NCBI GenBank assembly: GCA_035221665.1
Contig: CM069164.1
Coordinates: 12,338,001 to 12,402,000, forward strand
DNA: 64,000 nt
DNA from: Okamejei kenojei
Taxonomy: Eukaryota
Direction of reading: 5' to 3'
Part shown: piece by piece, positions 1 through 64,000 of the stretch
Layout: the number at the start of each line of letters is the position of its first letter
Numbering within the stretch: position 1 is the first letter of the stretch
Program-made: the position numbers and the translations under genes
Notes under the pieces: generated by a model
Databases searched by the model: none
What the model was told of the DNA's origin: nothing
Seen by the model: the letters and a program-made list of their open reading frames with translations, nothing else

Positions 1-59
1 ACAGCAGAAGCCAGAGGTCCAACGCTCCCCGCATCAGGGGGCAGTGTCCTCCACTCCCC

Positions 60-950
60 ATCAGAGGCCATCAGTTCACCGCAGCCCCCATCAGGGACCA
101 GTGGTCCTCCACCCACAATCATGGGCCAACAGTCCACCATCAGAGACCAGTGGTCCTCCACCCACAATCATGGGCCAGCAGTCCACCACCCACCATCAGA
201 GACTAGTGATCCTCCACTTCCCAGTAGGGGCCAGAAGTTCACCACTCCCCCCGTCAGGGAACAATGGTCCTCTACCCACCATCATGGGCCAGTAGTCCAC
301 CACCCACCATCAGAGACCAGTGGTCCTCCACTCACCATCAGAGACCAGTGGTCCTCCACCCACCATCAGAGTCCAGTGGTCCTCCACCCACCATCAGAGA
401 CCAGTGGTCCTCCATCCACCATCAGAGACCAGTGGTCCTCCACCCACCATCAGAGACCAGTGGTCCTCCACCCACCATCAGAGACCAGTGGTCCTCCACC
501 CACCATCAGAGACCAGTGGTCCTCCACCCACCATCAGAGACCAGTGGTCCTCCACCCACCATCAGAGAACAGTGGTCCTCCATCCACCATCAGAGACCAG
601 TGGTCCTCCAGCCACCATCAGAGACCAGTGGTCCTCCACCCACCATCAGAGACCAGTGGTCCTCCACCCACCATCAGAGACCAGTGGTCCTCCATCCACC
701 ATGAGACCAGTGGTCCTCCACCCACCATCAGAGACCAGTGGTCCTCCACCCACCATCAGAGACCAGTGGTCCTCCACCCACCATCAGAGACCAGTGGTCC
801 TCCACCCACCATCAGAGACCAGTGGTCCTCCATCCACCATGAGACCAGTGGTCCTCCACCCACCATGAGACCAGTGGTCCTCCACCCACCATCAGAGACC
901 AGTGGTCCTCCACTTCCCAGTAGGGGCCAGAAGTTCACCACTCCCCCCCC
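60..950. repeat. 28-bp minisatellite (CACCATCAGAGACCAGTGGTCCTCCACC)n in MAP2K5 intron 1, about 21 well-conserved copies at ~305-905 plus degenerate copies upstream
   Basis: Period of 28 read directly (unit starts at 501 and 529). The ORF track shows the same 28-aa repeat in all three + frames. Some units are 26 bp (CCATGAGACC). Confidence 0.95.
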
Positions 951-1020
951 CCCCCCCCCCTCCCCAGCAGGAGCCGGTGGTCACTCCCTCTCCTTCCCCA
1001 CACCCACCCCACCTACCTAC

Positions 1021-1146
1021 CAGCACGTCTCTGAAGAGGAGCTGGGAGCCGGGCGGGATGCTCCAGTCCAGGTCGCCGCTCGCCACCTTGATGCGGATGA
1101 CGAGCTGCAGCCGCGTCTTGGGCTCCATCTCACGCGGCACGAGCAT
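1021..1146 (-). CDS. MAP2K5: MAP2K5 (MEK5) coding exon 1, start of the PB1 domain; gene continues beyond the left edge of the window
   Basis: MLVPREMEPKTRLQLVIRIKVASGDLDWSIPPGSQLLFRDVL resembles the recalled MEK5 N-terminus (LVIRIK...VDW...QLLFRDVL). It ends in a phase-0 donor CTG|GTAGGT, sits in a CpG island, and is syntenic with C15orf61 and IQCH. Confidence 0.92.
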
Positions 1147-1470
1147 CGCTGGCGCGCGGCCTCATCGTCCGCGACCAACGGCCGGCCGCTCCTCGCGCTG
1201 CCTCCTCGCGCATTCAACGCTCCGCTATCCCCGTCCCGCGCGCCCACCGTCAGCACTTCCACAAACGGAATGTCTGATTCTGATCAGCCGCGGCCGGTTT
1301 GATTTGGGCTTCTGCCGCCCTTATTCCCACCGATACCGTCCCTCCAGCTTGTAAATAAAAGGGAATGTCTGTCTAGAACCGCACCGGAACCAAAATGAGG
1401 GCAAGCGGAGATCACGCGATACGTAAGAGGAAACACGGCCTCCAGCTTGGCGGCCATCTTTGCTGACTGA
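1040..1470 (-). promoter_or_regulatory. CpG island / MAP2K5 promoter and 5'UTR, with a YY1-like site (AAGATGGCCGCC on the minus strand, 1449-1460) and an ETS-like CCGGAA (1385-1390)
   Basis: High GC and CpG density against an AT-rich background; motifs read directly. TSS not determined. Confidence 0.7.
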
Positions 1471-1477
1471 AGGTAGA

Positions 1478-1656
1478 GGTTGCCAACTCTGCAGGAGGAT
1501 TCAGGTATTATGATGGATACTGTCCATTTCGTTTACTAGGAGGTTCACCCCAAGGTTGATACATAAACATATTTGAAACTTCTTGTAAGTAGAGTTCACA
1601 AGTTGTTCACTAAGTGATGGCAGAAAATTTCAGACATCTGACTAAAGTTGGCAACC
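1478..1656. mobile_element. Possible degenerate MITE with 11-bp terminal inverted repeats GGTTGCCAACT...AGTTGGCAACC
   Basis: Perfect 11-bp inverted repeat at 1478-1488 and 1646-1656; no clear TSD. Confidence 0.35.
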
Positions 1657-2129
1657 ATCTGGAAGGATGGATGTCCTTACTTAAGAGTGTGCAGCATAGG
1701 ATCTTAAAATGGTTTTATTAAATATAATAATTTATTTTAACACCTCGGGGGCAGAGGAAACACGAATTTTATCTCCCCCCCCCCCCCCCCCCCATTTACC
1801 AGTGTGTGAACCAGGGTGTCTAAAGCAGTGTCCTGGGGAAAGAAGGTATGACGGATGGATACATTTTCCTGTGGCTTATGCATGACAGGGTATAAAGTAA
1901 ATTTTTTTTAAAAACTTATTTTCTCTGTTTGACTTTAATAGTATACATTTTAAGGGCTTATTTCTAAATAGCTACTGGTGAGTAGGAAGCTTGTAAATTA
2001 ATAAGAGTGCGGGGGCAATGCGTTCATGTTAGGGTGAATTTAGGAAACCCTGGATAATGAGATATATTGAGACTGGTCAGAGAAAAGAAGGAGACATACA
2101 TCAGATTTAGAGAGACAGGATCAAGTGAA

Positions 2130-2850
2130 TCTGTATGTGAGTGTGTAGGAATACACTTAAGAAGGCAATCAGGATGGCAAAAATAGGACATGAAATAGAG
2201 CTGACAGGCAAGGTTATGGGGGGAAGTTTTAGAGATGGGAGCTGCCAGGATTTGGATAAGCATGGAGTGATGAGAAATATTCGGCATGGGTTTGTACAGG
2301 GAAAATCATGTCTTGCAGATATGATAGATTTTTTTTGATACGGTTACCAAGAGGAGCAGTACCAATATGGACTTTAGCAAGGCCATTAACAGGTCTGGCA
2401 TGGTAGGCTAGTGCTGGAAGATGTTTTTTAAATTTAACAATATTTATTTATAAATGTAAATGGAAGGTGAGCTAGACAAATTAATTCAAAATTAGCTTGG
2501 AAGGAGTCAGAGGGTCGTTCTGGAGGGTTGTCTTTCTGATTGGAGGCCTGTGACTAGTGTGCTTCAGGGGTTTGTGCCGAGGCCACTGCTGTTTGTTATA
2601 TACATTAAAGATTTGGATGACAAAATAGTTAACATTGGTAGTAAATGTACAGATGACACCAAAATCAGTGGCATAATAGACAATGAGAAAGGATTTCCAA
2701 GTTTACAATAGTGTCTAGATTAGTTGGGAAGTTCAGCCAATAAATGGAAAATAAAATCTAACTCTGACAAGTATGAGGTGGTGCACTTTGGTTTGTCAAA
2801 CCAGGATATTGCACATACCCCCTGGAGGGCATTACAGAACAAATTGATAG
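2130..2850 (+). mobile_element. Degenerate CR1-clade LINE reverse-transcriptase fragment
   Basis: HGFVQGKSCL, DFSKA-like and ADDTK motifs (GCAGATGACACCAAA) with frameshifts. Confidence 0.8.
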
Positions 2851-4499
2851 GCAGATGATTGGACAAAGGCCAGAGATGGAATGGAATATAGGTGGAGAGG
2901 AGAAATGCGTACATGTCTGTGTGGGGAACTGTAAAGGGGGAAGGGGGGGGAGGGGTTACCTAAAATTGTAAAATTCAATTTTCATACCATTGGGTTGTAA
3001 GAGACACAAGCAGAATATGATATGTTGTACCTGTGCAGTTTGTGTGTGGCCTTGCACTGGCAGTGGAGGAGGCCCAGGACGGAAAGCTCAGTATGGGAAG
3101 AGGAGTTAAAATGGTGCAGGGAGCGCAAGTCTTCTGACTGCAGAATTTGCATTCTTCCATCCTGTCACACCTTTTGTCTTTTCATCTTGCCTTTCATCTT
3201 CCATGCTGTAAAATTCTATGATTATGTATATTTGTTGCCCAAAATTCTTGATTTCTTATATACTCAGCAGTTGAGTATTCATACCATGTCAACGTAGAGA
3301 ATTCTAAATGTTTATAACTCTGTCTACAAGTACATTTTGCCCTTTTCTTCAGTCCAAAAGTGCTGAAACCCTAGCACCTGGTTCCAGACCATCCATTTCG
3401 AGAAACATATCTCTGCATCTCAGTTTCAGTTTGTTTAGTTTGTCACGTGTACAAGGTACAGTGAAAGGTTTGTTGCGTGCAATCCAGTCAGCAGAAAGCA
3501 TGATTACAATCAAAGGTTTACAATGTATTAGAGTACAAGGGAATAACTGTTCTTGTTGGTCCTTGTCCGACTCATGTATATCTCAATGAGATTACCTCTT
3601 CCAAATGCCAGTGACAAGAGACCCAATCTTAATCAGTCTGTCCCCATAGGACAGCCCCACCATGTCAGGAACCAATCTCATGAATCATAGTAGCAACCAA
3701 TGTTATGACTAAGGTTCAGTGCCACTGAGCAAGTGTATCCTTTTGATACTGCAAAAAAGATTTCACTGAAGAACATAGTCTCAGCATGACTTCGTACTTT
3801 TGTACTCGAGCCCTTTTGCAATAAAACCCAATGCACCATTTGCTTTCTTAATTGCTTGTTGTAGTTCTACATTTACCTGCAGCATCTCATCAACATGCAC
3901 TCAGTACACCAATGTTTATTAGTTTCTTGCTGTTTTTCAGTTCTTCCTAATCTCACATTTCCCTACGTCTGTGCCAATCATGCCCATCTACTTAATCTGT
4001 GTTTCTTTGCAAATTCATTGTATCCTCTTCAGTTTATTCCCAGCTAGCTTCATATAATTTGCAAAAGTAAATATTGTACTTGGTCTTCTCATTTATGCAT
4101 GCACACATTGTTGTTATTTTAAAACCCAGATTGTGGTTATTGCCAGGATGTCAGCCCTGGTCTGATTTAAATGGTATATAAAATACTTATCCCAATAGAA
4201 CGATTTTTATGTTAATGTTTATACTATTCTGTTGAACTTTTAGAATTTTAAACATTTGATATTTTATGCTTTCTAACTTGATTAAAGTCAATCATCCAGC
4301 TTCATTTCTCAGTGCCTTCCAATGGCCCTTTAAATGTTCTATTTTTTTTCATTTAAAAAATGGATTTTAGACCATTTTCTGATGGGTGGGAAGGAATCCA
4401 AATGACAATATTCCTTTTGCTTAAAAATAAAGTTATAATCACTTTGTTTTTAGCGATTATCCTAAATCTGTTTACTCATTGCGGACTCTTAAACCTATA

Positions 4500-5990
4500 G
4501 TGTAGGATGGAACTGCAGATGGTGATTTAAATCGAAGATAGACACAAAATGCTGGAGTATCTCAGTGGGACAGGCGGAATGGGTGATATTTCAGGTTGAG
4601 ACCCTTCTTCATACTGATGTTAGGGGAGTTTTGGAGGTACATAGATATGGAAGTGGATAGAACAGGAAGTGTAAACAGGTCAAAGGGAATGAAAATGTGG
4701 AATAGATCATTATTAGTTGGGAGAAGATAACAACAAAGCAAACAGATAAAATGTAGTCGGAGACAGTATGACTGGTTGGGGAACTCGGAAGAGGGAGGGG
4801 ATGGAGAGAGAGGGAAAGCAAGGATTACTTGAAGTTGGAGAAGTCATTGGTCATACCGCTGGTGTGTAAGCTGCCCAAGCAAAATATGAGGTGCTGTTCC
4901 TCCAATGTGTGCTGACTATGTAGGAGGCCCAGGGCAGAAAGTTCAGTGTGGGAATGGGAGGGGGAGTAAAGTGTTTAGCGACTGGGAGATCAGGTTGGTT
5001 CAGGCGGTCTGAGCGGAGGTGTTCAGCGAAACGATCGATGAGCCTGCAGTTGGTCTCACTGATATACAGGAATCCACACCTGGATCAGCAGATGCAATAG
5101 ATGAGGTTGGAGGAGGTGCAAGTGAACTTCTGCCTCACCCGAAAAGACTGTCTGGGTCCTCGAACGGAGTTGAGGGGGGAGATATAGGGACAGGTGTTGC
5201 ATCCCCTGTGGTCGCAGGGGAAAGTACCTGGGGAGAGGTGGTTTGGGTGGGAAGAGACAAGTTGACTAGGAAATTGCAGAGGGAACGGTCTCTGCGGAAA
5301 GCGGTAAGGGCTGGAGATGGGAAGATGTGGCTAGTGGTGGGATCCCGTTGGAGGTGGCGAAAATGACGGCGGATTATGTGCTGTATGCAACGGCTGATGG
5401 AGTGGAAGGTGAGGGGCAGAGTCTATTTGAAATTCAGCAAGATTGCTGAACGGTTGAGGCCTTTGATAAGGTCCCACACAGTAGGTTACTTTGGAAGGTT
5501 AGGTCACATGGGATCCAGGGAGAACCCAATAACTGGATACATAATTGGCTTTATAGTAGGATGCAAAGGGCAATGGTAGATGGAATTCTCTGCCTCAGAG
5601 GGCGGTGGAAGCAGGTTCTCTGGATGCTTTCAAGAGAGACTTAAAAAATAGGGCTCTTAAAAATAGTGGAGTCGGGGGATATGGGGAGAAGGCAGGAACG
5701 GGGTACTGATTGGGGATGATCAGCCATGATCACATTGAATAGCGGTGCTGGCTTGAAGGGCCGAATGGCCTACTCCTGCCCCTATTGTCTATTGACAAGG
5801 GGGCCCTGTTATGAATGAGGGGAGGGGGAGTTAGAGTGGAACTGTGGGAAATCGAGGAGACCCTAGTTAGGGCCTCATCTATACTGGTAGAGGGGAGCCC
5901 ACGTTCTCTAAAAAATGAGGACATCTCTGATGACCTGGTATGGAACACCTCATCTTGGGCACAGATGCGGCGTATACGGTGGAGGTTTGG
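4500..5990 (-). mobile_element. Penelope-like element (pLTR plus GIY-YIG/RT remnant), interrupted by CR1 fragments at ~5420-5795
   Basis: pLTR motif GTGTAGG..GAACTGCAGATG.TG; minus-strand FHTRSSEMSSFFRERG motif; CR1 3' end inserted at ~5580-5795. Confidence 0.75.
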
Positions 5991-7281
5991 ATGATCCAGA
6001 CATTGTAACTCAAATCACGTTGAAACCTGTATTAGTATGGAATTTGGTTTATTTATTATGCTCTATTTGTACACCAGTATAATTTTTTTTTAAAGATTCA
6101 AAGCTTAAAACTTTAGAAGGGTGGGAAAAGGCTTTTTGCTTCTTAACCGCTGCGGGTAAAATGTACTGATTAATTCTGTTCGCATACTGATCTCGTGGCA
6201 CGATGGTTGCCAATGACTGCCGTATGTGCAATGTTCTTCAATCTCGGTACAGTAATGAACTCTTTTGTTTATGGTATCAACACTTTAAAAAAAAATGTGA
6301 GGGCAATTGATAAAGCATTTTGGACTAAACGATGTCACTCTACAAGTGGATGTTGCCAGTGGGTATAATAGCTAGTGCAGCGGTTGATTTAAATTGTACG
6401 AGACTTCATCAATATTCACTAAGATATTTGTGTTATTACAGAGGTGACAAGTTAAAGAATATATTTGACAGTGTTATTTGCTGTGACAAAAATGCAATTC
6501 AAATCATTATAACTGTTTCTCATAACTTTTTTCTTATTTCTTGCAATTGGATTTCATTTACTGAATTTAATATTTGTCCTTATTGGGGAAACTTTGAAAT
6601 ATTTGTACAATCACTCATTGTATTAGATTTTCTAATCAAATAATAAAAAAAAAAGAAGCACTCCATTCACAATAGTTTATATGCTATATTGAAAAGTAGG
6701 ATTTCTAAACTTAGGACACTGGTTTATACTCTATTTTACCCTTAATTGTGGTAATTGTACGGTGCTAATAGCCTTAAAAATATTTTTGCTTTGCCTTGAT
6801 TTTTTTTTTTTAAGTGAGTTATTTATTCAGGTTCTTTGCTGTTTGCCATTTCTTTGCTTAAACATACTAATCCCTTTGGCTTTCCTCCTTCCTGAAGACT
6901 TTTTTTCTAGTTACACCTATTTCATCTTGGGCTAAATAATTTCTTGTGATTAGTCCCAAGCCTTGTTAATTGTATCCTAGTCCTAGATTTCTGAAGCACT
7001 TTAAACCAGCCATATGAAATTTGGCAATTAATCATGTGTGTATCTTGTGTAATCTTCAGGCTCCAGTTAATAGTTTCTGATCTTTGGCATTGCATTTTCA
7101 CTGCTTTTCCACCTCATCTTCATAGAATGGGAAGAAGAATGCACACATGTCAATTTGTGTGTTGGTGGTGTGTGTCCTTCATGTTTCTCATGTGTGTTTG
7201 GTGAGGAGGAGTGAGTCGTGTGTATAAATGCTGCCACCTCAGTTGTCCCTGTCTGTGGGATTTCAAATGTTTCCTCATGAT

Positions 7282-7560
7282 GGGTGGCACAGTGGTGCAG
7301 CTGGTAGAGCCATTGTTTCACAGTTCCAATTACCTGGTTTTGATCCTTACCTCTGACAGTGTCCATGTGCAGAATTTGCACATTCTCCCCTGTGACCATA
7401 TTTCCATTGTGTGCTCCGGTTTCCTCCCACATTTTACACATGCAGGGTGGTAGGTTAATTACCCGCTGTAAATTGTGCCTAATTTGCAGTAGAATATGGG
7501 GTGAAATGAATATGGGAATTAAAACTAGATAGTTGACAGTCAGCAGAGACTGCTCCTAAA
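7282..7560 (+). mobile_element. HE1/V-SINE-type tRNA-derived SINE (diverged)
   Basis: tRNA-like head GGTGGCACAGTGGTGCAGCTGGTAGAG and V-core TTTGCACATTCTCCC..GTGACC..TGCTCCGGTTTCCTCCCAC. Confidence 0.8.
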
Positions 7561-10500
7561 CTCATTTTATATGGTCCTGCATACTGTATATCTTCTGAGT
7601 TCTGCATTATGCCTCTAAAATGTAGAATCTTGCATTGGATACATTAGCTGAGACAATATTTACATGTTTACCAAGATTGGTACCTGTGGGAGTAATTTGG
7701 ACTTTCAGCTCCTATCTGCAGCTATCAATCTGTCATCCAAGCATTTACTTTACATCTTGGAACATATTTCAGAGCCCATTATTTATTGCCCATTCAATTA
7801 TTCTTGAGCAGATGGTGATGGACCACCACCAGCCTTGTGTTGAAGGTATCTGCAATATGCTTTTGGGTAGGAGTTCTGGAACTGGGGTCCAACAGTGAAG
7901 AAAGAATGGCTCAGTATTTCCGAAGTTAGGATGGTGTTTGATATGAATGTGATTTTTCCAGTTTCTGCCTCACTTGTCCTTGGGTAGTAGAGATATTTGG
8001 ACTTAGGAGGTGCTGTTAAATAAATCTTGGTGGGTTACACAATGGCACAGTGCACGGATACATATTAGTTACAGTGCTGTAGTGATGAGTGAATGAAAAT
8101 TTAGAGTGCCGAATAGGACTGCCAGTCAAGGCGACAGCTTTGTCCTGGATGGTGTTGGAACCACAATCAAATAGGCACGTGAAGAATATTCTATCATTCT
8201 TGACTTTTTAATTTGTAGATGGTAGAAGCATTCTGGCCAGTTGAGTGGTGAATTACATGCTGTAAGATCCATATATTTGGCTGTAGGCATTCCTTCATAT
8301 TAACTAGGAAACTAATAAAACACATTTTCATTTAGTGCTTTGTCGAACCATATTTTGAATGAAATCTTTGCATAGAAAAGAGTCTAGAATTCAATGCAAT
8401 GTTGAGCTTTAATCCCAGGCTCCACAAAAGAAAGAAATGTGCCAGAGAATATTCAGCTGTCGTTAATAAAGCCTGATAAAAACATTGCGATATTGTTGTT
8501 TTCTCTCCCCTTTGCTCCCAGGAAGAAATAAAAGTGAAAAACACTCACAAGGAGCAATTTATGTAACAATTACAATCAAAGACTAATCACTAGGAATCTT
8601 AGTGTTTCTTTTTAAATTACTTCACTATTGGAACTATTCTGTGCAATTTGCATTTTAGTTGGAGCTGGTAATATTTTACGTAATGATTGTTTTAAACAGG
8701 CACTGCTAGTCTAAGCTGTTCCCTTGCTCTTTTTTGAAGTATTGAGGAACTTAATTCTTTCCTGAATGTATTTGCATTTGCACTATTGCCTTAATGCCAC
8801 TGTGTAGCGAAAGCCACTTTATACATAAATTGGTTGAGAATGAATTTGCTGCAAGGTATGAATTCTCAGTATAATTCTCTGTAGCTGTTGGAATTGCTTC
8901 GGAATCCTTGAAGAAACGCTGAACATTTAAATGTTTTTTTTTTCCCTGTGTTTCACTCACACTTTAACAAATGTTTAGACACCCAGGAGGACCTTGCAGA
9001 GATTCACCACTATATTGTCAATGCGATTGTGCAATTCAGTCTACACACCAAATTTTGTTTTTGAGGGTGATATGAAGCTAGAACCCATATTTCCTTTGAG
9101 AATGTTGTTCATTTTGAAAGCTCAGTGAATACATATTTTCAAGGTTTCAAGATCACTTTATTGTCACATGTACCAATTAAGGTACAGTGAAATTTGAGTA
9201 CTTTTGAAGTACTAAGATCAGATTGGATCCCTGTTTTATATTGCACTGATCTCTCAGGCTGCATTTGGAATAAAATGCTACATTTGCTCTGTGTAGGACA
9301 AAACTCAGTACAAATAATCCCTCTTCTGGATAGTTGTACCTACGGCACAAATAACTTTGCATAGATTGGTATCAATCCTTGAATATTAAGAATGTTGTTT
9401 TGGGCCTGATACACAAATTTAAAACACTCTGCTTGCATAGTTTCCAGTTCAAACGCATTTTCTTTACAACATGCAACACCTTCCTGAGATTGTTTTTAGG
9501 ACCTTTCTGTCAACCCAACCAGTTTGATTTGTACTCTGTTCATCTACCTAATTAATAGGTCTACTAACAAAGCTAACAGAATGTACTACCTTGGCACAGG
9601 AATAGGCCATCACAATCTCAGATATATATGCGCTCTTGTATTTGACATTTCCACGTTGGAGGAGGGGTGGGAGTGGGGAGTGGAGAGACCGTGACTAAAT
9701 ACTTATCCATGCCTCTCATAATTTTATAAACTTCAAGTTTGTCCAACGTGTTCTATAAGCTAGCTGTATCTTTGCCATCCTCCCAGTAATTTGGTAATCA
9801 GAACTGCACACAACGCTCCAAATGTGACCTAACTGAAAATGTAAACAGCTGCACCATGACTTGCCAATGTTAATATACTCATTGGCCTGACTGATAATGG
9901 CAGGTAATCAGCATGCTTTCTTCACCATCCTGTCTACTTGTATAGCAGCTTTCAGGGAGCAGTGGTCTCACTGGACCAGATAGGCTTCTGCAACAAGCTG
10001 ATTGTTTAATGAAGACCATTACTGATACTAGCTTTTAATTCCACCTTAATTACTTGAATTTAATTTCTCCAGTCCTTGGTGAGATTCCAACTCTTGTCAA
10101 TGCTCAATACAGCAGAATGTTAATCAGTGACTAAACCACTTTGCTACAGTACCCCTAACTTTAAAATGATACCCTCATATGCTGGATTGCCCTTTAGCTG
10201 AAATAACTATCTGAATTTTGGAATGATTTTAAATATCTCAATCAGATCACCCTTTAATCTTCCTTCATGCATCCACATTTCTTGGGTGTCTATATTCCTT
10301 ATTTTTAGTTTTGAGGGGAAAAAGTATTATGTTTGGTTTATTTAATAGTTTTTATGATCTATGCATACAAACTGAAATCCTTTATCCTATTGCTATTCAT
10401 TTACCATTAATAAAATACTTTGAAAAGCAGAAAGAAACTGCAGATAGTTGAAACATGAAATAAATATGAATGCCAGAAATACTTGGGTCAGGTCATAATT

Positions 10501-10949
10501 TCAGACATCCAGCATTTCTATTTTGTATCAGAACTGGACAGTTTTTCTTCCTCTGCATATGTTACTTGATCTCCTGAGCATTTCCAGTGTTTGCTGTGTT
10601 TTATATTCAGCATTGTTTAATTTCTCCCCTCAGTTCTCATTCATCTCCATTTTTTTCCATCTCCACACACACTAGCTCTGATTCAAAAGTCCTCATCAAC
10701 TTCTCGTAGCCAGCACCTTTACCACTTGTCATTGTCTTGATCCCCACCCTTTAAGATATATTCATTTGCTCACTGAACCACATCCCCTTCTCCACAACTT
10801 AAAAATTTTGAGTCTTAACGTAACCTGGTTCTGATGAAAAATCATCGATCTAAAATGTTAACTTATAAAATATCTGATTTATTTAGCATCTATCCAAAGT
10901 GAATGCCTTAATTCTCCACCACCCTCCCACTTACCAGTGAATACTATCC

Positions 10950-11935
10950 GACATAGAATGTAGAATAGTACAGCACACAAACAGGTCTTACGTTGCCTGT
11001 GCTGATCGTGCCAAATTAAATTAATCCCTTTTGCCTGCACATGTTACATATCCCTCCATTCCCTACACTTTCATGTGCCTTTCTACAAGTATTTTAAATA
11101 CCACTATCATATTTGCTTTCAACACCATCCCTAGCAGCATGTTCCTGGCACTTGCCATTCTGTGTAACAAAAACATGCATGTCTACTTTAATCTGTCCTG
11201 CTCTTATCTTACAGCTATACCCTCTAATACTTGACATTTCCACCCTGGGCAAAATGATTCTGACTGTCAACCCTAACTATGCCTCTCATAATTTTATAAA
11301 CTTCCATCAGGTCCCCCCCTCAACATTCGCTCCGCATAAAACAATCCAAGTTTGTCCAATCTCGCTTTATATTTAATGGCCTCTAACCCAGGCACCATCC
11401 TGATTAATTTCTACCTAGAGGCTGCAGAGAGTGATGGACCAGGCCCTGTTCCATTATGGATACAAGCTTACCCACAGATGAAAGAATCTACATGTGGCAT
11501 TGGCTCAAGAAGGCAGCATCAAGGATCCACACCAACCAGATGAGGCCCTCTTCTCACTGCTGCTTTCAGAGAGAGTACAGGGGCCTGGAGTTCTACAACA
11601 ACTGGTTCAGGAACAGTTATTTTCCTACAATTATAGGGTTATTGAACTGACTCGCACAACCCTAATCCTATCTCAGCAACAGAACTCTACCAATATTACC
11701 GAGTAGTATCGTACTACAATGCTCTTATCTTGTCTAATTATGTTTTGCACTGATATCTTGTACTTGTTTTCTGCATAGTTTTTCTTTCTTGTTCCTGTCT
11801 TGCAGAATTTAAATAATTTATAAATTATGTATAATTTGTTTTTGAGTGTCAGGTGAGTTTGTATGCCTATGATACTGCTGCAAGCAAGATTTTCATTGTA
11901 ACTGAACTTGTGCTTATGACAATAAACTCAACTCC
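10950..11935. mobile_element. CR1 3' fragment (minus, ~10950-11410) joined to a Rex1/Babar-like LINE 3' fragment (plus, ~11415-11935)
   Basis: CR1 tail ACATAGAATGTAGAA; LKKAAS and WFRNSYFP motifs; tail GACAATAAACTCAACTC. Confidence 0.6.
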
Positions 11936-13359
11936 ATATGAAAGAACGGAAGAGTGTGGCTAATTGGTTGTCTCTACCAAAGAACCAGCGCAATCATGAT
12001 GGGCATTGTCCTTCTAGGATGCATCAGTCCATGACTTTAATAAATGCAACATCGTTTCTGCATCTTTATTAATGAATTAACTAGTGATAACTAAAATGCA
12101 TTATGAAAAGCAAGTATGCAGCAAGGAACTACATAACATTTGATACAAATAATGAGATTCAGTTATATTCAATGAAACATTCAGATTGTGTAATTTGTAA
12201 TACCTTATTTACCATACATTCACTGAAATGCTAAGAACACAATTCCCAGCCTTTATTTCAAATGCTTTAAGAAAATGCCTCAAATATGAATTATGTTGCT
12301 CTGCTTTTAACAGTGCTGCCATGACAGCATGCTGTTTGTTTTTATTTGGTTTGTGACTTTAAACTATGCTCCTTCTCTGTCTTGCAAACACATTTTTAAA
12401 GATGCAAAAGTTACATGGCATAATGTTGTCAGTTCACAGTTACGAGATAAACGTAGCTGGATTCAGGCAACAGCGGCTTTGATTTACACTTAGTTTAAAG
12501 TTTTGCAAAGTACACTTGTCACCTATACAAAACTTGTAAGTATGGATATACTTTTAAACCAAGAGCTGGCATCATCTTGATGTTAGTTCATGATTTATAT
12601 TGTCTTTTTTTTTCCTTTTTAAATACATTGCTGTTCTGTTACAAGGAGCCTTGACCTTGCAACCAAATTCCTCAAGAATAAAACATTTTGATTGATGAGT
12701 CTGTGTAGTGGATACTGAAACCTGCTTGAGTTTGGGGAAGGTTATTTCCTTAAGGTTTGGAATTTGCAATATAATGCTGTTTTCAATATTTTGTGATATT
12801 TGTAGTTTTTGCAGCCCCGGACTATTTGAACACTGTCGCCAGACTGTATTACCACAACCAAACTAAGACACAATTAATGTATGTTCTGTAATTGCCCCAT
12901 TCTCTGTCTACATGTGTCTGACTTTTAACTCATTTAGCCAATTAGTCCAGTAATTTGATCTACCAAATAAAGTGTGTGGTCTAACTGGGTTAGCTAATTT
13001 ACTGAGGTAATTTTCTCAAGGTTAAGTATATTGAATATATAACACATAATTGTTTCAGTTCACAAAGCTTTAGGACTAACAATATCGTTTTGTTTGGTAT
13101 ACCTGTCAAAACTGAATGTTATTGTCTATTGTTATCTGGAGACATAAAAATACATTTTAAAAAAATGTTGTCCAGTCTTAAATGGTAAGTTTTCCATTCT
13201 TTTGGACCATTTCTCAAACTATTTTTCCAGAGGACACCTGTCAGGTGTAGAGTTCAAATTGTTCCAGCCCCAATCTCTGGCCTCATGCAAGATAACTCTT
13301 CATTATAACTCGCCCTTGAAAATTTAAGTTCACTATTGTACAACAGGAGACATCATAAT

Positions 13360-13680
13360 AGTGAAAGGCCTGGATAGAATGAATGTGGAGAGGATGTTTT
13401 CACTAGTGGGAGTCTAAGACCAGAGGCCATGGCCTCAGAATAAAAGGATGTACCTTTTAGAATGGCAATAAAAAGGAATTTATTTCATCAGAGGGTGGTG
13501 AATCTGTGGAATTCATTGCCACAGATGGCTGTGGGGGCCAAGTCAATGGATATTTTTAAGGCAGAGATTGACAATTCTTGATTGCTAAGGGTGTCGGGGT
13601 TGTGGGGCAAAGGCAGGAAAATGAGTTTGAGAGAGGAGTAGACTTGATGGACCGAATGGCCTTATTCTGCCCTGAGAATT
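13360..13680 (+). mobile_element. CR1 LINE 3' fragment
   Basis: Similar to the other CR1 3' ends in the window (CAGAGGGTGGTGAATCTGTGGAATTC; CCGAATGGCC). Confidence 0.8.
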
Positions 13681-15639
13681 GTTAATCAAACCTAGTTCTG
13701 ATATTATTTGTGAAACATCATGTCAATCAACTGTGAATGGGAATACTACTGGATCTATATGGGGTAATGTTATGTGTCCAGACTGCTTACCAATGGAAAA
13801 GCTTCATTATAAGCATAACAAGAGCACGAAGGAAATAGATTTCTTCTGTGCTTTATATTCAGATACCTACAACACTACAACATATACATTCCATATTGCA
13901 TGCACAACAATGTATTAGGGAAAACAAAATCAGATTTTAAATGAAAACAGTAAGGAGTTATCATTAAATTCACAGACCACGAGCTTCTCTTCTTTTTTTG
14001 GGGGGGAACAGCTTCTGACATTTAACGTACAGTTGATAGAAACATAAAATTGTAATTACCAATCCTTGTCAACCAATAGGTTTGTGTTGTTCTACATAAC
14101 ATTTATTCAAGAAATTTGCCATTGGATTTAATGAAGATGAATTGATGTTGCTTTGAAAACATTGTCATTTAAAATATATAGTGCATCCCTGTAAATATTA
14201 GAAAAATAATAACAGAAAAATCTGACCATTCAACACGAAAGGTTTTAAGAAATTATTTAAATGATAAGACTATTGCTTTTGTTTTAATCATTTACTGAAA
14301 AACTACATAATTAAAATTACAAATGTTCTATTTAAAAATGACAGAAATAAAATGCATCCCACGATAAGTATTAATTCTGTGATTAGTGATTCATGAGGTA
14401 CTTATGCATTGTAAAGCATAAATTATTTAGGAAGAAAAATCACATTAATTTTATTGTTACTCAGATATTTATAGGGGTGGCAGAAACAATTATATAACCC
14501 CTGAAGCATTTAAATTCAAGTCCAATCATTAGCAGAGGCCAAACCAATTTTGTTTGGTGCACTGGCCTAACCTGCTGTGTCTTGGTGTTTCATATTTTTC
14601 TCACATTTTTCTGTATGAAAGATATGTTGTAGGACATTGTCATGGGTGCATCTTTTTCACAAATTTATGCTTTTAAGTAAGACAAAATACTTTGGGCACC
14701 AAAGATGAAAATATCAGCAAAGAAAACCATTGCATATTTCAACAACTTTAATTGTCTGTTTCAACACGTAATAAACATTGTTTATTAATGTAATTGAACA
14801 GGACACTAAGCTCTATGAATATTAATGCTGGGCCTGATTTTTCAGTATATTGACGGAATGGGTTGAGTATAGTCCAAGTGTCATGTTAATCCATTCTGTT
14901 TTAAAACATTCCATTAATGAGCAAATGCAGAATTGTATTTGACTCTACGGCCAGGTGGACCTTGAAAGTCATAGGCTTGATCCGTGAACTATTCTGTTGG
15001 CTGATCACCACAAGGGCAGACAGGAACATAAACTGTTTCCATGTCCCCTGGACTTGGGTGATAAATGCTGATGCATTGTATACTAGATTACCACTGCCCT
15101 CACCCAAGTGACTCTTTTCATATATAAGCTCTGTCAGCATTGGAGAGCTATGGAGGCGTCACATTTAACCCACTATTCTCGACTGACATTTGCATGTGTT
15201 TTCTGTTTAAAGAATAATTACACTCTAAAATTGATTATTTGGAAAAGTAGTTCTTTCATGTTCTTCACCAACTTTCTCTGCTCTCCATCATCTAAGCCAA
15301 AAACATATTCTTCCAACCCTTCCATCTCGAGGATCTATCCTGCTTCCTCATAAGCATGTCAGCGCTATTCACCTTATACACTCCACATTCACTGTGGCAG
15401 AGTTTAGCATTCGATGGACTTTGCAGATAAAAACGTGTCTGCTAAATGTATTTTTGAGATGGAAGTCAGAATTAGGAACTCTGCAAATGAGTTTAACCAA
15501 ACCAGTGGGGAAAATCCAGGAATCAGCAGCAGAGTACTCTGAAATCAGTGGAGAGTAATATTTGATAAAATGTAGCTCTCACAATCCCATTTCTTTCATG
15601 CCCAGCATGTTAGGTTAAAAATTTCCCCTATTATATCTT

Positions 15640-16960
15640 ACTTACCAACTCACTCACTTAATATTATAGACTCAAGGTCCAGATAAAACACAAGACATTA
15701 CATAGAATAAATTACATACAAAAGCACAATACATTACATGCAAAAGCACAATTCATGGTTTTAAGATCAAGAATTTAAAAAAATCAGTGACCTACAACAA
15801 GCCAACTGTACCAATTTCCCCTTGTCTAACACCATTGCTAACCCCAAATGGGGCTGAGCCACTATTGCCTCATTTTACTTGCATAGTCTAGTGGGCATAC
15901 CAGTAAGCCAGAATTCTCACAATGTATTTAGGCACCCCTCTTTGACTCAATTTAACAAACAACTTTCTATGATTGACACAATCACATGCTTTGGAAGCAT
16001 CAATAAAGCACATAAGAATTGATGAGTTTTTACCTCTATATTTGTTTCCAATTTCCTTTAAGGCATATACATGTCAGTGCCATGTTTAGCTTTAAAACCA
16101 AACTGGTTATCTGTAGAATTAACAAACTCATTTAATCTATCCAGCAGAATTCTTTCTAGGACTTTTGACAGTATGCTGGCTAAAGCTATGGGCCTGTAAT
16201 TATTTAAGCTGCCTACATTACCAGCTTTGTCCTTAATGACTGACACTAACAGAACAGACAACATTGAGTCTGGTAACAAATCATGAATCATAAAGCCAGT
16301 AAAACAAATAGCAAGGAGAGGAGCTATCCTCATACTGGCATATTTAAGATGTTGAGCAGAAGTATGATCTAAAGGGCCTGTCCCACTTGGGTGTTATTTG
16401 CATGTCATTTACGCTACATTTAAGCGTCACAATGCGCTCGTGAAGCGCGCGTGGTGACGTAGGCAGTGATGTGCGGTCGCGCCCCAGGATTTTGGGATGT
16501 ACAAAATCTTTGTGTGACGCGGAAATGACACCCAAGTGGGCCCTTAAGCCACTTGCTTTGTTGTCGGACAGCTTGTTCATAGCTCAATACACCTCATGTG
16601 ACATAATCACCATGGAATCATTACTCTCAATATTGTCCACCCTATACAAATCACTTTGGACACAGTTGAATAGAGTGCTGTCGCCATAACTCCGCGATAT
16701 TAGCTGTTCCGGAGATTCCATCTACAGTGCATGGTAGAGATGTTTTGCGGTCATTACGAACTCTTGCTTCTTTCCAAAAATCAGTAGCATTGTTATTTAG
16801 CAGCGTCTTAGTCATGGAATCAGCCCTCATGGCTTAAATAAATCCATTGATTTAATGGTTTTATATTCTTGAATCAAAAGCTCCCAGGTACAAGCCCATT
16901 ACTGGACCTAAAGTAACGGGCACATCATCTGCTAATGTGTTGTATTTACAGGAAACCCAA
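15640..16960 (-). mobile_element. RTE-X-like non-LTR retrotransposon fragment (RT region, internal deletion, 3'UTR with simple-repeat tail), split by a MITE
   Basis: NYRPIALASILSKVLE, QFGFK and DASKA motifs; KASGL|DHTSAQHLK is interrupted at 16373-16544. Clade assignment is from recall. Confidence 0.7.
16373..16544. mobile_element. PIF/Harbinger-type MITE, 172 bp, TAA target-site duplication
   Basis: Left TIR AGGGCCTGTCCCACTTGGGTG; right TIR CACCCAAGTGGG-----CCCT (5 nt deleted); TAA at 16370-16372 and 16545-16547. Confidence 0.8.
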
Positions 16961-16984
16961 CTGTATCAGAACAATCTTAAAGTT

Positions 16985-17250
16985 TAGAGAGAGAGACAGC
17001 ATGGGAACAGGCCCTTCAGCCCACTGAGTCCACACCAACCATCAATCATCCGTTCACACTTATTCCATGTTATCCCACTTTTTCATCCAGTCCCTACACA
17101 CTTGGGACATTTAATCCACAAGCCCACACATCTTTGGGATGTGGAAGGAGACTGGAGGCAGCCCACATGGTCACTGAGAGAACGTGAAAACCACACAGAC
17201 AGCACCTGAGGTCAGGATCTACCAGCTGCGCTACTGCGCTGTCCCTAACG
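16985..17250 (-). mobile_element. HE1/V-SINE-type SINE
   Basis: Reverse complement has a tRNA-like head, V-core and the CR1-derived tail GGGCTGAAGGGCCTGTT. Confidence 0.75.
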
Positions 17251-17284
17251 GCACTATTGAGAGAAAAGCAGGAAACCTCAACCA

Positions 17285-17660
17285 ATAGAAACATAGAAAA
17301 TAGGTGCAGGAGTAAGCCAGTCGGCCCTTCGAGCCTGCACCGCCATTCAATATGATCATGGCTGATAATCCAACTCAGTATCCTGTACCTGCCTTCTCTC
17401 CATACCACCTGATCCATTTAGTCATAAGGGCCACATCTAACTCCCTCTTAAATATAGCCAATGAACTGGCCTCAACTACCTTCTGTGGCAGAGAATTCCA
17501 CAGATTCACCACTCGCTGTGTAAAAAATGATTTTCTCATCTCGGTCCTAAAAGACTTCCCCCTTATCCTTAAACTGTGACCCCTTGTTCTGGACTTCCAC
17601 AACATCGGGAACAATCTTCCTGCATTTAGCCTGTCCAACCCCTTAAGAATTTTGTAAGTA
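17285..17660 (-). mobile_element. CR1 (HER1-like) LINE 3' end
   Basis: ORF YKILKGLD...RTRGHSL...FFTQRVVNLWNSLP followed by a 3'UTR and TTTCTATG tail. Confidence 0.9.
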
Positions 17661-19689
17661 ACACTGGACAACATTGGTTGTCAGCATTACTGTAATGTAT
17701 CAAATTATCATTTGAGATGAAAACAAAGAATATTAAGGATAATCAGCAAGCCATGCATTATCTATGTATTTAAAAACAGATTTGAAATTGACAACCGTTT
17801 TTCATTTTACTTTTCCACTGTATGTTTTTCTCTCTCTACTGCCCTCATTCAACTTCCTCCAGTTTACAGATCTTCAGATAGATCAGCCACAATTAACATT
17901 TCATTTTCCTCAACGATACTTACGTGACACTTGGATAACCTTGGTCTCTACCTTTGCACAGGCATTTCCTTTGTTCTATTAATTTCTTCCTCTCTCTGCA
18001 ACTTAAACATGACTTATTTAATCATAGCTCCAGTTCTGATGAAAGATCATCAACCATAAATGTTTCCTCCTTCCATGGATGCTGCCTGGCCTGTTGAGTA
18101 TCTGCTGCACTCTCCGTTTTTTGTTACAGATTTCCAGCATGAGCAATATTTTAGTCATCAAAAGATTGAATCGCTTAATGCAAATTGACTGCCAGGTTTG
18201 TCTACACACTTTGAAACTGGCTATGAAAAATTAATTCTATACCCTTTCTCCATGTAAGCATTGTGTAGGAGGCAGATCATTTGGTGTTCTTATTTAAAAC
18301 AGATTTTATAACTGAGTTTTGGCAAATGCAGGATAGTCTGCAATTTTCTTTGTCATTTGGGAATTGTTAACCTTTTTATTTCCTTCTTTATTGTTCACTG
18401 TGCACAGTCTCAATTTTATTATGTACACAAATCTATAATAAATTTTGCAGGAAATTATCTCAGGCTAACAATATATAATATTTGTTCTTGGCTAGTTATT
18501 ACAACATTCATCCATTGCCTGATTCAGTTCTGAAATGTTAAAAGTATTGCCCATGTCTCGATGAGCCAGAAAAATAAATAAGCTCAAATGACTACATTTA
18601 ATTATTAACCTTATTATTGTGACTGGGACTTGGGGAAGTCTCTCATGCAACAAGATCAGAAAATATAAAGCAGAAATATAGTGATTAAGGTCCCTGTTCT
18701 ATCGATTGTCTAGCTTAAGTAATTTTTCATTACTTACATAAGATTTAATCAGGAATAGTATTTAAAGATCTCTGCTTGGCACAAGTCATTAGCATGTAAT
18801 TGAACTCAGAAGAAAGACTGTTAAACCTATGTTGATTACCACCTTATCTTTGAAAGGCAATTTAGACTTTCAATCAGAGCGACAGGTTTGATTGTGTAGC
18901 CCTTATTGGACATTGATCTCTTGGCAAACCGCAGTTACATTTTCCGTTAATTTACAGTTACATGATTTCAACTCCGATACCCAATACAGTTGACCCAGGC
19001 AATGTGTAATACTAAGCAGCTGTTTAGTTTAAGGTTCTGTAGCAATCATGACTATTAAACTAGAGAGCACAGAAGGCCGGCTGTAACCTGATCATCCGGG
19101 ACAGTTTAGGATTAAGCGCCTTGAGATAATTTTTCCATGTTAAATATGTTGTTTAAATACAAATTCTAATTCAAGTTTAGACCCCTTCAACACCACAGGA
19201 TCACATGGATTCTGAGTGCATAGTAACATCATTCAAGATGTTCTTGTGATTTTAAAAAACATTATTAATAATAAAACTTGGAAACTGGAGCAACTATTTC
19301 TGATCTTAAAATATATACCTTTTCAAAATGGTTGTCTTGAAGCAAATGAAACTTGAGGACTTAACAGGGTAAATGAAGAGAGGATATTTCTCTTGGTTAA
19401 AATGTCTATAATCTTGCAAAATAAGAAGTTGGTGATTCAGGACAGAGATGGGATGGGACAGAAGGTAGTAAATCTTTAGAACTTGCTCAGTATGACTGTG
19501 GAGATTCAGTTGTTGAGTATATTCAAGAATAGATTTTAGATATTAGGAAATTCAAGGAATGTGGGAATAATACTAGAATGTGTGCTGAGCTGAAATATCA
19601 ACCACGATCTTATTGAATGCTAGAGTAGATATGAAGGGATGATTGGCCGTCTTGTTTGCTTTTTAAAGATATGTGCTTCACAGCAAGGA

Positions 19690-19880
19690 ATTGTGTGGGT
19701 TTGGCGTACTCCCTTTTACTTCACACCGAGATTTGAGCCCATAATTTAGGCTAACAGTACAATGCAAAGCAAATACAGTGCTGTCAGAGGTGTTGTATTT
19801 GGGACAATACATTGATGTACATGGATGCAGCAATCCATGGGTTTTTGCACATGACTATCAAGTTGCTGTCACATCTGGTC
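19690..19880 (+). mobile_element. Degenerate Deu-SINE (SacSINE1/AmnSINE1-like) remnant
   Basis: TTGAGCCCATAATTTAGGCTAACA...CTGTCAGAGGTG resembles the recalled Deu-SINE 5'/core region. Confidence 0.45.
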
Positions 19881-20966
19881 CTGTCATCGCCCTGTGTTTG
19901 CCATAATACTGTGGAACTAGTATAAAGTTATTCAGAGGCTAAGCCTTTTGCTTAACAATTACATTTTGGCTGATTTTTGTGGCAACAATTATCAGCTTTA
20001 ATTCCATAACTTTTCATATCCATGTCTAATAAGAATGTTTAATACATTCTGTTTTTAAATTTTAGCTGACCGTAATTCACAGTTTGTTCAAGAAAACATT
20101 CAATATTTGCTCTGTTCTTTATTCACCAAATTTGATGGAGTCGAATCAGTTCCTCAACTAATGGCATGGCTAGAATTAGCTGACCACATAGGAATAGTCA
20201 AATCTGAGACCTATTGGATCCATATGAAGGAGCCATACTGGACATGGCTTTAACTACATCCATTGAAGGAACAGCAATCAGGCTTATCCTGAAACAACCT
20301 AAATCATAAATTGCATGAAAAAGTATTAAGCCATTCTGACACTTCATTCAAAGGATATTTAATGCTGACAACCAAAGACTTATTATCAGTGTCTTGGAAA
20401 TGCAATCCAGCACAAACTTACTTCCATCATCTCGTATAGCTTACTCCTGTTTCAGTATTGTGAAATTAGTTGTGACTGAATACTAGAGAGTAAAGAAGCA
20501 ATGAATATAGGATATCTCACCAATGATACTGTGTTCCCAGTATTCCTTCGTGAATATAATGATCCTATAATTCAGGTTCACTGGGACTTGAACAAAAAAC
20601 AGTGTCAAATTGCCGTGCTTTATATCCATCGATATACTGTGGCTGAATCCCTATCCTTAAATATTTTACTAATTTTCTTCAAATAAGACATGCACATTTG
20701 AGGTTGGCTAACTGACCACAGAAATGTGGTCAAACCTGAAGCCTTTGTGGTCTACGCCATTATCACCACTGAGGAAGTAAACCAGTGAATTCTTGCATTG
20801 TAGTTTCTATCGAAAGAGTAGTTAATGGAGATATTTATGGAAATATACCATATAATATTATTTTTAATGGAGAAAATATGCATTAAAAGTACAAGAAAAA
20901 TGATCCAATGCCAAAATGAAATATCATACCTGTAAGCTTACAGATATCGAGGACAATATTCTGTCA

Positions 20967-21212
20967 GTGTAGGAAGGAACTGCAGATGCTGGTTTAAATA
21001 TAAGATAGACACAAAAATGCTGGAGAAACTCAGCGGGACAGGCAGCATCTCTGGGGAGAAGAAATGGGTCACGTTTCGGGTCGAGACTTCTTCTGACTTT
21101 AGACAGAATCTGAAGAAGGGTCTCGACCTGAAAGATCACCCATTCCTTCTCTCCAGAGATGCCTCCTGTCCCGCTGAGTTACTCCAGCATTTTATGTCTA
21201 ACTTCGATTTAA
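20967..21212. mobile_element. 246-bp palindromic Penelope-pLTR-derived element with 12-bp TSD and a hammerhead-like core
   Basis: AATATTCTGTCA at 20955-20966 and 21213-21224; the arms are inverted copies of the pLTR seen at 4500, 40930 and 52110; CTGAAGA..GAAA core at 21110-21137. Confidence 0.85.
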
Positions 21213-21553
21213 AATATTCTGTCATTTGACATGAGAAAACTCCACATTTTTCTGATGTGTAAGTACTTCATTATTGGTTTGTAAATTAAAAGGGAATATA
21301 TCTCCTGAACAGAGCACAGGTCCATGCTATGGGAAGTCTTGTGTTTTGCAAGAAAGCTGACCCCAAGAATGCGGGATGGAAAATGGGCAGTCAAATGTCT
21401 TGTTGCAATTTAGGTGACATCGGTCGTTCTCTATAGTATTGCTCAAGGTGAGACACTTTTGAAGCATGGTTTTAAACAAAAAGACTCAGTAACACTGATT
21501 TCTCCTCTCAGAAATAGCTGAAATAGTGATTGGTGCAAAGCACCTCAGTGGCT

Positions 21554-21689
21554 TCTTCTTCTTTCGTGTGGAGTGCACAGCCTAAAGTTGTTGGACAACT
21601 TGGTCTATTTGATCTCCGTTTCTGCACGTCGAGTTGATTGCATTAGTCGAAACAGGGCGGATCACGTGAAGGTTGCAATCTTCCACCCC
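21554..21689 (-). mobile_element. ~135-nt non-autonomous retroposon (possibly Ingi/Vingi-related) with (GAA)n tail and 12-13-bp TSD
   Basis: (C)ACCTCAGTGGCT at 21541-21553 and 21689-21701; minus-strand tail ACACGAAAGAAGAAGA; 3' stem-loop AAGTTGT-CCA-ACAACTT at 21585-21601. Confidence 0.85.
21636..21689 (-). ncRNA. Minimal HDV/CPEB3-like self-cleaving ribozyme (54 nt) at the 5' end of the retroposon
   Basis: GGGGUGG-AA-GAUUGCA-ACC-UUCACGU-GAU-CCGCCCU-G-UUUCGA-CUAA-UGCAAUC: 7-bp P1 with G1.U wobble, 7-bp P2, P3 with one C.A mismatch, L3 UUCACGU, J4/2 CUAA. Confidence 0.8.
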
Positions 21690-23389
21690 ACCTCAGTGGC
21701 TAAAGGGACAATGATTTGGTTCTACAAATCCGGTTATACAAAAAACTGCCAGTGAACACAAGGATTCAAAGTAATACATTCTCTATTCCAGTTATGATCA
21801 AGTTTCGTCAAACTAGCTGTCTCTCAATGCTGATGACAAAAATACATTTGTCAATCTGGAACCATTTTGTGTGAAGAGAACCACCAATCTTATCGAATGA
21901 ACCTGTTGCTATTTTTAGAAACATTTAATTTATTTTTTCATGGAGAGAAAATAGTCTATGGTAGTTCAATTAAAGTGTCAGCCTGATGGGATGCGGTCAT
22001 AGTTTATATGTAAGAAATACTGTGGGGACTTGAGTTGTTCTCTCAATTACATCAGACAGGTGGTGAGCAGGTTAGTTTTCAGACACTTACATTATGTTGT
22101 TGGAACAGACACGGGGCTCCCATGATGATAAACTTTACGTCTTTCCAACAGGTGATTGTTGGAAACTACAATTATGTTTTGTTAAACTGCTTAGCAGGAT
22201 GGTTTACACATTACTCAATGACATTGAGTTGGGGTAAAAATGGTGCTGATTCCTCCATCACAAACGTACTGTTCCACAGAAGTAAATAAAATGGGATTGA
22301 AGCAGACACAGATCCCATTTTCAGCCTATTGCTCCATTTGCAAGATCAAAAAGGTTTTAAGTGCAATCTGCTGAGAGGTAGTGGTTGGGAGAACCGCCAT
22401 CTTCATATTCTTGAATGTTTAAAAAATCATATTCTTGCTCGTGAGGAACTTTGACACAATCTCAGAACATTCTGACTAGGTAAAATACCACATGGAACCT
22501 GAAGCATTTCTGTTGCATGTATCGGGTCCAGACTTTCCAGTTAAGAGTTATAGCATGTCCATATAGTCATTATTCATCCTGTGAAGCTGCTTGGGGAGCC
22601 CCCGTAAATAGTAGCAGGAACCGTCAATCCTCCTCAAACATCAGTAAAAGATGGACATAAAATCTTATCTTACAAAATCAAAGAAAATTTACAATACAGA
22701 AGGACACTCAAGATGCAACTTTTCTTCATGTACTCCTCCCAATTTATCCTGTCTTCCTGTTTATTTAAGCCCTCTTAGTTTAATGCATAATTTATTCAAA
22801 ACTTATATCCACATAACCTCTTGTTTTGGGGAAAAAAAACATTTGCTCCAATTTACTTGGCTGTAATTTTGCAGTCTTTCCTAACATCCTTAAGTCTTTT
22901 CAGCACCCTCTCCATTGTAATTGCAATCTTTTCTATAATATGGCTACTAAACCGTTTGTAATGTTAAAGTGGTGGTCAATTAGTATTGTCTGCAGTTCTA
23001 TCGTAACTTTCCTGCCTTTATATTCTGGGGGCACATAAAAATTGCTGATGTTGGAACCTTAAGCAAAAAAACTAAGTGCTGGAGGAACTCAGCAGATCAG
23101 GTAGCATCTGTGAAGGGAATAAACAGGTGACGTTTTAGTTGGGGAGTCTGCTTTTACATTCTATATTGTATTCTATCGCCTCAACACAAAGTACAACATT
23201 CTGATGCCTTTTAAGCGCCATTTGACATCTGTTATCTTTAAGGACCTTTGGACATACACTCCCAAGATTCCTTTGTTCATCTACATAACTGTATTCTTCC
23301 ATTTATTCGCTGCCTTTAGTACGTTCAAAAAAAATCCTTAAATAACTCAAATTTTCATCTTTTAAGGCCAAGACTTTCGGTTTAAAGGC

Positions 23390-23735
23390 TTGGAAAGAGT
23401 GGAAGTGGAGAGAATATTTCCACTAGTGGGATAGTGTAGGAGCAGAGGTCATAGCCTCAGAATTAAAGGACGGTCTGTTAGGAAGGGGATGAGGAGGAAT
23501 TTCTTTAGTCAGAGGGTGGTGAATCGGTGGAATTATTTGCCACAGAAGGCTGTGGGGGCTGTCAATGGATATTTTTAAGGCAGAGATAGATTCTTGATTA
23601 GTACGGGTGTCAGGGGTTTATGGGGAGAAGGCAGGAGAATGGGATTAGGAGGAAGAGAGAGACCAGCCATAATTGAATGGAGGAGTAGACTTGATGGGCC
23701 GAATGGCCTAATTCTGCTCCTATTCCTTATGACCT
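23390..23735 (+). mobile_element. CR1 LINE 3' fragment
   Basis: CAGAGGGTGGTGAATC..GGAAT and GGGCCGAATGGCCT 3'UTR motif. Confidence 0.8.
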
Positions 23736-25994
23736 GAAAGAAAATTTCCTGAAAGATTTTTTACATTCCCATATTTTTATCTCCTTTATTGCAACACCAA
23801 CAAATGCTGGAACTGATGCTTTTGCTTTTCAGTACTGTCTTTACTATTATGGAAGTCAGAGTATCAGTCATACTGTGAAAATGGGCCTTTGGTCAATCAA
23901 GTCCATAATGGCAAAATCTTATTAAAATGTTCCACTCTTTAAGCTGCTTCTTTGCTAGAAATCCCTTTCGGCATCACAGTCTACATTAGGAAGTTTGGTT
24001 CGTGATTAATCATACTTGCAAAAAACGGAGAATGTATTCCTACTGCTGAATATAGTGGCGGTTACAGATTTCATTCACTCTAATCTCAACCTTGAATGCA
24101 TCAGTGAGCACAAAGTACTAATTAATATTTCCGCTTGATGTAACTTTATCAGAAATGAATAAGAGAGAAAGGTAGTTTTGAATTGCACCGAGGGTGTGGG
24201 AGGCAGGCAAAGGAAGTATCTCCACGAGGGTGTGGCCATTGTTGCGATGTGCATAAGGTAGAGATCTCCTTATTGACAGATTACTGTGGACCGTTGGAGA
24301 ACACTGACAATATGACATGGAACCTATGAAATAGTCATTTGGAGAGAGAGGCAGAACACAAATAAAGGAGTTGTAAAATAAGATCTACCCAGCAGATCAG
24401 GCAGTGCTAATGGCGAAAGAAAAATTCAGTTAATCTTGCAGGTTAAATAAGAATGGTCCCTTATAATAGAGAGAGCAAGTTATCTTAAGTTTATGATTCC
24501 ACATTGAGTCTAGAAGATTGCACCATGCCTGAGATAATGTGCTGTTCCTCGTTGGGCCTCATTGTGTCAGTGCAAGAGATCACAGATAGATCTGAGTGGG
24601 AATGGAATGCAGAAGTAGACTGGCAGGCAACAAGAAGCATGTTCAACTCCACTGAATTTTAACTCACAATATTATGGTGCCTCCATCATCGTTTAGTCTC
24701 CATGCTCTCCAATTAGGTCCTTCCTTGATATTACTCTGAGTTCTAATCTTCATAAATCTGTTCCACAGAGCAATATTTATAATGGATTGACTGAACTTTA
24801 TTAGAAAAAGTTGTGATTATGGGAATAATTTATGATTCATTGTATGTATTCATTATAATTCATCAGGTAGCTCTTTCATAAGCTTTCATTTTATGCATGT
24901 TTTATCAAAAGTTAAATTAAAGGACAGCCTGGATCTCATAATTTTCACATTATAGAAAGCACTGTTAGCTGGGAACACTTTGCGTTCCCAATGGTGATTC
25001 TAATATATATTTTTTAAATTAACTCTACATTTACTTCTGTATTAGTAAAGGAGTGATATGTGTTCAGGCATAAACTCCCAGAAATAACTGACACGACTTT
25101 CTAGAAACAATAACACTTCAATTATTTTTCTTTAATTTGGCACTTTTTTATTAATTTTTGTGATGCATTCCTTCCCTTGACCTCTACTTAAATGATGTTG
25201 TGTTGTATAAGATTCTCTGATCATTAGTATTTTGTTCTTTCGCCATTGCGGTGAGTGGTCTTGTACAGGTAGATATTTTGAATGACTCCATCTGCCATTA
25301 TCCACTTTTGATGCCTGCATCACCTTCCAGCAGTCATGTACCAGGCAGGTAAGTTATCTGCACTAATTTATTGTGAGTTCTCAGCATTTGGATACATAGT
25401 TACTTAGATGGAAAATATTTAGAGGGCTATGGGCCAAACACAAGAAAATGGGATCAGTTCAGGTAGAAATCTTGGTTGGCAAAAATGAGATAGGGTCAAT
25501 GGGCATGTTTCCATGCAGTATAACTCTGACATTTCACTATTGTAAAATTGCGGAGGAGATTATATGTTATCTTTAAAAAAAATTAAAATTGAATAATTTT
25601 GATCAGAATTTAGTTTGGGCCACTATTCTTCAATACGCCATTGGCTAAATCTGACAACATGTGGATTTCCTGCAACTGTGTTCCCACTCATGTCACCTTG
25701 TCTTGAAATTCATATTGGTTTATTATCATCACATGCACAGAGATACAGTGGAAAAGCTTTGTTTCATGTGATATTGAGACATGTCATGACATACGCAAGT
25801 ACCTCTGGTAGTGCAAAAGAGAAAATAAACGGAGTGCAGAATATAGCTGCAGAGAAAGTGCAGATTTTTTTAAAAATGTGCAAGAACTGCCAAAAGGTAG
25901 ATTGAAAGATAAGGAACGTATTCCTAGCATATGAGAATACCATTCAAGAGTCTGATAACAGCTTGGAAAGAAGCTGTTGTTGAATCTGGATGTA

Positions 25995-27594
25995 CAGTGG
26001 CTTGCAAAAGTTTTCATACCCCTTGACCTTTTCCAGATTTTGTCACGTTACAACCACAAACGTAAATGTATTTTATTGGGATTTTATGTGATAGACCAAC
26101 ACAAAGTGGCGCATAATTGTGAAGTGGAAGGAAAATGATACATGGTTTTCAAATGTTTTTACAAATAAAAAACTGAAAAGTGTGGCGTGCAAAAGTATTC
26201 AACCCCCTTTACTCTGATACCCCTAAATAAAATCCAGTGCAACCAATTGCCTTCAGAAGTCACCTAATTAGTAAATAGAGTCCACTTGTGTGTAATCTAA
26301 TCTCAGTATAAATGCAGCTGTTCTGTGAAGGCCTCAGAGGTTTGTTAGAGAACATTAGTGAACAAACAGCATCATGAAGCCCAAGGAACACACCAGACAG
26401 GTCAGGGATAAAGTTGTGGAGAAGTTTAAAGCAGGGTTAGGTTATAAAAATATCCCAGCTTTGAACATCTCACGGAGCACTGTTCAATCCATCATCCGAA
26501 AATGGAAAGAGTATGGCATAACTGCAAACCTACCAAGACATGGCCGTCCACCCAAACTGACAGGCCGGGCAAGGAGAACATTGATCAGAGAAGCAGCCAA
26601 GAGGCCCATGGTAACTCTGGAGGAGCTGCAGAGATCCACAGCTCTGGTGGGAGAATCTGTCCACAGGACAACTATTAGTCGTGCACTCCACAAATCGGGC
26701 CTTTATGCAAGAGTGGCAAGAAGAAAGCCATTGTTGAAACAAAGCCATAAGAAGTCCCATTTGCAGTTTGCCACAAGCCATGTGGGGGACACAGCAAACA
26801 TGTGGAGGAAGGTGCTCTGGTCTGATGAGACCGCAATTGAAGTTTTTGGCCTAAATGTAACACGCTTTGTGTGGCGGAAAACTAACACTGCGCATCACCC
26901 TGAACACACCATCCCCACTGTGAAACATGGTGGTGGCAGCATCATTCTGTGGGGATGCTTTTCTTCAGCAGGAACAGGGAAGCTGGTCAGAGTTGATGGG
27001 AAGATGGATGGAGCCAAATACAGGGCAATCTTGGGAGAAAACCTGTTAGAGTCTGCAAAAGACTTGAGACTGGGGCGGAGGTTCACCTTCCAGCAGGACA
27101 ACTACCCTAAACACAATTGAATGGTTTAGATCAAAGCATATTCATGTGTTAGAATGGTCCAGTCAAAGTCCAGACCTAAATCCAATTGAGAATCTCTGGC
27201 AAGACTTGAAAATTGCTGTTCACAGACGCTCTCCGTCCAATCTGACTGAGCTTGAGCTATTTTGCAAAGAAGAATGGGCAGAAATTTCAGTCTCTAGATG
27301 TGCAAAGCTGGTAGAGACATACCCCAAAAGACTTGCAGCTGTAATTGCAGCGAATGGTGGTTCTACAAAGTATTGACTCAGGGGGGCTAAATACTTTTGC
27401 ACGCCACACTTTTCAGTTTTTTATTTGTAATAAAATTTGGAAACCATGTATCATTTTCCTTCCACTTCACAATTATGCACCACTTTGTGTTGGTCTATCA
27501 CATTAAATCCCAATAAAATACATTTACGTTTGTGGTTGTAACGTGACAAAATGTGGAAAAGTTCAAGGGGTATGAATACTTTTGCAAGCCACTG
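25995..27594 (+). mobile_element. Near-full-length Tc1 DNA transposon (1600 bp), 213-bp TIRs with IR/DR structure, TA TSD
   Basis: TA-CAGTGGCTTGCAAAAG...CTTTTGCAAGCCACTG-TA. TIRs at 25995-26207 and 27382-27594 differ at about 10 positions by eye. Each TIR has inner and outer direct repeats (TGCAAAAGTATTCA.CCCC). Confidence 0.97.
26374..27376 (+). pseudogene. Tc1 transposase, DD(34)E type, disrupted by a frameshift near 27115
   Basis: Paired-like HTH, GRPPK, WSDE, KHGGGS, QQDN and SPDLNPIENLW motifs are split over ORFs 26374-27120 and 27146-27376. Confidence 0.93.
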
Positions 27595-27705
27595 TACGTG
27601 TTTTCATGTTTATGTATCTTCTTCCTGACAGGAGAAAAGAGTGAATTACCACAGTGTGTGTGGTGCTTGATTATGTTGGCTGCTTTCCTGAGAGTGGGAA
27701 TACAT

Positions 27706-28316
27706 GGAAACATAGAAAACAGGTGCAGGAGGAGGTCATTTGGCCCTTCGAACCTGCACCGCCATTCATTATGATCATGGGTGATCTTCCACAATCAGTA
27801 ACCCGTGCCTGCCTTCTCCCCATAACCTTTGATTCTGCTAGCCCCTAGAGCTCTATCTAACTCTCTTTTAAATTCATCCAGTGAATTGGCTCTACTGCCT
27901 TCTGTGGCAGAGAATTCCACTAATTCACAACTCTGGGTGAAATAGTTTTTTTTCTCATCTCAGTTTTAAATGGCCTCCCCTTTATTCTTAGACTGTGACC
28001 CCTGGTTCTGGACTCCCCCCATCATTGGGAACATTTTTCCTGCATCCAGCTTGTCCAGTCCTTTTATAATTTTATACGTTTCGATAAGATCCCCTCTCAT
28101 CCTTCTAAATTCCAGTGAATACAAGCCCCCACTCTTTCCAATCTTTCCTCATATGACAGTCCTGCCATCCCGGGGATTAATTTCATGAACCTACGCTGCA
28201 CTGCCTCAATAGCAAGGATGTCCTTCCTCAATTTAGGAGACCAAAACTGCACGCAATACTCCAGATGTCTCACCAGGGCCCTGTACAACTGCAGAAGGAC
28301 CGCTTTACTCCTATAC
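27706..28316 (-). mobile_element. CR1 (HER1-like) LINE 3' portion
   Basis: LLQLYRALVRHLEYCVQFWSP motif and CR1 3'UTR. Confidence 0.9.
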
Positions 28317-29999
28317 AGATGGATTTGAATGGGGATGTGGCTGGTTTGCAAGATTGACTGGGCTGTGTTTGCCACTCCCTGAAATTTCTTGTGGTCTTGG
28401 GCAGAGCAGTTATTATACCAAGCTGTGATGCATTCTGATAGGATGTTTTCTATGTAGAAAATGGTAAAAGTTATTGAAAACATGCCAAATTTCCATAGTC
28501 TTGTGGAGCTGTGTGTGGGAAATTATAGACTTAAGTTGTCCGACAAAGGGGCCTGGTTATGCTCTCATTCACACAACTACATGCTTACAACATAGTACTG
28601 GTTTGGGGCTAATCTTTGTGTTTTTCTCTTTGTTATGCTTTCTGCCCCCAGAATCTTTCTTGCCTTCAAATCATCAGGAGCCACGCTAAGGAATTACCAA
28701 GCCACATAATATGAACATAGGAAAATATTATGTAGAAATTTGATCACCCTGCTTCACTTTCAGCATGTTATGATTGTAAATTTACCTTACCTGATTGAAA
28801 CCTGTTAACAATCATCTCCAGGTCATATTGTTACCTCCTAAATATTCTAATGGGCATAATTTTCTTGAGTCCCACACCAAAACTACAATACCTAGCCCTG
28901 ATTCCAGCCTCAACCCAGGCCCCAATCTTGCCCGTCATCAGCCAGCCCTCTATCACAATTCATCCTTCCCATTCAAAACACTTGCATCTGGGCACATTTG
29001 CAAAAACTAAAAATGTGTGATAATCTCAAGTTTACAGCTGTAGACCATGACCAAAACAGTCATTAGGCTACAGCCTTCCATGCAATTGGGTGCAGTAGAA
29101 TCCCTTGGCCCCTGAGCCTTCAAATAGATACCAGAAATTCAATCTGCCCCTTGACATTATACAGATATATTTACTCTGTCATGGGTTTATTTAATCTCCC
29201 AAGTCTTCTAGATCAACATAGATAAACCTAAAGAGGATTATGACGCTGCACCCCACTCCACCCAAAGGCATTTGAGCATAAATGTCAGGATACCTGTTGC
29301 ATTTGGGCAAAGACATTGAATAATAATATTCAAAACAAGGTCAGAGCCATAGGGATCTTTGCTAATGACTGAAGTGAGTTATTATCATGAAAAGTGAGTA
29401 TAGAAGCATTTATCTATAAAATAATTAAAAGTATTGTATCAAGTGCACTTGTGTAGATTATGAGGAAATGTACATTACTTTCATTTAGTCACACTTCCTC
29501 AATGAAATACTGCAAAATATCTAACATATTTCAAAAGCCCTGATTGGCTGATGTTTATGACCATAATCAATCATTTTAAGTTCAATGACACTGTCTCAAA
29601 TATAAATGAACAAGAAGAAAGCTCCAATGAACAATCTGCAAAGCTATTACAGTTGGAAAGGTACTAATCGAACACAGACCAGCAGCATACACGACAGGAG
29701 CCAAGCACTATGAGTGAGCTTTCGCACCTCTTTTTAAATTAGAAAAGCTTATAACATTTATAAGATGATTGAGGACATACCCGTTATGCCTTTAGAAGCT
29801 CGTTAGCAATTTGTAAAGGTCTATCAGCTCTTCTGAGGTCCAAAGGCTGAAAATTATATATTTTTTTTAGGATCAGATACTGTCTTTTTTTTAAACAATG
29901 GTAGAATTGAAGAACTGACATTTTATTTTGGTGATATTGATGAGGTGTCAGAGCAAAAGCAGGAAAGTATTCCTGTTTCACAATGCAAAATTAGATATT

Positions 30000-30200
30000 T
30001 CATGTTCTCCTGAGACGTTTATTTAACATTGAACAAGATAGCATCTCCAACAATGCAGCACTCTCTATAGTACCACAAATGGTATTGGTTTATCATTATC
30101 ATGTGCACCCCAATACAGTGACCTAGATTTTATGCTGTTGAAATTTAAACCCATAGACCTCTGACATAGTCCTTGGTGTTACTATCTGGGCCGCAACTGG
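30000..30200 (-). mobile_element. Degenerate Deu-SINE 5' remnant
   Basis: GCATCTCCAACAATGCAGCACTCTC...CCTAGATTTTATGCT...AAACCCATAGACCTCTGAC resembles the reverse complement of the recalled SacSINE1 head. Confidence 0.45.
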
Positions 30201-30219
30201 TACTGCTCAATAATGGGTC

Positions 30220-31160
30220 GTTAGCAAATTTGCAGATGACACAAAGCAGTGTGAACTGTGAGGAGGATGCTATGAGAATGCAGGGTGACTTGCAGGTTGG
30301 AGGAGTGGGCAGATGCATGGCAGATGAAGTTTAATGCAGTTAAATATGAGGTCATCCACTTTGGTAGCAAAAATAGGAAGGCAGATTACAATCTAAATAG
30401 TGTCAAGTTGGGAAAAGGGGAAGTACAACGGGATCTGGGGGTCCTTGTACATCAGTCTTTGAAAGTAAGCATGCAGGTACAGCAGGCTGTGAAGAAAGCG
30501 AATGGCATGTTGGCCTTTATAACAAGAGGAATCAAATATATGAGCAAAGAGGTCCTTCTGCAGTTGTACAGTGCCCTAGTGAGACCACACCTGGAGTATT
30601 GTGTGCAGTTTTGGTCCCCTAATTTGAGGAAGGACATTCTTGCTATTGAGGGAGTGCAGCATAGGTTTACAAGATGAATTCCCGGGATGGCGGTACTGTC
30701 ATATGCTGAGAGAATGGCGGGACTGTCATATGCTGGGCTTGTACACTCTTGAGTTTAGAAGGATGAGAGGGGATCTCATTGAAACATATAAGATTGTTAA
30801 GGGTTTGGATACGGTAGAGGCAGGAAACATGTTCCCGATGTTGGGGGATTCCAGAACCAGGGGCCACAATTTGCGAATAAGGAGTAAGCCATTTAGAACG
30901 GAGACGAGGAAACACTTTTTCTCACAGAGAGTGGTGAGTTTGTGGAATTCTCTGCCTCAGAGGGCGGCGGAGGCGGGTTCTCTGGATGCTTTCAAGAGAG
31001 AGCTAGATATGGCTCTTAAACATAGCGGAGTCAGGATATATGGGGAGAAGGCAGGAACGGGGTACTGATTGGGGATGATCAGCCATGATCACATTGAATG
31101 GCGGTGCTGGCTCAAAGGGCCGAATGGCCTACTCCTGCACCTATTATCTTTTTTCTAATG
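30220..31160 (+). mobile_element. CR1 (HER1-like) LINE, young 5'-truncated copy
   Basis: KFADDTK, WQMKFN, DLGVLV, LVRPHLEYCVQFWSP and FFSQRVVSLWNSLP motifs, then the 3'UTR. Confidence 0.93.
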
Positions 31161-32559
31161 TGACGGATCACTTTTCACAAGCCAACCAACATTTTTCAAT
31201 GGAAAATAACTACCTGGGAAAGGTAGAGATTGAAGAGGATTTACATTAAACACGTGCAATAGATGTATGAATCATAGCAAACAAAAATCAGAACATTCAG
31301 CAGACAAAATGATAAATCTGAGAGTAGAATTACAGCATAAATGAGCAAAGCCTTAAATATATAAGGTACTTCATTATGTCAAACTTAAAATCAGAATGCA
31401 CTCGCAGATTTAGAAAATCAACCATATCACAGAGCACAGTATAGATCTGTATTTCTTAGCTGTCAGGTTCTGGTTAGTGATGCTGTTCTGTCTTCTTCCA
31501 ATTTTGCATTGGAAGCAAACAGTCTTGCCGGCAATTAACTTCCAGGGCCACCTGAGACTGCACTGCTCGCATTAAAGCAATCCTCTTTATCATTGCCACT
31601 CTTTCTTTTAAACATCCAACAATAGATGGGAAGTGAACCTTAATGAAGGGGGCTCTCAATACTAATCCCCTGAATGATATGATTATATTCCAACCCCTGA
31701 CCTCTGCCAGCCTCTAGTCTATCCTTCACAGTGATCAACGCTAGGGGTGTGCAAGGTCTATTGACTTGCATGTAATACAAGAAATTATTTTGGTTACTTA
31801 ATTGTTACACAGTGGAAGTGTTAGGCAAGAAATCAAGCTTGGTTTTTAGTGCTGCAAGCAGCAGAGAATTGTTTAAATCAATACAGTAGTTTGTCAGACC
31901 CATTCTCAAAGGAGACTGCCCATCACTGCGTGGTCAGGAGGCCCCATTGTCTGTCCTTATTGAATAACAGATAAGCAAAGTCAGCAGTGCACATTATCAG
32001 AAATCAAACGAGTGCACTGACAAGAGGTTCAGCCTTTCAGTGAAAGGCTATATTCACTGTCTGGTAATTAAAAAACATTTTATCAGTTTGTACTCAAGAT
32101 GGGAACTCCCTGAAAGATTCTCTGACAAGACTGAATACCAATGAATGAACATTACGGTACTCGGAAATGAGCATTTACACTTCTAAAAGTAATGAATTAA
32201 ATTGGATACTGTAAGTTAAAATTTGCCATTTAAAAAAAAAAAATTGAATTTTGTTCACCTATAATTTCAGGTTCGTAAAAGAGATTTAAATAAAACTCTC
32301 AACATCTCAAATCACATCATTTTCAAATAATTATTTTAAGTACTGAAGATTATACCATTGTCGTATGTATTACCTAATGCCAAGAGAGATCTGTTATCCG
32401 TTGCTAGCATGGTCAGCTGACAGAGGAATTTTCAGGACCGTACGACTCTTTTAAAAAAACAAAATAATGTCATCCTCAATAAGAACCACTGAGGTGTAAT
32501 CAGTAATAGCCAGATTTTGACATGTTTTAAATTCATAATAGCTTGTAAATAAGTAGCCC

Positions 32560-35250
32560 TATTGACATATCAAAATATCTTATGATATTTCACAGCATTA
32601 TCAATGTTACCGAGAGTGATTAGGTACGTAGGAAGTTTGGTCAAAGTGGTAGGTTTTAAAGAAACATCTGAGAGATGGAAAAGAGATTGGGAAGAACTGT
32701 GGGCTTTGGTTGTTGAAGGCCTGGCTGGCACTGGTAAGTCAATTAAAAATAGTGATAATTGAAATGCATTGCTCAACTGGGAGCCAATGAAGGTTATCAA
32801 GCACAGGATGATGGAAACGTGGAGCTGTAACTTATGTCACAGAGAGCAGTTTTGGATGAGTCTGTTTTTGAACTATATAAAGGAAATGAAGAAGGATCTC
32901 ATCCCGAACCATCACCTATTCTTTTTCTCCGGAGATGTTGTCTGACCAGCTGAGTTGCTCCAGTTTTTTGTGTTTCTCTTCAGCTGCAAATGTGTTGCAG
33001 CAGTTCAAACTGTAGGTAACGGAGGCTTGGATGAGGGGATCAACTTACCAGGAGGTGGAATCAAATGATGTTGCAGAGAAGGCAATAAGCTGTGTTGTTG
33101 ACAACACCACTATGATGACAACATCCTGGGAGTTTGTATAATAGTTGTGAACAATCTAGTTCTGGTCCAGCTGGATGCTCAACAGAGGCATTGGAGGAGG
33201 ATGGTGTGGTCCAGTGTTGGTTACTATAAATGTGCTCAGACAGATGAGGTAGATTATGTGTTTTTATAACTTGAGATGTCATTTGTTTTTCTATGGGGGA
33301 TATTCCGGTTGTGTGGCGAGGGCTTGATTAAGGGCTATTTTAGGAGAGATGTATACATGTGTAGGAGGCTCAATAATGGGCAAAGACTCAAGAGTGTCTT
33401 CAGTCAAGAGTGTTTTATTATCATAGGTCCCGGATAGAACAATTAAATTCTTACTTGGAGCAGCACAACCAAATATGTAAACATAGTGCACGCGCACACA
33501 CTGACAGTGCAATTATAACAATAATAGTCTATGTAGTTCAGAGCTTAATACAGGTTGAAAAGTTTAATAGCCTGATGGTTGTAGGGAAGAAGCTGTTCCT
33601 GAACCTGGACGTTAGTTTTCAGCATCTTTGGTTTTCAGGCTCCTTTAGGTTTTCAGGCGCCTTCTTCCTGATGGCAGGGATGAAAGGTGCCTTGTGGCCA
33701 GGGTGGTGCGGGTCTCTGATGATGCTGGCTGCCTTTTTGAGATAGCAATTTCTTTGCACCTGGGCATTAAAGTTGCCGTACCAAGCCATGATGCAACCAG
33801 TCAACACGCTAGAAAGTAAAGGTTGAAGTAGTTTGCAAGGACTTCTAGATCAAGTTTATTTTAAGGAAAACTAGGAATGTCAAACTTGAGGGAGATGGTA
33901 TCAGCCGCTGTGGAGGAGCCGGTCGCATTATCTACTGACAAGACAACTATAAAGAGAAATTAAGCGGCCAGTAATTTAGTTTGTGTAAGGACAAAGGCAA
34001 CACTCAGTAATTTCATGGACAAAAGGATGAAAATATAAGGAAATCCATGAGAGAAAATTAATACTGATTGATCATGGATGGATCCCATATATTGAGAGAA
34101 GGTAATCAGCAGCAGATTTAATGGATTTCTGTCCCCATGACCTCATTACACTAGTTAGAAATGTGAAAATGGTGTTTAAAGAAATGACCTGCAGTGTAGG
34201 AAAGAATCCGAGGTAATTTTGGACTCCTGGCAAAATGGATGTCTTTACAGATGTGGACAAGGCCCAACAATGATCGAGTCATGAAGCCTAAACTGGTGGC
34301 TCATCATTTCCATTCTAGTCCCATTTCTTGAGCTTCAGGATGTGAAGATGGACACTAGACAGTGTCCAGTTTGAGACTGATATATGGTTTAATGAGGATT
34401 AGGACCTTGAAGTAATGATAGGAATGGCAGAACAGATAGATGGCTGCCAAAATGTTCTAGTCCGAAGAGGGTCAAAGGCTAGATGGTTGCGAAATTTAAA
34501 AAGCAAATATGTGATTTGGAAGAAAGTTTTCCAAAGTGGACACAAATAATGGATTTTTTTTTCATGAGGTAAGGCTGATATGAGTGGATAGCATACACTG
34601 CTGTCCAGATGACCCTGCCTGTGACCAGACTACTCGTAAGGACATAAAAGGTGGCAAGGTTGTGAGAATGACATTGAATAGAACAGTTGTGTTTTCGCAG
34701 AGAAATATTTGAAGAGTGGAGAGTAGTAAATTCACAGAACAGTAATCAAGATAAATTGACATGGAAGTGAAATCATTGAGAATGAGATGTTGTTTGTTGC
34801 AGTAGCTGATGGAAAAAAATAGTGAAAATATCAATACTTTGTTTGGGTGGAAATTAGAGAATGGGGATTTTATACGTGACAAAAGTCTTGAAAATGATGT
34901 GGAAATTCATTCCAAAGCCGTAAGCCTGTGAATGATCTTAAGGGAGATGCAGAGACAAGCCAGTCCACTGCTGAAGTGCACAGTCCACTGTGGGATGGGT
35001 AGGTTGGACAGGATCAGATTTGCAAGATTTGCTCTGTCATTTTATGATCAGTCAGTAAGAAAGGGTCTGTACTTTATTAATGATATCCACTGCAAGACTG
35101 AAGTTTTCTCAATCCCTACTTATCATCACGAGGTATCAGTACAGGGAAATCAGTGGTTCAAAAAGCTGACCCATCAATGTCAGGACAACTGAGAACAATT
35201 TAGAAAAATGAACGGCATTCAAATTCCAGGAATGAAAAATAATCAGTGAA
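32560..35250 (-). mobile_element. Old L2-like LINE remnants with nested Penelope-pLTR and Rex/Babar-like (33385-33810) fragments
   Basis: LDYCS-type motif in ORF 34562-34882; LTGCIMAWYGN...YLKKAASIIRDPHHPGH in ORF 33619-33807. Boundaries are uncertain. Confidence 0.45.
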
Positions 35251-36057
35251 TTGAGCAATTTGGGGAACGGAATCCATGATTTTTGATTTTGCTGATAGCT
35301 GATAATAAGAGGAAATTTCAATTGTGTTTTTTAATTCAATGTATTATTTATTATTTGCTCTGTGAGCTTCATATGAACTACAAATTTCATTGCACCCTGG
35401 TGTATGTGACAGTATGTTCATCTGAAAATCCTTTGTAAAAGGTTAAATTGAAGGGACAGGAAAGAAAGGCTTAGAATTTGAAACAGTATACAGCATTATT
35501 CATAAATTAGTTGTTTGCATCTCCAAAGTTGTATTATTGGTAATTTATTCTATTCTTTTTTATCGTGTTTTTTTTCTCTTCTTTCTCACTATCTATAAAA
35601 ATAAAATAAACAAATAGAAGCACTTAATATATAATTGATAAATGAGGATCCCTAATACTCTGATAGCTGGAATCCCATCTATTAACAATATGTAATTGAT
35701 ATACTAAATGTGTTTTGATTATGATATGTACATGCTTCTAATAAAAATATTATTTTTTTTAAAAGAGTTGTTTGCAAACTTGTAACATAAAGTTGTCAAT
35801 ACACATGAAATAGTAATCTCACAGATGCCGCAGGGTGCCTCGTGAGGAACTGAATTTAGTTTTGCATCTGAGCACATTGTTATCACTACAGTTTATAGAT
35901 GTGATGGAGTTATTTTCAGATTACCCAAAACCCTCAAAATAAGAACATTTCATCCTTCCAAACATCAAGCACTATAGAATTTATATTTATATTAAAGGCC
36001 AGGCTGTACACCAATAGCACTGACAAAAATAAGAGTCCAACAAAGGGCATTCGTGCC

Positions 36058-36080
36058 TTTATTCTGAAAAATAGTTTATT
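36058..36080 (-). terminator. Two candidate AATAAA polyadenylation signals for C15orf61
   Basis: TTTATT on the + strand at 36058-36063 and 36075-36080, about 60-80 nt past the stop codon. Confidence 0.45.
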
Positions 36081-36136
36081 TTTCTCAATTATTGCACGAA
36101 CTCTGAAGTCAAGACCAGTTGCACTCAGTATGATAT

Positions 36137-36264
36137 TCAGTGTTTGGCTCTTATATCTTCCTGGTAGAGAAAATAAATGTTCACAGGGCCAGAACGAGTG
36201 TGAATAATCTCAGTGACACTGACAAAAAACCATGCACCGATCCCATAGGCCAAACACGGGATAC
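36137..36264 (-). CDS. C15orf61: C15orf61 orthologue, last coding exon: (G)IPCLAYGIGAWFFVSVTEIIHTRSGPVNIYFLYQEDIRAKH*
   Basis: Acceptor CACAG|GT, phase 1, matches the upstream exon. Translation parallels recalled human GIPTLLYGLGSWLF..VTETVHT..GPITVYFL..ED. Not in the ORF track. Confidence 0.92.
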
Positions 36265-37332
36265 CTGTGGAGTTTCCAATAGAAGAGTGGAGGAAAAATA
36301 GAATAGGTTACATGGCATACTGAACAGACTGAGGCTTGTATCATTTATATTAAGAAAATTCTATTATAGTTCTCTTCTGAAACTGTTTAATTATTAGCTG
36401 GTCCTCTAGATTTGAGGCTCTACAAACAAACCTTTCCTTGGTAGCCTTTTATTATTTAAGAAGGGTAACAAGAACAAGCCATGGAACTACAAGTCAGTGG
36501 TGGGAAAGTTGCTGGAAGGGATTCTTGGGGAAAGTATCTACCAGCATTTGGCTGTGCAGTGAATGGTTAGAGAAAGTCCACATGGCTTGGAAAATCATGT
36601 CTCATAACTCCGATAGTTTTTCTTTGAAAAGGTCACCAAGAAGATTGATCCTCTTCAAAAGGACAGTGGACATGGTCTATATAGACTTTAGTGAGGCCTT
36701 TGACTAAATCCTACATGGAAGGTTCAATCAAATGAAATTTAGGTGAGCTAGCCAATTTGATTCAAAATTGGTTTGGAGCAAGCAGTCGAAGGGTGGTTGT
36801 GGAATGTTTATTTTCTGGTTTGGACTGTGACCAGTGGTGTGCCATGGGTCAGTGCTGAGTCCACTGTTTGTTTTGGATGTTGACGACTTGAATGACGATG
36901 TAGTTAACGGAGTGATTAGTGTGAGGGTCAGATATTAGCAAAAAATAAGTATGGGATCTGCTGTTGGTAGATGAGGGGCAATGGTGGATGTGCAATCAGG
37001 GACTCTAACAGGGGTTTTGATAATTAAGGTTGGTGTGTCCAGAACTCGAAAGAGATCAGTTTGAGTGATTAGAGTGTGATTGAGAGAACAGGGTGGTAAA
37101 TGGTTGGCCACGGGTGGGAGTGGCAAGGCTTGAAGTGGAGCAGGTATACTTGAACTAGGTTCTCAGCTCCATGCTCAGACCTGCTCGGGGAGGTTCAATT
37201 TAAATTGTACTTTACTGAAGCAAGCAATACTGTTAAAATTATGTTTGGTTTTCTAGCTTCCCTGTTCTCTACTTTCTGAATGCTCTCCTAAAAATAAAAA
37301 CCTCAACTTTGCCATTTCTTTTCAAAACTTTC

Positions 37333-38235
37333 AATAGACAATAGGTGCAGGAGTAGGCCCTTCAAGCCAGCACCACCATTCAACGTGATCATGGCTGATC
37401 ATCCACAATCAGTACCCCGTTCCTGCCTTCTCCCCATATTCTCTGACTCCGCTATCTTTAAGAGCCCTATCAAGCTCTCTCCTGAAAGTATCCAGAGAAC
37501 TGGCCTTCACTGCCCTCGGAGGCAGAGAATTCCACTGACTCACAACTCTCTGTGTGAAAAAGTGTTTCCTCATCTCCGTTCTAAATGCCTTGCCCCTTAT
37601 TCTTAAACTGTGGCCCCTGGTTCTGGACTCCCGCAACATCGGGTATGTGTTTCCTGCCTCTAGTGTGTCCACACCCTAAATAATCTTATATGTTTCAATA
37701 AGATCCCCTCCTCATCCTTCTAAATTCCAGAGTATGCAAGCCCAGCCGCTCCATTCTCTCAGCATTTGACAGTCCCGCCATCCCTGGAATTAACCTTGTG
37801 AATCTACACTGCACTCCCTCAATAGCAAGAATGTCCTTCCTCAAATTAGTGGACCAAACCTGCACACAATACTCCAGGTGTGGTCTCACTAGGGCCCTGT
37901 ACAACTGCAGAAGGACCTCTTTGCTCCTATACTCAAATCCTCTTGTAATGAAGGCCAACATGCCAATCACTTTCTTCACTGTACCTGCATGCTTACTTTA
38001 ATTGACTGATGAACAAGGACCCCCAGATCCTGTTGTACTTCCCCTTTTCCCAACCTGACACCATTTAGATAATAATCTGCCTTCCTGTTTTTGCTACCAA
38101 AGTGGATAACCTCACATTTATCCACATTAAACTGCATCTGCCCAACCTGTCCAAGTCACCCTGCATTCTCATAGCATCCTCCTCACAGTTCAGACTGCCA
38201 CCCAGTTTTGTGTCATCTACAAATTTGCTTATGTT
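37333..38235 (-). mobile_element. CR1 (HER1-like) LINE, young 5'-truncated copy in the C15orf61 intron
   Basis: ORFs 37695-37979 and 37409-37672 carry the CR1 RT C-terminus; closely similar to 30220-31160. Confidence 0.93.
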
Positions 38236-38348
38236 CAAAGCTCAATCTTCTTAATTTTCTCTTCTAAGGTAGAATAATCTTTCTACAACAAATGCAGTAT
38301 ATATCACTGTCATAATAAATGTTCCATCTGAGTGCCACAGCGCTTTCA

Positions 38349-38744
<396 letters not shown>

Positions 38745-40389
38745 TCAGAGTCATAGCATCTTACAGTAGAAAAGGGCCCTTCGGCCCAACTTGCCCACAC
38801 CGGCCAACATGTCCTATCTACACGATTCCCACATGCCTGCATTTGGCTCATATCCCTCTAAACCTGTTCTATCCATGTACCTGTCCACATGCCTGCATTT
38901 GGCTCGTATCCCTCTAAACCTGTTCTATCCATGTTTCTTAAACATCGCGATAGTACCTGCCTCAACTAACTCCTCCGACAGCTCGTTTCACACACCTACC
39001 ACCCTTTGCATAAAAAAAGTTACCACTCATGTTCCTATTAAATATTTCCCCCCTCACCTTAAACCTATGTCCTCTATTCTCGATTCCCCTACCCTGGGCG
39101 TCTACCCGATCCATTCCCCATTGTTATTTGGAAAAAATGGATCGTAGCTTTGAAAGAGATTGTGCATTGGAAAATATTAGAAATGAATGGGCACTCAAAA
39201 TGTTAAACTGGAAAATTATAGAGGAATATGTATATATATCTTTGTGCTGGGTGCAGTTTTTTTTCCTAGTGATGACAACAGAAATTCAAAGGAAGTCTTT
39301 GATGAAATGAAATTGTTTTCTTGCAACCTCAATGATTTACCAAAAAAAATGTATTCCATGTGTCAGCATGAGGAGCAGCATTAAATGGTGCTGTCACTGA
39401 CATTACTTTCATACAATGAAATTTAGATTTACAAGTATTTTTGCACAGGTGATGGTCTTGTAACTTTCAGTACTTTATGCACAATACAGAATTGTAAGGA
39501 CGATTCCCATAGTGATATTTTTTGTGTTTATTTCAGATTAGCAACTACAATATTCTGTTTGGATTATTTCAAAAATATATTTTTTTTAATTGTGTAATAA
39601 TAATCCCATGTTCAATTCAGTTCTCTTAAGGATTTTGCCAAATTCAGGGAAGGGGGAATTACAGCAGTAAAAGTGAGAACAAGAGCTAGTCTGTCAGCCT
39701 CTTGACCCAATTCTGACAATCTATGAGATCATGCCTGATCTGACAAGGAGGGCATTTTAATTTTACGCGGAGGCCTTGAGCCAATGATGAGGTGAGTGGG
39801 CAGACATTTTCTCCAGTGTTCCATGAAAGTTAATCATTTGATACACATTGAAACATTTTCATTGGTCATCTATACAACATGGGCTGGGAGTCTGTGGGAA
39901 CTAAGTGGGTCAGACAACATCTGTGGAGGGAATGGACAGACAACATTTCAGACTGGCTTCAGACTTCTGATGAGTCGCAATCCAAATCGGTGTTTGTCCA
40001 TTCTCTCCACAGATGCTGCCAGACCCGCTGTGTTCCTCCTGCACTTTGTGTTTTGCACAAGATTCCAGCATCTGCAATCTTTTGTATCTACATATTGGAC
40101 ACTCTGCTTGCAAAGAATTAGTAGCCACACACTTCAAATACTGGCAGTTCTTTGGATCTAGTTAAAGGTGCCATAAGAGACTAGGCAGAAGACCACTCGG
40201 CCCATCACGCCTATGTCAGCTCTTATGATTATATAACTTTTACAAATGCTTTCCCCTTTAATGGTCGGCGTGTTGCAAACTTCTCTAATTTTATAATTTT
40301 CAATATTTAGACAAGAAGGTAATTTTAACGTTTTTAAATTATTTATAGTAACAATGATGGTTTACACTTGAAGAACTAACACTAGGGTG

Positions 40390-40640
40390 TTCCTGGCGCT
40401 GCCCCAGTCCCAGCCCCGCAGCCCTTTTACCTGCTGCCTCCTCCTTCACCGCAGGACCTGGGCTCGCAGTAACTCGCAGTGTTTGACTCCGGCCGCCCGG
40501 CATCTGCCTCCCGCGGGCAGGCGGGCGGGCAGGCCCGTTACCATGGCATTCCCGTCCCCTCCATCCTCGCCCCCCGACAACCGCAGCTCCCCGTACGCTA
40601 GTTCCGCTGTCTGCTGGTTCCTACCGCAGCCCTTCCTCAT
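40390..40640 (-). promoter_or_regulatory. CpG-rich promoter and first exon of C15orf61 (donor CAG|GTAAAA at 40431/40430), with an RFX X-box-like GTTACCATGGCATT (40537-40550)
   Basis: Isolated GC/CpG-rich patch 1.7 kb upstream of an exon that has a splice acceptor 2 nt before its ATG. Confidence 0.7.
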
Positions 40641-40929
40641 TGTGGACAAAGATCAATACCATTTAAAGTCACTGGAGCAAATATGCTCCTGGGTTGAATT
40701 AATATTTCATTTTGAAAAAATATATAGATTTTTTTGGGAGGAAGAAAACCGAAATCAAAATGCGGAAAATTAACATTTCTTGGTGAAAATTACTCAGCTT
40801 TTCAAAAGCTGTTGATTTTTGCCATTAAACTGTTTCAAACTCTAGCAGTTTTATGATGTTATATTAACAAATGCTTTATGGTTTTAATATTTGGTCAAGG
40901 AGTGAAGAATGATGGTCATCATAGTCAGA

Positions 40930-41850
40930 AAAATAGAAACATAAAGCACTGGAGGAACTCAGCCGATCAGGAGCCACTGAAGAACATGGATAGGTGATGT
41001 TTCAGGTTAGGACCTTTTTCAGACTGATTGTGGAGAGGTGAAAGCTAATGGACAGGAGGAGCAGGACGAAGCCTGGTAAGTAATAGGTGGATACAGGTGA
41101 GGGGAGAGTACCTGTGGAGGGGATGGTGGGACGAATTAACCAAGGGGTTGCAGAGGATGCGGTCTCTATCAGAGAAAAGGGGTCGAGATGAAAAGATGTG
41201 ACTGGTGATGGGATCACATTGGGGGGTGACAGAAATGTTTCGGGATGATGTGCTGGATGCCAAGGTTGGTGGGGTGTAAGGCAAGGACCAGGTGACCTCT
41301 ATCCTTGTTTCATCTGGAGGGAGGATGAGCAAGACCAGAACTAAGGGACACAGGCAGTGCGGGTGAGGGATCCATCTATGACAGCAGATCGAAACCACGT
41401 TTACTTAAAAAAAAAGTGCATCTCGGATGTCATAGAATGGAAAACCTCATTTTGGGAGTATACGTGGCACGAATTGATAAATTGAGAGTAAGGGATAGCG
41501 TCTGCAAGAGGTAGGATGGAAGCAAGTGCAATCCAGATAACTATGGTAGTCAATAGGTTTGTAGTAGACGTCATTCGATAGTCTTTCCCCTGTGATGGAG
41601 TCAGAGAGATTAAGAAAGGGGAGAAAGGTGTCCAAGATAGTCCAGGTGAAGTTGAGGGCAGGGTGGAAATTAATGGTAATGTTAATAAAAAATCAATGCG
41701 TTCGTCACTGATGCAATCATTGACATAAGGGAGAAAGAGTTTGGGGATTATGCCAGTGTACATTTGGAACAAGGACCGTTTGACGTAACCGCCAAAAAGG
41801 CAGGCATACCTGGGGCCGACACTAGTGCCCATGGTTACATCTTTAACTTA
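40930..41850 (-). mobile_element. Penelope-like element fragment (RT plus pLTR)
   Basis: MGTSVGPRYACLF...FLPYVNDC, DVYYKP.DYHSYLD and AIPYSQF are PLE RT motifs. Confidence 0.85.
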
Positions 41851-42789
41851 GAGAGAGGAATCAAAGGAGAAGTGACAGGAATCAAAGGAGAAACTGTTGA
41901 AGTATTTTTCATTAACACCAGTATCTGCATTTCCTTGTCTTGTCATCTTAGACATTTTGGGTCAAAGGGCCTTTTTCTTTGCTCTATGACTCCAAGGTAA
42001 TAGCCTGGCCGTGTTGCACTAAGATGCACTCTGTTCAGAGAGAACAGGTAAATGTTTCAGTTTGTTTATTTTTGTAAATAATTATGTTTTACACCCACAA
42101 AATAAGTCAGAATTAAAAGTGAGAGGGGAAAAATTTTAAGTAATTCCGAGGGGCAATCTTTTCACAAATGGATGGTGGGTATGTTTAATGACCTGCCAGA
42201 TGTGGTGTCAGAGGCAACATTTAAAAAGCATTTAGACAGGTACAGGGATAGGAAAGGGGTATGAGCCAAATGCTGACAACTGCACCTGGCTCAGGTAGGC
42301 AACTCAGGCGGCATGGGGGGGTCAATAGGCAGATGAATCATGTGGGGAAGAAAAGGGTGGGGATAATTACCAAAAGCGGAAAAGAGAAGTTGGATATTTA
42401 TCATAGTAACTATTTTAAGTACCAGTAAAATATTGTTTTTAAGATTCGCAGTTGAGGTTGAAACTAGATGTACATTCTAGATTAAGTTGGCAGTACTAAT
42501 GATGATTAGGAGTCTTTTTATATGTAAAAGATAAATTATAACTGTGAATCCTTGAACTCGGTGATCCTTTTCCACTTTATGACATCTTTGTATGTCTTGC
42601 AATGTAGTATTAAGCTGAAACAATCTGCTAGCACCCGCAAATAAATAGTTCGCCCCTTGCATTCTGAGGCAAGTATCTCTTCGGATTTCAATAAATATAA
42701 AATCAGTCATAACCTTCCATGTATATAGCACTGTTCACAATCTTAGATCATGACATTTGGTGAAACGATGATGAAAAAGTATCATTGCA

Positions 42790-43190
42790 TTGTGGAGAAA
42801 CATGGATACAATCAAATTGTGCACAGCAAGGTTCCACAAACAACAAACACTTGAATTAATGAATACTTTATTGTTACATGTGACATTGCTTTTGCGTGCC
42901 TAAGGTATGCAAATCGTCTCCACATAAAAGGCACTGACAAAAGTTAAAGTATCCCCCTCCAGGTCCACCTTTGTTCCCCACCCACCGGGTCCACCTTTGT
43001 TCCTCCTCACCCCCCCTCCCGGCGGTTCCCCCACACCGGGTCTTCCTTTGTTCTTCCCCCTCTCATCAGTTTTAATAATGTTGTTCGAAGGAAAACATAA
43101 TGTCCGTAACATTTGGGAGCTCTCCCCTGCTTCGATTCAAGTATAGCCACTGGATATTTTACTTTATAGGGCGAAGGCATCGGAAGATTA
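42790..43190 (-). mobile_element. Deu-SINE core and tail remnant, split by a ~200-bp insertion (~42866-43070)
   Basis: Reverse complements of ..GAAGCAGGGGAGAGCTCCC.. and ..TTTGTGGAACCTTGCTGTGCACAATT.. resemble the recalled Deu-domain consensus. Confidence 0.5.
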
Positions 43191-46005
43191 ATTTACTTTA
43201 AACTTTTTTTGTTCATTAATTTTATATATTTTATGAAGTGTCTATTCTCTCCCAGTAGATTGTGGGAATCCAGTGCGATGTCAGGATAGGCTTTTAGGGA
43301 GAATGGGGACAGGATTACTGGAGATCATGTGATAAAACTTCCAATGAACACCTTTTACTCAATCTGGAAACACAAGACCTAAGAAAACCTGGTAGTGCTA
43401 GTGATTGTAAGCTACAGAAATAATTGCAGAGGAACATTTCATTTGTAGATGTACTATTACAGCAATATGACTGTGAAGTCACTGAATTCTTAAGTACATT
43501 TAGTTCTTTTGCAAAATTGATGTAATCTCAAACCATGATTGAAATAGAAATAATAAATCTAATTGAGAAAAATACAAAAAGGTCAGTTTGCTAAAAAATA
43601 ATACTAACTTTAATTTTTTTTAACTTAAATCACATTTTTATTATTAGTCTTTGCAGCGTGGTTGCCTATGCTCAAGACCATGGCTACTAATTGAAAGTCC
43701 TAGGAGCTCAAGACAGAATTGTCATGGAGGAACATACAATAAAGTTCAGGTAATTATAATGGTTCGTTTAGGGAAAAGGGTTCATTTGCTGACTGAACCA
43801 CTCAGTAATTTGTTGTATCGGGGAACTCTGTTCATCTGAATTGCTGCATAATGCTGAACATTATAACAAGCTCTGCAAGCTTTCCCCTGGCACTCAGTCA
43901 GTACCGAGTTGGATATCTGAGCTTTGAAACTGCTTGTCAGATGCAGCAATTCATGGTGACTCTGCAGAAAATATTTGCTCTGTACTTTTGTCCAAATCAA
44001 AGTAAATAGCACAAATAGAGACAATTGTTAAACATTGTGTAAGATGCGTTTGCACGCGTTCAGTAGTATCTCACTGTGCTTTTTATTGGGCATAGTATAA
44101 AGTCTGTACAACGCTAAACAGTTCTGAGAGTGAAAATATACTTTTTCAAATATGTCAAGGTTTTTTTAACATTAGGAACCTGAGTGGAGCCAGTTATTGC
44201 CATTGTCAATCGTTTGGATATGTCTGCCATTTGTTAACAAGAGCTTCTGGTGTAACATGATAATACTATTAGGGCACTAGTCAGGACAATGTCATCAACC
44301 CTTGTGATTTTTTAAAAGTATGCCTCTTTTAATGCAGATCAACTAATGAATACATTTAGTGGTAATAAAAGGAGACATAAAACTAAATGATAATATTGCT
44401 CATGGTCTCCACAGAATGTTCCAGTTCTTTTAGTGCCCTTAAGGGAGTGGTTCTTGTGGGCCTTACAGATAGATTACTTGATCTAAGGGGAAAGTCTAAT
44501 AATTACTACAATAATGAAAAGGTGGAGGATAGCCTGCCAGGAAGAAGAAATTAGTCCAAAAAAAAAGGAGAAATTGGAAATTAGTGTTGTGCATAAGATA
44601 CATAAGCATTTTATATTGTTGTCATAGTCCTTTAGACTTGAAATATTGGTGGCCATGGCAGGTTTGAGGATTTCCACGTTCAACAAGAATACTAAGGTCA
44701 CGTTGTCAAACTGAACAATTGGAGATACTACACAACGGTCCAAACAGGATCAGCTGTGCTTCTCTCCTGTTATAATTACATGAATAATACCACGATACAG
44801 AAGAAGGGAGTTATTGTGCAATATGGTAATTGGCTGACTAGTTCTAAGGTTTGGAAAAGGTTGTGATCATGGATATTGTAATCAGGTGAATAATTAATAT
44901 GGTGAAAGACATCTATTGTAAAATATGTTAATAAGATAGATGGAATATATTCAGGCCAAGTGATTGTCTTGTATTTGGTGAAATGAGTATTGTATCTTCT
45001 CTCAAGTTATGTTAATTCTCTAATATGGTTTTCCTAAGAACAGAATCTCAGCGAGATCAGCAGAGGTGCGGTCAATTAACCCCTGCAGAAAAGGAGTGGA
45101 GATTCATACACCAAGATCAAATAATTGGCAGGGAACTATGACTCCTCTCCACTAAGCTATGTTGCCTTTCCAAAACAGTAGATTTCAATAGTAGATATTC
45201 AACAATAGATGAGCGTATTTAAGGAGGAAACTTTGGATGGGTCGTGATATGGGAAGATTCTGCTGAAATTGTGTGATTTATAGCACAAAGGCTCTTTCTG
45301 GTTGTTTAACTTTTGCCAACAATTAGCTCAGGTGTGGTATTAAAGCCCTACAATTACTTTGAGTGCCTGAAATGTTAACTATTTCCAAGCCATGACTATC
45401 GAGTGAAGACCAGATTTGGACTGATCTGTGACATTGAATATATTTGACAGCACAAATTACTCTGAACAGGCTGGTTTGGTCCTGACTGCAGGCACAGGAG
45501 AAAACATAACGTGGAATATCTCTCCTGTCTTTATATTGCAGTAAAGCAGCACAGAAACAATAGTGGTAATGCTCATTAAAATTTGTCAATCAATTTTGGA
45601 CAGAATGCTACAGGATTCAACCACTTTAATAATATTCCAGATATTCAATTATTTTCGACTGGTTTTAAGCATCTCTTACTGGATGGTTTTATCCTGGGAT
45701 GTGGGGAGGAATGGGAAAACAAAGAAAGGAGAAGAATCTGAGTTTACAGCAGAACACATTATGTTTATCTCATCTATAACATTTTAGTTGTCATTTTTGA
45801 AGTTTTAATCGGTTCCAACAATATCCTGATTGGAGAACAGATTCCACAGGACATTTATTTTGCTTGCTTGGACAAAGCTGAAACACTGAAACACATGCAG
45901 ACTTTTTTTTTAAATCGCTTACAATAACACAGGATTCCAGCGAGATACAATTGGAGCTCAAGTAGTTCACTGTTAAATATCTGTAGTTGCTCAGAATTAG
46001 GTTCT

Positions 46006-46101
46006 TCATATCATAAGCTCTAATGGAAGGATGGAATTGCCTTCTTGGGACTTGTTCACTATTGTAACTCCAAGGATTATTTCAATATCTTGAATCGCTG
46101 C
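46006..46101 (-). CDS. IQCH: IQCH last coding exon: AAIQDIEIILGVTIVNKSQEGNSILPLELMI*
   Basis: Acceptor TTTTACAG|GCA, phase 0; resembles recalled human TTIADIETILRVT.ENK; AATAAA on the minus strand at 45854-45859. Confidence 0.8.
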   Translation of the reverse strand, partial: AAIQDIEIILGVTIVNKSQEGNSILPLELMI

Positions 46102-46119
46102 CTGTAAAATAAGCATGTT

Positions 46120-47460
46120 AAGTTAGACACAAAATGCTGGAGTAACGTTGTTAGGCAGCATGCCTGGATTACATGGATAAGTGACCCTTGTGGGTCAGGA
46201 TCCTTCTTCAGACTGATTGCAGGGTGGGCAGGAAAGAAAGCTGGAAGAGAGGAGGGCTGGACTGAGCATGACCAGTAATAGATGAACACAAGGGGCGGTG
46301 CAGCGGTGGAGTTGCTGCCTTATAGTGCTTACAGTGCAGAGACTCAGGTTCGATCCCGACTACGGGTGCTGTCTGTACAGAGTTTATACATTCTCCCCGT
46401 GACCGCGTGGGTTTCTCTCCGAGATCGTCAGTTTCCACCCACACTCCAGGTATGTAGGTTAATTGGATTGGTCTAATTGTAAATTGTTCCTAGTGTGTGT
46501 AGGATAGTGTTAATGTGCGGGGATCGTTCGGGCTCGGTGGGCTGAAGGGCCTGTTTCCGCGCTGTATCTCTAAACTAAACAAGCAATGTTTTATTTTGAT
46601 AGGAAGATTGTTGAACAAAGACAAGAAAAAAAGACGGGTGTGAGCCCAAAAGGATAAAGAGTTGTGAATTGTGATGTTGGTGGTGGGTAAGGGGACAAAC
46701 TTGTGCGATGTCAGCAAGGGTTCAAATTTGGGGACTGGTGGGAGAAAGGGGAGGGGGGGATCTTGGGGGAGTGGGAAGGGGGCTGTTTGTGGGTTAGTTA
46801 CATAACATTGGACAATTCAATGTTCGTACCGTTGGATTGTATGCTATGCAAGCAGAATATGAGGTGATGTTCCTCCAGTTTCCGTTTGGTCTCATTCTGG
46901 CAATGGAGAATGCCCAGGAGAGAAAGGTCAGTATGGGGATGGGAAGGGGAGTTAAAATGGTCAACAACATGGAGATCTTGTAGGATTGGCGGACCAAGAG
47001 CAAGTGTTTGACAAAGCAGTCGCTGAATCCAGTCGTGGTCTCACTGATGTACAGGAGGTCACTTCTGCAACACTGGTTGCAGGTGAGGTTACTGGAGGTG
47101 CACATGAACTTCTGTCTCACCTGGGAGGACAGCTGGGGTCCCTGGATGGAGATGAGTGAGGAGGTATAGGGACAAATGTTACATCTCCTGCAGTTGCAGG
47201 TGAAAGTACCTGGGGAGAGGGAATGGATGAGTTAACCAAGGAGTTGCGGAGGGAGCAGTCTCTGCGGAAGTCGAAAAGGGGTCAGGATAGAAAGATGTGA
47301 CTGGTGGTGGGATCACGTTGGAGGTGACAACAAATGTCGGAAGATGATGTGGAGGCTGGTTGGGTGAAAGGTGAGGACCAGGGAACTCTATCCTTTTCTG
47401 TCTGGGGAGGGGAGGGGAGGTGAGCAAGAGCAAAACTGCAGAGCTGCATTCTGTTCATGA
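46120..47460 (-). mobile_element. Penelope-like element (GIY-YIG region plus pLTR) containing an HE1-type SINE
   Basis: RQKFMCTSSNL..C..LLYISET GIY-YIG-like motif; pLTR at ~46120-46215. Confidence 0.8.
46291..46580 (+). mobile_element. HE1/V-SINE-type SINE
   Basis: B-box GGTTCGATCCC, V-core, and tail GGGCTGAAGGGCCTGTTTCCGCGCTGTATCTCTAAACTAAAC. Confidence 0.9.
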
Positions 47461-47888
47461 GACACAAGGAACTGTTGATTCTTGCAAATGTTTGTCACCC
47501 ACTCACTTACTGTAACATTTTGTTACAGGTGTATTATATGCGGCAATCAAGCAAAGAAAGCACAAGGAGGATAGAAACAAAGAATGGCAGTTTACAAGAA
47601 GGCGCTTTCCCGTGCAAACAGTAATCACTTGGATATCCATTTGCCCTAAAGAACCTGCAGTACCCGATACCAAAAACTATAATTTCTTACCCTTCAACAT
47701 CTGAAAATCAACACCCTGAGAAATGGTCATAGAGAACAATAAATTGTATTTGTTGAACCAACATCAATCAAAAATAAAGTTTTTCATGTATTTGCAAAGA
47801 CTAATTAAGTGTGGTTCTTTTGTAAAATAGCTATCTTGGATGGTGTATCCTATGTGTGGATTTCAGGTGACAATACCTGATAGCGTAA

Positions 47889-48067
47889 TGGCCTGTCCCA
47901 CTTAGGCGACTTTTTAGGTGACTGCTGGAGACTATGCAGTCGCCACATGTTTGCGGGTTGTTGCCGGGGTCCCCTTCATGGTCGTGAGGAGTTCCCGCAT
48001 TCTGGGTGTGTGTGTGTGTTTCACTCTTGACAGTCGCCGGAAAAATCGCCTAAGTGGGACAGGCCCG
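47889..48067. mobile_element. PIF/Harbinger-type MITE, ~179 bp, TAA TSD
   Basis: GGCCTGTCCCACTTAGGCGA...TCGCCTAAGTGGGACAGGCC; TAA at 47886-47888 and 48068-48070. Confidence 0.8.
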
Positions 48068-48814
48068 TAAGGGTACTATAACCCCCATGTTTGTGCCTTG
48101 TTAAATGGATAGGGATTTTAAAGGAATTGGGATTATTTGACAGTGAAAGTATTATACAGATACCTAATACATTCATACAAAACATATTTAATACAAATAT
48201 TGCTCCCGCAAGGAACAAGGAAAGAAATATAATAATAGCGTACGAACAAATAAAAAAACTCTCTTATTGCTAATCTGGTAAATTGGATTGCAGGAACTAA
48301 GTGGCAAATTATTATTCTTCCTAGACAGTCCTTCAGATTAGAGGATGACTTACTGTAACTCCACACCATGTTCATGCTTTCTGAGATGGCTGATGAAGTC
48401 AATGTGAAAGCCACTAATTCTGCCGTGGGTAGGGCAGGAGTGTCCGGCAAGCTAGGTGGTGGTTTGGTGGGCGGTGCATGTTCTCTGCTACACCATATGC
48501 TTGTGATAAATGCACTCAAGTTCTCTGTGCCTTCCCAAACACTTGTTCACGATTTTGGTAGGCATGTTACATTTTTCAATGGGGCTTTGAGAATGTCTGT
48601 CAGATAGTCTCTTGCTTATCATCCTGGGCAATAAACATAACATGGAGAAGATATGATGCTTTACAACAATTATTAGCTTGGCCATAGCTGGAGTACCTTG
48701 TGTAGTTCTGGTTGCCATTTTGTAGGAAGGATGTAATTGGAGAGGGTACAGAGGAGATTCACCAGGATGGTGCCTGGGATACTGCATTTCAGTCACGATA
48801 AAAGATTGGTTGGG

Positions 48815-49050
48815 GAAAATAAAGTGAACTGTAGATGCTGATTTATACCGAAGATAGACACAAATGGCTGGTGTAACTCAGCAGGTCAGCTACAATCTCT
48901 GGAGAAAATGTATTAGTGACGTTTTGGGTCAGGACGCTTCTTCAGACTGGTCTAAGGTAGGGTCGCAACACAAAACATCACCTTTCCATTTTCTCCAGAT
49001 ATGCTGCCTGACCCACTGAGTTACTCCAGCATTTTTTGTCTATCTTTTTA
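48815..49050. mobile_element. Palindromic Penelope-pLTR element inserted in a CR1 fragment (~48670-49330)
   Basis: Same inverted arms as 20967-21212. Confidence 0.75.
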
Positions 49051-49469
49051 AATGGGTTGGGTTTGGTTCCTTTGTAATGGACGAAGCCGAGGGAGAATCT
49101 GATTGAGATGCACAAAATTATGAGCAGCTGGACAGGATAATTAATGGCATTTTTCTCCTTAATGGGGGTTTCAATAACCAGAGAGCACGGATTCAGGCAA
49201 GGGCAAGAAGATTTGGAGAACATCGAGGAAGACTTTTTTTCCTCTAATATTGTGGACACCTAAAATGTACCTCTGAGGGGGTGGCGGAAAGATAGACTCT
49301 CACAACATTTAAGCATTTAAATGGTTACCTGCATGTAGTTGCTCCCAGTCCACATTTGCCGAAACGCCTTATTGTACTGAAATCAGACTTTGCCCTAATT
49401 TTTAGGACTTCTTCGTAAAAGGTTATGATTATAACAGCTGGAATGTTCTCCCACTAACACTTCCTTAAG

Positions 49470-49760
49470 TTTAGTTTTAATTTAGTTTAGAAATACAGCG
49501 AGGGAACACCGTTCTGCACCGACCAGTGATCCGCATACACTCGCACCGTCCTAAACACACTAGGGACAATTTACAATTATACCAAGCCAATTAGCATACT
49601 AACCTATACCTCTTTGGAGAGTGGGAGGAAACCCGAGCTCCCAGAGAAAACCCACATCATGGGGAGAACGTACAAACTCCATACAGACAGCACCCATAAT
49701 CAGGATCGAACTCTGGTCTCTGGTGCTGTAAAGCAGCAACTCTACCACTATGCTGCCCTA
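49470..49760 (-). mobile_element. HE1/V-SINE-type SINE
   Basis: Reverse complement has the GTTCGATCC B-box, V-core and TAAACT tail. Confidence 0.8.
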
Positions 49761-49859
49761 AGTTGCTCAGTTACATACCCGAGGGTTATCGCCATTTCAC
49801 TCTATCCCAAGTAGCACCATCTTTGTTTTGGCTCTCAAGAATTCTGCTGTATCCTAGCT

Positions 49860-50600
49860 TTTCACTAAGGCAAACCAAGTGTTAGAGGGAAAATTAAGGA
49901 GTCAAAATTCCCCTACTATGATTACCTGGTTAATTTGCAGTTCTGCCATTTGTCTACATATTGACTCCTCTATCTCGTGCACATTGCCTGTGCAATCAAA
50001 TGAATCAACCACACTGTTTTTATATCTAAGCTCCACCCATATGTCCTCGTTTGGAGAACTGCCTGATGCCCGTCATTAACACAGTAATTGACTCCTTAAT
50101 TAATATTGTAATGTCACCTCTTTTTATTTGCAACCATCCTGTACTGCCTGAAGAAATTATATGCTAGAATGTTAATTTGCCAGACCTGCCCTGCATTCAA
50201 CTACATCTCCATTAAAGCATCAACATCTTATGCCCAAACATGAAATACTGCCCCCAGTTCATCAGCTTTACCTGTAAGATGCCTTGCATTAAAATATATA
50301 AAATGTAGCCTTGCATTCCTCCTACGTGTCCGGAGACTCGATTTTCCTTCTTCATTTGCCTAATATTTGTTATGATCATCTTTAAGAATAGATACAAATT
50401 CAACTCGGGTAACTGGAGAGGTCTCACTGACGTCTGTCACAGGGGAAATCATCATCAGGGTCCTCCTCTCCTGCCTCCTCCAAGGGCAGAAGACCTGACC
50501 ACTATATCGTGTCCAGAGGTACAATGATCTTCACTGCATGATAACTCCAAGAGTTATGCACGGAGCAGCATCCACCATTATGCACTGCCTTTCTTGACCT
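49860..50600 (-). mobile_element. Degenerate CR1 ORF1/ORF2 (esterase/endonuclease) remnant
   Basis: Minus-strand EDIWVEL...EIEESICRQM...VIIVG endonuclease-like stretch. Confidence 0.5.
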
Positions 50601-50838
50601 TGCCAATCAAGAGGGACCATTGACTATCCTTCTGAAATCTAACTGCTGAAATTTATCTCCATCTTGCATTCGGTTCATAATAGCATGTAATCTGCAATTT
50701 TAACTAAGGTGTAGACTTATGATTGTCGACTAAATCTTGAGTGACAACTTGTTTACAATCACTGTGCAATCTTAAAACATTTCTATGTTAATAAACTGTA
50801 TAAAAATTAAGAGGAAAACATGTTAATTAATGCCTCAC

Positions 50839-50947
50839 CTGAAAATTGTTCTCCCAATGCACATTAGGTGCTGTTATTTCCTGATGAATGACAGAGAGAT
50901 TACGAGCAAAGGTCAGTAGAGCCCCCTGGAGATCTTCCCCGATTGTT
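50839..50947 (-). CDS. IQCH: IQCH coding exon: [36 protein letters not shown]
   Basis: AG acceptor at 50948-50949, donor CAG|GTGAGG; matches recalled [33 protein letters not shown]. Confidence 0.92.
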
Positions 50948-51377
50948 CTGTTAATGATATACAAACAAATGAGTTTACTAATGATTCCCTTTACATGCTT
51001 AAAAACAATCACAGTCTCATTTCGGGGAAATGCTGATGGAATTTAATGAGCATTTTCATTCTCGCGGGGCACAAATCTTCTGGGAAATATGAAAGATGAG
51101 GTACTATTTTTACATGTCAACTGAAGGATTTGTGCAATAAATATACTTTATTAATCATACACCATTGAAAAGCAATAGGTTAAATCAACTAGATACCAAA
51201 ATGGAACCAAAACTCCCACGCAGTTAGGAAAAGTCTCTAATGTTCTTCCAAAACAAGCACTGAATCCCCAACATGCAAATGACTTAAGTGAATTGAATTA
51301 TTGCTGAGTAAAGCTCGATACTTGAATGGAAATGTGTATGGATGTGGGGTGAGGGGGTGTTCAAATGGTAAACTTAC

Positions 51378-51439
51378 ACCATCCCTAGGCGATCCCTCTT
51401 GTTTCCTTCATGTAGTATAAAAACTGTTCCTTGTCTTTC
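51378..51439 (-). CDS. IQCH: IQCH coding exon (62 nt): ERQGTVFILHEGNKRDRLGM(V)
   Basis: TTTTAATAG|GAA...GGT|GTAAGT; phases (0 in, 2 out) fit both neighbouring exons; ERQGTVFIL matches the recalled human sequence. Confidence 0.9.
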
Positions 51440-52109
51440 CTATTAAAACAGAGTAAGTACCACATATTAGATCTCATTGGGATGATGCATGCTATGAAAA
51501 TCCCTTGAGGTTATTCCCTCCTCCTGAGAATATTCTTTCAATGTTTTTACTTGATCACTATTAAAAAGCAGAAGATTTGCTGCAACGTAATTCCCTTAGC
51601 AGCAAAGTAGCTTTGAAAATAAGTTTCTGCATGCTATTCTACCATGGAGGGCAGCACAACAGCCTTACCATCTCCCAACAGCTTGTGTAGGGACATTCTC
51701 TGCCAGCTTTAGCCACTGTGGAAAATGTTCCCAACCTTCAGGTACTGGTTGAACAAGGACAAATGAAGGTTAATGACAACTCTGGACTGGAGGACATGAT
51801 GTATTGAGTTATACTCTTTATTTATGTATGGACAAGTATTGGAGAAGTCCAAGGAAGGCTTTTTCTCATTGCCTCAGGGAGCTCCTAGTAGCAATAATGT
51901 TAACTTTGTTAGGTAACTCTTCAGTGTAGGTAGTTTAGCACACTAATGGTGCTGAATGTAAGCATGTAAAGTAAAAACTGACCATTACATTTAAAAATAT
52001 ATTATCTAGAAAAACTGAAATTCTTCTCATAAAGCAGAACACATTAAAACATTTTAAAGAAAAATTCAAAATGGTTTGGGCAACCTTAAATGCAAGCATA
52101 TAATAAGCC

Positions 52110-53360
52110 TAGATACAAAAAGCTGGACAGGCAGCATCTCTTGAGAAAAGCAATGGGTGACGTTTCGGGTTGAGACTTCTTCGGACTAGTTAGGGATAAG
52201 GGAAATTAGAGATATAGACGATGATGTAGAGAGATAAAGAACAATGAATGAAAAGTATGCAAAAAAGTAATGAAGATAAAGGAAACAGGCCATTGCTAGC
52301 TGTTTGTTGGGTGAAAACGAGAAGCTGGTGAGTCTTGGTTGGGAGAGGGAAAGAGAGGGAATGCCGGGGTTATTTGAAGTTAGAGAAATCAATATTCATA
52401 CCACTGGGCAGTAAGCTGCCCAAGCAAAATATGAGATGCTCTTTCTCCAATTTGCGTTTAGCCTCACTCTGACAATGGAAGAGACCTAGGACAGAATGTG
52501 AAGGAGAATTAAAGTGTTTAGCAACCAGGAGATCAGGTAGGATCCGGCAAGCTGAGCGAAGGCGTTCAGCGAAACAATCGCCCAGTCTACATTTGGTCTC
52601 GCCAATGTTTACGTGTCCACATCTTGAACAACAGATACAGTAGATGTGGTTGGAGGAGGTGCAAGTGAATCTCTGCCTAATCTGAAAGGACTGTCGGGGT
52701 CCCTGGACAGAATCGAGGGAGGATGCAACACCCTCCCAATACCTTTAGGGACAGGTGTTGCATCTTCTGCAGTTGCAGGGGAAGGTACCTGGGGAGGGGG
52801 TGGTTTGATGGGAAAGGATGAGTTTACCAGGAAGTTGCAGCGGGAACGGTCTCTGTCAAAGTCAATTTTATTCATCACATGCACCCGATGGTGCAGTGAA
52901 ATGAATTTGCCAGCAGCAATACACTTAAAAAGAATACACAATAGAATTTAACACAAACATCCACCACAGCATTCTTCGCTGTGGTGGAAGGCAACAACGT
53001 TCAGTCAGTTCTCCTCCTTTGTTCATCTGTGGCTGGGGCCATAAACCCTCCATAGTCGCCGCTAATGTAGTTCCCCCCTCCCCCCCACCCCACACAAGAC
53101 ACACCAAGAGACAGCTAAACTAACATTTAGACGCACCAATAAAAGCAAAGAAAGTCGAAATAACGAACACGCTGCGGCAAGACAGCCGACTCGCAGCGCC
53201 CCAACCAACCAGAAGGCGGAAAGGGGTGGAAATGGGAAGATGTGACTAGTGTTGGGATACTGTCGAAGGTGGCGAACATTTCAGTGGATTATGTGTTGTC
53301 TGCGGCGGCTGATGGGGTGAAAGGTAAGGACTAGTGGGACTGTTTATGCGATGTCTGATG
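52110..53360 (-). mobile_element. Penelope-like element fragment with a nested ~355-bp insertion (~52856-53210)
   Basis: pLTR at ~52110-52190; GIY-YIG-region sequence like 4860-5400; the colinear sequence GGTCTCTG|..AGAAGGCGGAAAGG is split by the insert. Confidence 0.8.
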
Positions 53361-55857
53361 GGGTGAGAGGTTAGGTAAATGGTACCTCGTAAAAGATAAA
53401 TGGGGTGAAGAAGCTTGGTTTCTTCACTGCCATCCATCTCTTGGTGAGTTACACTTGTTGAACTCAGCAACCCCAATGGAGATTAGAATTACAGAGTCAT
53501 ACGGAAAGTTAATAGGTCCTTCAGCCCGTCATTCACGAAAATCAAGGTGCCCCATCTGCGAGTCCCATTTCCCCCATGCCGAGCCCATATATCCCTCTAA
53601 ACCTTTCCAGTCCATATACCTGTATTAAAATATTGTTATTGTACCTGCCTCAACTATTTCCTCTAGTGATTGAAATGGGAAACCTCTGTACAGATAAATA
53701 ATGACGGTTGTGACACAGTTAATATAATAATCATAGGGAATTTAATCACCTAGGCAATAAAATGAATAGTCTTGAGGTTAAGTTCATGTGAGGTAGACAA
53801 GAAAGAGAGGTGACTTAACAAAAAGCATTATGTACCCCAACAGGGAACATACATTTCTAGATCTGGTGAGGCAGGATTAATTAATAATTTCTTCATAATG
53901 GATCATCGGAGGAAAGGTGGTGGTAATAAAATAGTAGTTCATATTCAGTCCGAAAGTGACACATTTAAAGAAAAAAAAAAATTAGAGTCCTAAGGTTAAA
54001 TAAAGACAATCACATAGATACAGAGGGCTATTAAGTCAAGAGCTGGGTAAAGTAATTGAGAAATAAGACAGAAGCAATTGCATATATTTTAAATAAATAT
54101 TTCCTAATTCTCAATGAATATATATTTCATCCAGAAACACTGAGAATCGCAATCCATTTAAATTTAACTAAAGTAATTAGCAGGCTTGTGAGGATTTGGG
54201 AAACCTATAAAAGATACAGCATGTTAATTGCTTTAAAATAAGATTGAGAAAGAGGGAATGTATGTAAAGTAGCACAAAAATAGAGAACAAAAAAGTAAGA
54301 ACCGTCATGTGAATGTAAAGAGGAAATGAATAGAAGTTAAACAAATATATTGCAAATTATCTTCATTATTCGAAAACAAAACATATAACAAAAATTGTAG
54401 ATATCCTGGACTGAAACAAATTTGATGGGACCAAAAGTTGTTGTTGCCGCTGTGTGAATTAAGTCGTTGTCAACGTTCATATTTTTGATATTCTGCAGGG
54501 GTTTCAGTGGATCGGAAAACAATAAATGTAACAATATTATTTAAGAAAAAAAGAGAGAAAGAGGGACTTGCAAGCCAGTTAACATAACATCAGCTATTGG
54601 GAAAATGCTGTAATCCATTATTAATGAATTTTAAACAAAGCATAAGAGGACCAGGCATGGTTTTATTACAGGGATATTGTTTTATAAATCTGAGAACATA
54701 ACTATCGGGATAGATAAAAGGAAGCAAACGGATGTGGTGTATTAAGATTTCCAAAAGGCCTGTTACTGCAGTCAAAGTTAGTGTGCGGAAACTCTACCCT
54801 GTAAGATATTGTTTTATAGAAACTGTAAATAAATCAAGTTGACTAAAACGGGTATTAGTGATAATTTAAAAAAAGCTGTATTTGTGAGATCCTCCAACCG
54901 TTTATTCAATGAATAAGTCATTCATATGGGAAAGTACAGTATAATCTCTGCTTCAATATGCGAGCTTCGCCTGGTCTGAGCCAGGGCAATGGCAGCAGAG
55001 TTGTTGCCTCCAGAGCCCCAGGTTATAGAGGTGTCTCATAGCTATAATCTGGCCCTTGTTATTGGCAATGCATGTGATATGAACTGTGGCTTAGATTAAG
55101 ACTGAGTTTGGTGGGTACTAATTACTCTTCATCTCTCCAGTAAGAAACAATGCCAGCACTCAGTGCCCACAAACTCAGGCAGGAATGACTGTGTTTTAGT
55201 GAGCAACTGGAAGATGCCCAGGCACCTGGAATCTAAGGCCATCGTGCACAAGAGGGAGGGAAATTCCTTCAACAAAAGCATATACATTGTTGTTTTAAGA
55301 TAATTTCATTTTGAATTTGGGGAGAAAGAAGTCAAAGACTAGAAGGAATAGTTTGAAGGTCTGAAGGGAAAGGTTTTAAGGAGATGTTAAGGAGATGCAA
55401 GTTTTATTTTTACCCAGAGAATAGTGAGTGCCAATAAAATGCTGCCATTGGTGGTAGTGGAACAGATAAAATAGTGAAATTTAAGAAGCTTTTAGATAGG
55501 TGCATGGATATGCAGAGAATGGAGACATATACATCACGTAAAGGCCGATTAGTTTAACTTGGTATCATGTTTGGCACAGAGATTGTGGGCCGAAGGGCCT
55601 GTTCCTGTGCTATGCTGTGTGCTATACTGTTCAATGTTGCTGCTTTCAGAAATTGGCATGACTAAATAGGATTTCCAAATGTATATAATATAGCACATAT
55701 CCTCTATATAAACCTGTTTATATAATTTAGAAAAAAAACCTTGCAACAAACTGATTTGTTTAATAGAATAAAACCATGGTTATAATGATGTCAGAGAAGA
55801 CCACCTATAGTGCTTACTACCGTGGCAAACCTTGTGAGACAAGAAAAACTTCAATAC

Positions 55858-55983
55858 CTTAATATCAAAACCAATCCCGTGAGCTTTAAAAATCTTGAAG
55901 AGTACACTGTAGTGGACCATGGATAAATTGCCATGTTTCAACTGTGTGCTTAACACTCCGTAACGTTTCACAAAAGGAAGTTG
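55858..55983 (-). CDS. IQCH: IQCH coding exon: QLPFVKRYGVLSTQLKHGNLSMVHYSVLFKIFKAHGIGFDIK
   Basis: TTTCAG|CAA...AAG|GTATTG; 126 nt, phase 0/0; matches recalled RYAV..TQL.HSNLS.V....L.I..AHGIGYD. Confidence 0.92.
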
Positions 55984-56189
55984 CTGAAAGGCAAATAATA
56001 TCTAGTACAGATATGTATATATTATCATGAAACCCTACTGTGGCCTATTAAGCTTAAATGAGGAACTCAGATAAGTGCATCTGCCGATCAAATATTTTGG
56101 TTGATATGATTTCATTAAAGTATGACACAAGCCTTTTTAATACATTTATTAAAAACAAAGCTCAGTAAAACTCATGGAAGACTAGGGCG

Positions 56190-56820
56190 ACAACCCATTT
56201 GCTGGAGGAACTCAGCATATCAAGCAAGGATGGAGATGGACATTTTGGGTCAGGACACCTCATCAGCATTGAAAGGGTAGAGGGGGAAATACTGTAGCCA
56301 GAATATAAAGAGGGGAAGGCATGCTGCAGGAGCTGGCAAGTGATAGATGGATCTAGGTGAGGAAGGGCTAATTGGTACATAGAGTCAGGTCAGGTGGGAG
56401 AGGAAATGGTGGAGATGGTGACTGAGGCTGGGATAAGATAGGTGGAGAAAACAAAGGGCTGCAGATGGCGGAATCTGACTGGAAAGAAACGTGAAACATG
56501 CAACCAAATAAGGGAAGTAGGACAGGTGATGATGAACAAGTGGGTGGGGGAAGAAAAATAAACTGCCTAATAGGGGTTGGCAGGTAGGGTTGATAATCAG
56601 GGTATCTGTGAGAGAACCTGGGTAGATTAGAAGGCCAGAGAAAGGGGCAAAGGATAAGTGGATTACTTGAAATTGGAGAATTCAATGTTCATGCCATCAG
56701 GTTATAAGCTGCTCTTTCTCTAATCTGTGTTTGGCAACACCCTGGCAATGGAGGAGGCTAAGGATGGATTGTTTGCTTGGCACAGCGCACAAGAAGTCTG
56801 CGTTTGGTCTCACTGATGTC
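56190..56820 (-). mobile_element. Degenerate Penelope-like 3' fragment / pLTR
   Basis: GCTGGAGGAACTCAGC and TTACTTGAAATTGGAGAATTCAATGTTCAT motifs shared with the other copies. Confidence 0.65.
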
Positions 56821-59008
56821 CAGGGTCAGGGCAAGGAGCTCAGTGTTGGGAGCATGGCGTGAATGACCATGATTGGTTCTTTAATGCAGAGCTGTGAGGA
56901 CAGACCCACTGGTACCATATTCAGCTAACAAATCTTCTGGAAACTGATCCAAGGATACTGTCCCCCAATGGCAGGTCAGTCTGGAGAGGGAACCTCAAAC
57001 AGGCATTAGGCTGTTCTAGTTAAATAAACTAACCTAACTTCTGAATCATACTTGGGTAAAGGATTTGAATTGTTTGTCCAATTCCATTGTAGAAATATGT
57101 GCCAGAAGATCCCATCATACAAGTGGCAGGTGAACCAAATGACAGTATCTTTCCCTTGCTTCCTGTGCCTAAGTGCTGTTAATCTATTTTGTAGCCTCAC
57201 AAGAGTTCAATCTCCCCAGAATTTCTGGCTCATTGGTGAATATTTAAATTTTCTTTCAGTTATGCTGCATCTGAATTGCTCTTTTTTGAAGAACCAACTT
57301 ATAATTCATATCTACAAAATTTAATAATAATAAAAATTAATAATTGAACATCAAGGGAAATGACAGGAAATGTATGACACACCTGTGGGATGTTCCTTCT
57401 GGCTGATGTCATGGGGAGAAAATGGATACACCATTATTTCACATTCAAAATTTGATATTAAATTTATTTTTAAAGTTAATTATGGATTGTGCTTTTATGA
57501 TATGCAGAAGTAACTCAAGGGGAAGTGTAATAAAAATTATTTAAAACAAATGAGAAAAAAAAACGTAAAATCATTATATTTTCAAAATTGTGGCAACATA
57601 ATACATATGAAGAGGGTTGAGGTGAATTATTTAGGACCAGGCTGTACATAGAGGAGATTTGGTGTAAGAAATACCAAATTGCCGATGGTGTTTAAGGATC
57701 TTTTGTTAAATGTTATGGAATTATAAATCATGTCTACTTATGAAGAGTAACCGTGGAATATCTGGTATGTTTAAACTGTGAACCTTCTCCATCCCTTCGT
57801 GAATTAGTTTGTCCTTAGCCAGGGCCACAGAGTGGGTAGTGGGATTGGCCTTAATATTCTTGGGCAGGGACGGGTAAAGCCAGCTGGAGTTGTTAGCCAG
57901 TGAATTCCTACACAGGAAGGTTCTGTACACTAAGCACAGATATGGGCTGTGCAATAACATGTCCACAGTCATACCGTATTTCTGTGCTTGTACAAACAGA
58001 ATGGCCACTAAAGCATGCCGTAACCTGCTCAGGTTATTGCCAATCCAGCCTCACCCGGAGACTGAGACAAGTCAGCAGTTTCAGAAAGTGAGAGAGAAAA
58101 ATAGAGGGTACAGAAAGGAAATGGAACTTGATGTCATTCTGTTCCTGACCCACCTCACTGTGACGATCAAGATGTGAAGAAGCAGAGCAGTTAATGTCAA
58201 AACATCTTTTGTAATTAAAGGTTGTTTCACTGTTTGAGTATACTTGCTCGGAGTGGCCAGCAGTCTAATATCGAGATGGTAGTGCGGAAGCTAGGAAAAC
58301 GTGCTTCTCCTACTTGGTGTTAAACATCTCATTGAAAATTAATCATGTTTATAATATTCATAGATTTAATAACACTCATTGATCATATCATTAACTGTAA
58401 AAGGAGAAACTTACAAAATCTGTTGTGTGTACTATGGGACTGCAACTAAATTAATGTTTGACAGAATAATACAAGCAGCAGTTTAACAACCGTAAACTTG
58501 AATATCATTGCAATAATGGAGTACTATTGTTTAACATTTGGCAGTTGATGAGGTGCTCATTATAACAATGATGTATGCATACGCATGCATAATGAATTGC
58601 ATCATGAATTATTTATGTGTTGATTATTTAGCTGCATTTATGTGGATGGTAATGTATTGCAAATATAATGAATGTTTAGCTTTATAGATATTGCATGTTT
58701 AGCTTTATAGATATTGCATGGTTTTTTTTCCACAGTTAGGGTGCGTGGCTTTTTCAGTATTAATTCTGAATGCTTTCAGGCAATTTTGTTCCTGATAAGG
58801 TATCCAATGCAGTGGTTTCTCACGCAAGCATTAATTAATTACTATATTCTGTTTTTAACCCCGCTGACATCCAAAAGTATGTAAGTGCTCTGTAATGACT
58901 TCTAATTAATTTCTGATTGTAATGAGAGGAACGGTTATGAAATTATTTTATGGTTGAGGTGCTTCAAATTTCTAATTTGATTGCTTGTTGTAAAACGTGC
59001 ACACTTAC

Positions 59009-59191
59009 AGTTTGCGTTTGCACCTCTTTTGCCACTTCGTGCCTGCGAAGTCTCCTTTTTTTCTCCTGCAGCTTTGGAGGCACTTCAAAGGTGTTGTCTT
59101 TACAGGCCAGATTCCCGTGAGAAATGAAGAGCATCAGTTGTGTCATGGCCAGCTGGTTACTGTAGGCCAGGTCTAAGTCTGTAGCCCAGAC
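59009..59191 (-). CDS. IQCH: IQCH coding exon: VWATDLDLAYSNQLAMTQLMLF...EVQTQT; upstream exons probably lie beyond the right edge
   Basis: TTCTTCCAG|GTC...ACT|GTAAGT; 183 nt; matches recalled VWAT.L.LAYSDQLALTQL..Y...G.L.C...T.EVP. Confidence 0.92.
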
Positions 59192-59419
59192 CTGGAAGAA
59201 AAATATGAAAGATCTACATTCATCAAGCACCTTCCCCAGCCTAATGCCACACAGCACTACACAACTAATGAAATAACTTTGATCACTGTTTTTATTCAGG
59301 AAACATGTCTACTCATCTGCATTCATTGCGCTGTGAGGAAACCTCTCTATCCATGTGAAAGCATCTCTGACAGTTATATTTCCTCTGCATGTCAATGGAG
59401 CATTGATTGAATGATTGAA

Positions 59420-59710
59420 TTGATTGAAAGATATACCAATAAAACAGGCCTTTCAGTTGACCGAGTCCACACTGACCACCAAACATCCGTTCACACTTGC
59501 ACTATGTTATCCCACTTTTGATGCACTCACTAAACACCAAGTCCAATTTACAGAAGCCTTTTAACCAAGAAGCCTTCACGTCTTTGTGATGAGGGAGGAA
59601 ACCAGAGCACCCGGAGGAAACCCATGGAGTCACAGGCAGAATGTACAAATTCCACACAGACAGCACCCGAGGTCTGGTACTGTGAGGCAGTGGGCCTATC
59701 AGCTGCCCCA
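59420..59710 (-). mobile_element. HE1/V-SINE-type SINE, apparently inserted into an older Deu-SINE remnant
   Basis: V-core reverse complement GAGGAAACCAGAGCACCCGGAGGAAACCCA..GTCACAGG. Confidence 0.75.
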
Positions 59711-60284
59711 AAGATTATGTTAAAGAAAACATCTGAATGTTGTGCTCTAATATCTCAAGATGGATATGAACTCACAACAGTCTGATTCAGAGGAATGAAC
59801 CACAGCTGATGCCAGGCGAACAATCACACTCCATCAGTTGTAAGTGTAATAAGTATAAATGGTTTTCAGTTAAAATATGATACTGTGCCTCAGAGCATAG
59901 AACATTGAACGTAAGCACAGGCCCTTTGCCCCACCAGGTATATGCAACATGATGCCAGTCTAACTACCATCTACCTGCACATGGTCGATATCCCATCTAT
60001 TTCCTGCCTGTTCTTATGACTATATAAATGGCTCTTAAGTGTGCTATCCAATGTCTCCTGCAACCAAATCTGGCAGTATGTTCCAGGCACTTACACTCTC
60101 TGTGTAAAAAATGAGCCTTGCACCTCTCCCTTAAACTGTAGATACTCAAAATAGTGAAGTATAGGCCAGATTATCCCAATATTGAATTAACTGGGCTCTG
60201 CCAGAGCAGCAACTAGATCCAACAAAGCCAGCCCAAATGAGTGCTCCACCTATCAGATTACTACCAGATCTACCTACTGGAAAG

Positions 60285-61660
60285 CACAAGGTGTGCCCAA
60301 CACCCTCATCCTGATGGCCACCTTCATGTGTGGCTGCATCGGGCTGTATGTAAAGCCAAAGTACTTGGGCCATGACCTGCTGCAGTTTTATCTGTCCATG
60401 GCATTGTAAAGGATGGACCTGCCTCAGCTGCTGCACAATATGGCAGTTAACTGGACATTGCTGCACTATCTGTCTTTTGTGGAAAGGTTCTACCGGACCA
60501 AGGGGGGCACATAAGTCTACTGACGTGCAGTGGTCAGCACGGAACATCCTGCAGGCACTACTGAAAAAGGACTCCATGGATCCTGCGGTGTGGTTCCCTG
60601 AGCAGACTGCCCAGCTTGTCTGGTGAAATGGCTCATCATTAGAACTCACCAACAAGCACCAAGAGCTGGGGCCCTCAGATCCTTCCTGCACCGTCAGAAT
60701 CTTATTACCAGTGCACGCTGCCCTCAGGGTGTCTGCCACAGAGAGGAGATGGTTGCCCATCTCTTCGCAGAGTATGGGTTTGCAATGAGAGTCTGGATAA
60801 TGACACAAGGGTCCTTGTCACAGTTTATCACAAACAGTTCCGTAACAGAGGATTCTCCGATTTACGGACTGTTCCTAGGGTCACATTCAGAGATGGACAT
60901 CAAGTGCTGCTGGAAGGTCATCAATTCGATGAAAGACGCTTTTTGGTCTGCCTGAAATGTGTTGATCTACCAGCAGAGAGAGTTGTATGTCTGGGACAGT
61001 TGCTGACTGGCCCATTCCAGACTGCAGGTGTATGTGCTGAGGGACGGAATAAAGCATGGTGCAGCTCTGTGGGGGAGGAGCAGAGTCTAGGGTCTTTCTA
61101 CTGCTGCACAGTGGGGTTCAGGGTCTGGTGGAGACGCCCCTCAAACAAGGGAAGAGATATCACCCCAGGGGGGCACATAAGTCTACTGACGTGCATCGTA
61201 ACCTGTATAACCCGGTCCATCTTTGAACCCCAGATGAACGGGAAGACAACCTGGATGATCACCGAGACACAGGAGTGGGGGACGGGCCACACCTGTGCCA
61301 AGTACAGCAGCCCCAAGACCACCAAACACCCGATGACCAAATTGTTCCCCATTATTAAGAGGGAACGCTGCTTCCACAGACTCAATTTTTTTTTCCAACC
61401 TTTGCTAATCGCTCCAGCCTATTCTTGTCACGGGCCTCAGCCCCCCCCCCCCCCCCCCCACCCGAACCAGATCCCCAACACCCTCAATGTCAGACTTGAT
61501 GGTGAAGGGGATGGAAGATTGGTCAGGCCGGTTGCCGAATAGCATAGCCTCGCTCTTCCTGCGGTTAACTCTGGCACCTGCCGTCAACTGATTAATCTGC
61601 GGACCGACCCTGGATCTGAGCAGAAGATGGCGACATCATCCATGTACAAGGAGGTTTTGA
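60285..61660. mobile_element. L1/Tx1-clade LINE ORF2 remnant in two opposing pieces (3' part on plus ~60285-61170; RT part on minus ~61190-61660)
   Basis: Minus strand: YMDDVAIF, GARVNRRKSEAM, FIWGSKMDRV. Plus strand: LMATFMCGC, QWSARNIL and zinc-knuckle-like RCP..C..EE.VAHLF. Confidence 0.8.
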
Positions 61661-63304
61661 CCAAATGTGGTATGTACCACATTTACACAACATTATTTGG
61701 TACATTTAGTGCTACAACACTGTATGGCGGGAGTCCATTTCTCAGTCGTAATGTCTACAACTCCTGTGGGCTATGAGGAACAACATCACTTTAAATTTTT
61801 GTTGCAAATTTTCCAATCAAAACCTAATGTTCAATTATCGATTATGAAAAGATTGAATATTCTGTTCCTATCAACCCCCTGTGCCCACTTCCCCCCACCT
61901 CTAACATCTCTCTCCAGTTTCCTCGGTTTCATTGTGGAATGTGATGCTGAAGACTTTCTCTGGCCGGATAACCTTGGGTGCAAATAATATCAGCTCTCAG
62001 AATGACGCTCTAAAGACAACAAGTATCTATAGAATAGTTCCAAAATATTAGCCATCAACCTCTTGAAAGGTGGAAGGGCACATGTCATTATGATCATACA
62101 GTATAGGTACTAGTGAGATAACTTGTACTAAGAATCCTTACATCATCTGTACTACAAATGCTACAATTAGTCACAATGTCCCTGCCTTGTGTGAGGGAAA
62201 ACCGCACTGATTTCTATTAATCGACCAATGCATGCGTGGACATGTAACATTGGGCAAGGACATAAGGTGATTTTCAACATGATGGACTAGCCTCGAGACA
62301 TTCATTGTCAGGAAAGGAGCAATGAGAAAGGAAATAAATAGATGGTATTTGGCAAGGGTGAGAAGTCCGGTCACTTTGTCCATTCTGAATGATCGTTTTC
62401 CCTCTGCTGTGTTCTCAAGAATTCACAGACAGTTTGACCAGCTGATTTGAAGTTAACTCACATACAGGACAATGGATCTCTCTAATTTGTAACATTCCTA
62501 TCACTGCCCAATCCACAAGAGGGCCATTTCCTGTCGTACTTTCGACTGAGCAGAAACTGTACATGCACTGGAGTAATTCCTGCTGGGCATATTTACAAAA
62601 ACGTAACCAGTAAACATGCTGCTTTGAGCAATCACATTCTCCCAGCCCGGCCTTCCATAACAGACCCAGTGGTGGCTGACTTCGGTGAGCATGGAATGGT
62701 AAATGACATCATTATAAGGATATTAAGAGGTCAAAGAAACAAGACCATCTGTTAAAACGGGACTAATTTCCAAGTAATATTTTAGTAGCAGTTCCTCCTT
62801 TCCTGCACGGAGAAATAAATTATAATTGATAACATCCTGAATAAATACTGCATGCTACCACTGTTGGCCGCAGTGATGCCATTTTTCAACTTAAGTGCTT
62901 GGTGCCAGAAACAAAACACAAATTCATTACTAAATAGCTGTTTTTGGTTCATATTCGCAATACTTTTATCTCCTGATCTTCGCTCGCCATTGAATGCAGC
63001 GCATGTAATAAATATAAGTCCTGTGTTCATTGGAAAATACATTCACCGAGATCTAAATGCAAAATTACTACTTTCCAGAATTCACAATTAAAATATGCAC
63101 CAAAATAGTAAAACAATAACATTCGCCTATAATCACATAGATCTTTCTTATTTCCAAAGATGCTTCTATTGGGTTTTAAGAATCAAAGTCTTTGGAATGT
63201 GGCCCTGCTGGTTATAAGTTGAGTGACCAAAAAAGATTTTCCAGATCAGTTGGCTGATATGGCCAGTAATCTCAAAGGTGCATGCAGCTTTTCTTAACCT
63301 TTCT

Positions 63305-63525
63305 ATGACAATAGACAATGGACAATAGGTACAGGAGTAGGCCATTCGGCCCTTCGAGCCAGCACCGCCATTCAATGTGAACATGGCTGATCATCCCCAA
63401 TCAGTACCCCGTTCCTGCCTTCTCCCATATCCCCTGACTCTGCTATCTTTAAGAGCCCTATCCAGCTCTCTCTTGAAAGTATCCAAAGAACCGGCCTCCA
63501 CCGCCGTCTGAGGCAGAGAATTACA
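63305..63525 (-). mobile_element. CR1 (HER1-like) short 3' fragment
   Basis: GACAATA tail; similar to 37333-37540. Confidence 0.85.
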
Positions 63526-64000
63526 CAGACAAAGAGGAAAACCGCACAAGTTCTGCACATTTGCCCATTGTCAAAAATCAATTCTAAAAGTATGGATAGT
63601 GAATGAATTATCTGCGATGCTTCCCATGGTGCAACAGTCCAAAATTATTCGTGGTCACAAAACCTTGGGCAAAGTAGCTGATGGCATCCAGTCCCTGTGG
63701 AACAACAATGAATGAATGAGTGCCTTCAGGAAAAGAGGAGGGGCTATGAAGCATACTGGCTTTGGAATACATCGCAAGATTGAACTGCAGAAACACTTTA
63801 ATCCTCATTATACTAATGGCATTTTCAGGATATTTACAAATAGTTTAATTTACTATTTTCTGTAAGAAGGCGAGAGCCAATGAACCATATTTGGTTCATT
63901 TTGTCCTTATGTAGAAAAGAAAGAAACTTATTTCATAAAAATACTGTGGAATTTTAGTTGAAGGAAAAGTACTAACAATTAGTTAGTTATAGGACTAGCC

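Follow-up and report, generated by a model that had tools for sequence, protein, structure and literature searches.

The retroposon described here, a short insertion in the genome of Okamejei kenojei, is probably an internally deleted derivative of a Vingi-type LINE, V4, and was likely copied by Vingi protein; its head is predicted to cleave itself and its ends are predicted to pair. It lies within the window, i.e., the 64,000-nt stretch of contig CM069164.1 (assembly GCA_035221665.1, positions 12,338,001 to 12,402,000) that was analysed. The class to which the element belongs is already known. What appears to be new, as not found in the literature searched, is an HDV-like head without P4 at the 5' end of an animal LINE, a conserved pair of arms after the ribozyme and before the tail of LINEs (i.e., an end helix), and the link between Vingi-type heads and the CPEB3 ribozyme model.

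The element occupies 136 nt of the minus strand (21554-21689) and belongs to subfamily A of its family (see below). A 12-nt TSD flanks it, seen as direct repeats at 21690-21701 on the 5' side and at 21542-21553 on the 3' side. That is, the preliminary description of an insert between direct repeats with the helix order of HDV holds, since the letters are as described and the 12-nt repeats are confirmed. A contig joint from 21515 to 21761 was considered as an empty site and rejected, because it is larger than the element. Elsewhere in the window, a Tc1/mariner transposase fragment is located at 26362-27120 (plus strand).

All parts of the element given in the following are on the minus strand. 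Nucleotides 1-54 (21636-21689) form a predicted P4-less HDV-like ribozyme, a reading based on a descriptor match with its null model and on covariation. Here, P1 pairs 21689-21683 with 21660-21654, P2 pairs 21680-21674 with 21642-21636, and P3 pairs 21673-21671 with 21663-21661; L3 occupies 21670-21664, P1.1 is the C22-G37 pair (21668 with 21653), and J4/2 spans 21643-21646 with the predicted catalytic C44 at 21646. The nested double pseudoknot of P1, P2, P3 and P1.1, including a 7-bp P1 and G1.U, is present with one broken pair, i.e., a G28-to-A change at 21662, a state of this copy and not of the family, disrupts the middle pair of P3. A 5-nt loop replaces P4, and the head of V4 is already of this form. 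The stretch in common with the 5' end of V4 (nt 1-72) covers 21618-21689, while that in common with its 3' end (21554-21593) comprises the last codons, the stop codon (21584-21582), a short 3' UTR and the tail. A predicted end-to-end helix joins a 5' arm at 21621-21630, which begins 5 nt past P2, to a 3' arm at 21570-21579. The element finishes with a 5-nt end motif followed by an (AAG)n tail (21554-21569), as do the 3' ends of the LINE families V1, V2 and V4.

A 15-nt core of the head has 13,139 exact matches in the genome (reversed control: 1), a count in which mutated copies are missing and the much rarer V4 heads are included; the V4 5' probe has 29 matches in the genome. BLAST of the element against the genome yields 1,308 candidates. 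Among the matches listed, 44 of the first 50 copies start at G1 (at least 6 of the 7 letters G1-G7), i.e., 34/40 fetched head-core copies and 10/10 of the copies L061-L070, such that the coincidence of the 5' boundary with the start of P1, pointed out before for the window copy, extends to the family. TSDs are present in 25/40 sampled head-core copies and in 27/30 best BLAST copies. Position 28 (window position 21662) is a G in 33/33 in-register copies, which makes G the family base, as had been anticipated, and the C.A mismatch of the window copy not the family state; the same mismatch recurs in 3 further copies when the 30 BLAST hits closest to the window are considered. G28 accounts for more than 98% of the contig depth in every one of four public runs, the respective data being contigs, from which RNA starts are not readable.

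At least two subfamilies can be distinguished, namely A (J4/2 CUAA), which includes the window copy, and B (CGAA), which is 2 nt longer. The J4/2 of V4 reads CUAA, as in subfamily A, and one subfamily A copy is nested inside the V4 copy L283. In subfamily B (copies L061-L090), the predicted catalytic C is part of a CpG and has frequently decayed; the following position is a U in subfamily A and V4, by which such decay is avoided. A strictly intact ribozyme core is left in only 13/40 sampled copies. Several apparently truncated copies (among them L092, L104, L110 and L113) end near nt 78, where they adjoin other abundant repeats; one of these is a hairpin repeat family that is also found in the window (21023-21184) and looks like an insertion hot spot. 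An Rfam match to AEV_CRE at 21023-21184 was dismissed, being far below the cut-off and inside this abundant hairpin repeat.

A short Ingi/Vingi protein motif, used as a genome query, has 100 matches (control: 0), and these led to four single-ORF LINE families, including V1, V2 and V4. V4, with 720 candidates in the genome and a length of 3.05 kb, has both ends in common with the element, i.e., nt 1-72 (92% to copy L277, 85% to copy L279) and the last 38-40 nt including the tail (84-92%). The V4 loci L278, L279, L280 and L283 show head, endonuclease stretch, C-terminal stretch and tail in this order; an RT domain was detected in L280, and an RNase H search of the V4 C-terminal piece gave no match. 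As its nt 1-72 and last ~38 nt are common to V4, the element is most likely a bipartite non-autonomous LINE, present as dispersed, TSD-flanked copies that are too short to code. By sequence comparison, it is most likely an internal-deletion derivative of V4. Given the shared ends, mobilisation in trans by the partner protein is likely, and the Ingi/Vingi-type partner suggested in the preliminary description can be named; V1 and V2 carry the same tail motif and could also mobilise the element. As parents, V1, V2 and V5 were ruled out, since only the end motif and the fold are in common with the element. Loci from a PF14529 search of the genome comprise Nimb-like, CR1-like and other LINEs, and 0/30 of those examined share the element's ends. 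Exclusion patterns for a LINE with the exact head or tail returned only subfamily B and damaged short copies. The copies L031-L042 form a two-ORF LINE family with many similar members, which we take to be Nimb/I-like.

According to PMC13708176, Vingi elements are defined by a single ORF with APE and RT, the absence of RNase H and a length of ~3.1 kb. Both V1 and V4 show this architecture. For V1, EN and RT were found without an RNase H match, and the length is 3.18-3.20 kb in 5/6 copies measured. V1 is a very young Vingi-type family with copies ~99% alike (L191-L197, L149); its full-length copies L192, L193, L195 and L196 start at G1 and have TSDs visible in their flanks. V2 is 69% identical to V1. 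The reading frame is broken in all V1 and V4 copies examined; the frameshifts seen in every V1 copy examined may be real or assembly errors. In an RT tree, V1 and V4 cluster (100/99) with unnamed EN+RT proteins of ~1000 aa and are separate from the Nimb-like and CR1-like rows, where the tree is based on 195 columns, carries a long-branch warning and is without V2, V5 and named Vingi/Ingi proteins. Single internally deleted copies of V2 (L152), V4 (L282) and V5 (L296) keep both ends or the head, i.e., internal deletions arise often.

Neither a tRNA gene nor a Pol III A or B box nor a tRNA-, 5S- or 7SL-derived head was found in the element, in agreement with its first reading as a SINE-sized retroposon headed by a ribozyme. 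That reading stands insofar as the element is non-autonomous and has no Pol III head, but it is not a SINE that gained a ribozyme, because the V4 LINE already possesses the P4-less head. It is highly improbable that an independent small-RNA head was joined to a Vingi tail to form a true SINE: although the element is SINE-sized and abundant and its nt ~79-97 have no clear counterpart in V4, its head is the LINE's own 5' end, and single TSD pairs around the V4 loci L279, L280 and L283 argue against V4 heads as secondary insertions.

A derivative that consists of the two ends of V4 resembles NARTc and RIME, i.e., it is short, takes its first ~75 and last ~30-40 nt from a LINE, and has an HDV-like fold with a predicted cut at +1. 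NARTc is described with 263 nt, of which the first 77 and the last 30 are common to L1Tc (PMC3383444). In contrast, the element has an animal host, about half the length, no P4, an (AAG)n tail and a Vingi-type partner without RNase H, and its cleavage is predicted. Internal-deletion derivatives of Vingi are reported for the Vingi-1_EE family (PMC5786205). Unlike SINE2-1_ACar and SINE2-1_AMi, the element lacks a tRNA head. The Vingi head of SINE2-1_AMi (supplement of PMC5786205) is directly followed, behind P2, by a hairpin and then by the same kind of 5-nt end motif and a purine tail; judged by its letters, the part labelled there as unknown 3' resembles the 3' end of a Vingi element.

With minimal HDV-like and theta ribozymes, the head shares the lack of P4 and the size of ~54 nt. 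In PMC10879173, these are placed to nearly 99% in Caudoviricetes phages, often beside tRNAs, with a eukaryote set limited to human, mouse and protists; here, in contrast, the minimal fold stands at the 5' end of an animal LINE and of the derivative of this LINE. Some metazoan LINEs and SINEs are known to use HDV-like or hammerhead ribozymes (reviewed in PMC6765202). A Vingi ribozyme was not found in the literature searched, while Repbase, Dfam, patents, Kojima 2011, Ruminski 2011 and Riccitelli 2014, outside that search, may describe it or the family of the element.

From its fold, we infer that the head of the element cleaves itself before G1. A strict HDV descriptor, drawn up with the element already known, matches the 64-kb window once, placing G1 at 21689 and a catalytic-type C at 21646, and does not match any of 150 equally long dinucleotide-Markov windows (both strands searched). 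The heads of V1 and V2 show the same 7/2/7/3/7/3/7 geometry with P4 and with different letters, and that of V1 has the canonical two-pair P1.1. For 8 heads of this genome, 7/18 pairs change on both sides. When 8 Vingi-type heads including two metagenome LINEs are compared, this holds for 12/18 pairs, and 96.5% of cells are paired (slid controls: 31-45%); the rows are related, such that these values correspond to a few independent events. Covariation across eight Vingi-type heads thus backs the HDV/CPEB3-like fold proposed in the preliminary description. In L3, U20, C24 and G25 are invariant in alignments A1 and A3, as is the C..A of J4/2.

A search with the Rfam HDV-like and CPEB3 models, which had been suggested as a check, gave no ribozyme match for the window copy; the curated models include P4. 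Respective scores for the other heads are 17.5 bits for V4 (cut-off 44), 31.6 bits for V1 with HDV-F-prausnitzii (cut-off 44, E 1.8e-4) and 31 bits for N5 (L239:5028-5079) with the CPEB3 model (cut-off 35, E 6e-7), while a gathering score is passed only by a metagenome head (L374; 55.6 bits, cut-off 35). The element's J4/2 (CUAA) deviates from the descriptor CRRA given for HDV-like ribozymes in PMC6326823; CUAA does occur in the Rfam HDV-F-prausnitzii consensus. Applied to metagenome loci, the descriptor found a head in 4/27 (2 distinct elements) and had 3 matches in the reverse-strand control; the remaining metagenome heads were picked by eye. MFE folding, a method that cannot draw the pseudoknot, gave no support for subfamily A.

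Within the 33-copy set, in which positions 13-27 were set by the search pattern and which therefore says nothing on L3, C44 is kept in 31/33 copies and A46 and A47 in 33/33. All three are also kept in V4 and in subfamilies A and B, and the few fixed changes of the head (positions 8, 32 and 45) are all compatible with the fold. These observations speak against the head being mainly an internal Pol II promoter with its start at G1, like Pr77, and with an inherited fold that may be weak or dispensable. The same holds for the covariation of the helices between families, a feature not required of a DNA promoter; V4, A and B differ by too few changes to show selection within the short family. We consider the promoter explanation unlikely, although it has precedent, as the same 77 nt (Pr77) of L1Tc and NARTc act as both promoter and ribozyme (PMC3383444) and bipartite LINE derivatives are expected to be Pol II transcripts by Kojima 2018. 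Furthermore, the family N5 amplified despite a non-canonical 6-bp P1, and precise 5' ends are compatible with either route.

N5 is a second short non-autonomous family (~140-170 nt, 890 candidates; loci L304-L333, L454-L463, L230 and L239), which is derived from the LINE V5 and has a P4-less, CPEB3-like head. In many of its copies, a deletion between 9-nt repeats has removed 12 nt of the catalytic junction. J4/2 is missing in 28/30 N5 loci that were found with a query itself carrying the deletion, while both copies met by chance (L230 and L239) are intact. The loss is thus no evidence for dead master copies, and we withdrew it as proof of dispensable cleavage.

Besides the predicted ribozyme, the preferred reading involves a pairing of the two ends. 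In each family, an arm 4-5 nt past P2 complements an arm that ends just before the 5-nt motif and the tail. The comparison comprised 15 natural copies that represent 8 families (V4 together with A and B, V1, V2, N5 and the metagenome families M1-M4). The own-family duplex is better than every other-family partner in 10/15 copies and is reached by at most 12/1000 shuffles in 9/15. The 5 copies that failed the other-family test are two of V4 and one each of M1, M2 and M3. The 3' stem-loop noted in the preliminary description is only part of this structure, as the longer helix joins the arm after the ribozyme to the arm before the tail. A 7-bp hairpin at 21585-21601 spans the deletion junction, with a 5' strand missing from the V4 3' end. 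Read from the sequence, the window copy has 7/10 end-helix pairs left and the subfamily B copy L087 has 10/10, a fixed-register count that discriminates poorly, since other families reach 8-9/10 pairs with wobbles counted. The helix is weaker in the abundant subfamily A (whole-element z of -0.7 and +0.5, vs. -2.2 for B).

Alternatively, the ribozyme is real and the ends are joined by Vingi protein binding each of them, with complementary arms as a by-product of palindrome or composition. The arms of V4 indeed contain a common palindrome, which makes them direct repeats as well, and the good pairing across families goes along with 5' arms that are purine-rich and 3' arms that are pyrimidine/G-rich. 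However, the arms of V1, V2, N5, M1 and M4 are non-palindromic and differ from each other, yet they pair best with their own 3' end and do so at nearly the same spacing. In addition, the V5 arm was predicted before the V5 head was seen, and N5, its short family, has a 12-bp arm close to that prediction. We therefore regard joining by protein alone as rather doubtful.

Insertions of V4 bear on the proximity of the ends. An inverted 5' piece is found in 11/48 V4 loci, where 30/48 loci had only 1.5 kb of upstream sequence and two 30-nt inverted matches (L280, L291) were left out of the count. Of these inversions, 7/11 begin at nt 72-81 of 3,050, i.e., beside the 5' arm; the respective insertions, with an inverted ribozyme head at their 5' end, are L217, L223, L228, L229, L233, L293 and L294. 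Because the forward part begins only at nt 2630-2732 in 5/7 of them, the second priming occurred at a distance of ~2.6 kb on the RNA, next to the 5' arm. Seven inverted heads carry the A32 of V4 and four extend into the V4-only UTR, which points to V4 RNA as their template; A32 also arises in short copies (6/33). The inversions show that the ends are close during insertion, which is proximity and not base pairing as the holder, and they are in this respect compatible with protein-joined ends. Pairing of the ends would explain both that derivatives keep the two LINE ends and that V4 inversions are primed beside the 5' arm. A literature search for panhandles or twin priming at LINE ends returned one Alu paper only.

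Taken together, the internal-deletion derivative of V4 would propagate as follows. A copy would be transcribed, mostly as read-through RNA, and the 54-nt P4-less HDV-like fold would cut just before G1 to leave a structured 5'-OH end. The arm past P2 would then pair with the arm before the 5-nt motif and the (AAG)n tail, by which the RNA would be closed and its tail presented. Finally, the Vingi endonuclease-RT would nick the DNA, prime on the tail and insert the copy with a ~12-nt TSD. The cis-acting module of such a panhandle would comprise an active 5' HDV-like ribozyme, the end-to-end helix, and the 5-nt motif with the tail.

The head also resembles the CPEB3 ribozyme. Positions 1-38 of the element number as in CPEB3 (U20, U21, C22, A23, G25, U26, G37, U38; numbering of PMC4836649), and the statement of the preliminary description that L3 is the mammalian CPEB3 loop proved right, as L3 agrees with the CPEB3 ribozyme given in PMC4836649, and so does P1.1, which consists of a single C-G pair plus U.U. 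That is, the core of nt 1-38 is the same as in CPEB3 (RF00622), while the letters of P1, P2 and P3 differ, the element is without P4 and the window copy fails the model; furthermore, CPEB3 is a fixed intronic copy, unlike the dispersed element. A closer match is provided by L374, the 5' end of a Vingi-type LINE on a metagenome contig (3117-3189), which is the head that passes the RF00622 cut-off and in which 35 of the first 37 ribozyme positions equal the consensus. Vingi-type heads on the metagenome contigs L375 and L376 were grouped with L374 as matches to the CPEB3 model. The pattern of L374 is also that of the Vingi-2_Gav and Vingi-2_SPur heads, and Vingi 5' ends in the same supplement carry the L3 and P1 pattern of the element (PMC5786205). 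The human genome holds traces of Vingi, namely X12_LINE (PMC5753468).

Because Vingi-type heads match the Rfam CPEB3 model, a domesticated Vingi 5' end would be the simplest origin of the CPEB3 ribozyme. Among the matches listed by the literature search, no paper treats the CPEB3 ribozyme together with Vingi. The wider proposal, i.e., that Vingi LINE RNAs across animals are panhandle modules of which the element is the minimal form, and that a Vingi 5' end was domesticated to become the mammalian CPEB3 ribozyme, is in our estimate evenly balanced between being right and wrong.

If the head cleaves, the genome of O. kenojei would hold self-cleaving motifs without P4 in their thousands, a kind for which reports are so far almost confined to gut phages, and the intact-looking copies, about a third of those sampled, could cut the host transcripts around them. 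The end-to-end helix, if true, would provide a rule by which a non-LTR retrotransposon is recognised, one that we did not find in print, and would account for the bipartite derivatives that Vingi makes. It is also relevant to Vingi-1 gene-writing systems, the donor RNAs of which carry both UTRs (PMC13708176). The CPEB3 match, in turn, offers a testable origin for the best-known human ribozyme.
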